Part shown: one piece after another, positions 1 through 64,000 of the stretch | Layout of the letters: the number at the start of each line of letters is the position of its first letter | Numbering within the stretch: position 1 is the first letter of the stretch | Assembly (NCBI RefSeq): GCF_048403405.1 | Contig: NZ_CP183129.1 | Source of the DNA: Escherichia coli | GTDB taxonomy: Bacteria; Pseudomonadota; Gammaproteobacteria; Enterobacterales; Enterobacteriaceae | Reading direction: 5' to 3' (one strand) | DNA: 64,000 nucleotides | Position numbers and translations under genes: made by a program | Notes under the pieces: model-generated | What the model saw: only the letters and a program-made list of their open reading frames with translations | The model's database searches: none | Told to the model about the DNA's origin: nothing

Positions 1-164
1 ATCTATAGCGATAAATGAAACATCTTAAAAGTTTTAGTATCATATTCGTGTTGGATTATTCTGCATTTTTGGGGATAATGGACCTGCCGACTGATTAATG
101 AGGGTTAATCAGTATGCAGTGGCATAAAAAAGCAAATAAAGGCATATAACAGAGGGTTAATAAC
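1..164 (+). promoter_or_regulatory. ompC promoter and 5' UTR (window begins inside the OmpR-binding region)
   Basis: AT-rich sequence immediately upstream of the ompC ATG at 165, matching my recollection of the K-12 ompC upstream region; long leader before the start codon. No TSS mapped here. Confidence 0.55.
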
Positions 165-1259
<1,095 letters not shown>

Positions 1260-1277
1260 TCTCGATTGATATCGAAC

Positions 1278-1300
1278 AAAGGGCCTGCGGGCCCTTTTTT
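1278..1300 (+). terminator. Rho-independent terminator of ompC
   Basis: GC hairpin aaagggcctgcgggccc followed by a T-run, 20 bp after the ompC stop. Confidence 0.7.
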
Positions 1301-1370
1301 CATTGTTTTCAGCGTACAAACACAGTTTTTTGGTGTACTCTTGCGACCGTTCGCATGAGGATAATCACGT

Positions 1371-2426
1371 ATGGAAATAAGCTTTACCCGCGTGGCACTG
1401 CTGGCTGCCGCGCTCTTCTTTGTTGGTTGCGATCAAAAAACACAACCCGCCAAAACCCACGCTACTGAAGTTACCGTTCTTGAAGGCAAAACCATGGGTA
1501 CCTTCTGGCGTGCCAGCATTCCGGGCATTGACGCCAAACGCAGTGCCGAACTTAAAGAAAAGATTCAGACCCAGCTGGACGCCGACGATCAGCTGCTTTC
1601 GACCTATAAAAAAGATTCCGCGCTGATGCGATTTAACGACTCGCAAAGTTTATCGCCGTGGCCGGTAAGTGAAGCGATGGCCGATATCGTCACCACCTCG
1701 CTGCGCATTGGCGCAAGGACCGATGGTGCGATGGATATAACCGTCGGGCCGCTGGTGAATCTGTGGGGCTTTGGCCCGGAACAACAGCCGGTTCAAATTC
1801 CGAGCCAGGAACAGATCGATGCGATGAAAGCCAAAACCGGCTTACAGCACCTGTCGGTCATTAATCAGTCGCATCAGCAATATCTGCAAAAAGACCTGCC
1901 GGATTTATATGTCGATCTCTCCACTGTCGGTGAAGGTTATGCGGCGGATCACCTGGCACGCTTGATGGAGCAGGAAGGTATTTCTCGCTACCTGGTGTCG
2001 GTGGGCGGGGCGCTGAACAGCCGTGGTATGAACGGTGAAGGCCAGCCGTGGCGAGTGGCGATTCAAAAACCAACCGATAAAGAAAACGCAGTTCAGGCGG
2101 TGGTGGATATCAACGGCCACGGTATCAGCACCTCCGGCAGCTACCGCAACTATTACGAACTGGACGGCAAACGCCTTTCTCATGTTATCGATCCGCAAAC
2201 CGGACGACCTATCGAGCATAATCTGGTATCCGTGACGGTGATTGCACCGACGGCGCTGGAAGCCGACGCCTGGGATACAGGTTTGATGGTGCTCGGGCCA
2301 GAGAAAGCCAAAGAGGTTGTTCGCCGGGAAGGGTTGGCGGTTTATATGATCACCAAAGAGGGCGATAGCTTTAAAACCTGGATGTCGCCGCAGTTTAAAA
2401 GCTTCCTGGTGAGCGAAAAAAATTAA
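1371..2426 (+). CDS. apbE: FAD:protein FMN transferase (ApbE/Ftp) lipoprotein
   Basis: 351 aa; lipoprotein signal ...LFFVGC; full-length match to the ApbE sequence as I recall it. Confidence 0.9.
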   Translation: MEISFTRVALLAAALFFVGCDQKTQPAKTHATEVTVLEGKTMGTFWRASIPGIDAKRSAELKEKIQTQLDADDQLLSTYKKDSALMRFNDSQSLSPWPVSEAMADIVTTSLRIGARTDGAMDITVGPLVNLWGFGPEQQPVQIPSQEQIDAMKAKTGLQHLSVINQSHQQYLQKDLPDLYVDLSTVGEGYAADHLARLMEQEGISRYLVSVGGALNSRGMNGEGQPWRVAIQKPTDKENAVQAVVDINGHGISTSGSYRNYYELDGKRLSHVIDPQTGRPIEHNLVSVTVIAPTALEADAWDTGLMVLGPEKAKEVVRREGLAVYMITKEGDSFKTWMSPQFKSFLVSEKN

Positions 2427-2432
2427 AGCGCA
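2420..2432 (+). promoter_or_regulatory. Ada box (AAANNAAAGCGCA) of the ada-alkB promoter, overlapping the apbE stop codon
   Basis: aaattaaagcgca matches the Ada-box consensus and lies about 70 bp upstream of the ada ATG. Confidence 0.55.
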
Positions 2433-2499
2433 AGATTGTTGGTTTTTGTGTGATGGTGACCGGACAGACTAAAGGCTATCCTTAACCAGGGAGCTGATT

Positions 2500-3564
2500 A
2501 TGAAAAACGCCACACGCTTAACTGACGATCAACGCTGGCAATCTGTCTTAGCACGCGACCCGAACGCCGACGGCGAATTCGTTTTCGCCGTGCGCACCAC
2601 GGGTATCTTTTGCCGTCCGTCTTGCCGCGCCAGACATGCCTTGCGGGAAAACGTTTCTTTCTATACGGATGCCAGCGAGGCGCTTGCCGCTGGCTTTCGC
2701 CCCTGCAAACGTTGTCAGCCAGATAAAGCCAATGCCCAGCAACATCGCCTTGATAAAATTACCCACGCCTGCCGACTGCTGGAACAGGAAACGCCTGTAA
2801 CGCTGGAAGCCTTAGCTGACCAGGTGGCGATGAGTCCGTTCCATTTGCATCGATTGTTTAAAGCGACTACCGGAATGACGCCGAAAGCCTGGCAACAGGC
2901 ATGGCGTGCTCGCCGTTTACGCGACTCGCTGGCGAAAGGGGAGAGCGTGACTACATCTATTCTTAACGCTGGATTCCCCGACAGCAGCAGTTACTACCGT
3001 AAAGCCGACGAAACGTTGGGCATGACGGCTAAACAGTTTCGTCACGGAGGTGAAAATCTGGCTGTGCGTTATGCGCTGGCTGATTGTGAACTGGGCCGTT
3101 GCCTGGTGGCTGAAAGCGAGCGGGGGATTTGCGCGATATTGCTGGGCGATGATGACGCGACATTAATCAGCGAGTTGCAGCAGATGTTTCCCGCTGCCGA
3201 CAACGCGCCTGCCGATTTGACGTTTCAACAACATGTGCGTGACGTGATCGCCAGCCTCAATCAACGCGATACGCCGCTGACGTTACCGCTGGATATTCGC
3301 GGCACTGCTTTTCAGCAACAAGTCTGGCAGGCACTGCGCACGATACCTTGCGGTGAAACCGTCAGTTATCAGCAACTGGCTAACGCCATCGGCAAACCGA
3401 AAGCGGTACGGGCCGTTGCCAGCGCCTGTGCCGCCAACAAGCTGGCTATCGTAATACCCTGTCATCGAGTGGTCCGTGGTGATGGCACACTTTCAGGTTA
3501 CCGCTGGGGCGTGTCGCGTAAAGCGCAACTGCTGCGCCGCGAAGCTGAGAATGAGGAGAGGTAA
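2500..3564 (+). CDS. ada: Bifunctional transcriptional activator / O6-methylguanine-DNA methyltransferase Ada
   Basis: 354 aa; N-terminal Cys cluster (CRPSCRARH...CKRCQPD), AraC-type HTH, C-terminal PCHRVV active-site motif. Confidence 0.95.
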   Translation: MKNATRLTDDQRWQSVLARDPNADGEFVFAVRTTGIFCRPSCRARHALRENVSFYTDASEALAAGFRPCKRCQPDKANAQQHRLDKITHACRLLEQETPVTLEALADQVAMSPFHLHRLFKATTGMTPKAWQQAWRARRLRDSLAKGESVTTSILNAGFPDSSSYYRKADETLGMTAKQFRHGGENLAVRYALADCELGRCLVAESERGICAILLGDDDATLISELQQMFPAADNAPADLTFQQHVRDVIASLNQRDTPLTLPLDIRGTAFQQQVWQALRTIPCGETVSYQQLANAIGKPKAVRAVASACAANKLAIVIPCHRVVRGDGTLSGYRWGVSRKAQLLRREAENEER

Positions 3565-4214
3565 TGTTGGATCTGTTTGCCGATGCTGAACCGTGGCAAG
3601 AGCCACTGGCGGCTGGTGCGGTAATTTTACGGCGTTTTGCTTTTAATGCTGCGGAGCAACTGATCCGCGATATTAATGACGTTGCCAGCCAGTCGCCGTT
3701 TCGCCAGATGGTCACCCCCGGGGGATATACTATGTCGGTGGCGATGACCAACTGTGGGCATCTGGGCTGGACGACCCATCGGCAAGGTTATCTCTATTCG
3801 CCCATTGATCCGCAAACAAATAAACCGTGGCCCGCCATGCCACAAAGCTTTCATGATTTATGTCAACGTGCGGCTACGGCGGCGGGCTATCCAGATTTCC
3901 AGCCAGATGCTTGTCTTATCAACCGCTACGCTCCTGGCGCGAAACTGTCGCTGCATCAGGATAAAGACGAACCGGATCTGCGCGCGCCGATTGTTTCTGT
4001 TTCTCTGGGCTTACCCGCGATTTTTCAATTTGGCGGCCTGAAACGAAATGATCCGCTAAAACGTTTGTTGTTGGAACATGGCGATGTGGTGGTATGGGGC
4101 GGTGAATCGCGGCTGTTTTATCATGGGATTCAACCGTTGAAAGCGGGGTTTCATCCACTCACCACCGACTGCCGCTACAACCTGACATTCCGTCAGGCAG
4201 GTAAAAAAGAATAA
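3564..4214 (+). CDS. alkB: Fe(II)/2-oxoglutarate-dependent DNA/RNA demethylase AlkB
   Basis: 216 aa; start overlaps the ada stop (TAATG); LHQDKDE iron-binding motif. Confidence 0.95.
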   Translation: MLDLFADAEPWQEPLAAGAVILRRFAFNAAEQLIRDINDVASQSPFRQMVTPGGYTMSVAMTNCGHLGWTTHRQGYLYSPIDPQTNKPWPAMPQSFHDLCQRAATAAGYPDFQPDACLINRYAPGAKLSLHQDKDEPDLRAPIVSVSLGLPAIFQFGGLKRNDPLKRLLLEHGDVVVWGGESRLFYHGIQPLKAGFHPLTTDCRYNLTFRQAGKKE

Positions 4215-4289
4215 AAATAAGAATTATTATTGCTGTGCGCGCGAAGATGTTTAAACTGCGGGCTGTAATTCATTGTCCGGGTTTTCTGC

Positions 4290-5933
4290 ATGGAACTTCT
4301 TGTACTTGTCTGGCGGCAGTATCGCTGGCCATTTATCAGTGTGATGGCGCTAAGCCTCGCCAGTGCGGCATTAGGCATTGGCTTAATTGCTTTTATCAAT
4401 CAGCGCCTTATCGAAACGGCGGATACCAGTCTGCTGGTGTTGCCGGAGTTTCTGGGGTTATTGCTGCTGTTGATGGCCGTCACTCTCGGATCGCAACTGG
4501 CGCTCACCACTTTGGGGCATCACTTCGTTTACCGACTGCGTAGTGAATTTATCAAGCGAATTCTCGATACCCACGTCGAGCGCATTGAACAACTTGGTAG
4601 CGCCTCGTTGTTGGCGGGGTTAACCAGCGATGTGCGCAATATCACCATTGCTTTTGTGCGTCTGCCGGAACTGGTGCAGGGGATCATCCTCACTATCGGT
4701 TCCGCGGCGTACTTGTGGATGCTGTCGGGCAAAATGTTGCTGGTAACGGCTATCTGGATGGCAGTCACCATCTGGGGCGGTTTTATACTGGTGGCGCGGG
4801 TGTACAAACATATGGCGACCCTGCGTGAAACCGAAGACAAGCTGTACACGGATTTTCAAACCGTACTCGAAGGGCGCAAAGAGCTGACTCTGAACCGGGA
4901 ACGCGCCGAGTATGTGTTTAACAACCTCTACATTCCTGATGCGCAAGAGTATCGCCATCATATTATCCGCGCAGACACCTTCCATCTTAGTGCCGTGAAC
5001 TGGTCAAACATCATGATGCTGGGCGCAATCGGTCTGGTGTTCTGGATGGCGAACAGTCTCGGTTGGGCTGATACCAACGTTGCCGCGACCTATTCGTTGA
5101 CGCTGTTATTCCTGCGTACGCCGCTGCTTTCGGCGGTTGGTGCATTACCGACGCTGCTGACGGCGCAGGTGGCGTTTAACAAGCTGAACAAATTCGCACT
5201 CGCGCCTTTCAAAGCAGAGTTTCCGCGCCCACAGGCGTTTCCCAACTGGCAAACGCTGGAGCTGCGTAACGTGACGTTTGCTTATCAGGATAACGCGTTT
5301 TCCGTTGGGCCGATTAACCTCACCATCAAACGTGGCGAGCTGCTGTTTCTGATTGGCGGCAACGGTAGCGGAAAATCGACGCTGGCGATGTTGCTGACGG
5401 GCTTGTATCAGCCACAAAGCGGCGAAATCTTGCTGGATGGCAACCCTGTCAGCGGCGAACAACCGGAAGATTATCGCAAACTGTTTTCGGCAGTGTTTAC
5501 CGATGTCTGGCTGTTCGATCAACTGTTGGGGCCGGAGGGTCAACCCGCTAACCCGCAACTGATTGAGAAGTGGCTGGTGCAGCTGAAAATGGCTCATAAG
5601 CTTGAGTTAAGCAACGGGCGTATTGTTAACCTGAAGTTATCAAAAGGGCAGAAAAAACGCGTCGCGCTGTTGCTGGCGCTGGCAGAAGAACGCGATATTA
5701 TCCTGCTGGATGAATGGGCGGCGGATCAGGATCCACACTTCCGTCGTGAGTTTTATCAGGTGTTGCTGCCGCTGATGCAGGAGATGGGTAAAACTATTTT
5801 CGCCATCAGTCATGATGATCATTACTTTATCCACGCCGACCGCCTGCTGGAAATGCGCAACGGGCTACTTAGCGAGCTGACAGGCGAAGAGCGCGATGCT
5901 GCTTCGCGTGATGCCGTTGCCCGGACGGCATAA
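4290..5933 (+). CDS. yojI: ABC transporter (fused permease/ATPase), microcin J25 efflux protein YojI
   Basis: 547 aa; N-terminal TM helices, Walker [13 protein letters not shown] signature LSKGQKKR. Confidence 0.9.
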
Positions 5934-6138
5934 TATTTCGACGCTGACCTGGCGGACTGCTGCTGCCAGGTCAATATTCTAAAAATCCCTTCGTTTCTAA
6001 TAACCCTATAATTAATCAACGAAATTATAATGTTTCTAAAAATAGAATATAATTTATAAACATTATTTAAATGTTGTTACTTAAGTGTTACCGTTGATGC
6101 CGCGCAAATCTCACCTGCAATAAAGCGACTAAAAGTAA

Positions 6139-7796
<1,658 letters not shown>

Positions 7797-7797
<1 letters not shown>

Positions 7798-7930
7798 TGA
7801 TGTGCCACATCCGGCATGGTATGCCGGATGTGGCGTATGCTGATAAGACGCGCCAGCGTCGCATCAGGCAACCGGCTTGGGCGTTAGATGTCGGATGCGG
7901 CGTGACCGCCTTATCCGACCTACGGGGTGG
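7797..7930. repeat. REP/BIME palindromic repeat cluster between convergent mqo and eco
   Basis: Several imperfect palindromes of the GCCGGATG...CATCCGGC and GCCTGATGCGACGCTGGCGCGTCTTATCAG type, typical of enterobacterial REP elements. Confidence 0.6.
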
Positions 7931-7946
7931 AGCACTTCACGGCAGT

Positions 7947-8435
7947 TTAGCGGACTACCGCGTTGTCAATTTTCTCTTCCGCCTTCCAGATGCGGTACTT
8001 CACATCCACATTGTCTGGCGTATACACCACGATCGGCAGCTTGCTGTTATAACGCAGCATTCCGGCATCGCCCAGATACGCGGTGACAAATTTCTTCTCT
8101 TTCTTGCCATCCGGGCAGGCCATCATCGTCGAAACCGGGGAACTGACTTTATCAAAGACATAATAATCATAGCCCCAGCCTTCCAGCGTTTTGCTTTCCA
8201 GCTTCCCGCCGAGACGATGCAAATTGCAATCGACTTCCAGCGTCTGACCGATTAACAGTTCTACTTTCAGGGTAGATTCATCTTCTTGCGGGGTTAACTG
8301 AATCACCTGACGCTTCATGCCTTTTTCAGCTTGCGGATAAGGCGCGATTTTTTCCAGTGGCTGGACGCTCTCTGCCGCCCAGGCGGAGGTGGTGGCGAAA
8401 GCGGCAAACAATACTGCAGGTAGAATGGTCTTCAT
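7947..8435 (-). CDS. eco: Ecotin, periplasmic serine protease inhibitor
   Basis: 162 aa with signal peptide [20 protein letters not shown]. Confidence 0.9.
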
Positions 8436-8711
8436 TTTTGCTTTCCTTCTTCATTTATAGGTTTTCACCGATGATGTCGCTGAAGGTTAACATATTCATC
8501 AGATTTATTAATTTGCTTTATGAATAACTTAAAGAACATTCAGATAATTTTACCTGCTCTTTTAGTGTTAAATTCTGATGAGAGAGCAAACCAACAGAAA
8601 TATTTCTGGTGAATTAATCGCTATATAAATATGTTTATAACCATTTGAAATGTGAGCAAAAGCCCGTTTTTGCCACGCTTCCCGCCACTCTTTTGATCCT
8701 GCTACAGGTTT

Positions 8712-8727
8712 TACCCCGATCGGGGTA
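8712..8727. promoter_or_regulatory. 7-2-7 inverted heptamer (TACCCCGATCGGGGTA), probable NarP/NarL site of the napF promoter
   Basis: Perfect 16-bp palindrome built from TACCNCT-type heptamers, about 115 bp upstream of the napF start. Confidence 0.5.
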
Positions 8728-8840
8728 TGCATCTTTGACACATCCTTTAATATCTTAGCGGCTATAAAAATGGCTTATTAATTATGCGGTTTATTTGGTC
8801 GCTCTCAATTTTCAGAGCGCGTTAATGATGGAAGGTCAAT

Positions 8841-9335
8841 GTGAAGATTGATGCATCCCGTCGGGGCATACTCACTGGTCGCTGGCGCAAAGCCAGTAAC
8901 GGTATCCGTCCGCCCTGGTCCGGTGATGAATCTCATTTTCTGACCCATTGCACCCGCTGCGACGCCTGTATTAATGCTTGTGAAAACAACATTCTGCAAC
9001 GCGGCGCGGGTGGCTATCCGAGTGTTAATTTCAAAAATAACGAGTGCAGCTTCTGTTACGCCTGCGCGCAGGCTTGCCCCGAATCGCTATTTTCTCCGCG
9101 CCACACCAGGGCCTGGGATTTGCTGTTCACCATCGGGGAGGCGTGCCTGGCGTATCAAACAGTTGAATGCCGCCGCTGTCAGGATAGCTGTGAGCCAATG
9201 GCAATTATCTTTCGCCCGACGCTCTCCGGGATCTACCAGCCGCAACTTAATAGCCAACTTTGCAACGGATGTGGAGCATGTGCAGCCAGCTGTCCGGTAT
9301 CAGCCATAACTGCGGAGTATCTCCATGCACACTAA
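8841..9335 (+). CDS. napF: Ferredoxin-type protein NapF
   Basis: 164 aa; multiple Cys-x2-Cys-x2-Cys-x3-CP 4Fe-4S motifs; GTG start. Confidence 0.9.
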   Translation: MKIDASRRGILTGRWRKASNGIRPPWSGDESHFLTHCTRCDACINACENNILQRGAGGYPSVNFKNNECSFCYACAQACPESLFSPRHTRAWDLLFTIGEACLAYQTVECRRCQDSCEPMAIIFRPTLSGIYQPQLNSQLCNGCGACAASCPVSAITAEYLHAH

Positions 9336-9588
9336 CTGGCAAGTTTGCAGCCTGGTCGTGCAGGCCAAAAGCGAACGAATTTCAGACATCAGCACCCAAC
9401 TGAACGCCTTTCCCGGCTGTGAAGTTGCTGTCAGCGACGCGCCGAGCGGTCAGTTGATTGTGGTGGTGGAAGCAGAAGACAGCGAAACGCTGATTCAAAC
9501 CATTGAGTCAGTACGCAACGTAGAGGGCGTGCTGGCGGTGTCGCTGGTTTATCACCAGCAGGAAGAGCAAGGTGAGGAAACACCATGA
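9325..9588 (+). CDS. napD: NapA chaperone NapD
   Basis: 87 aa; overlaps napF and napA. Confidence 0.9.
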
Positions 9589-12071
9589 AACTCAGTCGTC
9601 GTAGCTTTATGAAAGCTAACGCCGTTGCGGCCGCTGCGGCGGCTGCCGGTCTCAGCGTGCCGGGCGTTGCCCGCGCCGTTGTTGGTCAGCAGGAAGCCAT
9701 TAAATGGGATAAAGCGCCGTGCCGTTTCTGCGGTACTGGTTGCGGCGTTCTGGTCGGAACGCAGCAGGGGCGTGTGGTGGCCTGTCAGGGCGACCCGGAC
9801 GCACCGGTTAACCGTGGTCTGAACTGCATTAAGGGCTATTTCCTGCCCAAAATCATGTACGGTAAAGACCGTTTGACGCAGCCGCTTCTGCGTATGAAAA
9901 ACGGTAAATATGACAAAGAAGGCGAATTTACCCCAATCACCTGGGATCAAGCCTTCGATGTGATGGAAGAGAAATTCAAAACCGCCCTGAAAGAAAAAGG
10001 GCCGGAATCGATCGGTATGTTCGGTTCTGGTCAGTGGACTATCTGGGAAGGTTATGCCGCGTCCAAGCTGTTTAAAGCGGGATTCCGTTCGAACAACATC
10101 GACCCGAACGCGCGTCACTGTATGGCGTCGGCGGTAGTTGGCTTTATGCGTACCTTTGGTATGGATGAGCCGATGGGCTGCTATGACGACATCGAGCAGG
10201 CTGATGCGTTTGTGCTGTGGGGCGCGAACATGGCGGAAATGCACCCGATCCTCTGGTCGCGCATCACTAACCGTCGTCTCTCTAACCAGAACGTCACCGT
10301 GGCGGTGCTTTCTACCTACCAGCATCGTAGCTTCGAGCTGGCGGATAATGGCATCATCTTTACGCCGCAATCAGACCTGGTGATCCTGAACTACATCGCC
10401 AACTATATCATTCAAAACAATGCGATAAATCAGGACTTCTTTAGCAAACACGTTAACCTGCGCAAAGGGGCGACGGACATCGGCTACGGTTTACGTCCGA
10501 CCCATCCGCTGGAAAAAGCAGCGAAGAATCCAGGTTCTGACGCCTCCGAACCGATGAGCTTTGAAGATTACAAAGCCTTCGTTGCTGAGTATACGCTGGA
10601 AAAAACTGCCGAAATGACCGGCGTGCCGAAAGACCAGTTAGAACAACTGGCGCAGCTGTATGCCGATCCGAACAAGAAAGTCATCTCCTACTGGACGATG
10701 GGCTTCAACCAGCATACCCGTGGTGTATGGGCCAACAACCTGGTCTACAACCTGCACCTGCTGACCGGCAAAATTTCCAAGCCGGGTTGCGGTCCGTTCT
10801 CCCTGACCGGGCAGCCTTCCGCGTGTGGTACTGCGCGTGAAGTGGGCACCTTTGCTCACCGTCTGCCTGCGGACATGGTGGTAACTAACGAGAAACATCG
10901 TGATATCTGCGAGAAGAAGTGGAATATCCCGAGCGGCACCATTCCGGCGAAAATCGGTCTGCATGCGGTAGCACAAGACCGTGCGCTGAAAGACGGCAAG
11001 CTGAATGTTTACTGGACCATGTGTACCAACAACATGCAGGCCGGGCCGAACATCAATGAAGAGCGTATGCCGGGCTGGCGCGATCCGCGCAACTTCATCA
11101 TCGTCTCCGATCCGTATCCGACAGTCAGTGCGCTGGCCGCCGACTTGATCCTGCCGACCGCAATGTGGGTAGAAAAAGAGGGTGCTTACGGTAACGCCGA
11201 ACGCCGTACTCAGTTCTGGCGTCAGCAGGTACAGGCACCGGGCGAAGCGAAATCGGATCTCTGGCAGTTAGTCCAGTTCTCCCGCCGCTTCAAAACTGAA
11301 GAAGTATGGCCGGAAGATCTGCTGGCGAAGAAACCGGAACTGCGTGGCAAAACGCTGTACGAAGTTCTGTATGCCACCCCGGAAGTGAGCAAATACCCTG
11401 TATCCGAACTGGCGGAAGATCAGCTGAACGATGAATCCCGCGAGCTGGGCTTCTATCTGCAAAAAGGGCTGTTCGAAGAGTACGCATGGTTTGGTCGCGG
11501 TCACGGTCACGATCTGGCACCGTTCGATGACTACCACAAAGCGCGCGGTCTGCGCTGGCCGGTGGTGAACGGTAAAGAAACACAGTGGCGTTACAGCGAA
11601 GGTAACGACCCGTACGTGAAAGCGGGCGAAGGCTATAAGTTCTACGGTAAACCGGATGGCAAAGCGGTGATCTTCGCACTGCCGTTCGAACCGGCGGCGG
11701 AGGCACCGGATGAAGAGTACGACCTGTGGCTCTCTACCGGACGCGTCCTGGAGCACTGGCATACCGGCAGTATGACTCGCCGTGTACCGGAACTGCACCG
11801 TGCCTTCCCGGAAGCGGTCCTGTTTATTCACCCGTTGGATGCGAAAGCGCGCGATCTGCGCCGTGGCGACAAAGTGAAAGTGGTTTCTCGCCGTGGCGAA
11901 GTGATCTCGATTGTTGAAACGCGCGGTCGTAACCGTCCGCCACAGGGCCTGGTGTACATGCCGTTCTTCGACGCCGCACAGCTGGTTAACAAACTGACGC
12001 TGGACGCGACCGATCCGCTCTCGAAAGAGACGGACTTCAAGAAGTGCGCGGTCAAACTGGAGAAGGTGTAA
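9585..12071 (+). CDS. napA: Periplasmic nitrate reductase catalytic subunit NapA
   Basis: 828 aa; twin-arginine signal SRRSFMK...ARA; CRFCGTGC Fe-S motif; molybdopterin oxidoreductase. Confidence 0.95.
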
Positions 12072-12077
12072 GCCATT

Positions 12078-12773
12078 ATGTCCCGGTCAGCGAAACCTCA
12101 AAATGGTCGCCGCCGCTTTCTGCGCGATGTCGTTCGCACAGCTGGCGGGCTGGCTGCCGTGGGTGTGGCGCTGGGGTTACAACAGCAAACCGCACGCGCA
12201 TCTGGCGTGCGGTTGCGCCCGCCCGGAGCCATAAACGAGAACGCCTTTGCCAGTGCCTGTGTGCGTTGCGGTCAGTGTGTTCAGGCTTGCCCTTACGACA
12301 CCTTAAAACTGGCGACGCTGGCTTCTGGCCTGTCGGCGGGCACGCCATATTTTGTCGCACGGGATATTCCTTGCGAAATGTGTGAGGACATTCCGTGCGC
12401 CAAAGTGTGCCCGAGCGGTGCGCTGGATCGTGAGATCGAATCGATCGACGACGCGCGGATGGGGCTGGCGGTACTGGTGGACCAGGAAAACTGTCTCAAC
12501 TTTCAGGGGCTGCGCTGCGATGTTTGTTATCGCGAATGCCCGAAAATTGATGAGGCAATCACCCTGGAGCTGGAGCGCAACACGCGTACCGGTAAGCACG
12601 CCCGCTTTCTGCCGACGGTTCACAGCGACGCCTGTACCGGCTGCGGTAAGTGCGAAAAAGTGTGCGTGCTGGAACAACCGGCAATCAAGGTGTTACCGCT
12701 GTCACTGGCGAAAGGGGAGTTAGGTCACCATTACCGCTTCGGCTGGCTGGAGGGGAACAATGGCAAATCGTAA
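12078..12773 (+). CDS. napG: Ferredoxin-type protein NapG
   Basis: 231 aa; Tat-like RRRFLR leader; four Cys-rich ferredoxin motifs. Confidence 0.9.
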
Positions 12774-13623
12774 ACGTGACGCCGGGCGCGAGGCGCTGGA
12801 GAAAAAAGGCTGGTGGCGCAGCCACCGTTGGCTGGTGTTACGTCGCCTTTGTCAGTTCTTCGTGCTGGGGATGTTTTTGAGCGGTCCGTGGTTTGGTGTG
12901 TGGATCTTGCACGGCAACTACAGCAGTAGCCTGTTATTCGACACCGTTCCGCTGACCGATCCGCTGATGACGCTGCAAAGTCTTGCCAGCGGTCATCTGC
13001 CTGCCACGGTGGCGTTGACCGGTGCGGTAATTATCACCGTGCTCTACGCCCTGGCAGGAAAGCGATTATTTTGCAGCTGGGTCTGCCCGCTGAACCCGAT
13101 TACCGACTTAGCGAACTGGTTACGCAGGCGCTTTGACCTCAATCAGTCTGCGACGATCCCTCGCCACATTCGCTACGTGCTGTTGGTGGTCATTCTGCTG
13201 GGATCGGCCTTAACCGGCACACTCATCTGGGAATGGATCAACCCCGTTTCCCTGATGGGGCGCAGTCTGGTAATGGGATTCGGCAGCGGCGCGCTGCTTA
13301 TTCTCGCGCTGTTTTTATTTGATCTACTGGTCGTTGAACACGGCTGGTGCGGGCACATTTGTCCGGTTGGCGCGCTGTATGGCGTGCTGGGTAGCAAAGG
13401 TGTCATTACCGTTGCGGCCACCGATCGGCAGAAATGTAACCGCTGTATGGATTGTTTTCATGTTTGCCCGGAACCGCATGTGCTACGTGCCCCGGTGCTG
13501 GATGAACAAAGCCCGGTGCAGGTCACCAGCCGCGATTGCATGACGTGCGGTCGCTGCGTGGATGTCTGTTCTGAGGATGTATTTACAATAACTACACGAT
13601 GGAGTTCGGGAGCGAAATCATGA
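12760..13623 (+). CDS. napH: Membrane ferredoxin-type protein NapH
   Basis: 287 aa; TM helices plus C-terminal CxxCxxCxxxCP motifs. Confidence 0.9.
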
Positions 13624-14069
13624 AAAGCCATGACCTGAAGAAAGCGCTGTGTCAATGGACGGCGATGCTGGCCCTGGTGGTGAGCGGCGCGGTTTGGGCG
13701 GCTAATGGCGTCGATTTTAGCCAGTCGCCGGAAGTATCCGGGACGCAGGAAGGGGCCATTCGGATGCCAAAAGAGCAGGATCGGATGCCGCTGAACTATG
13801 TGAATCAGCCGCCAATGATCCCGCATAGCGTTGAAGGTTATCAGGTAACGACCAATACCAACCGCTGCTTGCAGTGCCACGGTGTCGAAAGCTATCGCAC
13901 CACTGGCGCGCCGCGCATCAGTCCTACTCACTTTATGGACAGCGACGGCAAAGTGGGCGCGGAAGTGGCTCCGCGTCGTTATTTCTGTCTGCAATGTCAC
14001 GTACCGCAGGCCGATACCGCGCCAATCGTGGGGAATACCTTTACCCCGTCAAAAGGTTACGGGAAATAA
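13620..14069 (+). CDS. napB: Diheme cytochrome c NapB
   Basis: 149 aa from the internal ATG (MKSHDLKK...); two CxxCH motifs (CLQCH twice). Confidence 0.9.
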   Translation: MKSHDLKKALCQWTAMLALVVSGAVWAANGVDFSQSPEVSGTQEGAIRMPKEQDRMPLNYVNQPPMIPHSVEGYQVTTNTNRCLQCHGVESYRTTGAPRISPTHFMDSDGKVGAEVAPRRYFCLQCHVPQADTAPIVGNTFTPSKGYGK

Positions 14070-14078
14070 GAGGTTATT

Positions 14079-14681
14079 ATGGGAAATTCTGACCGTAAGC
14101 CTGGTCTGATTAAGCGCCTGTGGAAATGGTGGCGTACTCCCAGCCGTCTGGCGCTGGGGACGCTGCTGTTGATCGGCTTTGTTGGCGGCATCGTCTTCTG
14201 GGGCGGCTTTAACACCGGGATGGAAAAAGCCAATACCGAAGAGTTCTGCATTAGCTGCCACGAAATGCGTAACACGGTGTATCAGGAATACATGGATTCC
14301 GTGCACTACAACAACCGTAGCGGCGTTCGTGCGACCTGTCCGGATTGTCACGTTCCGCACGAGTTTGTGCCGAAGATGATACGCAAGCTCAAAGCAAGTA
14401 AAGAGCTGTATGGTAAAATTTTTGGCGTTATTGACACGCCGCAGAAATTTGAAGCTCATCGCCTGACGATGGCACAGAATGAGTGGCGGCGCATGAAGGA
14501 CAATAACTCGCAGGAGTGCCGTAACTGTCACAACTTCGAGTATATGGATACAACCGCCCAGAAATCGGTTGCCGCGAAGATGCATGACCAGGCGGTGAAA
14601 GATGGGCAAACCTGTATTGATTGCCATAAAGGGATAGCGCACAAGCTGCCCGATATGCGCGAAGTCGAGCCAGGTTTTTAA
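14079..14681 (+). CDS. napC: Tetraheme cytochrome c NapC
   Basis: 200 aa; four CxxCH motifs (CISCH, CPDCH, CRNCH, CIDCH). Confidence 0.9.
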   Translation: MGNSDRKPGLIKRLWKWWRTPSRLALGTLLLIGFVGGIVFWGGFNTGMEKANTEEFCISCHEMRNTVYQEYMDSVHYNNRSGVRATCPDCHVPHEFVPKMIRKLKASKELYGKIFGVIDTPQKFEAHRLTMAQNEWRRMKDNNSQECRNCHNFEYMDTTAQKSVAAKMHDQAVKDGQTCIDCHKGIAHKLPDMREVEPGF

Positions 14682-14693
14682 CAGGGTTATTGC

Positions 14694-15317
14694 GTGGGTA
14701 TGCTTGAAGCCAGAGAGTTACTTTGCGAGCGGGATGAACGAACCTTATTTAGTGGCTTGTCATTTACGCTGAACGCAGGAGAGTGGGTACAAATCACCGG
14801 TAGCAACGGCGCGGGGAAGACAACGCTTCTCCGTTTGCTGACGGGGTTGTCTCGCCCTGATGCGGGTGACGTTCTCTGGCAAGGGCAGCCCTTGCATCAG
14901 GTACGCGACAGCTACCATCAAAACCTGTTATGGATAGGCCATCAGCCGGGGATCAAAACCCGGCTGACGGCGTTAGAAAATCTGCACTTTTATCATCGCG
15001 ATGGCGATACCGCACAATGTCTGGAAGCCCTGGCGCAGGCCGGGCTTGCCGGATTCGAAGATATTCCGGTAAATCAACTTTCTGCCGGGCAACAACGCCG
15101 CGTCGCTTTAGCGCGTCTGTGGCTAACCCGTGCCACGTTATGGATCCTCGACGAGCCTTTTACCGCGATTGACGTTAACGGCGTCGATCGTCTGACCCAG
15201 CGTATGGCGCAGCATACGGAGCAGGGGGGGATTGTGATTCTGACTACCCACCAGCCGCTCAACGTTGCTGAAAGTAAAATTCGCCGCATTTCACTGACGC
15301 AAACGAGGGCCGCATGA
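14694..15317 (+). CDS. ccmA: Heme exporter ATPase CcmA
   Basis: 207 aa; Walker [13 protein letters not shown] signature LSAGQQRR. Confidence 0.9.
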
Positions 15318-15976
15318 TGTTCTGGCGCATTTTCCGTCTTGAGCTGCGCGTAGCGTTTCGCCATAGCGCCGAAATCGCCAACCCGCTGTGGTTCTTCCTG
15401 ATTGTCATTACCCTTTTTCCGCTCAGTATCGGTCCGGAGCCGCAACTGCTGGCGCGTATTGCGCCGGGCATTATCTGGGTTGCTGCGCTGCTTTCATCCT
15501 TGCTGGCACTGGAGCGTCTGTTCCGTGACGATTTGCAGGACGGCAGTCTTGAACAATTGATGTTGTTGCCGTTACCCTTGCCCGCCGTTGTGCTGGCGAA
15601 GGTGATGGCGCACTGGATGGTAACCGGTCTGCCGTTACTTATCCTTTCGCCCCTGGTAGCAATGCTACTGGGAATGGATGTTTATGGCTGGCAAGTGATG
15701 GCGCTGACGCTACTGCTGGGAACGCCTACGCTTGGCTTTCTCGGAGCACCGGGCGTGGCGCTGACAGTGGGACTTAAGCGCGGTGGTGTGCTGCTCAGCA
15801 TTCTCGTATTACCGCTGACTATCCCATTACTCATCTTTGCCACCGCCGCGATGGACGCGGCTTCCATGCATTTGCCCGTTGATGGGTATCTGGCAATTTT
15901 AGGCGCGTTGCTGGCAGGCACCGCGACATTAAGTCCTTTTGCGACGGCGGCAGCGTTACGAATCAGCATTCAATAA
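15314..15976 (+). CDS. ccmB: Heme exporter permease CcmB
   Basis: 220 aa, polytopic membrane protein; start overlaps the ccmA stop. Confidence 0.9.
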
Positions 15977-16017
15977 CGCTGGATTACTGATTTTTGTTCG
16001 AGTCTGGTATCGAAACT

Positions 16018-16755
16018 ATGTGGAAAACACTGCATCAACTGGCGATCCCACCACGGCTGTATCAAATCTGTGGCTGGTTTATACCGTGGCTGGCAATTGC
16101 CAGTGTGGTCGTGCTTACCGTTGGCTGGATCTGGGGATTCGGCTTTGCTCCGGCTGATTATCAGCAGGGAAATAGCTACCGCATTATCTACCTGCATGTG
16201 CCTGCGGCGATCTGGTCGATGGGCATTTATGCATCAATGGCGGTGGCGGCGTTTATTGGCCTTGTCTGGCAGATGAAAATGGCCAACCTGGCGGTGGCGG
16301 CGATGGCCCCCATTGGTGCCGTGTTTACCTTTATTGCCCTGGTTACCGGCTCTGCATGGGGAAAACCGATGTGGGGCACCTGGTGGGTATGGGATGCACG
16401 CCTGACTTCTGAACTGGTGCTGCTGTTTCTGTATGTTGGTGTAATTGCCCTGTGGCACGCCTTCGACGACCGCCGTCTGGCGGGCCGTGCGGCAGGTATT
16501 CTGGTGCTGATTGGCGTGGTGAATCTGCCGATTATTCATTACTCCGTGGAGTGGTGGAACACCCTGCATCAGGGATCAACGCGAATGCAGCAAAGTATCG
16601 ATCCGGCGATGCGTTCGCCGCTGCGCTGGTCGATTTTTGGCTTCTTGCTGCTGTCTGCCACGCTGACGCTGATGCGGATGCGTAATTTAATTTTGCTGAT
16701 GGAAAAACGCCGTCCGTGGGTGAGTGAACTGATACTGAAAAGAGGCCGTAAATGA
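16018..16755 (+). CDS. ccmC: Heme exporter / heme lyase subunit CcmC
   Basis: 245 aa from the internal ATG (MWKTLHQ...); WWD motif WGTWWVWDARL. Confidence 0.9.
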   Translation: MWKTLHQLAIPPRLYQICGWFIPWLAIASVVVLTVGWIWGFGFAPADYQQGNSYRIIYLHVPAAIWSMGIYASMAVAAFIGLVWQMKMANLAVAAMAPIGAVFTFIALVTGSAWGKPMWGTWWVWDARLTSELVLLFLYVGVIALWHAFDDRRLAGRAAGILVLIGVVNLPIIHYSVEWWNTLHQGSTRMQQSIDPAMRSPLRWSIFGFLLLSATLTLMRMRNLILLMEKRRPWVSELILKRGRK

Positions 16756-16961
16756 CCCCTGCATTTGCTTCCTGGAATGAATTTTTCGCAATGGGCGGTT
16801 ACGCCTTTTTTGTCTGGCTGGCGGTGGTGATGACCGTTATTCCGCTGGTGGTTTTGGTCGTGCACTCGGTGATGCAGCATCGCGCAATTCTGCGTGGTGT
16901 GGCGCAACAGCGGGCGCGTGAGGCGCGTTTACGTGCTGCGCAACAGCAGGAGGCTGCATGA
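16752..16961 (+). CDS. ccmD: Heme exporter protein CcmD
   Basis: 69 aa, single TM; overlaps ccmC and ccmE. Confidence 0.85.
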
Positions 16962-17437
16962 ATATTCGCCGTAAAAACCGCTTGTGGATTGCCTGTGCCG
17001 TGTTGGCAGGGCTGGCGCTGACTATCGGTCTGGTGCTATATGCGCTGCGCTCGAATATCGATCTCTTTTATACGCCGGGGGAAATTCTTTACGGCAAGCG
17101 TGAAACTCAGCAAATGCCGGAAGTCGGTCAGCGTCTGCGCGTTGGCGGGATGGTGATGCCGGGTAGTGTGCAGCGCGATCCCAATTCGCTAAAAGTAACT
17201 TTCACCATTTACGACGCTGAAGGTTCAGTAGATGTCTCTTACGAAGGCATTTTGCCGGATCTGTTCCGTGAAGGGCAGGGCGTTGTGGTGCAGGGCGAAC
17301 TGGAAAAAGGCAATCATATCCTCGCGAAAGAAGTGCTGGCGAAACATGATGAAAACTATACGCCGCCAGAAGTTGAGAAAGCGATGGAAGCTAACCACCG
17401 TCGCCCGGCGAGTGTTTATAAGGACCCAGCATCATGA
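16958..17437 (+). CDS. ccmE: Periplasmic heme chaperone CcmE
   Basis: 159 aa; membrane anchor plus OB-fold region. Confidence 0.9.
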
Positions 17438-19377
17438 TGCCGGAAATTGGTAACGGACTGCTGTGCCTGGCGCTGGGAATTGCGCTGCTGCTGTCCGTGT
17501 ATCCGCTATGGGGCGTGGCGCGCGGAGATGCGCGCATGATGGCGTCTTCCCGCTTATTTGCCTGGCTGCTGTTTATGTCTGTGGCTGGCGCATTTCTGGT
17601 GCTGGTCAATGCTTTCGTGGTCAACGACTTTACCGTCACCTATGTTGCCAGCAACTCTAATACCCAGCTTCCGGTGTGGTATCGCGTGGCGGCCACCTGG
17701 GGCGCGCATGAAGGCTCGCTCCTGCTGTGGGTGCTGCTAATGAGCGGCTGGACCTTTGCGGTAGCGATTTTTAGTCAGCGTATTCCGCTGGATATTGTGG
17801 CCCGTGTACTGGCGATAATGGGGATGGTCAGCGTCGGCTTTTTGCTGTTCATTCTCTTTACCTCTAATCCATTCTCACGCACGCTGCCGAACTTCCCGAT
17901 TGAAGGGCGCGACCTTAACCCGCTGTTGCAGGATCCGGGGTTGATCTTCCATCCGCCTCTGCTCTATATGGGGTACGTCGGCTTCTCGGTGGCGTTTGCT
18001 TTTGCCATTGCTTCTTTGTTGAGCGGGCGTCTGGACAGCACTTATGCGCGTTTTACTCGTCCGTGGACACTGGCAGCGTGGATCTTCCTGACGCTCGGCA
18101 TCGTGCTCGGTTCCGCATGGGCCTATTACGAACTCGGCTGGGGTGGCTGGTGGTTCTGGGATCCGGTAGAAAACGCCTCGTTTATGCCGTGGCTGGTGGG
18201 GACTGCGCTGATGCACTCACTGGCGGTCACTGAACAACGCGCCAGCTTCAAAGCGTGGACATTACTGCTGGCAATCAGTGCCTTCTCGTTGTGTCTGTTG
18301 GGGACTTTCCTCGTGCGTTCCGGCGTGCTGGTATCGGTACACGCGTTTGCCTCTGATCCGGCGCGCGGCATGTTTATCCTCGCCTTTATGGTGCTGGTGA
18401 TTGGCGGTTCGCTGCTGCTGTTTGCTGCGCGTGGACACAAAGTTCGCTCACGCGTAAACAATGCGCTGTGGTCGCGGGAATCTTTGCTGTTAGCGAACAA
18501 CGTTTTGCTGGTCGCCGCGATGCTGGTGGTGTTGCTGGGGACGCTGTTGCCGCTGGTGCACAAGCAACTGGGACTGGGCAGTATTTCGATTGGCGAACCG
18601 TTCTTCAACACCATGTTTACCTGGCTGATGGTGCCGTTTGCGCTACTGCTTGGTGTCGGTCCTCTGGTGCGCTGGGGGCGCGATCGCCCACGTAAAATCC
18701 GCAATTTATTGATTATCGCCTTCATCTCTACGCTGGTGCTGTCTCTGCTGTTGCCGTGGCTGTTCGAAAGCAAAGTTGTGGCGATGACGGTGCTCGGCCT
18801 GGCAATGGCCTGCTGGATTGCGGTGCTGGCAATTGCGGAAGCTGTGCTGCGTATTTCACGCGGCACGAAAACCACCTTCAGTTATTGGGGAATGGTGGCG
18901 GCTCACCTGGGGCTGGCAGTGACAATTGTTGGTATTGCCTTTAGCCAGAACTATAGCGTTGAGCGTGATGTGCGCATGAAGTCCGGTGATAGTGTCGATA
19001 TTCATGAATATCGCTTCACCTTCCGTGATGTCAAAGAGGTGACTGGCCCGAACTGGCGTGGCGGTGTGGCGACTATCGGCGTAACGCGCGATGGCAAGCC
19101 GGAAACGGTGCTGTATGCGGAAAAACGTTATTACAACACTGCTGGGTCGATGATGACCGAAGCGGCAATTGACGGCGGCATCACGCGTGACCTGTACGCC
19201 GCGCTCGGTGAAGAGCTGGAAAACGGCGCGTGGGCCGTGCGTCTTTACTACAAACCGTTTGTTCGCTGGATTTGGGCGGGCGGGCTGATGATGGCATTGG
19301 GCGGGCTGCTGTGTCTGTTTGATCCTCGCTATCGTAAGCGCGTGAATCCGCAGAAAACTGCGCCGGAGGCTGTATGA
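17434..19377 (+). CDS. ccmF: Cytochrome c-type biogenesis heme lyase CcmF
   Basis: 647 aa; WWD motif [13 protein letters not shown]. Confidence 0.9.
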
Positions 19378-19931
19378 AGCGCAAAGTATTGTTAATTCCG
19401 TTGATTATCTTCCTGGCGATTGCCGCGGCGCTGCTGTGGCAGCTGGCGCGTAATGCCGAAGGGGATGATCCGACCAATCTGGAATCGGCGCTCATTGGCA
19501 AGCCAGTGCCGAAGTTTCGTCTCGAATCACTGGACAATCCGGGGCAGTTTTATCAGGCGGATGTGCTGACTCAGGGCAAACCAGTGCTGCTTAACGTCTG
19601 GGCGACCTGGTGTCCGACCTGCCGTGCGGAACATCAATATCTGAATCAGCTTTCTGCGCAGGGCATCCGCGTGGTCGGCATGAACTATAAAGACGATCGC
19701 CAGAAGGCAATCAGCTGGCTGAAAGAGCTGGGCAATCCTTACGCACTAAGCCTGTTTGATGGCGACGGCATGTTAGGACTGGATCTCGGTGTCTATGGCG
19801 CGCCAGAAACGTTCCTCATCGACGGCAACGGCATCATTCGCTATCGCCATGCGGGCGATCTCAATCCTCGCGTCTGGGAAGAAGAGATCAAGCCGCTGTG
19901 GGAGAAATACAGTAAGGAGGCCGCACAATGA
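19374..19931 (+). CDS. ccmG: Thiol:disulfide interchange protein CcmG/DsbE
   Basis: 185 aa; thioredoxin motif WATWCPTCR. Confidence 0.9.
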   Translation: MKRKVLLIPLIIFLAIAAALLWQLARNAEGDDPTNLESALIGKPVPKFRLESLDNPGQFYQADVLTQGKPVLLNVWATWCPTCRAEHQYLNQLSAQGIRVVGMNYKDDRQKAISWLKELGNPYALSLFDGDGMLGLDLGVYGAPETFLIDGNGIIRYRHAGDLNPRVWEEEIKPLWEKYSKEAAQ

Positions 19932-20980
19932 GGTTTTTATTGGGCGTGCTGATGCTGATGATCTCCGGCTCAGCGCTGGCGACCATCGACGTGTTGCAGT
20001 TTAAGGATGAAGCGCAGGAGCAGCAGTTCCGGCAACTCACTGAAGAACTACGCTGCCCGAAATGCCAGAACAACAGCATTGCCGATTCCAACTCGATGAT
20101 TGCCACCGACCTGCGCCAGAAAGTGTATGAACTGATGCAGGAAGGTAAAAGTAAGAAAGAGATTGTCGATTATATGGTGGCGCGTTACGGCAACTTCGTC
20201 ACTTACGATCCGCCGTTAACGCCGCTGACCGTGCTGCTGTGGGTGCTTCCGGTAGTGGCTATTGGCATTGGCGGTTGGGTCATTTACGCCCGTTCGCGGC
20301 GTCGGGTACGCGTGGTGCCGGAAGCGTTTCCTGAACAAAGCGTGCCGGAAGGTAAGCGTGCCGGATTTGCTGTTTACCTGCCGGGTATTGTTGTGGCGTT
20401 AATTGTGGCTGGCGTCAGCTACTACCAGACTGGCAACTATCAGCAGGTGAAAATCTGGCAGCAGGCCACGGCACAGGCTCCGGCGTTACTGGACAGGGCG
20501 CTGGATCCGAAAGCCGATCCGCTCAACGAAGAAGAGATGTCGCGCCTGGCGCTGGGGATGCGTACTCAACTGCAAAAAAATCCGGGAGATATAGAAGGCT
20601 GGATTATGTTGGGCCGCGTTGGCCTGGCGCTGGGTAACGCCAGTATCGCCACCGATGCATACGCTACTGCGTATCGCCTCGATCCGAAGAACAGCGATGC
20701 TGCACTGGGATACGCTGAAGCGTTGACACGTTCATCTGATCCCAACGACAACCGCCTCGGCGGCGAACTGCTGCGCCAGTTGGTGAGAACGGACCATAGC
20801 AATATTCGTGTGTTAAGCATGTATGCGTTTAACGCCTTTGAGCAGCAGCGATTTGGCGAAGCCGTTGCCGCGTGGGAGATGATGTTGAAACTCTTACCTG
20901 CCAACGATACTCGCCGTGCGGTGATTGAACGTAGTATCGCGCAGGCGATGCAACATTTGTCGCCGCAGGAGAGTAAATAA
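19928..20980 (+). CDS. ccmH: Cytochrome c-type biogenesis protein CcmH (fused CcmH/CcmI type)
   Basis: 350 aa; LRCPKCQ motif and C-terminal TPR-like region. Confidence 0.9.
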   Translation: MRFLLGVLMLMISGSALATIDVLQFKDEAQEQQFRQLTEELRCPKCQNNSIADSNSMIATDLRQKVYELMQEGKSKKEIVDYMVARYGNFVTYDPPLTPLTVLLWVLPVVAIGIGGWVIYARSRRRVRVVPEAFPEQSVPEGKRAGFAVYLPGIVVALIVAGVSYYQTGNYQQVKIWQQATAQAPALLDRALDPKADPLNEEEMSRLALGMRTQLQKNPGDIEGWIMLGRVGLALGNASIATDAYATAYRLDPKNSDAALGYAEALTRSSDPNDNRLGGELLRQLVRTDHSNIRVLSMYAFNAFEQQRFGEAVAAWEMMLKLLPANDTRRAVIERSIAQAMQHLSPQESK

Positions 20981-20983
20981 AAA

Positions 20984-21016
20984 GAGGCCCGATGGTGATG
21001 CCATCGGGCTGTTTTT
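20984..21016. terminator. Bidirectional terminator between convergent ccmH and narP
   Basis: Hairpin gcccgatggtgatgccatcgggc flanked by an A-run and a T-run. Confidence 0.65.
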
Positions 21017-21662
21017 ATTGTGCCCCGCGTTGTTGCAGGAACAGAATGGTGGCCGCCACGCGTGAGCGGACATTGAGTTTACGCAGCAGATTGCGAATGT
21101 GTACTTTTACTGTCTGCTCGGAAATATTCAACACCGAGGCAATCTGTTTATTTGACAGCCCCTGTGCCAGCTCGTGCAGAACATCCAGCTCGCGCTCCGT
21201 CAGCACGCTGAAGGGATCTTCTTCCGCGCCAAACATTTCACGTTCACGTAAGTACTGATTGACGCGTTCGCTAAAGACTTTGCTGCCTTTCGCTCCGGCA
21301 CGAATCGCTTCCAGCAACACTTCCGGGTCGCTGTCTTTCAACAGATAACCGTCTGCGCCTGCGTCTATCAGCGCAAAGACATCGCTGGAGGCATCGGATA
21401 CGGTCAGGATAATAATTTGCGCGGTAACGCCATCCCTGCGCAAGGCATTGAGGGTATCCAGGCCACTCATACCTTTCATATTGAGATCCAGCAAGATCAC
21501 GTCGATATCCAGTCTATTCGCCAGATCGATCGCGCTCGCGCCGTCGCCCGCTTCGGCGACCACTTCAAAGCCAGGATCAAGCTCCAGTAACTGACGAACA
21601 CCGCGTCGCATAAGTGGATGATCATCCACAATCATCACCTGAAAAGGCGTTGCTTCAGGCAT
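21015..21662 (-). CDS. narP: Nitrate/nitrite response regulator NarP
   Basis: 215 aa from the internal ATG (MPEATPFQVMIVDDHPLMRRG); receiver domain plus LuxR-type HTH. Confidence 0.9.
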   Translation of the reverse strand: MPEATPFQVMIVDDHPLMRRGVRQLLELDPGFEVVAEAGDGASAIDLANRLDIDVILLDLNMKGMSGLDTLNALRRDGVTAQIIILTVSDASSDVFALIDAGADGYLLKDSDPEVLLEAIRAGAKGSKVFSERVNQYLREREMFGAEEDPFSVLTERELDVLHELAQGLSNKQIASVLNISEQTVKVHIRNLLRKLNVRSRVAATILFLQQRGAQ

Positions 21663-21981
21663 AGTAGTCTCCTGAGGTTTTATTAGAATCATTATGTTTG
21701 AGCGTAGCGTTGGTAACGCTACCAGGCGCGTGAATGTTACCCCATTTTATGTATGGACATGTAGCGAAAACTACAACCTTGTCGTTCGCTTTGGCATCAC
21801 TTTCATTATAAAGACGGAATTTTGCATCAGCTTCTCATCAAGAAAAACAACTAAAAAATCAATCACAATACTTGTGCATTTCTTTAAACAGTTTTTAAAA
21901 ACTGACTCCGGGTATGGAGCTATGGGTATTTTCTCTACCCAATGCTTTTAACAGCAATTAATTTCATAGGATGAAAGCTCA

Positions 21982-24573
21982 ATGCATCAATCTGGTTCTG
22001 TTTCTCTTTGTCGTTCCGCAATATCTGTTCTGGTGGCTACAGCGTTATATTCACCCATAGCATTGGCATCAACAGTTGAGTATGGTGAGACAGTTGATGG
22101 TGTTGTCCTGGAAAAAGATATCCAGCTGGTTTATGGGACCGCCAATAATACGAAAATCAATCCTGGCGGAGAACAGCATATTAAAGAATTTGGTATAAGT
22201 AGTAATACTGAAATTAACGGCGGGTATCAGTACATTGAAATGAATGGCACCGCAGAATACTCAATATTAAATGATGGTTATCAAATTGTTCAAATGGGTG
22301 GTGCGGCAAACCAGACTACCCTCAATAATGGTGTGTTACAGGTTTATGGCGCAGCGAATGAACCTACGATTAAAGGCGGGCGCTTAATTATTGAAAAAGA
22401 TGGGATTACCGTCTTTGCCGCTATCGAAAAGGGAGGATTACTGGAGGTTAAAGAGGGGGGATTAGCATTTGCGGTAGATCAGAAAGCCGGCGGTGCGATT
22501 AAAACAACCACCCGGGCCATGGAGGTATTCGGAACAAACCGTCTCGGTCAGTTCGATATCAAGGATGGTATTGCTAATAATATGCTGTTGGAAAACGGCG
22601 GAAGTTTGCGAGTTGAAGAAAATGACTTCGCTTATAATACCACTGTGGATAGTGGCGGCTTACTGGAGGTTATGGATGGCGGGACTGCAACTGGCGTTGA
22701 TAAAAAAGCAGGCGGAAAATTAATTGTCTCAACGAATGCGCTGGAAGTGAGTGGTACAAACAGTAAAGGCCAATTTAGTATAAAAGATGGTGTGTCAAAA
22801 AATTATGAACTGGATGATGGTTCCGGGCTCATTGTTATGGAGGACACGCAGGCCATTGATACTATCCTTGATGAGCATGCCACTATGCAATCGCTGGGAA
22901 AGGATACTGGTACGAGAGTGCAGGCAAATGCGGTATATGATCTCGGTCGATCAGATCAGAATGGAAGTATCACGTATTCCTCAAAAGCCATCTCTGAAAA
23001 TATGGTTATCAACAATGGCCGCGCTAACGTCTGGGCTGGCACAATGGTTAACGTTTCAGTCAGAGGGAATGATGGCATTCTTGAGGTCATGAAGCCGCAA
23101 ATAAATTATGCGCCCGCAATGTTGGTGGGTAAGGTAGTGGTTTCTGATAGCGCTTCTTTTAGAACGCATGGTGCCGTGGATACCAGCAAAGCGGATGTTT
23201 CGCTCGAAAATAGCGCATGGACCATCATTGCCGATATCACTACGACGAACCAAAACACTCGCCTCAACTTAGCCAACCTTGCGATGTCTGGCGCAAATGT
23301 GATTATGATGGCTGAGCCAGTGACTCGTTCATCTGTGACGGCAAGTGCGGAAAATTTCATTACGTTGACCACCAATACCCTGTCGGGAAATGGCAATTTT
23401 TATATGCGTACCGATATGGCTAATCATCAGAGCGATCAGCTCAACGTCACCGGTCAGGCAACAGGTGATTTCAAAATATTCGTGACGGACACCGGTGCCA
23501 GCCCGGCAGCAGGAGATAGCCTTACACTGGTAACAACGGGCGGCGGTGATGCTGCATTTACGTTGGGCAATGCCGGAGGCGTTGTTGATATCGGTACGTA
23601 TGAATATACCTTGCTGGATAATGGCAACCATAGCTGGAGCCTCGCAGAGAATCGCGCGCAAATTACCCCTTCAACCACTGATGTGCTGAACATGGCAGCA
23701 GCACAACCGCTGGTATTTGATGCAGAACTGGACACCGTGCGTGAGCGTCTTGGTAGCGTAAAAGGCGTTAGTTACGATACGGCGATGTGGAGTTCGGCAA
23801 TTAACACCCGCAACAACGTGACCACTGATGCGGGAGCTGGCTTTGAGCAAACATTGACGGGCCTGACGCTCGGTATCGATAGCCGTTTCTCCCGTGAAGA
23901 AAGCAGCACAATTCGCGGCTTGTTCTTTGGTTACTCTCATTCTGATATTGGTTTTGATCGCGGCGGCAAAGGTAATATCGATAGCTACACCCTGGGGGCT
24001 TATGCCGGTTGGGAGCATCAGAACGGTGCCTATGTTGATGGAGTGGTGAAAGTTGACCGTTTTGCCAACACCATCCATGGCAAGATGAGTAATGGAGCAA
24101 CAGCGTTTGGCGATTACAATAGTAACGGCGCGGGTGCTCATGTCGAGAGCGGGTTCCGTTGGGTTGACGGATTGTGGAGTGTTAGACCCTATCTGGCCTT
24201 TACCGGCTTTACCACAGATGGTCAGGACTACACGTTATCAAATGGCATGCGCGCGGATGTGGGAAATACCCGGATATTACGCGCTGAAGCGGGAACGGCG
24301 GTAAGCTATCACATGGACCTGCAAAACGGTACGACGTTGGAACCCTGGCTGAAAGCCGCCGTGCGTCAGGAATACGCCGATTCTAACCAGGTGAAAGTTA
24401 ATGACGATGGCAAATTTAATAATGATGTGGCTGGAACCCGTGGCGTTTATCAGGCTGGGATAAGGTCATCGTTTACCCCGACGTTAAGCGGTCATTTGTC
24501 AGTCAGTTATGGCAATGGCGCAGGGGTAGAATCGCCGTGGAATACTCAGGCGGGTGTGGTCTGGACGTTCTGA
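21982..24573 (+). CDS. yejO: AIDA-I-type autotransporter YejO, intact
   Basis: 863 aa; signal peptide, repetitive G-rich passenger region, C-terminal beta-barrel ending ...QAGVVWTF. From memory this gene is IS5-disrupted in K-12. Confidence 0.8.
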   Translation: MHQSGSVSLCRSAISVLVATALYSPIALASTVEYGETVDGVVLEKDIQLVYGTANNTKINPGGEQHIKEFGISSNTEINGGYQYIEMNGTAEYSILNDGYQIVQMGGAANQTTLNNGVLQVYGAANEPTIKGGRLIIEKDGITVFAAIEKGGLLEVKEGGLAFAVDQKAGGAIKTTTRAMEVFGTNRLGQFDIKDGIANNMLLENGGSLRVEENDFAYNTTVDSGGLLEVMDGGTATGVDKKAGGKLIVSTNALEVSGTNSKGQFSIKDGVSKNYELDDGSGLIVMEDTQAIDTILDEHATMQSLGKDTGTRVQANAVYDLGRSDQNGSITYSSKAISENMVINNGRANVWAGTMVNVSVRGNDGILEVMKPQINYAPAMLVGKVVVSDSASFRTHGAVDTSKADVSLENSAWTIIADITTTNQNTRLNLANLAMSGANVIMMAEPVTRSSVTASAENFITLTTNTLSGNGNFYMRTDMANHQSDQLNVTGQATGDFKIFVTDTGASPAAGDSLTLVTTGGGDAAFTLGNAGGVVDIGTYEYTLLDNGNHSWSLAENRAQITPSTTDVLNMAAAQPLVFDAELDTVRERLGSVKGVSYDTAMWSSAINTRNNVTTDAGAGFEQTLTGLTLGIDSRFSREESSTIRGLFFGYSHSDIGFDRGGKGNIDSYTLGAYAGWEHQNGAYVDGVVKVDRFANTIHGKMSNGATAFGDYNSNGAGAHVESGFRWVDGLWSVRPYLAFTGFTTDGQDYTLSNGMRADVGNTRILRAEAGTAVSYHMDLQNGTTLEPWLKAAVRQEYADSNQVKVNDDGKFNNDVAGTRGVYQAGIRSSFTPTLSGHLSVSYGNGAGVESPWNTQAGVVWTF

Positions 24574-24632
24574 TAACAGAAAATAAACAGGCCGTGATGT
24601 GTCGCGGTCTGTTTATCGAATTAAATGCAGAT

Positions 24633-24668
24633 ATAAAAAAACCAACCGTAAAGGTTGGTTTTTTTTGG
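24633..24668. terminator. Bidirectional terminator between yejO and proL
   Basis: Hairpin aaccaaccgtaaaggttggtt flanked by A7 and T8 runs. Confidence 0.65.
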
Positions 24669-24674
24669 GATTTT

Positions 24675-24751
24675 TGGTCGGCACGAGAGGATTTGAACCT
24701 CCGACCCCCGACACCCCATGACGGTGCGCTACCAGGCTGCGCTACGTGCCG
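24675..24751 (-). tRNA. proL: tRNA-Pro (GGG anticodon)
   Basis: The reverse complement reads CGGCACGTAGCGCAGCCTGGTAGCGCACCGTCATGGGGTGTCGGGGGTCGGAGGTTCAAATCCTCTCGTGCCGACCA, a cloverleaf with a GGG anticodon and encoded CCA. Confidence 0.9.
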
Positions 24752-24825
24752 ACTCGTGGCTGTTAATACTACCGTTTTCCACACCGATTGCAAGTAAGAT
24801 ATTTTGCTAACTGATTTATAATTAA

Positions 24826-26586
24826 TCAGTTAGCGATAAAACGCTTCTCGTCTGTCAGTACTTGCAATAACAAACTTAACTGTGGTTTTTCATCTTTCAC
24901 TCTTTCACCACGTAAGTTGTAAGTACGGTATTTACCGTTATTGTTCAGCACCAGCGTCTTTTTCGGGGTGGTAATTGCCAGCGTATCGTTATCCGCGGCG
25001 GTAACCCAGTAATGACGGCGTTGAGAGTTGAACAAATCCTGACCTTGCGAATATTCGCTGGCAGGTGTGCTGACATGTAGCAGGCGTTGCATCAGCGTCG
25101 TCATCAGATCGGTATGATCAGTCAGAGCATTAATACGCTGCGCCGGCGTACCTGGCCAGTGAATCACTAATGGCACCTGCAGATGACCGTGGGACCAGTC
25201 AAAGGTTTCTTCCTCTTCGCTCAGCGGAATACCCCGACCGGCAGTGATAATCACCACCGTATTGTCCAGTTTGCCAGAATCACGTAGTGCATTGAGCACG
25301 CGGTTGATCTGGTCATCGACATTGCTTGCCGCCCGGCTATATTTCCGTGCAAATGCCTGCTGATTGCTGTCGTCAATGTTAGTGCCATTGAAAGAAACCC
25401 ACGAGAACCAGCGGTTATCTTCTTGTGCGTAGCGGCCCAGCCAGTTGATCCACTGCGTGGCGGTCTGCTCGTCGGATTGGGTGCGTACGCTCGGCATCGA
25501 GAAATCTGACAACAATGCCTGGCGATACAGCGGGCTGGTAAAGCCATCTGACGAGAATAACCCCAGCTGATAGCCTTGCTGATTAAGCGCAGTAATTAAC
25601 GCCGCAGGCGTACGGGTCGACAGAATGCCGTCCATATAGCTCGGCGAGATGCCATAGAACAGGCCAAAGATGCCGTTGTCTGTAGTGTTGCCGGAGCTCA
25701 TATGGCGCGTGAACGAAATATTTTGCTCAGCAAAACCTGCCAGCGCAGGCATCTGCTTCTCGAAGCGTGAGTAGTTCAGGCCATCGACAGTAATCAACAA
25801 GACATTCTGCCCGGTGCCCATATCGCGATAGCGCAGTTCGCTTAACGGATACTGAACGGAAACGGCGTCTGGATTACCTTGCTCAATGAGACGGCGTTGA
25901 TACTCCTGCGCATCAAGCAGACCATGCTTCTCAAGAAAACGTCGCGCCGTCATCGGGTACGAAAGCGGTAGGTTAGCGCGCTGCATGGTGATCGGGCGAT
26001 AGAAGTTGGCATCGGCCCAGATATACACCACATGCGAGGCGATAAAGGCGATAAATAAGAATGCGGCCAGCGGGCGCGCGAAGCGCCGACGACGCGTCAG
26101 GCTGCGTAGCTTTTGCCAGCTCCACGTCGCAAACACCAGTTCAAGCAATAAAATAACCGGCACGCTGATGAACATCAGCTGCCAGTCGCGCGCCATCTCA
26201 TTTTCGTCTGGGTTGATAACCAGTTGCCAGACGATGGGATTAAGATGGAGATGGAAACGAGTAAAGACTTCGCTATCGATCAGTAATAGCGTCATTCCCG
26301 CCGTTGCCAGAATGACGGACAAAAACCTCATCAGCCTCTGGGAGCCGACGATAAAGGTCAGCGGGAAGAGGATCAGCAAGTAGGTGGCGAACACCAGGAA
26401 GCTGAAATGGCCGATAATGCTTACGTAGGAATAAATGCGACCAGCAAGCGTTGTCGGCCAGTCGGCGATAAACAGGTAACGGCTGCCAATGACGAGCGAA
26501 AGCAGAATATTGAACAGTGCAAACCAGTGCCCCCAACTGACCATCTGGGAGACTTTTTCACGGTAGCGCTGACGATGAGTTACCAT
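24826..26586 (-). CDS. yejM: Inner membrane protein YejM (PbgA/LapC), LPS/cardiolipin homeostasis
   Basis: 586 aa; five N-terminal TM helices plus a periplasmic sulfatase-like domain. Confidence 0.9.
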   Translation of the reverse strand: MVTHRQRYREKVSQMVSWGHWFALFNILLSLVIGSRYLFIADWPTTLAGRIYSYVSIIGHFSFLVFATYLLILFPLTFIVGSQRLMRFLSVILATAGMTLLLIDSEVFTRFHLHLNPIVWQLVINPDENEMARDWQLMFISVPVILLLELVFATWSWQKLRSLTRRRRFARPLAAFLFIAFIASHVVYIWADANFYRPITMQRANLPLSYPMTARRFLEKHGLLDAQEYQRRLIEQGNPDAVSVQYPLSELRYRDMGTGQNVLLITVDGLNYSRFEKQMPALAGFAEQNISFTRHMSSGNTTDNGIFGLFYGISPSYMDGILSTRTPAALITALNQQGYQLGLFSSDGFTSPLYRQALLSDFSMPSVRTQSDEQTATQWINWLGRYAQEDNRWFSWVSFNGTNIDDSNQQAFARKYSRAASNVDDQINRVLNALRDSGKLDNTVVIITAGRGIPLSEEEETFDWSHGHLQVPLVIHWPGTPAQRINALTDHTDLMTTLMQRLLHVSTPASEYSQGQDLFNSQRRHYWVTAADNDTLAITTPKKTLVLNNNGKYRTYNLRGERVKDEKPQLSLLLQVLTDEKRFIAN

Positions 26587-26605
26587 AACCTGTTATCTGT
26601 TTCCC

Positions 26606-26833
26606 TTAGTGCGCTTTGTCTTCGTTGATAGAGGACTGTAAGGCGCGGGCAAAAGAGTTGGCAATTGCCTGGCGTTGGGCCGGGGCAATGCTGGTGTTGA
26701 TAAGGTTAGTGACCATGTTGCCTAACACCATCAGGGAAAGGTCGGTCGGAGCCTTATGTTTTTCCAGTACGTTGAGCAGCTCTGCGAGCAATTGTTCAAC
26801 CTGTTCATCACTGTAGCGGGAAATTTGTGGCAT
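26606..26833 (-). CDS. yejL: UPF0352 protein YejL
   Basis: 75 aa, [20 protein letters not shown]... Confidence 0.85.
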
Positions 26834-27014
26834 AAATCGAAATCAGTTAGTTGATGAAAGGGCAACATATTACCGTAGCAACGGTTTTTTTTCTGCTTTT
26901 TTATGCGTTAAATCATTCTCGTTACGCCGCCTTCTGTAAAATGACCGCCATCTTTTATTGCGTCGCTTAACCGGCGGTGGTTGAATACCGCCCGGTCTTA
27001 AAGGAGAGTTTATC

Positions 27015-28022
27015 ATGAGTCTGGATATCAACCAGATTGCTCTGCACCAGCTTATCAAGCGTGATGAGCAGAACCTTGAGCTGGTGTTGCGCGATTCATT
27101 GCTGGAACCGACAGAAACCGTCGTTGAGATGGTGGCAGAACTGCATCGGGTCTATAGCGCCAAAAATAAAGCTTACGGCTTGTTTAGCGAAGAGAGTGAA
27201 CTGGCGCAGACACTGCGCTTACAGCGTCAGGGCGAAGAGGACTTTCTGGCATTTAGCCGCGCGGCAACCGGTCGCCTGCGTGACGAATTAGCGAAATATC
27301 CTTTTGCTGACGGTGGATTCGTGCTGTTTTGCCACTATCGCTATCTGGCGGTGGAGTATCTGCTGGTGGCAGTTCTGAGCAACCTGAGCAGTATGCGTGT
27401 TAACGAAAATCTCGACATCAACCCAACCCATTATCTTGATATCAATCATGCGGATATTGTTGCGCGTATCGATTTAACCGAGTGGGAAACCAATCCAGAG
27501 TCGACCCGCTATCTCACTTTCCTGAAAGGGCGAGTAGGGCGCAAAGTGGCGGATTTCTTTATGGATTTCCTCGGGGCCAGCGAAGGGTTAAACGCGAAAG
27601 CGCAAAACCGTGGGCTGTTGCAAGCGGTTGATGATTTCACTGCCGAAGCACAACTGGATAAAGCAGAGCGACAGAACGTGCGCCAGCAGGTTTATAGCTA
27701 CTGTAATGAGCAGCTGCAGGCAGGCGAAGAGATTGAACTGGAATCGCTGTCGAAAGAGCTGGCAGGCGTCAGCGAAGTGAGCTTCACGGAGTTTGCGGCT
27801 GAAAAAGGCTACGAACTGGAAGAGAGCTTCCCGGCAGACCGTAGCACACTGCGTCAGTTGACGAAGTTTGCCGGTAGCGGCGGTGGCTTGACTATTAACT
27901 TTGATGCGATGCTGTTAGGTGAACGCATCTTCTGGGATCCAGCAACCGATACCCTGACCATTAAAGGCACGCCGCCGAATTTGCGCGATCAATTGCAGCG
28001 CCGGACGTCTGGCGGCAATTAA
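27015..28022 (+). CDS. yejK: Nucleoid-associated protein YejK (NdpA)
   Basis: 335 aa full-length match. Confidence 0.9.
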
Positions 28023-28028
28023 TCGGTT

Positions 28029-28080
28029 TTGTGTTCTGAATGCCAGATGCGGCGTGAACGCCTTATCTGGCCTGCAAAAA
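28029..28080. repeat. REP element
   Basis: gccagatgcggcgtgaacgccttatctggcctgc, the canonical REP palindrome. Confidence 0.6.
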
Positions 28081-28115
28081 ATAGCAATACCGTAATCAGG
28101 CATATTCTGCAGATA

Positions 28116-28144
28116 CAAAAAACCCCGCCGGAGCGGGGTTTTTT
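28116..28144. terminator. Bidirectional terminator between convergent yejK and rplY
   Basis: aaaaaaccccgccggagcggggtttttt. Confidence 0.75.
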
Positions 28145-28160
28145 ACAACTTATTCAGCAA

Positions 28161-28553
<393 letters not shown>

Positions 28554-28569
28554 TCAATCAAAACTACCA

Positions 28570-30329
28570 TTAACCGCGTAATTCGTGCGCCCGACGAAAA
28601 CGACCTTCGTAATCGAACACTTTTTCACGCACTTGCCAGTACTGACCTTTCATGCGGGCGACGACAAAATCCGGGTGTCGCAGTAATGCTTGCTGGGCGA
28701 GGATATCAGCGGCGGTGATCCAGCGCAGAGGGATGCCCGGTGTGCGCGTATGCGGGCGGATAAAAAGCTGCTCGAAGGCGGTACGCTGAGCGGGCGTTTG
28801 CAGACGGAAACGCTCACTCACATCCGCGCCGTCTTCATCGTAATAGGTGATTTTCAACCATTCGCCTTTCTCGTCGTGCCCATGCTGCAAAGACATGCCG
28901 CTACAGCGTAATACCAGCGCGTCTTTCAGTCGTAGCGCCGCTTTTAACATATCATCCGGATCAACCAGTACGGTGTCACATTCGCGGCAGCGGCGGGCGG
29001 CAATATCGTTTTCCGCGTTACATTGCGGGCAATTTTTAAAACGGAAACGGAAATCACACTGTTCTCGATGACCGTCGTCATCTTCAAACCATCCCTGACA
29101 GCGGCGACCAAAGTGTTCAATCAATGTCCCGTCGGCGGTCGTTTTCCCCAAAAGGTGTTGGCAAAACCGCAGGCAGGGCAGAAAACCTGTACCGGAACGT
29201 TGTCACTTTTGCCTTTCGGTGTACCAACTTCCGGCGCGTAGAGATCGTGAGGGTTACCCGCATAATCAAGAATTAAGCAATCAGTCTTGCCTGGAGCGAG
29301 ACGCAGACCGCGCCCGACAATTTGTTGGTAAAGACTCACCGATTCGGTAGGGCGCAGAATAGCAATAAGATCGACGTGCGGGGCGTCAAATCCAGTGGTC
29401 AGTACCGCGACGTTGACCAGATAGCGAAAACGCTGGGCTTTAAAATCTTCAATTAACACATCGCGCTCAGCGCCGGGTGTGTCGCCAGTAATCAGTGCTG
29501 CATCTTCGGCAGGCAGCAGTCCCACTATCTCCTTGGCGTGTTCAACGGTGGCGGCGAAAATCATCACTCCTTTACGCTTTTCGGCGAACTCCATAATCTG
29601 GCTGATGATGTGCGGGGTAATACGTTGCTGTTTTTTCAGCTCGCGGTTGAGATCGGCTTCGCTGAAAAGCCCGTTACTCTGTGCCTGCAAGCGGCTGAAA
29701 TCGTATTGCACTACTGGCATATCCAGTCGTTCTGGCGGCGTCAGATAGCCGTGTTTAATCATATAACGCAGCGGCAGCTCATAAATGCAGTCACGGAAAA
29801 GGGCTTTCTCATCGCCGCGTACCATGCCGTGATAATGGAACTGGTAGATCCAGCCTTTGCCCAATCGAAAAGGCGTGGCAGTCAGCCCCAGCAGGCGTAA
29901 GTGGGGATTCACTTTTGTCAGGTGAGTGAGGATTTGCTGATACTGGCTCTCTTCATCGTCACCAATACGGTGACATTCATCGACAATCAACAGCGAAAAT
30001 TCACCCTGAAAGGCATCAAGATTACGGGCGACCGACTGCACGCTGCCAAATACCACTTTACCGTGGCTCTCTTTGCGCTTTAGCCCGGCGGCAAAAATAT
30101 CGGCTTCCAGCCCCAGCGCCTGATATTTTGCATGGTTTTGCGCCACCAGTTCTTTAACGTGTGCCAGCACCAGCACGCGACCACGCGCCAGCCGCGCCAG
30201 TTCCGCTATCACCAGGCTTTTACCTGCACCGGTGGGCAGCACGATAACGGCAGGGGTTTTATGACGACGAAAATGGTTGAGCGTGGCATCCACGGCTTCT
30301 TGCTGATATGGGCGGAGTGTAAAAATCAT
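28570..30329 (-). pseudogene. radD: ATP-dependent helicase RadD (YejH), split by a -1 frameshift at a G4A4 run (about 29142-29150)
   Basis: Two adjacent minus-strand ORFs (402 aa and 193 aa) together cover the roughly 586-aa RadD. The upstream ORF ends ...[10 protein letters not shown] where the intact protein reads ...[14 protein letters not shown], and the downstream frame begins [12 protein letters not shown]. Walker A LPTGAGKS and DECH box are present. Confidence 0.8.
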
Positions 30330-30478
30330 GGTCTCGCGTAGGTAGATTATTCTGCTAATAGTATGCCACGGATCTTTTTCCCTTGAGGGAAGTTATTAGA
30401 CCGCTATACTGGGCAGACAACAGTTCAGATTTTCGGGTCATTACCCGACCTCCGTTTTTTACAGGCAAAATCACACAC

Positions 30479-31174
30479 ATGCGACTTGATAAATTTATCG
30501 CACAGCAACTCGGCGTTAGCCGTGCTATTGCCGGGCGTGAAATCCGCGGCAATCGTGTCACCGTCGATGGCGAAATCGTCCGTAATGCAGCGTTCAAACT
30601 GCTCCCTGAACATGATGTCGCTTACGATGGCAACCCGCTGGCGCAGCAACACGGTCCACGTTACTTCATGCTCAATAAACCTCAGGGCTATGTTTGCTCC
30701 ACGGACGACCCGGATCACCCAACGGTGCTCTATTTTCTTGATGAACCGGTAGCGTGGAAACTGCACGCTGCAGGGCGTCTGGATATCGATACCACCGGTC
30801 TGGTACTAATGACAGATGATGGTCAGTGGTCGCACCGCATTACTTCTCCGCGCCATCATTGCGAGAAGACCTATCTGGTGACGCTGGAATCACCCGTAGC
30901 TGACGATACGGCAGAGCAATTTGCTAAAGGCGTGCAGCTGCATAACGAAAAAGATCTCACTAAGCCGGCGGTGCTGGAAGTGATTACCCCAACGCAGGTT
31001 CGTTTGACCATCAGCGAAGGGCGTTATCATCAGGTGAAACGTATGTTCGCCGCCGTGGGTAACCATGTGGTTGAGCTGCATCGTGAACGTATTGGCGGCA
31101 TTACGCTGGATGCTGATTTAGCTCCCGGTGAATATCGTCCGTTAACTGAAGAAGAAATTGCCAGCGTCGTCTAA
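30479..31174 (+). CDS. rsuA: 16S rRNA pseudouridine-516 synthase RsuA
   Basis: 231 aa from the internal ATG ([12 protein letters not shown]...); S4 domain plus pseudouridine synthase domain. Confidence 0.9.
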
Positions 31175-31201
31175 CTTTTCAATGACTTTCAGGAGCCCGT
31201 T

Positions 31202-32392
31202 GTGACCACCCGACAGCATTCGTCGTTTGCTATTGTTTTTATCCTTGGCCTGCTGGCCATGTTGATGCCGCTGTCGATTGATATGTATCTGCCCGCGCTA
31301 CCGGTAATTTCAGCGCAGTTTGGCGTACCGGCAGGCAGTACGCAGATGACCCTCAGTACTTATATTCTGGGCTTTGCGTTGGGGCAGTTAATCTACGGGC
31401 CGATGGCAGACAGCTTCGGGCGTAAGCCGGTGGTTCTTGGCGGTACGCTGGTGTTTGCCGCCGCCGCGGTGGCGTGTGCGTTGGCAAACACCATCGATCA
31501 GCTGATTGTGATGCGTTTCTTCCACGGGCTGGCTGCGGCTGCGGCCAGCGTGGTCATTAATGCCCTGATGCGCGATATTTACCCGAAAGAAGAGTTCTCG
31601 CGGATGATGTCGTTTGTCATGCTGGTGACCACTATTGCACCGTTGATGGCACCGATTGTCGGCGGTTGGGTGCTGGTGTGGCTGAGCTGGCATTACATCT
31701 TCTGGATCCTGGCATTAGCGGCGATTCTGGCTTCGGCAATGATTTTCTTCCTGATTAAAGAAACGTTGCCGCCAGAGCGTCGTCAGCCATTTCACATTCG
31801 TACCACTATTGGTAACTTTGCGGCGCTGTTCCGTCATAAGCGTGTCCTGAGTTATATGCTTGCCAGTGGTTTCAGCTTTGCCGGGATGTTCTCGTTCTTA
31901 AGCGCCGGACCGTTTGTCTACATTGAAATTAACCACGTCGCGCCGGAAAACTTTGGTTATTACTTTGCGCTAAACATTGTTTTCCTGTTCGTGATGACTA
32001 TCTTTAACAGCCGCTTCGTCCGCCGAATTGGCGCGTTAAATATGTTCCGCTCGGGGTTGTGGATACAGTTTATTATGGCGGCGTGGATGGTCATCAGTGC
32101 GCTGCTGGGGCTGGGATTCTGGTCGCTGGTGGTTGGCGTTGCGGCGTTTGTGGGCTGCGTGTCGATGGTGTCATCTAATGCGATGGCGGTCATTCTTGAT
32201 GAGTTTCCCCATATGGCGGGAACGGCATCTTCGCTGGCAGGAACCTTCCGTTTCGGCATAGGGGCAATTGTTGGCGCATTACTTTCTCTTGCGACCTTTA
32301 ACTCTGCATGGCCGATGATTTGGTCAATTGCATTCTGCGCAACCAGCTCCATTCTCTTCTGTCTGTACGCCAGTCGGCCGAAAAAACGGTGA
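31202..32392 (+). CDS. bcr: MFS efflux transporter Bcr (bicyclomycin/multidrug)
   Basis: 396 aa, 12-TM MFS; GTG start. Confidence 0.9.
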
Positions 32393-32724
32393 TCTATTGC
32401 ACAACGAGGAAGCTAAAAGGCTTCCTTTGTTGATGCATGTCAACCACAAATCCATCATTCCCCCGATATATGTTTATTTTATGTAAAATCAATTTATGTA
32501 AAAAGTCACATCATTGTAGTTAAAAAGGTTGAGTTAGATCGCAGAAACGGGTACATATAGCCCCGCAAACGTGACCACGCCCGCAGATATTATTTAAATC
32601 AGAGCCATAGAGGCCACGCTGGCGAGGCATCAATCTTTACGATCTGTATAAAGACGGATTGTTGATGATGTGTTAAAATTGATGTAAATAAATTGTGAAG
32701 TAAATGTGCTTCCGGGGAAAATAA

Positions 32725-33069
32725 GTGACTTCATTACAACTCTCAATCGTCCATCGACTGCCGCAGAACTATCGCTGGTCTGCTGGTTTCGCAGGTTCGA
32801 AGGTTGAACCGATTCCGCAAAATGGACCGTGCGGTGACAACAGCCTGGTGGCGCTTAAATTGCTTAGCCCGGATGGTGATAATGCATGGTCGGTGATGTA
32901 CAAACTCAGCCAGGCGTTAAGCGACATCGAAGTTCCATGTTCGGTACTGGAGTGTGAAGGTGAGCCGTGCCTGTTTGTAAATCGCCAGGACGAGTTTGCT
33001 GCAACATGCCGATTGAAAAATTTTGGTGTGGCAATTGCCGAACCCTTCTCAAACTACAATCCTTTTTAA
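32725..33069 (+). CDS. yejG: Uncharacterized protein YejG
   Basis: 114 aa full-length match; GTG start. Confidence 0.8.
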
Positions 33070-33072
33070 GCG

Positions 33073-34662
33073 TCAGCTCAACGCCAGTAGCTGACGCGTA
33101 TACTCCTGCTGCGGTGCGGCAAACACGCGCGCGCACGGTCCTTGTTCCACTACTTCCCCTTGTCGCAGTACGATAACCTGATGACATAACGCGCGGACAA
33201 CGTGCAAATCGTGACTGATAAACAAATAGGCCAGTTGATGCTTTTGTTGCAATGATTTCAATAGCGTCAATATTTGCGCCTGTACCGTTTTGTCGAGCGA
33301 TGATGTTGGTTCATCAAGAATGATCAGCGAGGGCTTAAGAATTAACGCCCTGGCAATCGCAATACGTTGCCGCTGACCACCAGAGAACTCCGCCGGATAA
33401 CGGTGGCGTGTTTCAGGATCTAATCCCACTTCATGCATCACGGCTATCACTTGTTGTTCGCGTTGTGCGGCAGAAAGCGTCGGCTGGTGAACCCGTAAGC
33501 CTTCCTCAATAATCTGCAAAACGTTGAGTCGTGGGTTGAGCGAGGAGTTTGGATCCTGAAATACCACCTGAATGCGATGACGAATAGGTAACAGCTGGCG
33601 ACGATTTAAATTTTGCAGTGGCTGACCGTCAAAGATAATGCTGCCCTGAGAGTTAATCAGTCGCAGCAGCGCCAGTCCCGTCGTGCTTTTCCCGGAACCT
33701 GACTCGCCTACTAAACCCAGTGTTTCACCCGCTCGTAGCGTAAAACTGATGTTTTTCACCACCACATTATGATCCACAATGCGCTTCAAAATCCCTTTGC
33801 GAATGGGGAAGGCAACCTGAAGCTGTTCAACATCCAGCAACGTTGAGGCAGGTTCTGGCAATGGTACCGGGTCGCCTGACGGTTCACTGTTGAGTAGCTT
33901 TTGTGTGTAAGGATGAGTGGGTGAGGCAAATAGCGTAGCGGCGTTATTTTGCTCGACACAGCGACCGTTTTGCATTACCGCCACGCGATGGGCCAGTTTT
34001 CTGACAATGCTGAGGTTATGAGTAATAAACAGCATACCCATATTCAGCTCGCCTTGCAGTTCGCGCAACAGCTGTAAAATTTGCGCCTGAACAGAGACGT
34101 CCAGTGCGGTGGTTGGTTCATCGGCAATTAATAATTCAGGTCGCGTTAACAGCGCCATCGCAATCATCACCCGCTGGCGTTCGCCGCCGGAGAGCTGATG
34201 CGGATAATCTGTCAGCCGTTTTGCCGCCTGGCGGATACCGACGCGATCAAGGCAGTTAAGAATTTCGCCACGAGCCGCTTCCCGACGCATCCCGCGGTGG
34301 AGTGAAAGCACTTCATAAAGCTGTTTTTCCAGGGTATGCAATGGATTTAATGACACCATCGGCTCCTGAAAAATCATGGCGATCTTATTACCGCGTACAC
34401 CGCGCAACGTTTGATCGCTGGCATGAAGCAGCGATTCGCCATGAAAACGAATATCGCCGGAGAGATATTCAACCGGCGGGGAAGGGAGCAGGCGTAAAAT
34501 TGACAGCGCGGTAACGCTTTTGCCTGAACCTGACTCACCCACCAGCGCCAGCGTTTCGCCAGCCTCAATCTGAAGTGAAACATCATTGACTACTGTACGT
34601 ACGGTTTGCTGATGGCGAAAACCCACCGACAAATTTTCAATCGCTAACAGAGTTTGCGTCAT
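33073..34662 (-). CDS. yejF: ABC transporter ATPase YejF (two ATP-binding domains), microcin C / peptide uptake
   Basis: 529 aa from the internal ATG ([13 protein letters not shown]...); two Walker A motifs (GESGSGKS twice). Confidence 0.9.
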
Positions 34663-34663
34663 G

Positions 34664-35689
34664 CTACACCGCCTTATTAGGATCAAATGCGTCGCGGACG
34701 GCTTCACCAATAAAGATCAGCAAAGACAACAATATCGCCACCGACAAGAAGGCGGTGATCCCAAGCCACGGGGCCTGAAGGTTATTTTTCCCTTGTAACA
34801 GCAGTTCGCCGAGTGACGGTGAACCGAGCGGCAGACCGAAGCCGAGGAAATCGAGTGAGGTCAGGGTGGTGATCGAACTACATAAAATAAACGGTAAAAA
34901 GGTGAGGGTAGCGACCATGGCATTTGGCAACATATGACGCAGGATGATACTGCGATCGCTGACGCCAAGCGCCTGCGCCGCGCGGATGTAGTCGAAATTA
35001 CGGGTACGTAAAAACTCCGCCCGCACCACGCCGACCAGACTCATCCAGCCAAACAAGACGGTAATTGCCAACAGCCACCAGAAGTTAGGCTGTACGACGC
35101 TGGAAAGTAAAATAATCAAAAACAGCGTCGGCATCCCCGACCATACTTCAATAAAACGTTGCCCCCAGAGATCGACTTTACCGCCGTAATAGCCTTGTAG
35201 CGCCCCCGCCAGCACGCCCATCACGCTGGAGCAGAGGGTCAGCATCAGGCCAAACAGAACTGAGATCCGCGTGCCATAGAGAATACGTGCCAGCACATCG
35301 CCGCCATTGGCATCCGTTCCCAGCCAGTTTTGCCGGGAGGGTGGGGAGGGGAAGGGCTTGTCGGTAGAAAAGTTGATACTGGTAGCGCCAAAGCGAATCG
35401 GTGCCCATAGTACCCAGCCTTTATCTTCCAACCGCTGTTTCAGCCACGGGTCCTGATAATCAGCCTGGCTTGCCAGCGGGCCGCCAAAATCGCTTTCGCT
35501 GTAGTTTTTCAACAACGGGAAATACCAACTGCCGTCATAACGTACCAGCAACGGTTTATCGTTGGCGATCAGTTCAGAACACAAACTCAAACCAAACAAA
35601 ACGAGGAAAATCCATAACGACCAGTAGCCGCGACGGTTATGACGAAAACGCGCCCAACGGGCCTGATTGACGGGGCTGAGTCGCGACAT
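34664..35689 (-). CDS. yejE: ABC transporter permease YejE
   Basis: 341 aa, polytopic membrane protein with an ABC permease fold. Confidence 0.9.
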   Translation of the reverse strand: MSRLSPVNQARWARFRHNRRGYWSLWIFLVLFGLSLCSELIANDKPLLVRYDGSWYFPLLKNYSESDFGGPLASQADYQDPWLKQRLEDKGWVLWAPIRFGATSINFSTDKPFPSPPSRQNWLGTDANGGDVLARILYGTRISVLFGLMLTLCSSVMGVLAGALQGYYGGKVDLWGQRFIEVWSGMPTLFLIILLSSVVQPNFWWLLAITVLFGWMSLVGVVRAEFLRTRNFDYIRAAQALGVSDRSIILRHMLPNAMVATLTFLPFILCSSITTLTSLDFLGFGLPLGSPSLGELLLQGKNNLQAPWLGITAFLSVAILLSLLIFIGEAVRDAFDPNKAV

Positions 35690-36783
35690 TAACGTCCCTC
35701 AAAATCTATACGCGGATCGACCAGCGTATAGCTGATATCACTGACAATATTCAGCAGCAGGCCAATCAGGGTGAAAATATACAAGGTACCAAACATTACA
35801 GGATAATCGCGCGAGACGGTCGCTTCGTAGCCCAGTAAGCCAAGACCATTGAGTGAAAACATCACCTCAATCAGCAGCGAGCCGGTAAAAAACATGCTGA
35901 TAAACGTCGCCGGAAAACCGGCAATCACCAGCAGCATGGCGTTGCGGAACACATGTTTCCAGAGAATATTTTTTTCACTTACCCCTTTCGCACGGGCGGT
36001 CACCACGTATTGCTTGCGCACTTCATCAAGGAATGAGTTTTTTGTCAGCATGGTCAGCGCCGCAAAGCCGCCAATCACTGTCGCCAGCACCGGCAGCGTG
36101 ATATGCCACAGATAATCGGTGATTTTCTGATACCACGGCAGCGAATCAAAGTTAGCGGAAACCAGGCCGCGTAGAGGGAACAGGTCGAAATAGCTGCCGC
36201 CTGCGAAGAAGACAATCAGCAGGATGGCAAACAAAAAGGCCGGAATGGCGTAGCCGATGATGATAAATGCACTACTCCAGACGTCAAAGCGACTACCATT
36301 ATAAACAGCTTTGCGAATGCCTAACGGAATCGACACCAGATAGATAATCAGCGTGCTCCATAATCCGAGGGTGATGGAAACCGGCAGACTATCTTTAATC
36401 AGCGTCAGTACCGAGGCGCTGCGAAAAAGGCTGTCGCCAAAATCAAAGCGGATGTAGTCCCAGAGCATTTTGAAGTAACGTTCGTGGATCGGCTTATCGA
36501 AACCGTAGCGATGAGTGATCTCGGCGATCACTTCTGGATCTAATCCGCGTCCGCCACGGTAATTACTGTCGCTGATATTGCCGACGCCCGTTTGCGCATG
36601 GCTGGCGCGAACACCTTCACCGCCTGCGCCGGGTAATACTCCGGCATTACCAAACTCAATGGCGGCGATGGCCTGGTCGACCGGACCGCCAGGCGCAATT
36701 TGCACGATGAAAAAGTTGATAGTGATAATCGCCCATAACGTTGGGATCACCAGCAACAGACGGCGAATCAGATAAGCGCCCAT
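35689..36783 (-). CDS. yejB: ABC transporter permease YejB
   Basis: 364 aa, DppB-like permease. Confidence 0.9.
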
Positions 36784-38598
36784 CTACTCTCCCTGTTGTC
36801 TGGCTGACGGCAGTTTGGCCGCTTTATTAACGTCATACCACCAGGTATCGATACCCAGGCTGTAAACAGGGCGTACAGCGGGTTGGGAGAATTTATCCCA
36901 CCAGGCGAGACGGTCTTCCGCCATGTACCACATTGGCAGCATGTAATAATTCCACGTTAATACGCGATCCAGTGCTCGCCCCAACGGCAGTAATTTTTCT
37001 TTATTTCCCTGCGCGGCAATAATTTGGTTGATCAGCGAGTCGATAACCGGGCTTTGCACGCCGGGGGCATTATAAGTGGAATTGATATATTCCGATGACC
37101 AGGAAATCTGTAAATCGGAACTGGGCCACGGCATCGCCCGCCATACGCGCGGCATCATGTCATAGTCGCGACTGCGCATGCGGTTGGTGATTTGCGAGTT
37201 ATCCACTTTGCGAATGTCCATGTTGATACCCAGCCGTTGCAGGCTGTGCTGGAACGGCAATACCCACTGACTATTGCTGCTCGAAGGTAGCAATAACTCA
37301 AAGCTGAGCGGCTGACCCGTTGTGGCATTTACGCGTTGCTGACCCTTCAGCACCCAGCCCGCTTCGTTGAGAAGTTTGTCGGCTTTTAACAGGTTGTCAC
37401 GATCGTAGCCATCGCCTTTGGATACCGGCGGCTGGTAGATTTGCGTGAAGACTTCTGGCGGTAGATCTTTTTTCATTGGTGCCAGAAGCACCAGCTCCGC
37501 GGCGTCGGGGTAATTTCTGGCCGCGTATTCGGTATTCTGAAAATAACTGTTCGTGCGACTCCAGGCATTGTAAAACAACGCTTTGTTCATCCATTCAAAG
37601 TCAAAGGCGAGAGTGATCGCTTCCCGCACCCGGCGATCGCTGAATACCGGACGTTGGATATTAAACGCCAGCCAGCGCGTATCCTGGGCTGATTCGTTCT
37701 TTTGCTCATCTTTGATGATGTATTTCTTATCGAAATTTTTACCGGTATAGCGCGTGGCCCAGTTTTTGGCGTCGTTTTCCATACGCAAATCAAAGGCACC
37801 GGCTTTAAACGCTTCAAAGGCGACATTATCATCGAGGTAATAATCGTAGCGAATGGTGTCGAAATTCCAGCGTCCACGGTTTACCGGTAAGTTTGCTGCC
37901 CAGTAATCTTTCACGCGGGAATAGACAATATTTTGCCCCATTTTCCAGGACGTAATTCGGTACGGACCACTGGCAAGCGGAGGCGTGGCGAGCGGGTCGC
38001 TAAGTTTGTGATTCTTCCAGTACTTTTCTGGAAACACCGGCAGCGAAAACAGACTCAGCATATCTTCTTTGCCGGGTTTAGCTAACTCAATGCGCACGGT
38101 TAACGGCGCAATGGCTTTGACGGTGGTGCCTTTGTAGACCAGACGAAATTGCGGCACGCCTTCGGTCATAAATTTTTGAAAAGTAAACTCTACATCGCGG
38201 GCAGTAATGGGCGAACCATCATGAAAACGGGCGAGCGGATTAATAGCGACCTCCACCCAGGAATAATCGTCAGCATAGCGTGCACTTTCAGCAATCAGCG
38301 GGTAATAACTGCCTGGTTCGTCATCGGAAGTTGTAAATAGCGTGTCGTACAGCTGCTCGGTGCGTGCGCCCGGGTTGCCGCGCAGTGCATAGCGGTTGAA
38401 ATTATCGAAGGTGCCGAGGGCTGACAACGTTATCTGCCCCCCTTTTGGCGCGGCGGGGTTCACATAATCAAAATGGTTGAAATTAAACGCGTACCGGGGT
38501 TCGCCCAGCACGGCAAAGGCATAGCTTTCCTTGATAGCCTGCGCCTGCGCACCAAAGGTGAACAGAGCGATAAACAGCAGCAGTATGCGCACAATCAT
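36784..38598 (-). CDS. yejA: Periplasmic oligopeptide-binding protein YejA
   Basis: About 604 aa with signal peptide [19 protein letters not shown]; the start could be two codons upstream at 38604. Confidence 0.85.
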
Positions 38599-38679
38599 CT
38601 GCAACGGATTTCCTTTTACTCATCATTAGCCGCAATCCGGCATGCTTTCACTATGAATAATAAGGGACGTAAGCACACC

Positions 38680-40236
38680 TTACCACTGCGGCGTATACGG
38701 TTTCTTCAGCCAGCGGACAAAATCGTCCAGCGGTAACGGGCGACTAATCCAGTAGCCTTGCATGAAATTAACGCCGCGTTCGCTTAGCCATCGCGCCTGT
38801 TCCGGCGTTTCGACCCCTTCAGCAACCGTCAGCATATTGAGACGTTTCGCCAGCGTCAGCACCGCGTCAAGTACGGGTGAAGTGATCGTTTCCGTACCGA
38901 TGGCGTTGATAAATCCACGGTCAATTTTCAGATAATCGAGCGTAAAACGCTCAAGGTAGATAAGCGCGCTGTGCCCGGTACCGAAGTCATCAATAGCAAT
39001 TTCTACGCCGACCGAGTGTAGCCAGGCAAAGAGTTGCGTGGCTTCTTGCTCTTTCAGCATATCGCGCTCGGTAATTTCCAGCACAATCTGGAAATGGTGT
39101 GCGGGCAGGGAAGTGAGCAGTTTCTGGATATCTGCTTTAAAGCTTTCGCTGTGCAGATGGTCCGGCGCAATGTTAATGCCAAATTTGACGCCTACCGGCA
39201 GTACTTTTTCTAATTCTGCGGCATCGCGGGCAATCAACTCAAACAGGTGCTGAGTCAGTGGCACAATCATCTTTTGCGATTCGGCAAAGTTAATGAAGGC
39301 ATCCGGGGGTATTTCTCCCGCGACAGGATGCCGCCAGCGTAGCAGTACTTCCAGGCCCGTTACTCGCAAAGATTGTGTATCCACCACCGGTTGATACGCC
39401 ACGTAAAATTGTTCGCGCTTGATGGCGGTCATGATTTCTCTGCCGGGGCGCATACGTACGCTCATCAGGTAATAGCAGAGCAGGCCAACGACAGTTCCAC
39501 TCATGCCGCCCAGTAAAAATGCGTACCACACATCGTTCCATGTCCAGTCATCTGCATAAAGCCGAACGGTCAGAGGAATGCCCGCAATTTTAGTTTCACG
39601 GACCGGCATGTCGGTTAATTCATTAACGTTCATCAAACGTGAAGAAAAGGTAGATAGCGCAGTATTGCCAATAATGAGGGCGACGCCATCGTAATCTTCC
39701 TGCCGTGAACTATAAAAGAGAGAAGGCGTCAGATTGAGATTCAGAGCGGCAAACACGCCGCTATTTTTCAGCAAAGGGTTGCGATACCAGATGACGATTG
39801 CGGGTTTGTTCGGCACCATCGGCGTGCCGGGTAAGATCGCCATATCGACGTTTTTATTAATGTCGAGCGCCGGAATCAATTCATTGAGTGGAATGTCCAT
39901 CTCACCAGTCGCAGATGAACAGAATGTTTTTTTATCTTTTACCAGCACAAACGTACGGACATTCATGCTAAATGCCGCGCGGGCAGTCAGTTCGGGGTTA
40001 GCCTGCTGGCAGGTATCTAAGGTCAGCGGCTGGAGCCGGTCAGTAGTGGATTTCAGGTCGGCAAAATAGGTATCGAGATATTTTTGTACGTCGGTAATCA
40101 GTGTGTCGTATTTGACTTCGTGCTTATGCCAGGCCACTAAAAACTGAAGGCAGCTCACCAGTATCGCAATCATCACGCCTGCAACAATGCAGGTAAGCAG
40201 GAGCTTACGTCCAGAATTGGGAGCGCGTATGAACAT
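38680..40236 (-). CDS. pdeN: c-di-GMP phosphodiesterase Rtn/PdeN (CSS sensor plus EAL domain)
   Basis: 518 aa; N-terminal TM, periplasmic domain, second TM, C-terminal EAL domain. Confidence 0.85.
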   Translation of the reverse strand: MFIRAPNSGRKLLLTCIVAGVMIAILVSCLQFLVAWHKHEVKYDTLITDVQKYLDTYFADLKSTTDRLQPLTLDTCQQANPELTARAAFSMNVRTFVLVKDKKTFCSSATGEMDIPLNELIPALDINKNVDMAILPGTPMVPNKPAIVIWYRNPLLKNSGVFAALNLNLTPSLFYSSRQEDYDGVALIIGNTALSTFSSRLMNVNELTDMPVRETKIAGIPLTVRLYADDWTWNDVWYAFLLGGMSGTVVGLLCYYLMSVRMRPGREIMTAIKREQFYVAYQPVVDTQSLRVTGLEVLLRWRHPVAGEIPPDAFINFAESQKMIVPLTQHLFELIARDAAELEKVLPVGVKFGINIAPDHLHSESFKADIQKLLTSLPAHHFQIVLEITERDMLKEQEATQLFAWLHSVGVEIAIDDFGTGHSALIYLERFTLDYLKIDRGFINAIGTETITSPVLDAVLTLAKRLNMLTVAEGVETPEQARWLSERGVNFMQGYWISRPLPLDDFVRWLKKPYTPQW

Positions 40237-40416
40237 GATTCCGTTAATTTCCTGAAATTACGACAACATTTAAAAGATAACAATGACCGGACTATAGCCT
40301 GGATCAAGACGCGGAAACATCATTTTCTCTGATGAATGAAAACAAAAAAGCACTGCCTAAGCAGTGCTTTCAGTTAACTCGTCAGGATAGCCAAGGGATT
40401 GCATCCAAACGGTTTA

Positions 40417-40983
40417 TTAGCTGCGGCTGAGAACCCGGCGTGCTTCGTTGTAACGCTTCTTCCAGTACGGTTCATTCATGCTGGAAATAATAACACCACT
40501 GCTGGTGGAAGCATGGACAAACTGATTGTTGCCGATATAAATACCGACATGGCGTCCCGTTGAACCGGCACGGAACAGAACTAAATCACCCGTACGCAAA
40601 TTACTGCGGGAAACAGATTTACCCATTTCCTGCTGTTCGTAAGTCGAACGCGGAAGTTCTAAGCCAAATTGCTCACGGAATGTACGCTGTACGAAACCAG
40701 AACAATCGATACCTTTTTTAGTGCTGCCGCCCAGGCGATAACGTACGCCTTTCCAGTCAGCATACTGATCCATAATTCGCGATTTTACGTCGACATTACG
40801 AACCAGGTTTTCAAATTCATCCTGAGAAGCTTGCAGTGATGATGTTTCACTACCCACTGCACGTGTCTCAGGATGCATATTCTTTGCGGTGTTATTTGCA
40901 CTACATGCAGAAAGCAGAACCGCTACTGCAATCGCGGGAATCCCGCGCAAGATATATCTCAAAATCGGTTGAGATTTGACCAT
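40417..40983 (-). CDS. mepS: Peptidoglycan DD-endopeptidase MepS (Spr), NlpC/P60 lipoprotein
   Basis: 188 aa; lipobox LSAC; catalytic DCSGFVQ. Confidence 0.9.
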
Positions 40984-41394
40984 GTTGTTTGTTTTCCCTT
41001 GAAGTCCTTAACGACAAATATCGTTATAAAAAAATGCCAAGCGACACGAGACTAATTACCTGGGCATGTTGAAACAATTCCTTAAGGCCAAATCTGTGGA
41101 CTAACGCACAAAATTATATGCTGTGAGGATAATCTACCGCCGAGGCAAAACGAGTTCGAGATTACCCGATTGGTGCGGTCTTGGCGAGCGGTTTTACATG
41201 ATTTTTTATAAGAAAAAGTGATACAGAAAGTTAATAAGCGGGATTGGTCAATTAAAGTACGATTGAGTGAAGCGCATGCAATCCATTCATTTACTTAGAG
41301 AATGATTTTTGCGTTCGATAGATGAAAGCACGGTGCGCATCATCAGGATTATCCTCACTATAAAAATAACCCTGATGATGTTAATTACTGTGAG

Positions 41395-42108
41395 TTATTT
41401 GTTTTGGAAATGTTTGTTTTTTCCCGGTAGTGATTTGTCAAAAAAGGTGATTAATCGATCACTTAATGGCGTCAGCAACACCCAGGGCAAACCGATCAAT
41501 ATCACGGTCATCGAACCTACAATGATGTCAGTAAACCAGTGTGCGCCAATCATTACTCTGGGAAATGCAAAAACCACAAAAATAATAAGGGCGATAAGGC
41601 CTGCAACTTTGCCGAAATAACGCCACATGAATGCCGAAAAAATAAGCAGCATCATACCGTGATCACCGGGAAAGCTATCTCGTGAGGCATCTTTCGTGGG
41701 GACAGAGAGCAGTTCGCTGACGCGGTTAATATTGGTAAAAGTCAATGTTGGGCTGGCCCGTTTTACAGGAATTAATGCCTGACCCAGCTGGTTTAATACC
41801 ACTGCAGTTAATAGCATGACCAGACCAATAATCACGATACGTCGTCTGCCAGGGGCGTTTTCTTTCAGCCAGAAACTCAGCATCAACATTCCCATCGCCA
41901 GCAGAGAACAACCGTCGAAAGCGCGATTGTTGGTCAATGCAACCAGCCACAAAAAGGCCTTACTTTCGACCAGTTTCTGATTAAAGAAATAAAAAATATC
42001 CGCATCAATCGGCAACCAGAATCCATGATTAACGGGAATATACCAGGAAAGAAACAGCGCGAGGCCGACAATATTCAACAACACTATTTGCGGCAAATTT
42101 TTAATCAT
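41395..42108 (-). CDS. lpxT: Lipid A 1-diphosphate synthase LpxT (YeiU), PAP2 family
   Basis: 237 aa from the internal ATG (MIKNLPQIVLLNIV...). Confidence 0.85.
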   Translation of the reverse strand: MIKNLPQIVLLNIVGLALFLSWYIPVNHGFWLPIDADIFYFFNQKLVESKAFLWLVALTNNRAFDGCSLLAMGMLMLSFWLKENAPGRRRIVIIGLVMLLTAVVLNQLGQALIPVKRASPTLTFTNINRVSELLSVPTKDASRDSFPGDHGMMLLIFSAFMWRYFGKVAGLIALIIFVVFAFPRVMIGAHWFTDIIVGSMTVILIGLPWVLLTPLSDRLITFFDKSLPGKNKHFQNK

Positions 42109-42146
42109 ATTTTCTCTAATTATCTTACTGAAAAACGCAGGCAACC

Positions 42147-43133
42147 TTACGCGGTAGTCGCTAAACGAAGCTTCAACAGCGCGCTCTGCAAGGCATTCCA
42201 GTCAGCTTCGCTGCTGGAAATCAGCTCAATACGACTGTCCGGTGGCGCAACGTTTTGCGTTTCAATGTGCAGGTCATCGCCCTGACGGTTGATTCGCACC
42301 AGCCCTTCGGGAATACGCATCACGCCTTTGACGCGTTCCACCGGTGCAAGTCGCGCCCATTCCAGAATGCCAATGGTGTCGAATACCGTATCAGCGTCGA
42401 ATATCCAGCCACAAGCCTGATGCCCTTGTCCGCTGTTCAGACTGCGACGCCAGCGTTGATGCTCTGGCAGGCTTAACGCTGCTAACCCTTTTTTCACGCT
42501 ATGATGATGAGAATGTGCGGCGCTGGCGGGCAACTCGGCTAAATTGCGACGCGGCAAATCCAGAAGATGACCGTCAATTTTCCCATGCTCGCTGTGAATT
42601 AATTGCCGATCGCCACCATTTTGCTGCCACCAGCGCTGTAGCGCTTGCTCACTTTCGGGCGTCGCACGGTCGGATTTATTGGCGACAATAATGTCTGCGG
42701 CAGCCAGCTGGTCACGGAAGTTTTCATTGCTGGCGCTTTTTTCGTCCAGCAGCAGGCGTGGATCGAGAATGCACAACGTGGCGCGCAGATCTATCCACGG
42801 TTCATAGACTGGTGCGGTTAAGAGATCGAGGATTTGTTTCGGATGGCCCAGCCCGGTCGGCTCTATCAACAAGCGGTCTGGTTTTCCCTGACGCAGTAAG
42901 GTATTCAATCCTACCTGCATGGGTAAACCATTAACGCAGCACATGCAGCCGCCGGGGATCTCTTTCAGCAATGCGCCGCTATCGGCGAGCAAAGCACCAT
43001 CAATTCCGACTTCCCCAAATTCATTAACCAGTACCGCCCATCTTTCGTTGGGATCTTTATGGGCTAACAGATGAAGAATCGACGTAGTTTTCCCGCTGCC
43101 GAGAAAACCGGTGATGAGGTTGGTCCTGGTCAC
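42147..43133 (-). CDS. yeiR: CobW/COG0523-family zinc-binding GTPase YeiR
   Basis: 328 aa; P-loop GFLGSGKTT; CxCC motif GGCMCC. Confidence 0.85.
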   Translation of the reverse strand: MTRTNLITGFLGSGKTTSILHLLAHKDPNERWAVLVNEFGEVGIDGALLADSGALLKEIPGGCMCCVNGLPMQVGLNTLLRQGKPDRLLIEPTGLGHPKQILDLLTAPVYEPWIDLRATLCILDPRLLLDEKSASNENFRDQLAAADIIVANKSDRATPESEQALQRWWQQNGGDRQLIHSEHGKIDGHLLDLPRRNLAELPASAAHSHHHSVKKGLAALSLPEHQRWRRSLNSGQGHQACGWIFDADTVFDTIGILEWARLAPVERVKGVMRIPEGLVRINRQGDDLHIETQNVAPPDSRIELISSSEADWNALQSALLKLRLATTA

Positions 43134-43250
43134 AACGGCTCCGCAATACTCTTAAAAGTTAACTGAGCGTTAATCCTGGCTAAAAAAGGCAGAAAAGAGA
43201 AGGGGGGAGCGGACGAAGGCGAGCTTCATCCGCTTTAACCGCAGAAATCG

Positions 43251-44717
43251 TTAAATTTTGAGGGTGTTTAATAGCGCCTGATGCGCGCCGAATTGTGCGA
43301 TTTGTTGCCAGGCTTGTTCGATAGCCTGCACAAAATGCGGGTTATCTGGCAGATCATCACCGAAAACTTCACGCAGGGAAAGCAGGGCGGTGACGCGTTG
43401 TTCACTGCTACTGCCCGCAACAAGTTCGCGAATTTTATCGCTAAGCGGATCGCGAACATCAATGGCATTTCCGGCATCATCAACGCCGCTGACGTAACGC
43501 ATCCAGCCTGCAACGCCTAATGCCAGCAACGACCAGTCCGTTTCGCGCGCCAGATGTATGCGAATACCTGCCAGCATACGTTGCGGTAATTTCTGGCTAC
43601 CATCCATTGCGATTTGCCAGGTCTTATGTTTCAGCGCCGGGTTAGCAAAACGTGCAATTAACTTATCCGCATATTGTGTTAAATCGACATCTTTAATTCG
43701 CAGTGTTGGCGCTTGCTCATCCAGCATTAATGTTCTGGCGGCATGGCGAAATGCGCGATCCTGCATGCAATCACTGATATGGGCGAATCCTGAGAGGTAA
43801 CCCAGATAAGCGAGAAAAGAGTGGCTGCCATTAAGCATACGCAGTTTCATCTCTTCCCATGGCAGGACATCATTCACCATTTGTACACCTGCGACTTCCC
43901 AGGCAGGACGCCCAGCGACGAAGTTATCTTCCACCACCCACTGGATAAACGGTTCGCAGCTAATCGCGCAGGGATCATTCACCCCCAGATGCTGGCTGAT
44001 TTCCGCTAGTGATTCGTCGGTTGCAGCCGGAACAATGCGGTCGACCATGGTTCCCGGAAAACTGACGTGTTCTTTTATCCACCCGGCGAGTTCTGGTGAA
44101 CGTTTTTCCGCCATCCCCAGCACCGCGTTTTTCACCACATGGCCATTGTCGGGAATATTGTCGCAGGAGAGTACGGTAAACGGTGCAAGGCCGCGTTCAC
44201 GGCGTCGTTTCAGTGCTTCGACGAGAATACCCGGCGCGGAGTGAGGTTCTTCAGGGTTTTGTAGATCGTGAATAATCCGCGGATTGCTGGTGTCGAGTGC
44301 ACCGGTGGCCGGGTCAATACAATAGCCTTTTTCGGTAATCGTCAGGGAAACAATTGCCACCTGTGGCTCGCAAAACTTCTCAATAATTGCCGCTAAGGAA
44401 TCCAGTTTTGCATTCAGGCATTCGTGAACGGCACCGACAATTATCGCCTGATTGCCGTCCGCCCCTTTCTCCAGCACGGTATATAAATGGTTCTGTGCGC
44501 GGAGCTGGCTCATCAGTTGATCGCCGCTGAACAAGCTGATTTCACAGATCCCCCAGTCGCCGCCCTGGGCATTCAGCACACGATCGGTCAGTAATGCCTG
44601 ATGTGCGCGGTGAAAGGCACCAAAGCCAAAATGAACGATACGTGATTGCAACTGCTGGCGATCGTAGCGTGGAGCGTGTACATGATGCGGGAGCGTAACG
44701 GAGGCGATTGTATTCAT
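43251..44717 (-). CDS. yeiQ: Mannitol dehydrogenase-family oxidoreductase YeiQ
   Basis: About 488 aa; NAD-binding N-terminus; full-length match. Confidence 0.85.
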   Translation of the reverse strand: MNTIASVTLPHHVHAPRYDRQQLQSRIVHFGFGAFHRAHQALLTDRVLNAQGGDWGICEISLFSGDQLMSQLRAQNHLYTVLEKGADGNQAIIVGAVHECLNAKLDSLAAIIEKFCEPQVAIVSLTITEKGYCIDPATGALDTSNPRIIHDLQNPEEPHSAPGILVEALKRRRERGLAPFTVLSCDNIPDNGHVVKNAVLGMAEKRSPELAGWIKEHVSFPGTMVDRIVPAATDESLAEISQHLGVNDPCAISCEPFIQWVVEDNFVAGRPAWEVAGVQMVNDVLPWEEMKLRMLNGSHSFLAYLGYLSGFAHISDCMQDRAFRHAARTLMLDEQAPTLRIKDVDLTQYADKLIARFANPALKHKTWQIAMDGSQKLPQRMLAGIRIHLARETDWSLLALGVAGWMRYVSGVDDAGNAIDVRDPLSDKIRELVAGSSSEQRVTALLSLREVFGDDLPDNPHFVQAIEQAWQQIAQFGAHQALLNTLKI

Positions 44718-44939
44718 AGGAGTCACGTCTTAGTAACGATTAATTAACAATGACAGTGTAAAGTTATATGACAGCAATTGAAATTGGTCTGGATTGTTAA
44801 TGCGATGAAGTGTGAGGGCGATCAATCAACGAGTGAATATTGCGGGCGTAAGGTGTTCAGGAAGCGCAAAATAGAAGATTGGTATAATAAATTAAAAAAG
44901 GGACAGCCTGAGCTATCCCTTTTCTGCATGCGGCTGAAG

Positions 44940-45512
44940 TTAGTCAGCACGCCCCATATAACGGCGTTCTTCGATATGGATACGAATTTTTTCGCCCGGG
45001 CTTAAGTATTCTGGTACCTGAATCACCAGACCAGTGCTCAATGTCGCCGGTTTGTTACGGGCGCTGGCAGATGCCCCTTTGATGCCAGGTGCGGTTTCAA
45101 CGATTTCCAGATCAACGGTCTGCGGCAGCTCAAGCGCCAGCAGTTGACCGTCCCAGGTCAGCACCTGCATGTCCGGCATGCCGCCCTCTGGCATAAACAG
45201 CAACTCTTCTTCAATCTGATCTTTGGTGAAGGTATACGGGGTATAGTCTTCTTTATCCATAAAGACATATTCGTTACCATCGACATAGGAGAAGTCAACG
45301 TAACGGCGGGTCAGAGTCACGGTGTCAACGATATCATCTCCTTTGAAACGCTCTTCTACTTTCAGCCCGGTACGGACATCAGAAAAACGCATTTTGTACA
45401 GCGTAGCGGCACCGCGGGCAGTGGGCGACTGAATATCAATGTCCTTAACCAGCAGCAGTTTGCCGTTGTAATTCAGTACCATACCTTTTTTAATTTCGTT
45501 CGCTCTTGGCAT
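44940..45512 (-). CDS. yeiP: Elongation factor P-like protein YeiP (EfpL)
   Basis: 190 aa from the internal ATG ([20 protein letters not shown]...). Confidence 0.85.
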
Positions 45513-45666
45513 CGAAAAATTCCTGTAGTCGAAAATGTCAAAAATATCGCGACAAAGTACTCGCGACGGGCCTTTCGGGCAAGTGGTATTCGCACTTTTG
45601 CTGGTGCAAAAAAGGTGGTACTGTGCGCGCTCATCAATCCGGTGGTTAACCTTAAGAGAACAACGT

Positions 45667-45921
45667 ATGGAATGCCGTCCGGGTTGCGGGGCGTGTTGCA
45701 CTGCCCCTTCAATTTCCAGCCCTATTCCCGGTATGCCAGATGGCAAGCCCGCCAATACGCCCTGCATTCAGCTTGATGAACAGCAACGCTGTAAAATTTT
45801 CACCTCGCCACTGCGACCGAAAGTTTGTGCGGGCTTACAAGCCAGCGCTGAAATGTGCGGTAACTCGCGTCAGCAGGCAATGACCTGGCTTATCGATCTG
45901 GAAATGCTGACCGCGCCTTAA
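45667..45921 (+). CDS. yeiW: UPF0153 Cys-cluster protein YeiW
   Basis: 84 aa ([15 protein letters not shown]...); 3' end overlaps the setB 3' end. Confidence 0.75.
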
Positions 45922-47099
45922 ACATCTTTAATCCGCAGTAAGCAAAACAGAGTGGCGATAATCATCACCATCGCAAACCAGAACACAGCGTGATAATTCC
46001 AGATCTCGGCGACGATGCCCGCCACTGATCCTGCGATGATCCAGCCCACGCGCGAAGTGTTGGTATAGAGCGTGGTGGCTGAACCTGCCTGACCGGGCAT
46101 CAAATCCTGAAAATAGAGCATCCCGATGCCGCCCAGAATGCCAATAAAAATAGCATTAAGCAGCTGCAAGCCCAACAGAATGACAGGTGAATGCGCCATC
46201 AGCATTCCTGCGTAAAAACAGACGCCACCCACGGCAGCAACGCGCATTAAGAAACGCTTACCCAAACGTTTGGCGAAATATCCGGCAATCAACATGGTCG
46301 GGATTTCCAGCCCGGCGGCGGTCCCCATCATCACACCGGCCAGTTTCTCGGGAAGATGCAGTTCGTTGATAATAAATAGCGGCATGTTGATGATGTACAG
46401 GCTGTTCGAGCCCCACATCAATGTACAAATGACAAACAGCAGCAGCGTATCGCGACGGTTACGGCGCGGCGCTTCAACCGTGCCGGTCGCCAGTGGAAGT
46501 TCTTTTTGCATCGACGGTAAAAACAGCCACACCATCACACCGCAAACAATAAACGCTACCGCTGCGCTCAGATACATTACCGTAAAGCTGAAACCCATCG
46601 CTAAGGCATAAGCCAGCGGCGGGCCAATGACCCATGCCAGTGAAACCTGAGCGCGTAAAAAAGAGCTGAACATCACCGCTTCACGTCCGGTTTTGTCAGC
46701 ATGTTCACGGGCGAGGGCAAACATTTGCGGGTTAGCAGTCGAGCCAAAGCTGCTAAGAAAGACGCCAACGAATAGCAAAACAAAGTAGTTGCGATTCCAG
46801 GCAAAAAGAGTGCAGGCCAGCACGCCTAACAGGCAGCAAAAGACAATCAGCGATTTGCGATCGCCGCGCTTATCAGAGCGCCCGGCGAGAAACTGACTTA
46901 CCAGAATCCCAATGACAGCGCTGCCGGTAAAGAAGAATCCCACCATCGCCGGGCGGGCATGTACTTCATCAGTAAGAAAAATACTGAGTGTCGGGGTTTG
47001 TAGAGCGCCCGCAATACCGGTGAGAAAGGCAACGATTAAAAACGCCATCGAGGTCAGGTCAAACGATTTCGCGCTGGAGACTGCGGGGGAGTTATGCAT
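45918..47099 (-). CDS. setB: Sugar efflux transporter SetB (MFS)
   Basis: 393 aa, 12-TM MFS. Confidence 0.9.
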
Positions 47100-47367
47100 G
47101 CTGGTCGATCACTGGAAGAGGAAGACGCGGAGTTTACGCTGCTTGTCAGAAAATAAACAGACAGCGAAATCAAAAGCGCCACGAATAATCAAAATGCCAT
47201 TTCACTGTTGCTGATTGGCTGCTGACGCTGCTGAAATGAAATTGCTGATAACGGATTTTCCCATCAGCAATTAGGAAAAATGACAAAAAATTGTGCAGCA
47301 CATCAAACTTTTGCTCATAACTTTACGGCTTTCCTTGCGTGCTGAAACAGAAGTATTATGCTTTCTT

Positions 47368-47379
47368 GAAACGTTTCAG
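47368..47379. promoter_or_regulatory. Cra (FruR) operator in the fruBKA promoter, distal site
   Basis: Palindrome TGAAACGTTTCA within cttgaaacgtttcagc, matching the Cra consensus. Confidence 0.65.
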
Positions 47380-47431
47380 CGCGATCTTGTCTTTAACCCT
47401 AAGCCAGGTTGGCGCTTTTTTTCTCATAGAA

Positions 47432-47452
47432 GCTGAATCGTTTCAATTCAGC
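47432..47452. promoter_or_regulatory. Cra (FruR) operator in the fruBKA promoter, proximal site
   Basis: gctgaatcgtttcaattcagc, about 15 bp upstream of the fruB ATG. Confidence 0.65.
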
Positions 47453-47466
47453 AAGAGAGGAGAACT

Positions 47467-48597
47467 ATGTTCCAGTTATCCGTACAGGACATCCATCCGG
47501 GCGAAAAGGCCGGAGACAAAGAAGAGGCGATTCGCCAGGTCGCTGCGGCGCTGGTGCAGGCCGGTAATGTAGCTGAAGGCTACGTCAATGGCATGCTGGC
47601 GCGCGAACAGCAAACCTCTACGTTCCTCGGCAATGGTATTGCTATTCCACACGGCACTACCGACACCCGCGATCAGGTGCTGAAAACCGGCGTTCAGGTA
47701 TTTCAGTTCCCGGAAGGCGTCACCTGGGGTGACGGCCAGGTAGCGTACGTGGCGATCGGTATTGCTGCCAGCTCGGATGAACATTTGGGCCTGCTACGCC
47801 AGCTGACCCACGTACTGAGCGATGATTCCGTTGCTGAACAACTGAAGTCAGCAACAACAGCAGAAGAACTTCGCGCATTGCTGATGGGCGAAAAGCAGAG
47901 TGAGCAGCTGAAGCTCGACAACGAAATGCTGACGCTGGATATCGTCGCCAGCGATCTGCTGACTCTTCAGGCGCTGAACGCTGCTCGTCTGAAAGAGGCG
48001 GGGGCAGTTGACGCCACTTTCGTCACCAAAGCCATCAATGAACAACCGCTGAACCTCGGACAGGGTATCTGGCTGAGCGATAGCGCCGAAGGCAATCTGC
48101 GTAGCGCGATTGCGGTAAGCCGTGCGGCAAATGCTTTTGATGTGGACGGCGAAACGGCAGCCATGCTGGTGAGTGTGGCGATGAATGACGATCAGCCCAT
48201 TGCGGTTCTAAAGCGTCTCGCTGATTTGTTACTCGACAATAAAGCTGACCGCTTGCTGAAAGCGGATGCGGCAACGTTGCTGGCGCTGCTGACCAGCGAT
48301 GATGCGCCGACCGACGACGTGTTAAGCGCGGAGTTTGTGGTGCGCAATGAACACGGCCTGCATGCTCGTCCAGGTACCATGCTGGTCAATACCATTAAAC
48401 AATTTAACAGTGATATTACCGTGACAAACCTTGATGGCACCGGCAAACCGGCAAACGGACGTAGTCTGATGAAAGTTGTGGCACTTGGCGTTAAGAAAGG
48501 TCATCGCCTACGCTTTACCGCCCAGGGTGCAGATGCTGAACAGGCGCTGAAAGCCATTGGCGACGCTATCGCTGCTGGTCTTGGGGAGGGCGCATAA
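47467..48597 (+). CDS. fruB: Fructose PTS multiphosphoryl transfer protein FruB (EIIA-M-FPr)
   Basis: 376 aa; EIIA motif GIAIPHG; C-terminal HPr-like domain with NEHGLHARP. Confidence 0.95.
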
Positions 48598-49535
48598 TGA
48601 GCAGACGTGTTGCTACTATCACCCTTAATCCGGCTTATGACCTTGTTGGTTTCTGCCCGGAAATTGAACGCGGCGAAGTGAACCTGGTGAAAACCACCGG
48701 TCTGCATGCGGCGGGTAAAGGCATCAACGTGGCCAAAGTGTTAAAAGACCTGGGAATTGATGTCACTGTTGGCGGCTTCCTCGGTAAAGACAATCAGGAT
48801 GGTTTTCAGCAACTGTTCAGCGAGCTGGGCATTGCCAACCGTTTCCAGGTTGTACAGGGGCGCACCCGAATTAACGTTAAGCTGACGGAAAAAGACGGCG
48901 AAGTGACCGACTTCAACTTCTCGGGTTTTGAAGTCACTCCCGCCGACTGGGAACGCTTTGTGACTGATTCTCTGAGCTGGCTCGGTCAGTTCGATATGGT
49001 CTGTGTCAGCGGAAGCTTACCGTCAGGCGTCAGCCCGGAAGCGTTCACCGACTGGATGACTCGCCTGCGTAGTCAGTGTCCTTGCATTATCTTTGATAGT
49101 AGCCGTGAAGCGTTAGTAGCAGGTTTGAAAGCGGCACCGTGGCTGGTGAAACCTAACCGCCGCGAGCTGGAAATCTGGGCAGGCCGTAAACTGCCTGAAA
49201 TGAAAGATGTGATTGAAGCTGCACATGCGCTACGTGAACAAGGTATCGCGCATGTCGTTATTTCACTGGGTGCCGAAGGCGCGCTTTGGGTTAATGCCTC
49301 CGGCGAATGGATCGCCAAACCACCGTCAGTCGATGTCGTAAGCACCGTTGGCGCAGGGGATTCTATGGTTGGTGGCCTGATTTATGGCTTGCTGATGCGT
49401 GAATCCAGTGAACACACACTGCGTCTGGCGACAGCTGTTGCAGCCCTGGCGGTAAGTCAAAGCAATGTGGGTATTACCGATCGTCCGCAGTTGGCCGCAA
49501 TGATGGCGCGCGTCGACTTACAACCTTTTAACTGA
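48597..49535 (+). CDS. fruK: 1-phosphofructokinase
   Basis: 312 aa, PfkB family (GAGDSMVGG); start overlaps the fruB stop. Confidence 0.95.
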   Translation: MSRRVATITLNPAYDLVGFCPEIERGEVNLVKTTGLHAAGKGINVAKVLKDLGIDVTVGGFLGKDNQDGFQQLFSELGIANRFQVVQGRTRINVKLTEKDGEVTDFNFSGFEVTPADWERFVTDSLSWLGQFDMVCVSGSLPSGVSPEAFTDWMTRLRSQCPCIIFDSSREALVAGLKAAPWLVKPNRRELEIWAGRKLPEMKDVIEAAHALREQGIAHVVISLGAEGALWVNASGEWIAKPPSVDVVSTVGAGDSMVGGLIYGLLMRESSEHTLRLATAVAALAVSQSNVGITDRPQLAAMMARVDLQPFN

Positions 49536-49551
49536 CAGCAGGAGAGGCATA

Positions 49552-51243
49552 ATGAAAACGCTGCTGATTATTGACGCTAATCTCGGTCAGGCACGCGCCT
49601 ATATGGCGAAGACCCTGCTGGGCGCGGCGGCGCGAAAAGCAAAACTGGAAATCATCGACAATCCGAACGACGCTGAAATGGCGATTGTTCTCGGTGATTC
49701 CATCCCGAACGACAGCGCGCTGAACGGTAAAAATGTCTGGCTGGGCGATATTTCCCGGGCAGTTGCGCACCCTGAGCTGTTCCTGAGTGAAGCCAAAGGC
49801 CATGCGAAACCTTACACTGCGCCGGTCGCTGCGACAGCACCGGTTGCCGCCAGCGGTCCGAAACGCGTAGTTGCGGTGACTGCTTGCCCGACTGGCGTAG
49901 CACACACCTTTATGGCGGCTGAAGCCATTGAAACCGAAGCGAAAAAACGTGGCTGGTGGGTGAAAGTTGAAACCCGTGGTTCGGTTGGCGCGGGTAATGC
50001 AATCACCCCTGAAGAAGTAGCCGCAGCAGATCTGGTGATTGTGGCGGCAGATATTGAAGTGGATCTGGCGAAATTTGCTGGTAAACCGATGTATCGCACC
50101 TCTACCGGTCTGGCGCTGAAGAAAACCGCGCAGGAACTGGATAAAGCGGTTGCTGAAGCAACGCCGTATGAACCGGCGGGCAAAACTCAAACAGCGACCA
50201 CTGAAGGTAAGAAAGAGAGTGCAGGCGCTTACCGTCACTTGCTGACGGGCGTCTCTTACATGCTGCCGATGGTCGTTGCAGGTGGTCTGTGTATCGCGCT
50301 TTCTTTTGCTTTTGGTATCGAAGCGTTTAAAGAGCCGGGTACGTTGGCTGCGGCGCTGATGCAGATTGGTGGTGGTTCAGCCTTTGCGTTGATGGTGCCG
50401 GTACTGGCAGGTTATATTGCCTTTTCCATTGCCGATCGTCCGGGTCTCACGCCGGGTCTGATTGGCGGTATGCTGGCGGTCAGCACCGGTTCTGGCTTCA
50501 TTGGCGGTATTATTGCGGGCTTCCTGGCTGGTTACATTGCGAAGTTAATCAGTACGCAATTGAAACTGCCACAGAGTATGGAGGCGCTGAAACCGATTCT
50601 GATCATTCCGCTAATTTCCAGTCTGGTGGTCGGTCTGGCGATGATCTACCTGATCGGTAAACCGGTTGCTGGCATTCTCGAAGGGTTGACTCACTGGCTG
50701 CAGACCATGGGGACTGCGAATGCGGTTCTGCTGGGGGCGATCCTCGGTGGCATGATGTGTACTGACATGGGCGGTCCGGTAAACAAAGCAGCGTACGCGT
50801 TCGGTGTGGGTCTGCTGAGTACTCAAACCTATGGCCCGATGGCGGCGATTATGGCGGCAGGTATGGTGCCACCGCTGGCAATGGGCCTGGCAACAATGGT
50901 GGCGCGTCGTAAATTCGACAAAGCGCAGCAGGAAGGTGGCAAAGCCGCTCTGGTATTGGGACTGTGCTTCATTTCGGAAGGTGCAATTCCGTTTGCTGCC
51001 CGTGATCCGATGCGAGTGCTGCCGTGCTGTATCGTGGGTGGGGCGCTGACTGGCGCAATCTCAATGGCGATTGGTGCGAAACTGATGGCACCGCACGGTG
51101 GTCTGTTTGTTCTGCTGATCCCTGGCGCGATTACGCCGGTATTGGGTTACCTGGTAGCCATTATTGCCGGTACGCTGGTGGCGGGTCTGGCCTATGCCTT
51201 CCTGAAACGTCCGGAAGTGGACGCAGTAGCGAAAGCAGCGTAA
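49552..51243 (+). CDS. fruA: Fructose PTS EIIB'BC component
   Basis: 563 aa; duplicated IIB domains plus IIC membrane domain. Confidence 0.95.
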   Translation: MKTLLIIDANLGQARAYMAKTLLGAAARKAKLEIIDNPNDAEMAIVLGDSIPNDSALNGKNVWLGDISRAVAHPELFLSEAKGHAKPYTAPVAATAPVAASGPKRVVAVTACPTGVAHTFMAAEAIETEAKKRGWWVKVETRGSVGAGNAITPEEVAAADLVIVAADIEVDLAKFAGKPMYRTSTGLALKKTAQELDKAVAEATPYEPAGKTQTATTEGKKESAGAYRHLLTGVSYMLPMVVAGGLCIALSFAFGIEAFKEPGTLAAALMQIGGGSAFALMVPVLAGYIAFSIADRPGLTPGLIGGMLAVSTGSGFIGGIIAGFLAGYIAKLISTQLKLPQSMEALKPILIIPLISSLVVGLAMIYLIGKPVAGILEGLTHWLQTMGTANAVLLGAILGGMMCTDMGGPVNKAAYAFGVGLLSTQTYGPMAAIMAAGMVPPLAMGLATMVARRKFDKAQQEGGKAALVLGLCFISEGAIPFAARDPMRVLPCCIVGGALTGAISMAIGAKLMAPHGGLFVLLIPGAITPVLGYLVAIIAGTLVAGLAYAFLKRPEVDAVAKAA

Positions 51244-51253
51244 TAAAAGGTGT

Positions 51254-51284
51254 GTTACAGGGCAGAAATTTCCTGCCCTGTAAC
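51254..51284 (+). terminator. Hairpin immediately downstream of fruA
   Basis: 12-bp perfect stem gttacagggcag/ctgccctgtaac with a 7-nt loop, followed by a moderately U-rich tract. Confidence 0.55.
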
Positions 51285-51398
51285 ATTTGATGCGCGCAAA
51301 GAGAATGACCGGTTTGTGAATGTAATTTTATGAATTTAAATGGTTTTATCTTTTAGTGGAAACCTGAAACTTTCATCAAACACTAAGGTTATTTCCTC

Positions 51399-51427
51399 AA
51401 GGGCAGATTAATTTCTGCCCTTTTTTA
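51399..51427 (+). terminator. Second rho-independent terminator about 150 bp downstream of fruA
   Basis: aagggcagattaatttctgccctttttt, a 9-bp stem plus T6. Confidence 0.65.
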
Positions 51428-51666
51428 GTGTTCCTGTTCTGTGCATCCCGTCACAAATTCCCCCTTTTTATAATTCAGGTATTTAATCGCGTTTTGTGAG
51501 CCTGCTCAAATCTGCCCATTTTGCCTCTCTGGCGGTAATTTACTTTACGTAAAACATGCATACTATGAGCACATGTTTAAATATGAACACATGTTTAAAC
51601 CGTCTTTGCAGTATCAATATTCTTGTGGATTGACAGGGTTGGTAATTTTTTACCAGAGGACGTGCT

Positions 51667-52608
51667 ATGCGCGAAAAGGATTATGTCGTAATTATAGGTT
51701 CGGCGAATATTGATGTCGCCGGATATTCACATGAATCATTAAATTATGCGGATTCAAATCCAGGTAAAATAAAATTTACGCCTGGTGGAGTAGGGCGCAA
51801 TATTGCACAAAACCTGGCGTTGCTGGGGAATAAAGCCTGGCTACTGAGCGCAGTAGGCAGTGATTTTTATGGTCAATCGTTGCTAACGCAAACCAATCAA
51901 TCTGGTGTTTATGTCGATAAATGCCTGATTGTGCCGGGAGAAAATACGTCGAGCTATTTATCATTACTCGATAATACCGGTGAAATGCTGGTTGCTATAA
52001 ATGACATGAATATTAGCAACGCTATTACAGCTGAATATCTCGCACAGCACGGTGAATTTATTCAGAGGGCAAAGGTCATTGTCGCGGACTGTAATATCAG
52101 TGAAGAGGCACTGGCATGGATTCTGGATAATGCCGCCAACGTACCCGTATTTGTCGATCCTGTTTCCGCGTGGAAATGTGTCAAAGTGCGCGACCGTCTA
52201 AATCAAATCCACACTCTCAAGCCAAACCGCCTTGAAGCGGAAACCCTGAGTGGGATTGCTTTGTCAGGGCGTGAAGATGTGGCAAAAGTTGCTGCCTGGT
52301 TCCATCAACATGGCCTGAACCGACTGGTATTGAGCATGGGCGGCGACGGCGTTTATTACAGTGATATCAGCGGTGAAAGTGGTTGGTCTGTGCCGATCAA
52401 AACCAATGTCATTAATGTTACCGGAGCGGGCGATGCCATGATGGCTGGACTTGCTTCGTGTTGGGTAGACGGAATGCCGTTTGCCGAATCTGTTCGTTTC
52501 GCACAGGGATGTTCGTCAATGGCGCTCTCCTGTGAATACACCAATAACCCCGATTTATCGATTGCCAACGTTATATCGTTAGTGGAGAACGCAGAATGTC
52601 TGAATTAA
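51667..52608 (+). CDS. psuK: Pseudouridine kinase PsuK (YeiC)
   Basis: 313 aa, PfkB family (GAGDAMMAG). Confidence 0.9.
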   Translation: MREKDYVVIIGSANIDVAGYSHESLNYADSNPGKIKFTPGGVGRNIAQNLALLGNKAWLLSAVGSDFYGQSLLTQTNQSGVYVDKCLIVPGENTSSYLSLLDNTGEMLVAINDMNISNAITAEYLAQHGEFIQRAKVIVADCNISEEALAWILDNAANVPVFVDPVSAWKCVKVRDRLNQIHTLKPNRLEAETLSGIALSGREDVAKVAAWFHQHGLNRLVLSMGGDGVYYSDISGESGWSVPIKTNVINVTGAGDAMMAGLASCWVDGMPFAESVRFAQGCSSMALSCEYTNNPDLSIANVISLVENAECLN

Positions 52609-53534
52609 AAATTTCCCCTGAATTATTACAAATTTCCCCGGAAGTGCAGGACGCTTTAAAAAACAAAAAACCGGTTGTGGCGCTGGAATCGACCATTATT
52701 TCTCACGGGATGCCGTTCCCACAAAATGCCCAGACCGCAATTGAAGTTGAAGAAACTATTCGTAAACAGGGCGCTGTACCTGCCACTATCGCCATTATTG
52801 GCGGCGTGATGAAAGTGGGTTTAAGCAAAGAAGAAATTGAATTGCTGGGTCGTGAAGGGCATAACGTGACCAAAGTTAGTCGTCGCGATTTACCTTTTGT
52901 TGTTGCCGCCGGAAAAAATGGCGCAACTACCGTTGCTTCAACGATGATTATTGCGGCGCTTGCCGGAATTAAAGTATTTGCCACCGGGGGAATTGGTGGT
53001 GTGCATCGCGGGGCGGAACATACCTTCGATATTTCTGCCGATTTGCAAGAACTGGCAAATACTAATGTCACCGTTGTTTGTGCCGGTGCAAAATCTATTC
53101 TCGATTTAGGATTAACAACAGAATATTTAGAAACCTTCGGTGTGCCGTTAATTGGCTATCAGACAAAAGCGCTGCCTGCGTTTTTCTGCCGTACCAGCCC
53201 ATTTGAAGTTAGTATTCGCCTTGATAGTCCCACGGAAATCGCTCGTGCAATGGCGGTGAAATGGCAAAGCGGTCTGAACGGTGGCCTGGTGGTGGCAAAT
53301 CCGATCCCGGAACAGTTTGCGATGCCGGAACACACTATCAATGCGGCGATCGATCAGGCGGTAGCTGAAGCTGAAGAGCAGGGCGTTATTGGTAAAGAAA
53401 GCACACCGTTCCTGCTGGCTCGTGTTGCTGAACTGACTGGCGGTGACAGCCTGAAATCCAACATCCAGCTGGTGTTCAACAACGCCATTCTGGCGAGCGA
53501 AATTGCCAAAGAATATCAGCGTCTCGCGGGTTAA
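52596..53534 (+). CDS. psuG: Pseudouridine-5'-phosphate glycosidase PsuG (YeiN)
   Basis: 312 aa; start overlaps psuK. Confidence 0.9.
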   Translation: MSELKISPELLQISPEVQDALKNKKPVVALESTIISHGMPFPQNAQTAIEVEETIRKQGAVPATIAIIGGVMKVGLSKEEIELLGREGHNVTKVSRRDLPFVVAAGKNGATTVASTMIIAALAGIKVFATGGIGGVHRGAEHTFDISADLQELANTNVTVVCAGAKSILDLGLTTEYLETFGVPLIGYQTKALPAFFCRTSPFEVSIRLDSPTEIARAMAVKWQSGLNGGLVVANPIPEQFAMPEHTINAAIDQAVAEAEEQGVIGKESTPFLLARVAELTGGDSLKSNIQLVFNNAILASEIAKEYQRLAG

Positions 53535-53627
53535 TTTCTGACGGGCAGAAAGCCGTCGCCCGTACTCATCAAGCATACCAAAACCTGGCGCTGACGCCGG
53601 GTTTACTGGCATGAAGGGAAAATCATT

Positions 53628-54878
53628 ATGGATATAATGAGAAGTGTTGTGGGGATGGTGGTGTTACTGGCAATAGCATTTCTGTTGTCAGTGAATAAAA
53701 AGGGCATCAGTTTGCGCACGGTTGGAGCCGCACTGCTGCTGCAAATCGCTATTGGTGGCATCATGCTCTACTTCCCACCGGGAAAATGGGCAGTAGAACA
53801 GGCGGCATTAGGCGTTCATAAAGTGATGTCTTACAGTGATGCCGGTAGCGCCTTTATTTTTGGTTCATTGGTCGGGCCGAAAATGGATGTCCTGTTTGAT
53901 GGCGCGGGCTTTATCTTCGCCTTTCGCGTACTCCCGGCGATTATCTTCGTCACTGCGCTCATCAGCCTGCTGTACTACATTGGCGTGATGGGACTGCTGA
54001 TTCGCATTCTTGGCAGCATTTTCCAGAAAGCTCTCAACATCAGCAAAATCGAATCTTTTGTTGCGGTTACCACTATTTTCCTCGGGCAAAATGAGATCCC
54101 GGCGATCGTTAAACCGTTTATCGATCGCATGAATCGCAACGAGTTGTTTACCGCAATTTGTAGCGGGATGGCGTCCATTGCTGGTTCGATGATGATTGGT
54201 TATGCCGGAATGGGCGTACCAATTGACTACCTGTTAGCGGCATCGCTGATGGCGATCCCTGGCGGGATTTTGTTTGCACGTATTCTTAGCCCGGCAACCG
54301 AGCCTTCGCAGGTCACATTTGAAAATCTGTCGTTCAGCGAAACACCGCCAAAAAGCTTTATCGAAGCAGCGGCGAGCGGTGCGATGACCGGGTTGAAAAT
54401 CGCCGCTGGTGTGGCGACGGTGGTAATGGCGTTTGTCGCAATTATTGCGCTGATTAATGGCATTATCGGCGGAATTGGCGGCTGGTTTGGTTTTACCAAT
54501 GCTTCTCTGGAAAGTATTTTTGGCTATGTGCTGGCACCGCTGGCGTGGATCATGGGTGTGGACTGGAGTGATGCCAATCTTGCGGGTAGCCTGATTGGGC
54601 AGAAACTGGCGATTAACGAATTCGTCGCTTACCTGAGTTTCTCCCCATACCTGCAAACGGGCGGCACGCTGGAAGTGAAAACCATTGCGATTATCTCCTT
54701 TGCGCTTTGTGGTTTTGCTAACTTTGGTTCTATCGGTGTTGTCGTTGGCGCATTTTCGGCTATTTCGCCTAAACGCGCACCGGAAATCGCCCAGCTTGGT
54801 TTACGGGCGCTGGCAGCAGCAACGCTTTCCAACCTGATGAGCGCGACCATTGCCGGGTTCTTTATTGGTTTAGCTTGA
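53628..54878 (+). CDS. psuT: Nucleoside transporter PsuT (YeiM), CNT family
   Basis: 416 aa; near-identical paralog of nupX (56815-58065). Confidence 0.9.
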   Translation: MDIMRSVVGMVVLLAIAFLLSVNKKGISLRTVGAALLLQIAIGGIMLYFPPGKWAVEQAALGVHKVMSYSDAGSAFIFGSLVGPKMDVLFDGAGFIFAFRVLPAIIFVTALISLLYYIGVMGLLIRILGSIFQKALNISKIESFVAVTTIFLGQNEIPAIVKPFIDRMNRNELFTAICSGMASIAGSMMIGYAGMGVPIDYLLAASLMAIPGGILFARILSPATEPSQVTFENLSFSETPPKSFIEAAASGAMTGLKIAAGVATVVMAFVAIIALINGIIGGIGGWFGFTNASLESIFGYVLAPLAWIMGVDWSDANLAGSLIGQKLAINEFVAYLSFSPYLQTGGTLEVKTIAIISFALCGFANFGSIGVVVGAFSAISPKRAPEIAQLGLRALAAATLSNLMSATIAGFFIGLA

Positions 54879-54884
54879 GTTTCA

Positions 54885-54935
54885 TTGCCGGATGTACGCG
54901 CTTATTTAGCGTCACATCCGGCAATCGCTCTATTG
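54885..54935. repeat. REP-like palindrome / bidirectional terminator between psuT and yeiL
   Basis: ttgccggatgt ... acatccggcaa inverted repeat. Confidence 0.5.
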
Positions 54936-54945
54936 CAAATAATTT

Positions 54946-55605
54946 TTACTGCATCATCCCTGAGAATTTATTTTCCGGGTCCATCTCCAGTGCCAGTCCT
55001 GACAACTGCTTTCTGTTTTTAATTAGATACCCTTTCTTGCTTTTAATTAATAAACCGTCGTGAATGAATTGCGCTAGAACATATAAAAGATGTCGATAAG
55101 AAACGCCTAAATACTCTGCCGCTTGCGTATGCTTTTCGTGATAAAGATCACCTTCCTGCGAGAGTAATATAAAAGCTGCCAGGCGATTCACTAACGGAAA
55201 TGATTGATTCTGAGTTAAAGAAACAATATTGCGATAATTTTTATGGCTTAAGGTGACGCAGAGTTTTCGTAAAAATAGCGTGTCGTTTAATAACAGCGGA
55301 CGGTAATGTTTCATAGGGAGCGCAAGGCACCAACACTCTTCAATAGCCTGTACCGCACGCGGTTCATGGTCTTTGTCGATTAACTCAATCTCGCCAATAA
55401 AACAGGGAGCGGCAAAGAAATCGATCAGCGACACGCGACCATTAGCTAGCGTGGCGTAAAGCCTGGCGCGGCCTCGCGTCAGGTAAAACAGCCAGGACGG
55501 CTGTTGCCCTTCCTGCACAATGTAGTCACGCGCTAAAAAATGAAACAGCCGCGTATCGGCTGAAACATCCGTTGAAAAGCAATCCTTAAACGCGGATTCA
55601 CTCAT
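54946..55605 (-). CDS. yeiL: Crp/Fnr-family transcriptional regulator YeiL
   Basis: 219 aa from the internal ATG ([10 protein letters not shown]...); cNMP-binding-like domain plus C-terminal HTH. Confidence 0.85.
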
Positions 55606-55773
55606 CAATTGCTGCTTAAGGTCATTATTGTGGATTTCTTTCACGATGTTTATCCGCTATGAGATTTCTCATATTTAGCATACTTACGCTGTTGTTAAGA
55701 TTCAATCATCGGCCCGGTCGAATTTTCTTTGCTGTAGAAAAAATAACGCAACTGGAAACAGAGGAAATAAACA

Positions 55774-56715
55774 ATGGAAAAGAGAAAAATTATTCTGGAT
55801 TGTGATCCGGGTCATGATGATGCTATTGCCATAATGATGGCAGCGAAACATCCGGCAATAGATTTATTAGGCATCACCATTGTGGCGGGTAATCAGACGC
55901 TTGATAAAACATTAATTAATGGCCTGAATGTTTGCCAGAAACTGGAGATTAATGTTCCGGTTTATGCGGGGATGCCACAGCCCATTATGCGTCAACAAAT
56001 CGTTGCCGATAATATTCACGGTGAAACCGGACTGGATGGCCCGGTATTCGAGCCGCTGACCCGCCAGGCAGAAAGCACTCATGCGGTGAAATATATCATC
56101 GATACCCTGATGGCAAGCGATGGCGATATCACTCTGGTGCCGGTTGGTCCGCTTTCAAATATCGCGGTGGCAATGCGCATGCAGCCCGCAATCCTGCCGA
56201 AAATCCGTGAAATTGTGCTGATGGGCGGCGCTTACGGTACTGGCAACTTTACGCCATCCGCCGAGTTCAACATCTTTGCTGACCCGGAAGCCGCACGCGT
56301 GGTGTTCACCTCCGGCGTTCCGTTGGTGATGATGGGCCTCGATCTCACCAACCAGACCGTTTGCACCCCGGACGTGATTGCCCGGATGGAAAGGGCAGGC
56401 GGCCCTGCCGGAGAGCTGTTCAGCGACATCATGAACTTCACTCTCAAAACCCAGTTCGAAAACTATGGCCTGGCTGGCGGCCCGGTGCACGACGCCACCT
56501 GCATCGGTTATCTGATCAACCCTGATGGCATTAAAACCCAGGATATGTACGTCGAAGTGGATGTTAACAGTGGCCCTTGCTATGGGCGTACCGTCTGCGA
56601 CGAGCTGGGCGTTCTTGGCAAGCCAGCCAATACCAAAGTCGGCATCACTATTGATACCGACTGGTTCTGGGGCTTAGTCGAAGAGTGCGTGCGCGGCTAC
56701 ATCAAAACCCATTAA
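55774..56715 (+). CDS. rihB: Pyrimidine-specific ribonucleoside hydrolase RihB (YeiK)
   Basis: 313 aa; N-terminal DCDPGHDDA nucleoside hydrolase motif. Confidence 0.9.
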
Positions 56716-56728
56716 GTGTTGATAACAA

Positions 56729-56762
56729 GCCGGGCCGGTATCGCAAGATGCAGGCCCGGCTA
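56729..56762 (+). terminator. Hairpin downstream of rihB
   Basis: gccgggccggtatcgcaagatgcaggcccggc followed by TATTT. Confidence 0.55.
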
Positions 56763-56814
56763 TTTCTGATGGGCAGAAAGCCGTCGCCCAAAATGACATG
56801 AAGAGATAATAACT

Positions 56815-58065
56815 ATGGATGTCATGAGAAGTGTTCTGGGAATGGTTGTATTGCTGGCAATTGCGTTTTTGCTGTCAGTAAACAAGAAGAAGATCAGCCT
56901 GCGTACCGTTGGCGCGGCGTTAGTGTTACAGGTCGTGATTGGCGGCATTATGCTTTGGTTACCACCAGGGCGTTGGGTCGCAGAAAAAGTCGCTTTTGGC
57001 GTGCATAAAGTGATGGCGTACAGCGATGCAGGTAGCGCATTTATCTTTGGTTCTCTGGTCGGACCGAAAATGGATACCTTATTTGATGGCGCAGGATTTA
57101 TCTTTGGTTTCAGGGTATTACCGGCAATTATCTTCGTTACAGCACTGGTGAGTATTCTCTACTACATCGGTGTGATGGGGATCTTAATTCGCATTCTCGG
57201 CGGTATCTTCCAGAAAGCATTAAATATCAGCAAGATCGAGTCATTCGTCGCGGTCACTACCATTTTCCTCGGGCAAAACGAAATTCCGGCAATCGTCAAA
57301 CCCTTTATCGATCGGCTGAATCGCAATGAATTATTTACAGCGATTTGTAGTGGCATGGCCTCGATTGCTGGTTCGACAATGATTGGTTACGCTGCACTGG
57401 GCGTGCCTGTGGAATATCTGCTGGCGGCATCGTTAATGGCGATCCCCGGCGGGATCTTGTTTGCCCGCCTGTTAAGCCCGGCTACCGAATCTTCGCAGGT
57501 TTCCTTTAATAACCTCTCTTTCACCGAAACTCCGCCAAAAAGCTTTATCGAAGCAGCGGCGAGCGGTGCGATGACCGGACTGAAAATCGCCGCAGGTGTG
57601 GCGACAGTGGTGATGGCATTTGTTGCAATAATTGCGTTGATTAACGGTATTATCGGCGGCGTTGGCGGCTGGTTTGGTTTTGAACATGCCTCGCTGGAGT
57701 CCATTTTAGGTTACCTGTTGGCTCCACTGGCGTGGGTGATGGGGGTTGACTGGAGTGATGCGAATCTTGCCGGGAGTTTGATTGGACAGAAACTGGCGAT
57801 TAATGAATTTGTCGCTTACCTCAATTTCTCACCTTATCTGCAAACAGCTGGCACTCTGGATGCTAAAACCGTGGCGATTATTTCCTTCGCGTTGTGCGGT
57901 TTCGCTAACTTTGGTTCTATCGGGGTGGTGGTGGGGGCGTTTTCTGCGGTTGCGCCACACCGTGCGCCGGAAATCGCCCAGCTTGGTTTACGCGCGCTGG
58001 CGGCGGCGACACTTTCTAACCTGATGAGTGCCACCATTGCAGGATTCTTTATTGGCTTAGCGTAG
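56815..58065 (+). CDS. nupX: Nucleoside permease NupX (YeiJ), CNT family
   Basis: 416 aa; paralog of psuT. Confidence 0.9.
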   Translation: MDVMRSVLGMVVLLAIAFLLSVNKKKISLRTVGAALVLQVVIGGIMLWLPPGRWVAEKVAFGVHKVMAYSDAGSAFIFGSLVGPKMDTLFDGAGFIFGFRVLPAIIFVTALVSILYYIGVMGILIRILGGIFQKALNISKIESFVAVTTIFLGQNEIPAIVKPFIDRLNRNELFTAICSGMASIAGSTMIGYAALGVPVEYLLAASLMAIPGGILFARLLSPATESSQVSFNNLSFTETPPKSFIEAAASGAMTGLKIAAGVATVVMAFVAIIALINGIIGGVGGWFGFEHASLESILGYLLAPLAWVMGVDWSDANLAGSLIGQKLAINEFVAYLNFSPYLQTAGTLDAKTVAIISFALCGFANFGSIGVVVGAFSAVAPHRAPEIAQLGLRALAAATLSNLMSATIAGFFIGLA

Positions 58066-58120
58066 TGCGCGATTTATGAGCCGGATAAGACGCGGTCAAG
58101 CGTCGAATCCGGCAAGATTG

Positions 58121-59209
58121 TTACACCATCGGCACTAATGAAAGCGCGTTATCGGCAGACAGGGTAGGGTTGTTTAAGCTGCCGCTGGCGCGTGAAATTG
58201 CCGCGCAGGCCATCGCAAAACGGGCGCTGTCACGGAAATTGTTTCCTTCCAGAAAGCTATATACCAGGCCCGCCATAAAACCATCGTCAGCACCAAAACT
58301 GTCTACTGTCGTATGCGCTGGTGCGGTCAGCAAAAATTGTTCTCCATCCTTTTCGCTGCAATAAACTGACTCATCGGGCAAATAAACAAACAGTTGCTGA
58401 ACGCCTTGCTGATGCAACGCATTCACTGCGGTATTACGGTCAGCATCGCTGGTGATCGCCTGTCCCCATAAAATTTCCAGCTCCGGTAAAGTGGGTTTCA
58501 GGGTGTGAATATGCGCCAGCCAGTGTTTGATTTTGCCCGCTTTGAATTCTGAAACGGTATCGACAAACACCGGGATTTCATCAGCGAGGGTAAAGACCCA
58601 CTCCAGCGCCTCGGCTGTCAGGTTGCAATCAGCCAGTACCACGCCCGCATGACGAAGTAAATCGCGCGACCCGTTCAGTAGTTGCGGTGTCAACTGTTCC
58701 AGCAGATGGGTATCGTTAATCGCCAGCACGGTTTGATCGTCTCGATTGGCAATTGCCAGATACGTCGATGTGCTTTGACCATGTAAACGAACGCAGCCGG
58801 AGACATTCACGCCGGCGCGGCGCGTTTCTTCCAGGAGCATTTCGCCATAAAAGTCATCGCCAATCACTGAAAGCAAATGGACGTCGCGGCCTAACAGCGC
58901 CAGATTGTGGGCGATATTGCGTCCAACGCCGCCTGCCGAGCAATGAATTGTACCGGGATGAGAAGCCGCTTGCGGGTAACGGATATCCGCCATCCCGCGA
59001 ATATCCATATTGATTGTCCCCACCACTACGCAGTATTCCTGCTCGGTGAGAATGTAACCTTTGCCTTTAATCCGACCTTTGCGCATTAAATCCATAATAT
59101 GCGCCGCAACGCGCGAACGGCTGATTTGCAGCATATCAGCAATTTCGTTCTGCTGAATCAGCGGGTTACGCCGTAAAATTGCAAGGATCTCCTTCTCCCG
59201 GTTGTTCAT
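58121..59209 (-). CDS. yeiI: PfkB-family sugar/nucleoside kinase with N-terminal HTH, YeiI
   Basis: 362 aa; N-terminal winged-helix (MNNREKEILAILRRNPLIQQNEIADML), C-terminal PfkB motif GADDGFMAG. Confidence 0.85.
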   Translation of the reverse strand: MNNREKEILAILRRNPLIQQNEIADMLQISRSRVAAHIMDLMRKGRIKGKGYILTEQEYCVVVGTINMDIRGMADIRYPQAASHPGTIHCSAGGVGRNIAHNLALLGRDVHLLSVIGDDFYGEMLLEETRRAGVNVSGCVRLHGQSTSTYLAIANRDDQTVLAINDTHLLEQLTPQLLNGSRDLLRHAGVVLADCNLTAEALEWVFTLADEIPVFVDTVSEFKAGKIKHWLAHIHTLKPTLPELEILWGQAITSDADRNTAVNALHQQGVQQLFVYLPDESVYCSEKDGEQFLLTAPAHTTVDSFGADDGFMAGLVYSFLEGNNFRDSARFAMACAAISRASGSLNNPTLSADNALSLVPMV

Positions 59210-59211
59210 CT

Positions 59212-60069
59212 TCAGGCTACCGCTTTTTCAGTTTGTTGCGCTTTCAGCCAGGCGATCTCTTCTGCCCAGATATCCGGGTTGATGGTTTCAAGGATCAGCG
59301 GAATGCCGTCGAAACGGTCGTCCTGCATGATCCAGCGGAACGCATCATGACCGATATTGCCTTCACCGAGGCTATGATGGCGGTCAACGCGGCTGCCAAA
59401 GGTGCTTTTCGCATCGTTAAGGTGCATCCCGCGCAGATACTTAAAGCCGACAATACGGGCAAAATCCGCGAACGTTTTCTCGCATTCGGCTGGAGTACGC
59501 AAATCATACCCGGCAGCAAAAGCATGGCAGGTATCAATGCAGACGCCGACGCGGGATTTATCTTCCACGCCGTCGATAATCGCCGCGAGATGTTCGAATT
59601 TAAACCCTAAGTTACTGCCCTGACCGGCGGTGTTTTCAATCACCGCTGTCACACCTTGAGTTTTATCCAGCGCAATGTTGATGGATTCGGCAATACGCGC
59701 AAGGCAATCCTCTTCTGAAATCTGCATCAGATGGCTGCCAGGGTGGAAGTTGAGCAAAGAAAGCCCCAGCTGTTCGCAACGCTGCATTTCATCTATAAAC
59801 GCATCGCGCGATTTTTCCAGAGCTTCAGCGACCGGATGTCCGAGGTTAATCAGATAACTGTCGTGGGGAAGAATTTGCGCCGATGTGTAGTGATATTTTT
59901 CACAGGCGGCTTTGAATTCATCGATGGTTTGCGTCGTGAGCGGTGCGGCACGCCACTGACGTTGGTTTTTGGTGAACAAGGCAAACGCGGTTGCGTCGAT
60001 TTCGGCGGCGCGAATTGCGGCATTTGCCAGACCGCCAGCAGCACTAACGTGCGCTCCAATGTATTTCAT
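59212..60069 (-). CDS. nfo: Endonuclease IV
   Basis: 285 aa, [14 protein letters not shown]...; AP-endonuclease TIM-barrel family. Confidence 0.95.
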
Positions 60070-60142
60070 GCGAGGACTCCTGTTAAACCCGCTGGAGGAA
60101 AACGGTAATGATAGCGGGTTAACAGGAGCAAGATGTAGTGGT

Positions 60143-61192
60143 TTATGCGATGACGCTTTGAATCACATAGTTAATCGCACCACCACCAACAATCAGCCAG
60201 GCAAACAGTACCAGTGCCATCAGCAGAGGTTTCGCCCCGGCTTTTTTCAGCGCGCTGACGTGAGTGGTCAGACCCAGCGCCGCCATCGCCATTGCCAGCA
60301 GGAAGGTATCCAGCGTTACCAGCATGTTCACCACGCTCTGCGGTAACAGGTGGAACGAGTTAAAGATGGCAACTACGATGAACAAGATGGCAAACCACGG
60401 AATAGTGATTTTGCTTTTCTCGCCGCTGTTCGCCCCAGACAGCTGTTTAACACGCGCCGCCAGCAGGATGAGGAACGGAGCCAGCATCATCACGCGCAGC
60501 ATTTTGGAAATAACTGCTGCGTTTTCTGCATCCGGGCTGATGGCATGACCTGCCGCCACCACCTGCGCCACTTCGTGCACAGTAGAACCAATGTAGATAC
60601 CGAAAGTTTCCGGACTAAACCATTGAGACATCAGCGGATATATCGCCGGGTAGAGGAAAATCGCGACGGTCCCGAAGATAACAACGGTTGCAACAGCCAC
60701 GGTTACTTTACTGGCTTCCGCTTTCACTACCGGCTCAGTCGCCAGTACCGCGGCAGCACCACAAATACTGCTACCGGCACCGATCAACCAGCTGGTGTGC
60801 TTATCCAGACCAAACACTTTCTGCCCCAGGAAGCAAGCCAGCAGGAAGGTACTGGACAGCGTCAGCACGTCAATGATGATCCCACTGATACCGACATCGG
60901 CAATTTGCGAGAACGTCAGACGGAAGCCATAAAGAATGATACCCAGACGTAATAAATATTGCTTGGCAAACAGCACACCACCGTCACAGCTTTTCCAGAT
61001 GTGCGGATAGATGGTGTTGCCTAAAACCATCCCCAACAAAATTGCGAGGGTGAGGGCACTAAACCCGGCACCCGCAACCGCGGGAATGGAACCACCCCAC
61101 AGGGCGACCCCGGTGATAACTGCACTCAGGGCTAACCCCGGAATAAAATGCCACAGTGTACGATGTTGTTTCTGTAAGGTGATATTCGTCAT
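60143..61192 (-). CDS. yeiH: UPF0324 inner membrane protein YeiH
   Basis: 349 aa, polytopic membrane protein. Confidence 0.85.
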
Positions 61193-61290
61193 AACCCTCT
61201 CCTTTAACCGGGCATAAGGTTACGACTAACTGGTTTAAAAATAAAATTGATTATATATTTATAATTAATCTTTATAAGTGGTAAGCGACT

Positions 61291-62172
61291 ATGCACATCA
61301 CCCTCCGGCAGTTGGAAGTTTTTGCAGAAGTATTGAAAAGTGGATCAACCACCCAGGCGTCGGTGATGCTGGCGTTGTCGCAATCAGCAGTGAGCGCAGC
61401 CTTGACCGACCTGGAAGGGCAGCTTGGCGTTCAACTGTTTGATCGCGTGGGGAAAAGACTGGTAGTTAATGAACACGGGCGACTGCTCTATCCGCGCGCG
61501 TTGGCACTGCTTGAACAGGCGATCGAAATCGAACAACTGTTTCGCGAAGACAACGGTGCGATTCGTATCTATGCCAGTAGTACCATCGGTAACTACATTC
61601 TGCCTGCAGTTATCGCCCGTTATCGCCATGATTATCCGCAGTTGCCGATTGAACTTAGCGTTGGGAACAGCCAGGACGTGATGCAAGCGGTGCTGGATTT
61701 CCGCGTTGATATTGGCTTTATTGAAGGACCGTGCCACAGCACTGAAATCATCTCAGAACCGTGGCTGGAAGACGAGCTGGTGGTTTTCGCCGCGCCGACT
61801 TCACCATTGGCTCGTGGACCTGTCACCTTAGAACAGCTGGCCGCTGCGCCGTGGATCCTGCGTGAACGCGGCTCCGGCACGCGGGAGATTGTCGATTATC
61901 TGTTGCTGTCACATTTACCGAAGTTTGAGATGGCGATGGAATTAGGTAACTCCGAGGCAATCAAACATGCGGTGCGTCATGGGTTGGGAATTAGTTGCCT
62001 GTCGCGGCGGGTGATTGAAGATCAATTGCAGGCAGGCACATTAAGTGAAGTTGCGGTCCCTCTGCCGCGCCTGATGCGTACGTTGTGGCGTATACATCAT
62101 CGGCAAAAACACCTTTCCAACGCGCTACGGCGCTTTCTGGACTATTGCGATCCCGCGAATGTACCGCGTTAA
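61291..62172 (+). CDS. yeiE: LysR-family transcriptional regulator YeiE
   Basis: 293 aa; N-terminal LysR HTH; divergent from yeiH. Confidence 0.85.
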
Positions 62173-62376
62173 GTTGCTGTACAAGAACATGCTGGTGCTG
62201 TGTCGATTTCGTGACGCAGCGCCCTCAGCATGCATTCGCCAGAAAAGAGATTGGCTGCTTTACTTATAATCCCTGGGCGATCATGAAGGTGTCTTATAAC
62301 CGTGTATTTCTGCCGGAAGGATTGCCAATCGTCTGCTACAATCGCGCCTCATTTTTAAGATGGATAGCATTTTTGT

Positions 62377-63846
62377 ATGGGTTCCGAAACTAAAACTACA
62401 GAAGCGCCGGGCTTACGCCGTGAATTAAAGGCGCGTCACCTGACGATGATTGCCATTGGCGGTTCCATCGGTACAGGTCTTTTTGTTGCCTCTGGCGCAA
62501 CGATTTCTCAGGCAGGTCCGGGCGGGGCATTGCTCTCGTATATGTTGATTGGCCTGATGGTTTACTTCCTGATGACCAGTCTCGGTGAACTGGCTGCATA
62601 TATGCCGGTTTCCGGTTCGTTTGCCACTTATGGTCAGAACTATGTTGAAGAAGGCTTTGGCTTCGCGCTGGGCTGGAACTACTGGTACAACTGGGCGGTG
62701 ACTATCGCCGTTGACCTGGTTGCAGCTCAGCTGGTCATGAGCTGGTGGTTCCCGGATACACCGGGCTGGATCTGGAGTGCGCTGTTCCTCGGCGTTATCT
62801 TCCTGCTGAACTACATCTCAGTTCGCGGCTTTGGTGAAGCGGAATACTGGTTCTCACTGATCAAAGTCACGACAGTTATTGTCTTTATCATCGTTGGCGT
62901 GCTGATGATTATCGGTATCTTCAAAGGCGCGCAACCTGCGGGCTGGAGCAACTGGACAATCGGCGAAGCGCCGTTTGCTGGTGGTTTTGCGGCGATGATC
63001 GGCGTAGCTATGATTGTCGGCTTCTCTTTCCAGGGAACCGAGCTGATCGGTATTGCTGCAGGCGAGTCCGAAGATCCGGCGAAAAACATTCCACGCGCGG
63101 TACGTCAGGTGTTCTGGCGAATCCTGTTGTTCTATGTGTTCGCGATCCTGATTATCAGCCTGATTATTCCGTACACCGATCCGAGCCTGCTGCGTAACGA
63201 TGTTAAAGACATCAGCGTCAGTCCGTTCACCCTGGTATTCCAGCACGCGGGTCTGCTCTCTGCGGCGGCGGTGATGAACGCAGTTATTCTGACGGCGGTG
63301 CTGTCAGCGGGTAACTCCGGTATGTATGCGTCTACTCGTATGCTGTACACCTTGGCGTGTGACGGTAAAGCGCCGCGCATTTTCGCTAAACTGTCGCGTG
63401 GTGGCGTGCCGCGTAATGCGCTGTATGCGACGACGGTGATTGCCGGTCTGTGCTTCCTGACCTCCATGTTTGGCAACCAGACGGTATACCTGTGGCTGCT
63501 GAACACCTCCGGGATGACCGGTTTTATCGCCTGGCTGGGGATTGCCATTAGCCACTATCGCTTCCGTCGCGGTTACGTATTGCAGGGACACGACATTAAC
63601 GATCTGCCGTACCGTTCAGGTTTCTTCCCATTGGGGCCGATCTTCGCATTCATTCTGTGTCTGATTATCACTTTGGGCCAGAACTACGAAGCGTTCCTTA
63701 AAGATACCATTGACTGGGGCGGCGTAGCGGCAACGTATATTGGTATCCCGCTGTTCCTGATTATTTGGTTCGGCTACAAGCTGATTAAAGGAACTCACTT
63801 CGTACGTTACAGCGAAATGAAGTTCCCGCAGAACGATAAGAAATAA
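62377..63846 (+). CDS. lysP: Lysine-specific permease LysP (APC family)
   Basis: 489 aa, 12-TM amino acid permease. Confidence 0.95.
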   Translation: MGSETKTTEAPGLRRELKARHLTMIAIGGSIGTGLFVASGATISQAGPGGALLSYMLIGLMVYFLMTSLGELAAYMPVSGSFATYGQNYVEEGFGFALGWNYWYNWAVTIAVDLVAAQLVMSWWFPDTPGWIWSALFLGVIFLLNYISVRGFGEAEYWFSLIKVTTVIVFIIVGVLMIIGIFKGAQPAGWSNWTIGEAPFAGGFAAMIGVAMIVGFSFQGTELIGIAAGESEDPAKNIPRAVRQVFWRILLFYVFAILIISLIIPYTDPSLLRNDVKDISVSPFTLVFQHAGLLSAAAVMNAVILTAVLSAGNSGMYASTRMLYTLACDGKAPRIFAKLSRGGVPRNALYATTVIAGLCFLTSMFGNQTVYLWLLNTSGMTGFIAWLGIAISHYRFRRGYVLQGHDINDLPYRSGFFPLGPIFAFILCLIITLGQNYEAFLKDTIDWGGVAATYIGIPLFLIIWFGYKLIKGTHFVRYSEMKFPQNDKK

Positions 63847-63863
63847 GTTTCCTCCCTTCCTTG

Positions 63864-63893
63864 CTAAGCCCTCTCAACCGAGAGGGCTTTTTC
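63864..63893 (+). terminator. Rho-independent terminator of lysP
   Basis: aagccctctcaaccgagagggcttttt. Confidence 0.75.
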
Positions 63894-64000
63894 AATTCCA
63901 TTTCCCTGACAAATCATGCGGATATAAAATTTAACATTTGGATTGATAATTGTTATCGTTTGCATTATCGTTACGCCGCAATCAAAAAAGGCTGACAAAT

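Follow-up and report, generated by a model that had tools for sequence, protein, structure and literature searches.

The region between fruA and psuK was analysed in a window of 64,000 nt of the Escherichia coli chromosome. The segment that follows the fruA stop codon is probably the 3' UTR of fruBKA, reshaped long ago by an insertion. It contains two hairpins on the plus strand, hairpin 1 (51253-51285) and hairpin 2 (51399-51427), and a spacer between them (51286-51398). The locus is best explained, in an ordinary way, by a terminator that has been conserved, its decaying duplicate, and filler specific to the lineage that the insertion left behind. The original prediction had offered two readings of the segment, a fruA 3' UTR that yields a small RNA or a pair of tandem terminators. 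It was partly supported: the tandem-terminator side came nearer, while no positive support was found for the small RNA in Rfam, the promoter scan, annotation, sequence divergence or the replacement of the spacer by BIME-1 in other strains.

Genomic Setting

The window carries fruBKA and the psuK neighbourhood of the E. coli chromosome. The gene order after fruB-fruK-fruA is a 423-bp intergenic region, then psuK-psuG-psuT, yeiL, rihB, and nupX. The fruA coding sequence (PTS fructose IIBC) is located at 49552-51243 (+), based on the ORF list and the RefSeq annotation of identical or near-identical genomes, and psuK at 51667-52608 (+). The TAA stop codon of fruA is at 51241-51243 and the next codon is a second in-frame TAA. 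No annotated feature and no ncRNA is present between psuK and fruA in the MG1655 RefSeq record.

A psuK promoter was predicted at 51539-51566 (+), with TTTACT (51539-51544) as the likely -35 hexamer and TACTAT (51561-51566) as the likely -10 hexamer. This segment marks the end of the 3' UTR region and the start of downstream regulation. A T-to-G change at 51541 turns TTTACT into TTGACT, 16 nt upstream of TACTAT. This position is approximately 115 nt past hairpin 2 and outside the two-hairpin segment. We take it to be the gut-adaptive site 2257444; the base identity was checked and the numbering shift to the current MG1655 record is assumed. An A-to-C change at 2257444, listed as "psuK/fruA intergenic", arises repeatedly when E. 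coli evolves in the mouse gut, and has been described as a psuK promoter mutation (PMC7518454, PMC9509342, PMC6731689).

The fruBKA Terminator

Hairpin 2 has a stem of AAGGGCAGA/TCTGCCCTT (51399-51407 and 51414-51422), the loop TTAATT and a T-run at 51421-51426. The stem is GC-rich, with nine pairs of which five are G-C, the loop is 6 nt and the predicted folding energy is -15.5 kcal/mol. The stem passes directly into T6. The second, canonical terminator that had been predicted at 51399-51427 is the same as the terminator scan call, which was the only canonical plus-strand call in the fruA-psuK intergenic region.

The 3' ends of fruA were compared in 80 Enterobacteriaceae species. Most had a canonical hairpin and T-run 12-22 nt past the fruA stop codon. 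In 27 of the 80 the hairpin was (A)GGGCAGAG-ATTT-CTCTGCCC-T(n), regardless of the downstream gene; these included Citrobacter, Klebsiella, Enterobacter soli, E. asburiae, a Buttiauxella, and others. The orthologue of hairpin 2 and its T-run occupies a conserved end-of-unit position after fruA in many genera. The Kosakonia terminator has a fully compensated GGCCGG/CCGGCC stem. Hairpin 2 keeps the ancestral-type 5' flank ATTTCCTCAA, as in C. sedlakii, and the 5' flank ATTTCCTCAAGGGCAGA is common to C. sedlakii and E. coli. A profile was built from the 27 terminators, all from outside Escherichia, and searched against both strands of the 64-kb window. At E values below 1 it matched two sites only, hairpin 2 at 6e-4 and hairpin 1 at 0.03.

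Adjacent fruA and psuK genes were found outside Escherichia in C. amalonaticus, C. sedlakii, E. soli, E. asburiae, Kosakonia, and K. michiganensis. The intergenic region in these was 282-324 nt compared to 410-455 nt in Escherichia. The Escherichia surplus lies between the stop codon and the terminator, measures 140-175 bp and is exactly hairpin 1 plus the spacer. The orthology identifies hairpin 2 as the conserved ancestral fruBKA terminator, predicted to be intrinsic. No fruA entry was found in the Term-seq supplementary tables looked at, plausibly due to repression of fru without fructose.

Hairpin 1

Hairpin 1 starts 10 nt past the fruA stop codon. It has a 5' arm of TGTTACAGGGCAG (51253-51265), a loop of AAATTTC (51266-51272) and a 3' arm of CTGCCCTGTAACA (51273-51285), giving 13 Watson-Crick pairs and a possible G.U pair at 51252/51286. 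The perfect 12-bp hairpin with a weak U-tract originally placed at 51254-51284 is real and is a subset of this 13-bp stem, which is followed by UUUG. The folding energy was -24 kcal/mol (z -7.5). The stem is made up of a core, GGGCAG/CTGCCC, and an outer extension, TGTTACA/TGTAACA. The GC-rich stem-loop of 13-14 bp is of the kind found in intrinsic terminators. A U-tract is lacking: the bases after the stem read UUUGAUG in the window; in most E. coli they read UUGGAUG, and in the second haplotype, hapB, GACAAAC. Hairpin 1 was not called by the terminator scan on the plus strand. The scan called a minus-strand terminator at hairpin 1, where there is no convergent gene and the T-run is not kept in hapB.

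The core region of hairpin 1 was identical at 20 of 22 positions to the terminator consensus of other genera, AGGGCAGAGATTTCTCTGCCCT, with one substitution and one deleted base. Hairpin 1 of E. albertii (GGGGCAGAGATATCTCTTCCCC) matched the 27-terminator profile at E 9e-6. Hairpin 1 was absent from all of the non-Escherichia fruA-psuK loci. In lineage L006 the 5' flank between the stop codon and hairpin 1 is AACGTCAAT, which is the same in C. portucalensis and is of the ancestral type. The GGGCAG/CTGCCC core was invariant in 11 sequences of the window haplotype (hapA), including three Escherichia clades, and the outer stem was polymorphic. Most E. coli genomes have an uncompensated T.T mismatch in the outer stem and then UUGG. 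Hairpin 1 was more stable than the true terminator in both haplotypes (-24 and -24.9 compared to approximately -15 kcal/mol), and the extra stability comes from outer stem extensions that are unrelated in the two haplotypes. On its fold, its 20/22 identity and its profile match, hairpin 1 is identified as an Escherichia-specific paralogous copy of the fruA terminator hairpin that lacks a U-tract.

The missing U-tract, the outer mismatch with UUGG and the reach of the terminating ribosome suggest that termination at hairpin 1 would be poor and that the polymerase normally stops at hairpin 2. Published observations on another terminator include near-complete repression by the ribosome when it lies a few bp past the stop codon of a gene, with efficiency growing with distance (PMC4824070).

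The Spacer

The spacer on the plus strand measured 113 nt (51286-51398), close to the 115 bp or so in the original prediction. Its GC content is 33% compared to 52% in the window. It is single copy, being found at one place per genome in 4,230 of 5,426 E. coli genomes, and most copies are 90-95% identical to the window. The spacer is absent in other Enterobacteriaceae genera. Divergence was calculated for the 11 hapA sequences, which represent E. coli phylogroups and three other Escherichia lineages. The mean pairwise divergence of the spacer was 0.145, compared to 0.114 and 0.105 at the third codon positions of fruA and psuK, respectively, so the conservation expected of a small RNA gene was not seen. 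The corresponding values were 0.118 for hairpin 1 and 0.041 for hairpin 2 with its T-run. The most conserved non-coding stretch was the psuK promoter segment at 51538-51666, which had a divergence of 0.028 and is kept across genera.

Some signs of structure were found within the spacer. An inverted pair, TTTGATG(A) and (T)CATCAAA, is conserved: TTTGATGA, just 3' of hairpin 1, and TCATCAAA, approximately 20 nt before hairpin 2, are complementary. Folded alone, the spacer did no better than shuffles in the window (z -0.36) but did so in L006 (z -3.6). A long-range helix was predicted by RNAalifold; its three compensatory pairs all came from lineage L006, in a structure derived from the same sequences. 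In the controls, shuffled sequences reached the observed value in 4-6 of 500 cases and a slide of +1 gave as many double changes. Together with the high stability of hairpin 1 in both haplotypes, these hints of selection are weak evidence, which favours a structured 3' end of a generic kind, possibly slowing exonucleases, over a specific RNA gene.

A number of other identities were considered for the spacer and were either rejected or left without support. No plasmid or phage origin was found by search. A small protein was rejected: the plus-strand ORFs begin at different places in different strains, range from 23 to 52 aa and continue past the terminator; they are short, without a Shine-Dalgarno sequence and not conserved between strains. 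A 48-aa minus-strand ORF is annotated in a few strains and truncated elsewhere. For a decayed BIME-1, the spacer can be overlaid by eye on the BIME of hapB, but global and local alignments compared to shuffles gave only z 0.5-1.8. The best nhmmer score with a profile of independent BIME-1 copies was -3.7 bits, where shuffles reached +1.2. A position-restricted search for BIME-1 end motifs was not significant in four of five sequences, the fifth giving a corrected p of 0.03. BIME-1 and REP elements are multicopy, and the spacer occupies one place per genome compared to at least 40 for the unit found in hapB. A duplicated fruA 3' end was also considered. The 10-mer CCTGAAACGT is common to fruA and the spacer in the E. 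coli consensus alone (z 2.8), the other clades not sharing it. No similarity was found to the sequence downstream of hairpin 2, of which the spacer might have been a relic. The strict IHF consensus was not found in the spacer, although this pattern also misses the BIME in hapB.

By its distribution and divergence the spacer is lineage-restricted and evolves at a neutral rate. The best explanation is that it would have no sequence-specific function, which forms part of a reading considered probable as a whole.

Haplotype B and BIME-1

The second haplotype, hapB, was found in approximately 1,194 of the 5,426 complete E. coli genomes (approximately 22%). It diverges sharply from the window from approximately 27 bp before the fruA stop codon through psuK. 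Directly after the stop codon is a hairpin, ATCATC-GGGGATGAGACATCTCTGCCCC-GATGAT, with a folding energy of -24.9 kcal/mol, and the conserved terminator is GGGCAGAAACATCTCTGCCC followed by T5. A complete 148-nt BIME-1 is present between the two hairpins in place of the spacer. Near-full-length copies of this unit, which occurs at 40 or more places per genome, include those at artJ-rlmC, tkt, entD-fepA, and rhlE-ybiA. E. albertii has a haplotype of the hapB type, also with BIME-1. Within each haplotype hairpins 1 and 2 are alike, even in the loop. BIME-1, also known as RIB or RIP, is composed of REP y, a long L linker and REP z1, the two REPs being inverted; it occurs as single copies and has an IHF site in L (PMC3333891).

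The layout around BIME-1 was then compared at other sites. At artJ the stop codon is followed by AAGCCGC-AACC-GCGGCTT, GAGAC, BIME-1 and AGCCGC-ACAT-GCGGCTT-TTTT. Three artJ alleles were seen: an empty allele in CFT073 with a single hairpin, the filled allele, and a secondarily trimmed allele in which the BIME is present and the left hairpin is lost. The tkt locus carries the hairpin-GAGAC-BIME unit in repeated form. Nine distinct sites, or ten when tkt is added, were obtained when metagenomes were scanned with the left end of BIME-1. A local hairpin was present on both sides at five of the ten. A hairpin copy without a T-tract, BIME-1 and a hairpin copy with a T-tract occur in this order at artJ, tkt, and two of the metagenome-derived sites. 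Among the other sites, two had a hairpin on the left only, without a T-run, one had none and one was ambiguous.

These sites show that the two-hairpin architecture seen at fruA occurs around BIME-1 copies elsewhere. The shared layout and the single hairpin of the empty artJ allele suggest that the arrangement is an insertion footprint. It is best read as a recurrent one, in which insertion next to a terminator would leave a hairpin without a U-tract, the insert and a hairpin with a U-tract. The footprint in the window haplotype may be linked to the BIME-1 pattern by analogy.

Proposed History of the Locus

The ancestor would have had one intrinsic terminator, GGGCAGAG...CTCTGCCC and a U-run, within approximately 15 nt of the fruA stop codon. 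In the Escherichia lineage 140-175 bp would then have lodged between the stop codon and the terminator, leaving a hairpin on both sides of the insert. The insertion event itself probably created the duplication of the hairpin. The downstream copy, hairpin 2, would have kept the U-tract and the junction with the psuK upstream region, and RNA polymerase would terminate here. The upstream copy, hairpin 1, would have lost the U-tract, and at approximately 10 nt past the stop codon its folding would be hindered by a terminating ribosome. It probably terminates little and may at most serve as a second barrier to 3' exonucleases on the mRNA. The transcript is thus expected to end at hairpin 2, with weak activity at hairpin 1.

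A more general mechanism is offered tentatively and is at present doubtful. BIME-1-type elements may integrate just 3' of a terminator hairpin and duplicate the whole 17-22 bp hairpin on the far side, in the manner of a target-site duplication that is palindromic and unusually long. The window would then represent an old event of this type, the insert having since been replaced or having decayed beyond recognition. No description of a duplicated hairpin as a footprint of BIME-1 integration was found in the literature searched, which is weak evidence of novelty.

Recurrence of GGGCAGA

The original prediction noted GGGCAGA in both stems and in the psuT and nupX leaders. All four copies were located, at 51260, 51401, 53543 (psuT leader), and 56771 (nupX leader). 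The motif is also present at 51414 on the minus strand, which is the other arm of hairpin 2, and further copies are at 51511(-) and 54597. The window contains 17 copies compared to 6.9 ± 3.0 in dinucleotide shuffles. GGGCAGA is not an outlier as it ranks third among 105 7-mers of the same composition (GCGGGAA 19, GGGCGAA 17). Three of the 17 are redundant: one lies in the other arm of hairpin 2, one in hairpin 1, itself a copy of hairpin 2, and one in the nupX leader, which is paralogous to that of psuT. The hairpins themselves are far beyond chance and the GGGCAGA count is unremarkable.

The recurrence had been taken as a possible small repeated element. This holds for hairpins 1 and 2 insofar as one hairpin was copied from the other, which accounts for their common GGGCAGA. 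It does not extend to the psuT and nupX leaders, which share the motif because the transporter genes are paralogous and have a conserved leader hairpin. The leaders have a 27-nt block in common, TTTCTGAYGGGCAGAAAGCCGTCGCCC. Their hairpin is small, is formed by pairing of GGGCAG with GUCGCCC and has no U-run after it. The leader hairpin is kept in Citrobacter, Salmonella arizonae, and Buttiauxella, and one of its pairs has undergone a compensatory change from C-G to U-A. Its conservation with psuT/nupX-type transporter genes in other genera marks it as an element of another kind, passed on through gene duplication. The terminator profile from 27 species gave no match in the psuT or nupX leaders.

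It is hardly credible that GGGCAGA(A/T) marks a dispersed repeat of small size, or a regulatory site that the fruA, psuK, psuT, and nupX transcripts have in common and that links them. The excess over the shuffled expectation, the six copies within 51260-56771 and the position of all four cited sites in hairpin 5' arms would fit such an element. However, the rank among 7-mers is ordinary, the profile matches hairpins 1 and 2 and not the leaders, the leader hairpin is a separate element and the 51511(-) copy is not kept across genera. The flanks of the motif fall into two unrelated groups and not into those of a dispersed repeat. The sequence comparisons indicate two separate duplications and not a repeat family.

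Alternative Interpretations

A stable trans-acting small RNA could in principle be made from 51286-51427, or 51244-51427, by processing or from an internal promoter, and end at hairpin 2. Small RNAs derived from 3' UTRs that share the terminator of the mRNA, such as CpxQ and SroC, are a well-established class. The segment has a canonical terminator at its end and some structural conservation in the spacer, and the 189 nt taken together have a favourable fold (MFE -63 kcal/mol, z -6.4). However, this z-score is due to the two hairpins, the spacer alone being at -0.36 in the window. Apart from one irrelevant weak hit, no Rfam family was matched between 46000 and 58000 at E values up to 1. No sigma-70-like site was found on the plus strand between the hairpins, nothing is annotated as ncRNA in MG1655 and a literature text search for a fruA 3' UTR or small RNA found nothing relevant. 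The spacer has no conserved single-stranded seed, diverges at or above the synonymous rate, is missing in other genera and is replaced by BIME-1 in approximately 22% of E. coli genomes. The U-tail is short, with six U of which two are paired in the stem. The small-RNA reading is unsupported and would be very unlikely. With a spacer that is limited to Escherichia and evolves at a neutral rate, the segment is taken to be an ordinary remodelled 3' UTR rather than a hidden small RNA gene.

It is also possible, but unlikely, that both hairpins are kept by selection as tandem terminators which insulate the psuK promoter from read-through of a strongly inducible fru operon and stabilise the 3' end of fruBKA. 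Two hairpins are present in both haplotypes, with hairpin 1 very stable in each and its core invariant in the 11 hapA sequences, three Escherichia clades among them, and psuK has its own conserved promoter approximately 115 nt further on. Against this, hairpin 1 has no U-tract (UUUG in the window, UUGG in most strains and none in hapB), carries uncompensated outer-stem mismatches in most E. coli genomes and is within reach of a ribosome at the stop codon. One terminator suffices in other genera, and the left hairpin at artJ is deleted in some strains at no obvious cost. The suggestion of tandem terminators was the nearer of the two readings first proposed, but the hairpins are not equivalent, hairpin 1 being a copy of hairpin 2 without its U-tract. 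A remodelled 3' end with one working terminator is the preferred reading.

Implications

The analysis removes a candidate small RNA from the locus and correctly assigns the fruBKA terminator. The region between fruA and psuK is a hot spot of structural change, with two deep haplotypes, BIME-1, and an IS1 insertion, and it adjoins a promoter that is repeatedly hit by adaptation in the mouse gut. The recurrence of terminator hairpins in duplicate around BIME-1 is a concrete and checkable clue to the site choice of abundant repeats, and illustrates how 3' UTRs of bacteria grow longer. If general, the pattern would explain the presence of BIME-1-type repeats at operon 3' ends and would provide a testable rule of target choice.

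Comparison With Known Systems

The spacer resembles the source of CpxQ/SroC-type small RNAs in its location between a stop codon and an operon terminator, and the fruA segment could be released as a terminator-bearing fragment. It differs from them in having no conserved seed, sequence constraint, annotation or Rfam family, and in its presence/absence polymorphism within the species. REP and other stem-loop stabilisers of mRNA 3' ends are represented in the literature by examples such as the malE-malF REP (cited in PMC3184786). Hairpin 1 is likewise very stable (-24 kcal/mol) and just past a stop codon, and without terminator activity it could block 3'-5' exonucleases. Unlike these stabilisers it is not a REP sequence, and its stabilising role is putative.

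The 148-nt BIME-1 unit sits between the hairpins in hapB and E. albertii, and the hairpin-insert-hairpin layout of the fruA locus is seen again at other BIME-1 sites. The spacer of the window differs in being single copy, and comparison of sequence, profile and end motifs gave no statistically detectable resemblance to BIME-1. As in tandem terminators at operon ends, two hairpins are found in series at the end of fruBKA. The difference lies in hairpin 1, which lacks the U-tract and reproduces the sequence of hairpin 2 instead of being an independent terminator; the pair apparently arose when the hairpin was duplicated around an insert. All the sequence features of an intrinsic terminator are present in hairpin 2: a GC-rich stem of 9 bp, a 6-nt loop, T6, and a conserved position.

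Haplotypes and rearrangements of the fruA-psuK region

Two deeply divergent haplotypes were found in E. coli for the 3' end of fruA, the intergenic region and psuK. They accounted for approximately 78% and 22% of complete genomes, respectively. Divergence begins at about 51217 in the window and runs through psuK (compare loci L004, L005, and L010 from other genomes). The minor haplotype was 94% identical to Escherichia albertii across the compared BIME segment (160 nt). These findings suggest an ancient polymorphism or introgression.

A REP-like palindrome (GTCGGGTGGCG...CCCGAC) was present between the fruA stop codon and the terminator in several genera other than Escherichia. It was located within positions 3101-3175 of loci L020, L021, L031, L035, L037, L040, and L068, from Lelliottia, Enterobacter hormaechei, E. 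cloacae, Pseudenterobacter, and Huaxiibacter. The gap has therefore been invaded repeatedly. In strain RIVM_C037791 (L219) an IS1 lies within the T-run of hairpin 2, the fruBKA terminator, at the equivalent of 51418-51425, with an 8 bp target duplication (CCCTTTTT). The terminator and the psuK upstream region are split apart by this element. In Escherichia sp. MOD1-EC7003 (L007:3101-3300) hairpin 1, the copy next to fruA, together with the initial ~85 nt of the spacer, runs straight into apparent psuG coding sequence. No psuK match was found and the psuT leader is ~1.35 kb nearer (L007, 4038). The arrangement points to a deletion that would run from mid-spacer into psuG.

One ORF has been annotated across the spacer and terminator. 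WP_001300063.1, a hypothetical protein of 48 amino acids predicted by PGAP in a few strains, is encoded on the minus strand (L002:1137-1283, window ~51336-51482). It is probably spurious, as elsewhere, the window included, the ORF either shrinks to 24 amino acids or is missing.

Putative psuK promoter and transporter leaders

Position 51541, within the putative psuK promoter (51539-51566), is presumably K-12 position 2257444 (old numbering), by a coordinate shift that we infer. The A-to-C mutation that maps there is T-to-G on the psuK strand, where TTTACT becomes TTGACT; TACTAT lies 16 nt downstream. Given this shift and the putative hexamer assignment, the change would improve the -35 box. 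This 'psuK/fruA intergenic' mutation is recurrent and adaptive in the mouse gut (PMC7518454, PMC9509342, PMC6731689). Immediately downstream of the putative -10 box are direct repeats GAGCACATGTTTAAA (51567-51581) and GAACACATGTTTAAA (51585-51599), 18 bp apart, each containing an ACATGT palindrome. Both are kept across Escherichia, Citrobacter, Enterobacter, and Klebsiella, and the pair looks like a putative tandem operator for some regulator.

A conserved 27 nt block, TTTCTGAYGGGCAGAAAGCCGTCGCCC, is located upstream of the paralogous nucleoside transporter genes psuT (53535-53561) and nupX (56763-56789). It forms a small hairpin (GGGCAG/GUCGCCC). In Citrobacter, Salmonella arizonae, and Buttiauxella the block likewise precedes genes of the psuT/nupX type, and one pair of the hairpin shows a compensatory change. 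The block, which matched no Rfam family, may be an RNA element regulating in cis or a site for a protein.

Terminator hairpins at other BIME-1 sites

At other E. coli loci the local terminator hairpin was often found in two copies, one on either side of the BIME-1 repeat unit (L091:140-400, L092, L096, L097, L101, and L139; comparison site, L004:5445-5660). The right copy carries the T-run while the left copy has none. This duplication was seen in at least five of the 10 sites sampled. Three alleles were found at artJ-rlmC: an empty site with one hairpin, a filled site with two, and a filled site with the left hairpin deleted.

Follow-up and report, generated by a model that had tools for sequence, protein, structure and literature searches.

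Gene organization of the psuK locus

In the stretch of Escherichia coli DNA analysed here (64 kb, referred to as the window), the fruB-fruK-fruA genes are followed by the pseudouridine catabolism genes psuK-psuG-psuT on the plus strand, and then by yeiL on the minus strand. The intergenic region of the window is 100% identical to that of E. coli strain M217, and the gene names used in the original prediction, made from the sequence alone, agree with the RefSeq annotation of the identical strain. The features of the locus are listed in Table 1.

Table 1. Coordinates of genes and sequence elements at the psuK locus (positions in the window).
Feature	Sequence	Position	Strand	Remarks and basis
CRP/FNR-type site	TGTGAgcctgcTCAAA	51495..51510		centre ~ -70.5 relative to the predicted start; sequence and conservation
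Putative -35 hexamer	TTTACT	51539..51544	+	same in 12 aligned enterobacterial sequences except E. albertii (TTTACA); also in Klebsiella
Recurrent adaptive SNP	T>G on the psuK strand	51541	+	NC_000913.2:2257444 A>C; yields TTGACT
Putative -10 hexamer	TACTAT	51561..51566	+	16 bp 3' of the -35; hexamer and spacing kept across genera
Tandem repeat unit 1	TATGAGCACATGTTTAAA	51564..51581	+	TRF and repeat search
Proposed operator O1	TGAGCAcaTGTTTA	51566..51579		core AGCA-N2-TGTT at 51568-51577; centre 51572/51573
Predicted transcription start	A	51573	+	7 nt after the -10, from whose position it is deduced
Tandem repeat unit 2	TATGAACACATGTTTAAA	51582..51599	+	17/18 identical to unit 1
Proposed operator O2	TGAACAcaTGTTTA	51584..51597		core AACA-N2-TGTT at 51586-51595; centre 51590/51591
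Palindrome/hairpin	TGGTAAttttTTACCA	51640..51655	+	directly 5' of the Shine-Dalgarno sequence GAGGA (51656-51660)
psuKGT operon		51667..54878	+	psuK 51667-52608, psuG 52596-53534, psuT 53628-54878; ORFs and RefSeq
yeiI, proposed cognate regulator		58121..59209	-	wHTH (HTH_24) and PfkB kinase-like domains; ORF, Pfam on orthologues, NCBIfam NF007416

Several elements of the upstream region are shared with other genera. The CRP-type site is kept as TGTGA-N6-TCATA in Citrobacter, Buttiauxella, E. albertii and a Raoultella-labelled metagenome-assembled genome (MAG), and its right arm in Klebsiella is TCATG. The hairpin preceding the Shine-Dalgarno sequence appears in other genera as TGGCAA..TTGCCA, with both sides changed and pairing kept. 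A sigma-54 reading of TGGCAAGTTAATTGCC, which precedes the Shine-Dalgarno sequence in Citrobacter, was rejected, as E. coli is without the GC element and the start would coincide with the ATG. An Rfam scan of the intergenic region returned no family, only two sub-threshold matches (E ~0.7), both off the repeat.

An 18-bp tandem repeat upstream of psuK

The original prediction described two adjacent 18-mers, each containing the palindromic hexamer ACATGT, about 65 bp upstream of psuK. The 18-mers are found at 51566-51583 and 51584-51601, ACATGT can be read directly in each, and the repeat in this frame ends 65 bp before the ATG at 51667. The stated identity of 16 of 18 positions was one too high for this frame, which gives 15/18, with mismatches at unit positions 4, 17 and 18. 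The best register, with the consensus TATGA[G/A]CACATGTTTAAA, sits two bases further upstream, and gives 17/18 identical positions (94%) by both TRF and repeat search. Across the 64-kb window TRF detected only two arrays, one of them the psuK repeat, and a two-copy tandem repeat with a period of at least 18 and at most one mismatch was obtained in 0 of 200 simulations under a first-order Markov model of the window. The repeat is thus real, and is more than a product of chance.

The repeat and the sequence preceding it are highly conserved within E. coli. In six diverse strains, including K-12, B and O157:H7, the 423-bp fruA-psuK spacer contains many SNPs, yet the segment from the -35 hexamer through the repeat is unchanged, and the 36 bp of the repeat are identical in all six. 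Of 5426 complete genomes, 4213 contain psuK, and a search with an 81-mer that covers promoter and repeat likewise gave 4213. The 81-mer aligned over at least 80% of its length in 4206 of these 4213 genomes, its best matches had at least 95% identity in all but one, and identity was 100% in 2749, compared with only 241 of 3427 genomes for a control 81-mer located 110 bp upstream. The most divergent variants sampled carry changes at 51536, 51558 and 51601, leaving the -35, the -10 and the repeat untouched. No change in the copy number of the repeat was detected among the 4213 genomes, and every inspected sequence contains two copies, unlike a variable-number tandem repeat. A loss that takes in the region and the 5' portion of psuK, beside an IS1 element, was seen in one isolate. 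Overall, the element is conserved more strongly than the flanking non-coding DNA, both within E. coli and between genera.

A pair of palindromes conserved across genera

The motif comparison began from eleven PsuK loci of other Enterobacteriaceae, and a site homologous to O1 is kept in 11 enterobacterial loci. In the 10 other genera compared, the conserved element is the palindrome (G/A)AACA-N2-TGTT(T/C), usually present twice, with the copies 18-19 bp apart. In E. coli, O2 matches AACANNTGTT exactly and O1 matches it with one mismatch. The 18-bp spacing between centres is also found in E. albertii, Citrobacter, Buttiauxella, E. lignolyticus, Klebsiella and Pasteurella, and the spacing is 19 bp in Shewanella and Aliivibrio. 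For example, the C. braakii sites are GAACATGTGTTT and GAACATGTGCTC, the E. albertii sites are GAACATGTGTTT followed by the perfect palindrome GAACATATGTTC, and a palindromic site in Shewanella is GCAAACATATGTTTGC. The order of elements shared between genera is a CRP-like site, TTTACT, 16 bp, TACTAT, and two AACA-N2-TGTT-like palindromes 18 bp apart.

The association of this motif with psu genes was quantified in 15 psu loci, from Escherichia, E. albertii, Citrobacter, the Raoultella-labelled MAG, Buttiauxella, Klebsiella, E. lignolyticus, Affinibrenneria, Yersinia, Serratia, Xenorhabdus, Pasteurella, Shewanella, Aliivibrio and a member of the Burkholderiaceae. A PsuG homologue search, aimed at psu operons that lack a wHTH-PfkB gene as a negative control, returned close relatives only, and added Klebsiella as a further positive locus. 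AACANNTGTT occurs with at most one mismatch in 15/15 psu upstream regions and exactly in 14/15, and the density of exact sites is 3.0/kb in these regions, compared with 0.044/kb elsewhere in the same loci (68-fold). When all 4-Nx-4 palindromes were scanned without bias, AACA-N2-TGTT ranked first, being present in 8 of 9 lineages, compared with 3 of 9 for the next pattern and a maximum of 4 in shuffled sequences. Six of the loci (L024-L028 and L032) joined the set only once the motif was settled, and exact matches are present in all six. Several taxa have a single site, and two sites 18-19 bp apart are present in Pasteurella, Shewanella and Aliivibrio. The annotated start follows the site at a distance of 247-284 bp in Yersinia, Serratia, Xenorhabdus and Affinibrenneria.

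These comparisons modify the initial description of the element in several respects. The proposal of an operator-like element for the pseudouridine operon holds insofar as invariance and cross-genus footprint both point to a regulatory site, but its description as a pair of half-sites does not, since each unit is a complete palindrome and the pair constitutes two full sites 18 bp apart. The dyad symmetry within each unit would suit a dimeric HTH protein. Nor is ACATGT the conserved core, as this hexamer is displaced by 2 bp relative to the AACA/TGTT arms in Citrobacter and E. albertii (in GAACATGTGTTT), and the TTTAAA part of the repeat is Escherichia-specific. Of the expected conservation in other enterobacterial psuK regions, the paired palindromes are borne out and the near-perfect 18-bp direct repeat is not. 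The exact 36-bp repeat is present in E. coli, Escherichia sp. E1V33 and E. whittamii, and absent from E. albertii; judged from these sequences, only E. coli-like Escherichia have the near-perfect direct repeat. Given this distribution, the second site appears to have been homogenized to the first on the branch of E. coli and its nearest relatives.

Within the E. coli window, searches for other copies of the repeat core with CACATGTTTAAA, GAACANNTGTTY and AACANNTGTT gave only chance-level matches. The exact motif matches elsewhere in the window, at 35948 and 61532, are both within coding regions, the motif is absent from the yeiL-rihB, rihB-nupX, nfo-yeiH and yeiH-yeiE intergenic regions, and no motif site is present 5' of yeiI or nfo. 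Neither a local regulon extending beyond psuK nor autoregulation of yeiI is thus indicated by the window sequence.

The predicted psuK promoter and a recurrent adaptive mutation

The arrangement TTTACT, 16 bp, TACTAT is common to Escherichia, Citrobacter, Buttiauxella, the Raoultella-labelled MAG and Klebsiella, with variants including TTTACA/TTATTA in E. albertii, and the -10 hexamers TATCAT in Citrobacter sp. FP75 and TACCAT in Klebsiella. A consensus promoter scan did not call this promoter, which scores just 8/12, and Ishihama-type SELEX tables list no constitutive sigma-70 promoter for the psuK upstream region.

A SNP in the psuK/fruA spacer, NC_000913.2:2257444 A>C, recurs in mouse-gut evolution experiments (PMC7518454, PMC9509342). 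It was assigned by one of these studies to the psuK promoter region, with psuK expression cited among the effects of such intergenic changes, and with growth rate altered (PMC9509342). In long-term stationary-phase cultures, a single A>C allele in the same spacer, labelled 'psuKp', was fixed, and appeared in 3 of 4 populations; the gut and stationary-phase literature on the evolution of this spacer comprises PMC7518454, PMC9509342, PMC6731689, PMC10340439 and PMC7858067. After correction for the offset between NC_000913 versions (1978, calibrated on srlR L25S) and reading of the base in the K-12 sequence, the gut SNP maps 126 bp 5' of the psuK ATG, to the third base of TTTACT, converting it into TTGACT. 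This allele is carried by only five complete genomes, one from a pigeon isolate, and the others from the laboratory strains ER1821R, ER2683, S17-1 and ST18.

The conservation of the two hexamers and their 16-bp spacing, together with a SNP that creates TTGACT, suggests that the TTTACT/TACTAT pair is a weak psuK promoter, with a start near 51573, equivalent to about 2259390 on the minus strand of NC_000913.3. Such a promoter would place the O1 centre at about -1/+1 and the O2 centre at about +18.5, positions that would be typical of steric repression.

YeiI and related wHTH-PfkB proteins as candidate binders

The original prediction named the Crp/Fnr-family protein YeiL and the HTH-kinase YeiI as candidate regulators, and held that nothing in the sequence assigns the site to either. 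This is correct for the single sequence, but no longer holds with the comparative data, which strongly favour YeiI. YeiI consists of an N-terminal winged HTH domain (wHTH, Pfam HTH_24) followed by a PfkB domain ~40% identical to PsuK, and a wHTH-PfkB gene is present in 15/15 psu loci carrying the motif. It takes the form of yeiI, transcribed convergently to psuT, in E. albertii, Citrobacter, Buttiauxella, Klebsiella, E. lignolyticus and Affinibrenneria. In Yersinia, Serratia, Xenorhabdus, Pasteurella, Shewanella, Aliivibrio and the Burkholderiaceae genome, a fused wHTH-PfkB gene is the first gene of the operon, preceding psuG in the arrangement [wHTH-PfkB]-[psuG]-(transporter), and encodes a protein with 43-51% identity to YeiI. 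As the motif is retained in loci where yeiI or a fused wHTH-kinase gene is present and yeiL is absent, YeiI is favoured, and the sites are probably bound by YeiI and not by YeiL.

Sequence comparisons within the family point in the same direction. The wHTH is 57-72% identical to that of E. coli YeiI, compared with 38-48% for the kinase domain, and its putative recognition region is highly conserved; the high conservation of the wHTH would fit a shared DNA specificity. Three PsuK residues, S30, N143 and K170, which have been tied to pseudouridine affinity and conformational change (PMC9061257), are unchanged in YeiI and in the fused proteins. The PfkB motif GAGD is intact in PsuK and the fused proteins, and is GADD or GADE in YeiI. 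The fused kinase domains of Yersinia, Serratia and Pasteurella are 58-60% identical to PsuK, compared with 44-48% to YeiI. PsuK itself is a homodimer (PMC9247573). The PDB contains no solved structure with the wHTH of the YeiI family, the best match being PsuK itself, with coverage of residues 55-359. NCBIfam NF007416 names YeiI only 'sugar kinase', and papers from 2018 to 2025 still list yeiI as uncharacterized, or as a hypothetical transcription factor.

Alternative readings of the motif

The palindromes could instead be operators for a transcription factor other than YeiI, such as an unlinked regulator conserved across the same taxa. The motif bears some resemblance to other palindromic operators. 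The Gram-positive LexA box GAAC-N4-GTTC and the FabR palindrome ACACGTGT are possible look-alikes, and serve here as leads only. The lack of yeiI mutations in the portions of the evolution experiments covered would also be accommodated by this reading. However, no DNA-binding domain other than the wHTH of YeiI and of the fused HTH-PsuK proteins accompanies the motif in 15/15 loci, from Gamma- to Betaproteobacteria, and the putative recognition region of this wHTH is highly conserved, whereas the neighbouring regulators (of the LysR, GntR and ArsR types) vary from locus to locus. Binding by another factor is thus considered unlikely, if still worth bearing in mind.

A second alternative is that the units act as RNA, forming a hairpin at the 5' end of the psuK leader, through which the stability or translation of the mRNA would be influenced. 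The minimum free energy fold pairs 51575-51585 with 51590-51600 (z = -2.3), and RNAalifold retains an 8-bp version of this hairpin over 10 enterobacterial sequences. Such a hairpin is, however, an automatic result of two adjacent palindromes. Its covariation term is just -0.31 kcal/mol, the two central pairs are broken in E. coli-type sequences, and the AACA/TGTT primary sequence is kept without compensatory change from E. coli to Burkholderiaceae, while taxa with a single site cannot form an inter-site hairpin at all. Together with the lack of an Rfam match, and the fact that transcription of the region is itself deduced, these observations make a leader hairpin rather improbable as the function of the element.

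Binding by YeiL, the other candidate originally named, is suggested by the position of yeiL 3.3 kb downstream in E. coli, but the architecture of the sites, with 4-5-bp arms and a 2-bp gap, differs from the 5-N4-5 of FNR and 5-N6-5 of CRP, whose sites have a 22-bp footprint. Moreover, among the loci fetched, yeiL was seen only in those of E. coli-like Escherichia (L009-L011), and both sites occur without the yeiL-rihB-nupX block in the loci of E. albertii, Citrobacter, Buttiauxella, Klebsiella and E. lignolyticus; nor is there a motif copy in the yeiL-rihB or rihB-nupX intergenic regions. YeiL is thus a very improbable binder of the repeat. For any action of YeiL at the psuK promoter, the better candidate would be the TGTGA-N6-TCAAA site (51495-51510), but the conservation of that site in loci where yeiL is not adjacent points to CRP.

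A neutral slippage duplication could explain why the 18-bp similarity extends to the non-palindromic flanks TAT and TTTAAA, which are lineage-specific and resemble a local duplication or conversion, but with a sequence invariant in the E. coli variants examined, no copy-number change in 4213 genomes, and a two-site architecture that is older than the duplication and kept across genera, a repeat devoid of function is barely credible.

A proposed model for YeiI-dependent regulation of psuKGT

The reading preferred here, held with reasonable though not high confidence, is that the repeat represents two adjacent palindromic operators at the start of psuKGT, each probably bound by a YeiI dimer and mediating repression relieved by a ligand. 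The two AACA-N2-TGTT operators, 18 bp from centre to centre, would cover the start point and the first transcribed stretch of a weak sigma-70 promoter, which is probably CRP-assisted. YeiI, combining a winged HTH with a kinase-like domain paralogous to pseudouridine kinase, would probably occupy each site as one dimer and block RNA polymerase, and binding of pseudouridine or its phosphate to the kinase-like domain would then release YeiI from the DNA.

The related operons of other proteobacteria suggest an evolutionary origin for this system. In many of these the wHTH is predicted to be fused to the pathway kinase itself, with the same motif in front of the operon. The presence of fused kinases with the same motif, the pattern of sequence identities, the distribution of GAGD and the dimeric state of PsuK suggest an ancestral self-regulating kinase-repressor, which may have split in Enterobacteriaceae into the enzyme PsuK and the sensor-regulator YeiI. 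In this duplication, PsuK would have lost the wHTH, and the catalytic motif of YeiI would have changed from GAGD to GADD or GADE. The broader proposition, that YeiI and the fused wHTH-PsuK proteins constitute an unrecognized class of PfkB-fold kinase-repressors sensing pseudouridine, duplicated into PsuK and YeiI and with the operator at 51566-51597, is regarded as evenly balanced.

Several observations sit less comfortably with this model. The 18-bp spacing would place two dimers on different faces of the helix, and in four genera the site is located ~250-285 bp from the annotated start. The two sites are also able to pair as an RNA hairpin, and in E. coli neither yeiI nor nfo is preceded by a site. 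A further observation comes from the published evolution experiments. In the gut-evolution data the repressors frlR, srlR and dgoR are repeatedly inactivated, and glpR is mutated in both the gut and the stationary-phase data. The change at psuK is in each case the one promoter SNP, and the parts of the text and supplements covered contain no yeiI mutations. This pattern would be surprising for a simple repressor, though it could be reconciled with an operon that is already induced in vivo.

No description of an operator or regulon at psuK was found in the searchable literature, which likewise yielded no regulator, transcription start or binding data for psuK/yeiC, YeiI or YeiL at the psuK promoter. 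If correct, the model would be the first for the regulation of bacterial pseudouridine catabolism, and would give the E. coli y-gene yeiI a function. It would also explain the anatomy of a promoter repeatedly targeted by adaptation, in which TTGACT replaces a weak -35 just 5' of the operators. A pseudouridine-responsive regulator and its operator would, in addition, be directly usable as a biosensor, with relevance to the engineering of pseudouridine production for mRNA therapeutics (PMC10552469, PMC13090712).

Comparison with known regulatory systems

A close architectural parallel to YeiI is provided by the ROK-family repressors NagC, Mlc and XylR, which similarly consist of an N-terminal wHTH fused to a domain homologous to a pathway kinase. 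Their operators resemble the psuK sites in being palindromic, in overlapping catabolic promoters and in often occurring as two copies, and their ligand is the sugar or sugar phosphate of the pathway. However, the ROK domain has the ASKHA (glucokinase) fold and YeiI the PfkB/ribokinase fold, the motif is unrelated, and no ROK domain was detected in YeiI.

The fused wHTH-PsuK proteins are comparable to the trigger enzymes BirA, NadR and PutA, since each appears to be the sole pseudouridine kinase of its operon, with GAGD intact and the motif upstream. The combination of a fused kinase and an upstream motif would imply an enzyme regulating its own operon. These proteins differ from BirA, NadR and PutA in enzyme class and ligand, and in E. 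coli the two roles are apparently split between PsuK and YeiI.

Nucleoside catabolism in E. coli offers a further comparison. The deo, cdd, udp and nupC/nupG promoters, which are controlled by CRP and by CytR or DeoR as the specific repressor, resemble the predicted psuK promoter in combining a weak promoter, an upstream CRP-type site and a repressor site at or near the start, and CytR/DeoR-type systems likewise involve nucleoside substrates and a NupC-family transporter, which at psuK is encoded in the operon. CytR, of the LacI family, and DeoR bind to motifs other than the psuK palindrome, however, and contacts with CRP account for part of their action. The psuK promoter differs further in having its sites downstream of the predicted -10, and in a candidate factor of a different family.

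The direct-repeat sites of OmpR/PhoB-type regulators share with the psuK repeat the presence of two head-to-tail copies near a promoter, but their period of ~10-11 bp and non-palindromic units, compared with the 18-bp period and palindromic units at psuK, led to rejection of this assignment. In its predicted mode of action, the psuK element would work like an ordinary pair of operators overlapping a promoter.

The psuK promoter and leader

Upstream of the psuK promoter lies a CRP/FNR-type site, TGTGAgcctgcTCAAA, whose conserved form in most other genera is TGTGA-N6-TCATA (with TCATG as the second half-site in Klebsiella). Most likely CRP binds here in a class I arrangement; should the neighbouring Crp/Fnr-family regulator YeiL act at the psuK promoter, this site would be the more plausible target. 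The promoter itself contains the mapped position of the recurrent adaptive psuK/fruA SNP, which converts the -35 hexamer TTTACT into TTGACT. This SNP is a recurrent adaptive change in mouse-gut evolution experiments (PMC7518454, PMC9509342). An A>C change in the same psuK/fruA spacer, placed to the spacer only, was fixed by long-term stationary-phase cultures. The TTGACT allele is also present in five complete genomes, those of the laboratory strains ER1821R, ER2683, S17-1 and ST18 and of one pigeon isolate.

Coordinates of features in and around the psuK-psuG-psuT operon
Feature	Position	Remark
Hairpin 1 after fruA	51253-51285	
Hairpin 2 after fruA	51399-51428	
CRP/FNR-type site TGTGAgcctgcTCAAA	51495-51510	centre ~70.5 bp upstream of inferred psuK start
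Adaptive psuK/fruA SNP	51541	inside -35 hexamer 51539-51544
Palindrome/hairpin TGGTAAttttTTACCA	51640-51655	abuts Shine-Dalgarno of psuK
Second tandem repeat	52604-52643	psuG start, just after psuK/psuG overlap; period 21, 1.9 copies
yeiL-rihB-nupX	54946-58065	between psuT and yeiI
yeiI	58121-59209	

In the psuK leader, the palindrome TGGTAAttttTTACCA has a predicted fold with an energy of -6.3 kcal/mol (z = -2.65). Its counterpart in Citrobacter, Buttiauxella and E. albertii reads TGGCAA..TTGCCA, so that both arms differ and still pair. The element may work as a stem in the RNA, influencing translation or stability, or may be bound by a further protein. The leader is 11 bp shorter in SCPM-O-B-8794 (the GTDB 'E. 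coli' representative) than in other Escherichia sequences (L010, 4901-5003), a shortfall that appears as a 14-column alignment gap. The absent stretch lies just downstream of the 18-bp tandem repeat and leaves the promoter-operator block intact, which argues that the distance from operator to Shine-Dalgarno is flexible and that from operator to -10 is not. Of the 5426 complete E. coli genomes, 1213 (~22%) lack psuK and its promoter, and in isolate L1_E925 an IS1 adjoins a deletion in which the 5' part of psuK is gone along with the operators. Within the operon, the second tandem repeat encodes the repeated peptide ELKISP/ELLQISP.

The region downstream of fruA

The two hairpins after fruA have a 12-nt stem sequence in common, with 100% complementarity between them. 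Only hairpin 2 is followed by a T run (+ strand) and has a counterpart directly 3' of fruA in Klebsiella, so in E. coli the fruA stop and its terminator seem to be set apart by ~150 bp of additional DNA, which is well conserved. A 3'UTR or a small RNA might account for it; on the opposite strand, a small hypothetical CDS is annotated here in some RefSeq records.

Flanking genes and the YeiI kinase domain

In a comparison with loci L012-L019, L028 and L032, the yeiL-rihB-nupX block sits between psuT and yeiI only in E. coli-like Escherichia, and it includes a transporter duplicate, since NupX is ~88% identical to PsuT. In YeiI-type proteins, the GAGD motif of the PfkB family is replaced by GADD (GADE in Affinibrenneria), suggesting that catalysis is altered or lost in the proposed regulator paralogue; GAGD is retained by PsuK and by the fused wHTH-kinases, which combine the wHTH and pseudouridine kinase in one protein.

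Follow-up and report, generated by a model that had tools for sequence, protein, structure and literature searches.

The nucleoside transporter genes psuT and nupX of Escherichia coli are, on the comparisons given below, old paralogs that recombine in nature, and the leader of each carries a small hairpin, hp1, that appears to have been kept by selection as an RNA cis element of the transporter cistron. The probability of this explanation as a whole is put at about 0.6. The genes concerned lie in the window, that is, the 64,000 nt of E. coli DNA that were analysed, as follows:

51667–52608, + strand: psuK, upstream of psuT
52596–53534, + strand: psuG, upstream of psuT
53628–54878, + strand: psuT, 416-aa nucleoside transporter of the CNT family
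54946–55644, – strand: yeiL, part of the segment 54946–56715 lost on recombination of psuT with nupX
55774–56715, + strand: rihB, part of the same segment
56815–58065, + strand: nupX, 416-aa CNT-family nucleoside transporter, paralog of psuT
58121–59209, – strand: yeiI, a winged-helix domain fused to a PfkB kinase

Divergence and recombination of psuT and nupX

The CNT family was recognized by the Pfam domains Nucleos_tra2_N, Gate and Nucleos_tra2_C, in that order across about 400 aa, and PsuT and NupX matched all three far over the cut-offs. RefSeq names both proteins NupC/NupG family CNT transporters, and identical E. coli genomes are annotated there with the same gene names and neighbours. 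The initial annotation placed two 416-codon reading frames on the + strand at the positions listed for psuT and nupX, leader strings starting at 53536 and 56764, and a 36-mer common to both genes; all of these were verified, the 36-mer inside a 47-nt identical run. It also described the genes as near-identical, which they are not, being 79.5% identical in DNA, 89% in protein and 54.7% at third codon positions. In a protein tree the NupX proteins of seven genera form one monophyletic clade apart from PsuT, and Serratia and Hafnia homologs (73% identity) are the outgroup. A recent near-identical duplicate pair was rejected on the third-position identity and on the clustering of NupX across genera. 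These comparisons indicate that psuT and nupX are old paralogs within Enterobacteriaceae.

The locus had further been read as a salvage module duplicated around yeiL, a reading that did not survive comparison of the flanking genes. PsuG is of the Indigoidine_A family and RihB of the IU_nuc_hydro family, and the two are unrelated. The kinase of yeiI is paralogous to PsuK (38% identity), and in other genera yeiI is by synteny a neighbour of psuKGT, not of rihB-nupX. YeiL is a member of the CRP/FNR family. In its gene order the E. coli locus combines, as a mosaic, the two separate modules psuK-psuG-T-yeiI and yeiL-rihB-T (T being the transporter gene); other genera have one module by itself, or both, arranged as in E. 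coli or the other way round. The ancestral duplication copied the transporter gene plus the psuG–psuT intergenic leader, and no whole salvage module.

The suggestion that the direct repeats are a substrate for recombination was borne out. Hybrids with the 5′ part of psuT and the 3′ part of nupX, lacking yeiL-rihB, were found in 5 of 5,426 complete E. coli genomes, all five with the order psuK-psuG-hybrid-yeiI. The crossovers lie at nt 709–791, 921–971, 971–1048 and after 1048 (two genomes), thus in at least three different intervals, and fall in the 3′ third of the gene, which is better conserved. In E. albertii the same type of junction is fixed. psuT and nupX therefore recombine in nature, removing yeiL-rihB. 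The recombining repeats are direct, 1.25 kb long and about 80% identical, and flank a 1.9-kb segment; the process is the same as unequal crossing-over between other diverged tandem paralogs and, at its low frequency, nothing unusual.

Shorter exchanges are also suggested. Peaks of identity inside psuT and nupX are patchy and strain-specific. Around the longest identical run (+ strand, 54345–54391, with its 47-nt partner at 57532–57578) the identity is 0.95 in this strain versus 0.83 in K-12, which suggests a short conversion tract. In the leaders, a 27-mer made up of the motif and its preceding T occurs at two sites only in the window when up to three mismatches are allowed, with none expected by chance. 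The loop of hp1 in the E. coli nupX leader, AGAAAGCCGUC, is that of E. coli psuT, unlike all other NupX-clade loops, and the 5′ flank and loop bases of the 28-nt tract listed below are not common to the NupX-clade leaders of other genera. The 27/28 match of the two leaders within E. coli probably reflects, in part, short gene conversion between them.

The hp1 hairpin and its conservation

The elements of the two leaders are these, all on the + strand:

53535–53562: 28-nt tract, 27 of its 28 bases matching 56763–56790; hp1 with an Escherichia-specific 5′ flank, UUUCUGA
53542–53562: hp1 of the psuT leader, CGGGC-AGAAAGCCGUC-GCCCG, with a 5-bp stem and an 11-nt loop
53563–53583: conserved C/A-rich spacer after hp1, UACUCAUCAAGCAUACCAAAA, family consensus AUAUCAGACAUACCAAAA (leader alignments)
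53581–53604: hp2 of the psuT leader, AAACCUGGCG-CUGA-CGCCGGGUUU (folds)
56729–56760: hp0, GCCGGGCC-N16-GGCCCGGC followed by UAUUUCU, between the rihB stop codon and hp1
56770–56790: hp1 of the nupX leader, UGGGC-AGAAAGCCGUC-GCCCA

In the psuT leader hp1 starts 7 nt past the psuG stop codon and may be extended by a sixth pair, A53541-U53563; its covariance-model score is 38.1 bits, its hairpin energy –8.4 kcal/mol and its pair probability 0.96. The nupX copy, which scores 36.3 bits, has U-A as its outer pair where psuT has C-G, and the nupX AUG lies 24 nt past its end. The consensus is YGGGC-N11-GCCCR, with a G+C-rich stem of 5–6 bp and a loop of the form N-G-N-N-N-G-C-N-G-U-N. The distance from the preceding stop codon is 7–12 nt in psuT-type leaders (psuG) and 17–51 nt in nupX-type leaders (rihB); that from hp1 to the Shine-Dalgarno sequence ranges from 24 to 67 nt.

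The sample comprised 37 distinct leaders from about ten genera, plasmids and metagenomes (23 sequences in an earlier version). hp1 was found upstream of PsuT/NupX-clade transporters in all genera examined, the exception being the Entomohabitans psuT leader, where a longer unrelated hairpin takes its place; the motif region, whose conservation beyond this strain had been made the touchstone of the initial annotation, is thus kept far outside it. Among the 37 leaders the 6-pair helix is 94.6% paired, and the inner five pairs are all standard except for one A.C in one sequence. Pairs are CG, UA or UG at position 1, GC or AU at position 2, and GC or GU at position 3. Compensatory double changes occur at two to three stem pairs, representing few independent events in roughly two to four lineages. 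The covariation score and percentage paired were reached by none of 500 shuffles, and slid controls were 33–55% paired. RNAalifold predicted the helix unprompted, and on full-length leaders it was the sole helix predicted. Five sequences contain G.U or U.G pairs, which on the opposite strand would give C.A and A.C mismatches.

The loop is 11 nt long in 37/37 sequences. Selection was gauged in pairs of sequences with 52.5% identity at third codon positions. Here identity reaches 90% in the stem, compared with 89% at codon positions 1+2; it is 83–100% at loop positions 2, 6, 7, 9 and 10, 26–50% at the other loop positions and 33–41% in the 12-nt flanks. The five loop positions are as conserved as non-synonymous sites.

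A covariance-model search of 1.19 Mb (the window plus 90 other loci) gave matches in a single setting, on the sense strand a short way upstream of PsuT/NupX-clade genes, and nowhere else. Some leaders follow psuG and others rihB, and nupX-type leaders retain hp1 although rihB is followed by its own variable hairpin, hp0. hp1 thus combines a compensated helix with a fixed place relative to one gene family, as expected of a conserved structured RNA, and the alignments indicate that it is kept by selection before both paralogs, always in the mRNA-sense strand.

Other elements of the leaders

The surroundings of hp1 are far less constant. The C/A-rich spacer is deleted from the nupX leader of this strain, in which hp1 is retained. 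In other genera, nupX-type leaders show a hairpin of unrelated sequence in the place of hp0. hp2 is present in psuT-type leaders and one nupX-type leader and is absent from E. coli nupX and several other leaders; its stem variants include CCCGGC/GCCGGG, CUGAACCAG/CUGGUUCAG and CCCGGUA/UACCGGG. In the psuT leader hp2 is terminator-like, yet only three U follow the stem; in most genera there are 3–4, and in the plasmid and Entomohabitans versions none. With a U tract so short or absent, hp2 is at most a weak terminator candidate. No U-rich tract comes after hp1, the next bases being UACUCAUC for psuT and AAAUGACA for nupX, and a terminator scan called neither hp1 nor hp2 an intrinsic terminator or attenuator.

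In pyrE attenuation the rph stop codon lies near the attenuator hairpin, and translation controls termination. The psuT leader is similar in that the psuG stop is 7–12 nt before hp1, a terminator-like hp2 comes next, and the pathway is one of pyrimidines. It differs in that hp1 lacks a U tract, hp2 is followed by no more than 3–4 U and is missing from several leaders, hp1 of nupX-type leaders is 17–51 nt from the rihB stop, and hp1 and hp2 have no conserved alternative pairing.

No published description of hp1 was found in the literature. Rfam 15, searched over 51000–59500 on both strands at E-values up to 10, gave no family match to the leader; over 53531–53605 the sole match was isrJ (18.9 bits, E = 8), whose gathering score is 37, and over the nupX leader there was none. 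The dRNA-seq and 3′-end tables of PMC7815308 contain no sense-strand start site or 3′ end in the psuT or nupX leader, an absence probably due to the very low expression of both genes in laboratory media.

What hp1 may do

The likeliest role of hp1 is that of a cis element at the RNA level, linked to the transporter cistron. It would act in the RNA, belonging in both the psuKGT and the rihB-nupX transcript to the part that encodes the transporter, and its sequence would be recognized specifically by a protein or an sRNA, or possibly by a ligand. Through such recognition the transporter message would be stabilized, processed or translated independently of the enzyme genes upstream. Sequence-specific recognition is most likely since the stem and five loop bases were conserved while the neighbouring hairpins turned over completely. 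The PyrR binding loop, lambda boxB and the SECIS apical loop, which is bound by the winged-helix domains of SelB, are protein-binding RNA hairpins. Like these, hp1 displays conserved loop bases on a short stem, with conservation far above that of neighbouring hairpins; unlike them, its loop has a sequence that resembles none of theirs, and Rfam models including PyrR gave no match.

Conserved stem-loops of enterobacterial operons, in 5′ UTRs or between cistrons, such as the ompA 5′ hairpin, the papBA processing site and the malEFG intercistronic REP hairpin, control the stability or translation of one cistron's mRNA. hp1 is likewise small, G+C-rich, situated in an untranslated polycistronic spacer before a membrane-protein cistron, and under selection. 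It could be a generic intercistronic hairpin, a decay barrier or processing determinant of which presence and stability alone matter, for example as 3′ protector of the psuKG message or in 5′ protection of a processed transporter message. In every psuKGT operon examined psuG is followed by a hairpin, even in the distant ones of Serratia, Hafnia and Bartonella, where its sequence is unrelated; together with the exchange of hp1 for a different hairpin in Entomohabitans psuT, this fits a generic role better than sequence-specific recognition. The start of psuT-type hp1 so soon after the psuG stop and the ordinary stem energy, –7 to –8 kcal/mol, point the same way. We nevertheless consider such a role rather doubtful. 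The sequence should have drifted as in hp0, whereas the stem and five loop bases are held at the non-synonymous level; the loop length is constant; and nupX-type leaders keep hp1 despite the hairpin of rihB. The known hairpins are generic, without conserved loops, whereas in hp1 five positions of the loop are conserved and the loop length is fixed, and hp1 is common to two paralogs behind unrelated upstream genes. A DNA operator, CGGGC-N11-GCCCG, bound by a transcription factor at an internal transporter promoter, seems very unlikely. The 5-bp inverted repeat is perfect and its spacing invariant, the locus encodes two candidate regulators in YeiI (winged helix plus kinase) and YeiL, and a genomic SELEX peak of RpoS holoenzyme inside psuG (PMC5493296) makes an internal promoter conceivable. 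But the half-site centres are 16 bp apart and so on opposite helix faces, compensatory double changes are predicted for an RNA helix, and the psuK promoter has a conserved palindrome of another kind (CACATGT type), with no relation to hp1. No sigma-70-like promoter was found on the + strand near either leader. A palindromic operator was rejected on the asymmetric G.U and U.G pairs of five sequences, which would break the symmetry of DNA and not the pairing of RNA, and on the occurrence of hp1 at loci without yeiI (Buttiauxella, K. spallanzanii, Superficieibacter) or without yeiL (Citrobacter, Klebsiella, Leclercia).

Two further proposals concern the leader. preQ1-I is a very small pseudoknot aptamer, and a layout like that of hp1 with its C/A-rich tail (5-bp stem, fixed 11-nt loop with conserved bases, conserved A-rich tail) recalls such tiny aptamers; a riboswitch-like sensor of pyrimidine nucleosides or pseudouridine would suit genes that transport the presumed ligand. 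We regard this as highly improbable: no known class was matched in Rfam even at an E-value of 10, only one short helix is conserved, no loop–tail covariation was seen on inspection of the alignment, the nupX leader of this strain keeps hp1 without the tail, and the 24–67 nt to the Shine-Dalgarno sequence leave no obvious expression platform. Given the two alternative stems of the initial annotation, GACGG/CCGUC and UUCUG/CAGAA, the leader would act as a regulatory toggle between them. E. coli can form both (in the psuT leader GACGG/CCGUC has –8.5 kcal/mol), and in nupX, which has U for C, a G.U pair is retained. Nevertheless the model is hardly credible, both stems being confined to Escherichia. 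Among 23 leaders, 71% of alignment cells are paired for GACGG/CCGUC, which has no double change and is equalled by 496 of 500 shuffles; for UUCUG/CAGAA the figure is 62%, with a result only marginally over shuffles. The 5′ arms are missing in Citrobacter, Klebsiella and Enterobacter, and RNAalifold predicts neither stem. The leader alignment that had been advised to look for covariation thus spoke against both proposed stems and for the hp1 helix, which had not been among them. What stands of the shared cis-regulatory leader is a conserved RNA element, probably cis-regulatory, whose conserved helix is YGGGC/GCCCR.

A more specific idea, which we consider improbable, is that hp1 and the C/A-rich tail form the recognition element of an undescribed system of post-transcriptional control, either a tiny nucleoside or pseudouridine sensor or the operator of an RNA-binding regulator. 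If this were true, the PsuT/NupX nucleoside transporters of Enterobacteriaceae would be under a previously undescribed post-transcriptional control.

The fruA-nfo interval and its two salvage modules

The region examined is the E. coli fruA-nfo interval, in the orientation opposite to that of K-12. Gene names were taken from the RefSeq annotation of genomes 100% identical over this stretch, and Pfam domains concur. The open reading frames in the window are:

psuK, 51667-52608
psuG, 52596-53534
psuT, 53628-54878
yeiL, 54946-55644, minus strand
rihB, 55774-56715
nupX, 56815-58065
yeiI, 58121-59209, minus strand, with nfo next

As the initial annotation held, psuT and nupX have 416 codons each, and they align without gaps. 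They were also described as near-identical, which overstates the case: DNA identity is 79.5% and protein identity 89%. By codon position the identities are 88%, 96% and 55% (positions 1, 2 and 3), and synonymous sites are near saturation. The 36-mer quoted as common to both genes lies inside their longest identical run, of 47 nt (54345-54391 = 57532-57578). Homologous loci were collected from reference genomes, contigs encoding close homologs, and plasmids. In a neighbour-joining tree of the transporters, with Serratia and Hafnia proteins (73% identical) as the outgroup, NupX forms one clade, comprising proteins of E. coli, Kluyvera, Buttiauxella, Klebsiella spallanzanii, Entomohabitans, Enterobacter hormaechei and Superficieibacter, with the PsuT proteins outside it. 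Since the NupX clade spans genera, psuT and nupX are old paralogs with orthologs in many genera. In one study no uptake of uridine, cytidine or xanthosine by PsuT was found (PMC11241209).

Comparison between genera does not bear out a duplicated salvage module. PsuK is a paralog of the kinase part of YeiI (38% identity), but PsuG and RihB belong to unrelated families, and only the transporter and its leader are shared by both modules. The locus is instead a mosaic of two modules. These are found in the following arrangements, where T is a PsuT/NupX-clade transporter gene:

psuK-psuG-T, then directly yeiI-nfo: Citrobacter, Klebsiella michiganensis, Leclercia, Enterobacter sp., E. albertii, an E. 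coli plasmid
yeiL-rihB-T alone, without yeiI: Buttiauxella, K. spallanzanii, Superficieibacter
Order of modules as in E. coli: Kluyvera, Entomohabitans
Modules in the opposite order: E. hormaechei

The single Citrobacter transporter was tested as a PsuT/NupX hybrid, and its block-wise identity to the two Kluyvera copies was noisy. A metagenome contig (L121, 384-2981) carries rihB and a transporter followed by a convergent yeiL, which could represent two tandem yeiL-rihB-T modules or some different order of modules. The psuK-psuG-transporter module is mobile, being found on E. coli plasmid p98228 (L082, 3069-7379), on a Salmonella IncFIB plasmid (L092) and on a Bartonella plasmid (L093). The p98228 copy also carries yeiI and is located between inovirus Gp2-family genes.

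Several other features of the interval were recorded. In the psuK promoter region (51495-51510 and 51567-51599), (G/A)(A/G)CACATGTTTAAA occurs twice, together with a CRP-like site (TGTGAgcctgcTCAAA). The corresponding position is occupied by a clean palindrome, GAGCACATGTTT-N5-7-AAACATGTGCTC, in Citrobacter, Leclercia, Enterobacter and E. hormaechei, and by AAACACATGTTCACATTCAAACATGTGTTT in Klebsiella; the palindrome is a candidate psuKGT operator, unrelated to the leader hairpin described below. YeiI is a winged-helix domain (HTH_24) fused to the PsuK paralog, with GADD in place of the PsuK motif GAGD, and yeiI adjoins psuKGT in Citrobacter, Klebsiella, Leclercia, E. albertii and plasmid p98228. 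Instead of a second kinase, YeiI may be a regulator that responds to pseudouridine, and the comparative picture points to it as the likely regulator of the psuKGT module. Downstream of fruA are two terminator-like hairpins (51253-51285 and 51399-51422), both containing GGGCAGA, a string that also opens the loop region of the leader hairpin. An orphan start site is listed in the spacer after fruA in the supplement of PMC7815308, and there may be a small transcript between the two hairpins. The dRNA-seq table of the same paper has, at approximately 54946-55118 on the plus strand, a start site that lies antisense to the yeiL 3′ end and reads toward rihB; the position was estimated by shifting the published coordinate by an inferred offset. 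The site could be the rihB-nupX promoter or that of an antisense RNA to yeiL. An antisense open reading frame of 154 aa (53148-53612, minus strand) runs from the psuT leader back through the 3′ part of psuG; it occurs in both E. coli and Citrobacter (L003, 5521-5985) and is probably incidental to the psuG reading frame.

A conserved hairpin before the transporter genes

The leader strings that the initial annotation had reported before both transporters are where it placed them. The 27-mer TTTCTGAYGGGCAGAAAGCCGTCGCCC has two sites, at 53535 and 56763, and no third one in 64 kb at ≤3 mismatches (chance expectation, none). Because the two copies are unique in the window, the observation of a shared leader stands. 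The leader elements are:

hp1 of psuT, 53542-53562, conserved hairpin YGGGC-N11-GCCCR
hp1 of nupX, 56770-56790, conserved hairpin YGGGC-N11-GCCCR
hp0, 56729-56760, hairpin between rihB and hp1 in nupX-type leaders
hp2, 53581-53604, second hairpin of the psuT leader, AAACCUGGCG-CUGA-CGCCGGGUUU

The hairpin hp1 precedes the start codon of every PsuT/NupX-clade copy except in one leader, that of Entomohabitans psuT. In an alignment of 37 distinct leaders its inner five pairs are standard in 36, the remaining one having A.C. Pair position 1 is C-G in 27, U-A in 6 and U.G in 4; position 2 is G-C in 34 and A-U in 3; position 3 is G-C in 35, G.U in 1 and A.C in 1. A sixth, outer pair (A-U, G-C or G.U) is present in 26 of the 37. 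Pairing amounts to 94.6%, falling to 33-55% after sliding of the 3′ partner, and none of 500 shuffles matched the covariation score or the percentage paired, the covariation being drawn from few lineages. The extraction pattern was permissive and allowed mismatched combinations, so that pairing was not forced; metagenome leaders were fetched by a coding-start pattern that is blind to hp1 and limited to GAC and GAA second codons. Unguided RNAalifold returned the hp1 helix, the sole helix predicted on full-length leaders. The two stems originally proposed for this leader, GACGG/CCGTC and TTCTG/CAGAA, both need 5′ flanking bases found only in Escherichia, and neither survives alignment. Among 23 leaders the former is paired in 71% of cells, with zero double changes and 496 of 500 shuffles equal to it, and the latter in 62%. 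For a possible extension of the stem into the hp1 loop, beyond an A.C mismatch, G2.U10 is pairable in all 23, and N3.G9 fails in 11 of them.

Selection on hp1 was gauged in sequence pairs with a mean third-codon-position identity of 52.5%.

Identity in and around hp1 in these sequence pairs
hp1 stem: 90%
hp1 loop positions 2, 6, 7, 9 and 10: 91%, 91%, 83%, 96% and 100%
Remaining hp1 loop positions: 26-50%
12-nt flanks of hp1: 33-41%
Codon positions 1+2: 89%

All 37 leaders have a loop of 11 nt. With this fixed loop and its conserved sites, hp1 is constrained in sequence as well as in structure, whereas hp0, which is present in each genus with a NupX-type leader, has no sequence in common between genera. 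A covariance model built from the 37 leaders was run on the window and 90 other loci (1.19 Mb in total). All matches at E<0.001 were just upstream of PsuT/NupX-clade genes on the sense strand, with no further match in the window. An rRNA or tRNA hairpin mimic was rejected, a whole rrn operon giving ≤10 bits compared to 30-41 bits at true sites. An Rfam scan of the region at E-values up to 10 gave nothing relevant, no mention of the leader was found in the literature on regulation of psuT, nupX, yeiL, rihB and yeiI, and the start-site and 3′-end tables of PMC7815308 have no entry for either leader. Taken together, these comparisons indicate that hp1 is a genuine, conserved and undescribed small RNA motif.

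In the rest of the leader, a C/A-rich stretch 3′ of hp1 is conserved (consensus AUAUCAGACAUACCAAAA) and is followed by hp2 in psuT-type leaders and in one NupX-type leader. The hp2 stem differs across genera (CCCGGC/GCCGGG, CUGAACCAG/CUGGUUCAG, CCCGGUA/UACCGGG); only 0-4 U lie 3′ of it, and it was not called by a terminator scan. The nupX leader of this strain has lost the C/A-rich tail and hp2 but retains hp1, which lies 24 nt ahead of the AUG; a version of 36 nt exists in another E. coli strain. A hairpin is also predicted around the psuT start codon (UCAUUAU-GGAU-AUAAUGA, 53622-53639), its arms being the conserved AUCAUU before AUG and codons 3-5 (AUA AUG AGA). It appears in most leader folds, to every one of which the E. 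coli coding start had been appended.

Candidate functions requiring other leader elements were rejected. By inspection, there was no consistent complementarity or covariation for a pseudoknot of the loop with the tail or the Shine-Dalgarno sequence. Alternative pairing of hp1 with hp2, as in an attenuator, is limited to 4-5 unconserved nt. No plus-strand promoter-like site was found in a scan before hp1, where the sequences upstream differ between psuG and rihB. An upstream open reading frame (AUGAAGGG...) is unconserved in other genera, and the in-frame extension that would follow readthrough of the psuG stop codon is short and broken by indels in other genera.

On comparative evidence, then, hp1 is a sense-strand hairpin under selection, with conserved bases in its loop. 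It is tied to the transporter gene regardless of the gene upstream, and independent of yeiI or yeiL at the same locus. That it is a functional hairpin at the RNA level is the reading we favor, with a probability of roughly 0.8. It would act in the mRNA, be recognized sequence-specifically, and give the transporter cistron a stability, processing or translation distinct from that of the enzyme genes. Specific recognition by a partner is the more tentative part, at somewhat under even odds. Its main rival, a generic protective or processing hairpin, draws on the different, longer hairpin at the place of hp1 in Entomohabitans psuT, on the unrelated hairpins after psuG in distant psuKGT operons, and on the position of hp1 in psuT-type leaders, where it begins 7-12 nt past the psuG stop; we regard it as unlikely, though worth keeping in mind.

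A DNA operator is improbable given the wobble pairs and compensatory changes in hp1, half-site centers 16 bp apart, and no co-occurrence of hp1 with either local regulator. A riboswitch-like aptamer, for which the layout of the leader is the one support, seems more improbable still. Among the mobile copies of the module, hp1 is kept on the E. coli and Salmonella plasmids, and the Bartonella plasmid has an unrelated hairpin.

Gene conversion and deletion between psuT and nupX

Outside Escherichia, the paralog leaders within one genome differ in loop and flanks: the hp1 loops are AGUCUGCGGUC and AGUGAGCAGUA in Kluyvera, and AGUUUGCGGUC and GAUCCCGGGUU in E. hormaechei. The E. coli psuT and nupX leaders have a common loop (AGAAAGCCGUC) and a common flank (AUUUCUGA). 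Since the E. coli nupX loop resembles PsuT-clade rather than NupX-clade loops, we infer that the Escherichia lineage underwent a short gene conversion between the leaders. Conversion is visible as patches within the genes too. The 47-nt identical run is specific to this strain, local identity being 0.95 here versus 0.83 in K-12. Third-position identity in K-12 is 82% over the last 50 psuT/nupX codons, and the 3′ ends of the two genes are their most polymorphic part between strains.

Recombination between psuT and nupX had been predicted to delete yeiL-rihB, and five natural hybrid E. coli genomes bear this out. A synthetic query, consisting of the psuG end and psuT fused directly to the DNA downstream of nupX and yeiI, was covered at ≥80% in 6 of 5,426 complete E. 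coli genomes, and in five of these six the order is psuK-psuG-one transporter-yeiI-nfo. The five are of mink (China) and human (Mali, Laos, the USA, South Korea) origin. Scored at 107 sites distinguishing psuT from nupX, each hybrid gene has a PsuT-like 5′ end and is then NupX-like, the switch falling at nt 709-791, 921-971 or 971-1048 or, in two genomes, beyond 1048; all five have a NupX-type 3′ flank. The different switch intervals and flanking alleles indicate that the hybrids are separate events. A 51-nt length difference among the hybrid loci is due to the longer, double REP region downstream of nupX in K-12. In the window, REP-type palindromes lie 3′ of both transporter genes (54888-54925 and 58079-58124), with weak naRNA4 matches in Rfam.

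In eight genomes yeiL-rihB is wholly absent, and at least one other deletion was IS-mediated. The same junction type is fixed in E. albertii, with a PsuT body and the 3′ flank of E. coli nupX. This state may be derived, or it may be ancestral, E. coli having gained yeiL-rihB-T by the reverse reaction.

Other losses were seen at the locus. In many E. coli genomes nupX is cut to a 66-nt stub by an internal deletion at TAA microhomology (E. coli FP4, L081 5715-5780); the 80-90% identity band contains about 969 records, and seven of seven sampled rows had the stub form. The hp1 before the stub is retained apart from one change in its loop (AGAGAGCCGUC). Some E. coli genomes are homologous to the window precisely up to the nupX stop (query position 5468) and have a different yeiI side or none. 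In E. coli TUM2820 (L095, 6044-7951) the IS5-family element ISKpn26 takes the place of mid-yeiL to mid-nfo, and psuG also has an internal stop.

As a natural example of how diverged tandem paralogs drive gene conversion as well as deletion, the locus is a clean one, and its deletion products are directly observable in population genomes. These findings leave current understanding in place and are a modest, well-supported addition, not surprising in kind, that should interest specialists in RNA regulation and nucleoside metabolism; hp1 is a candidate for inclusion in RNA-family databases as a new entry. The literature yielded no paper on how psuKGT or rihB-nupX is regulated, and how E. coli regulates its uptake of pseudouridine and pyrimidine nucleosides is essentially unstudied. 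With its defined sequence, kept in about ten genera, hp1 provides a concrete handle for experiments.
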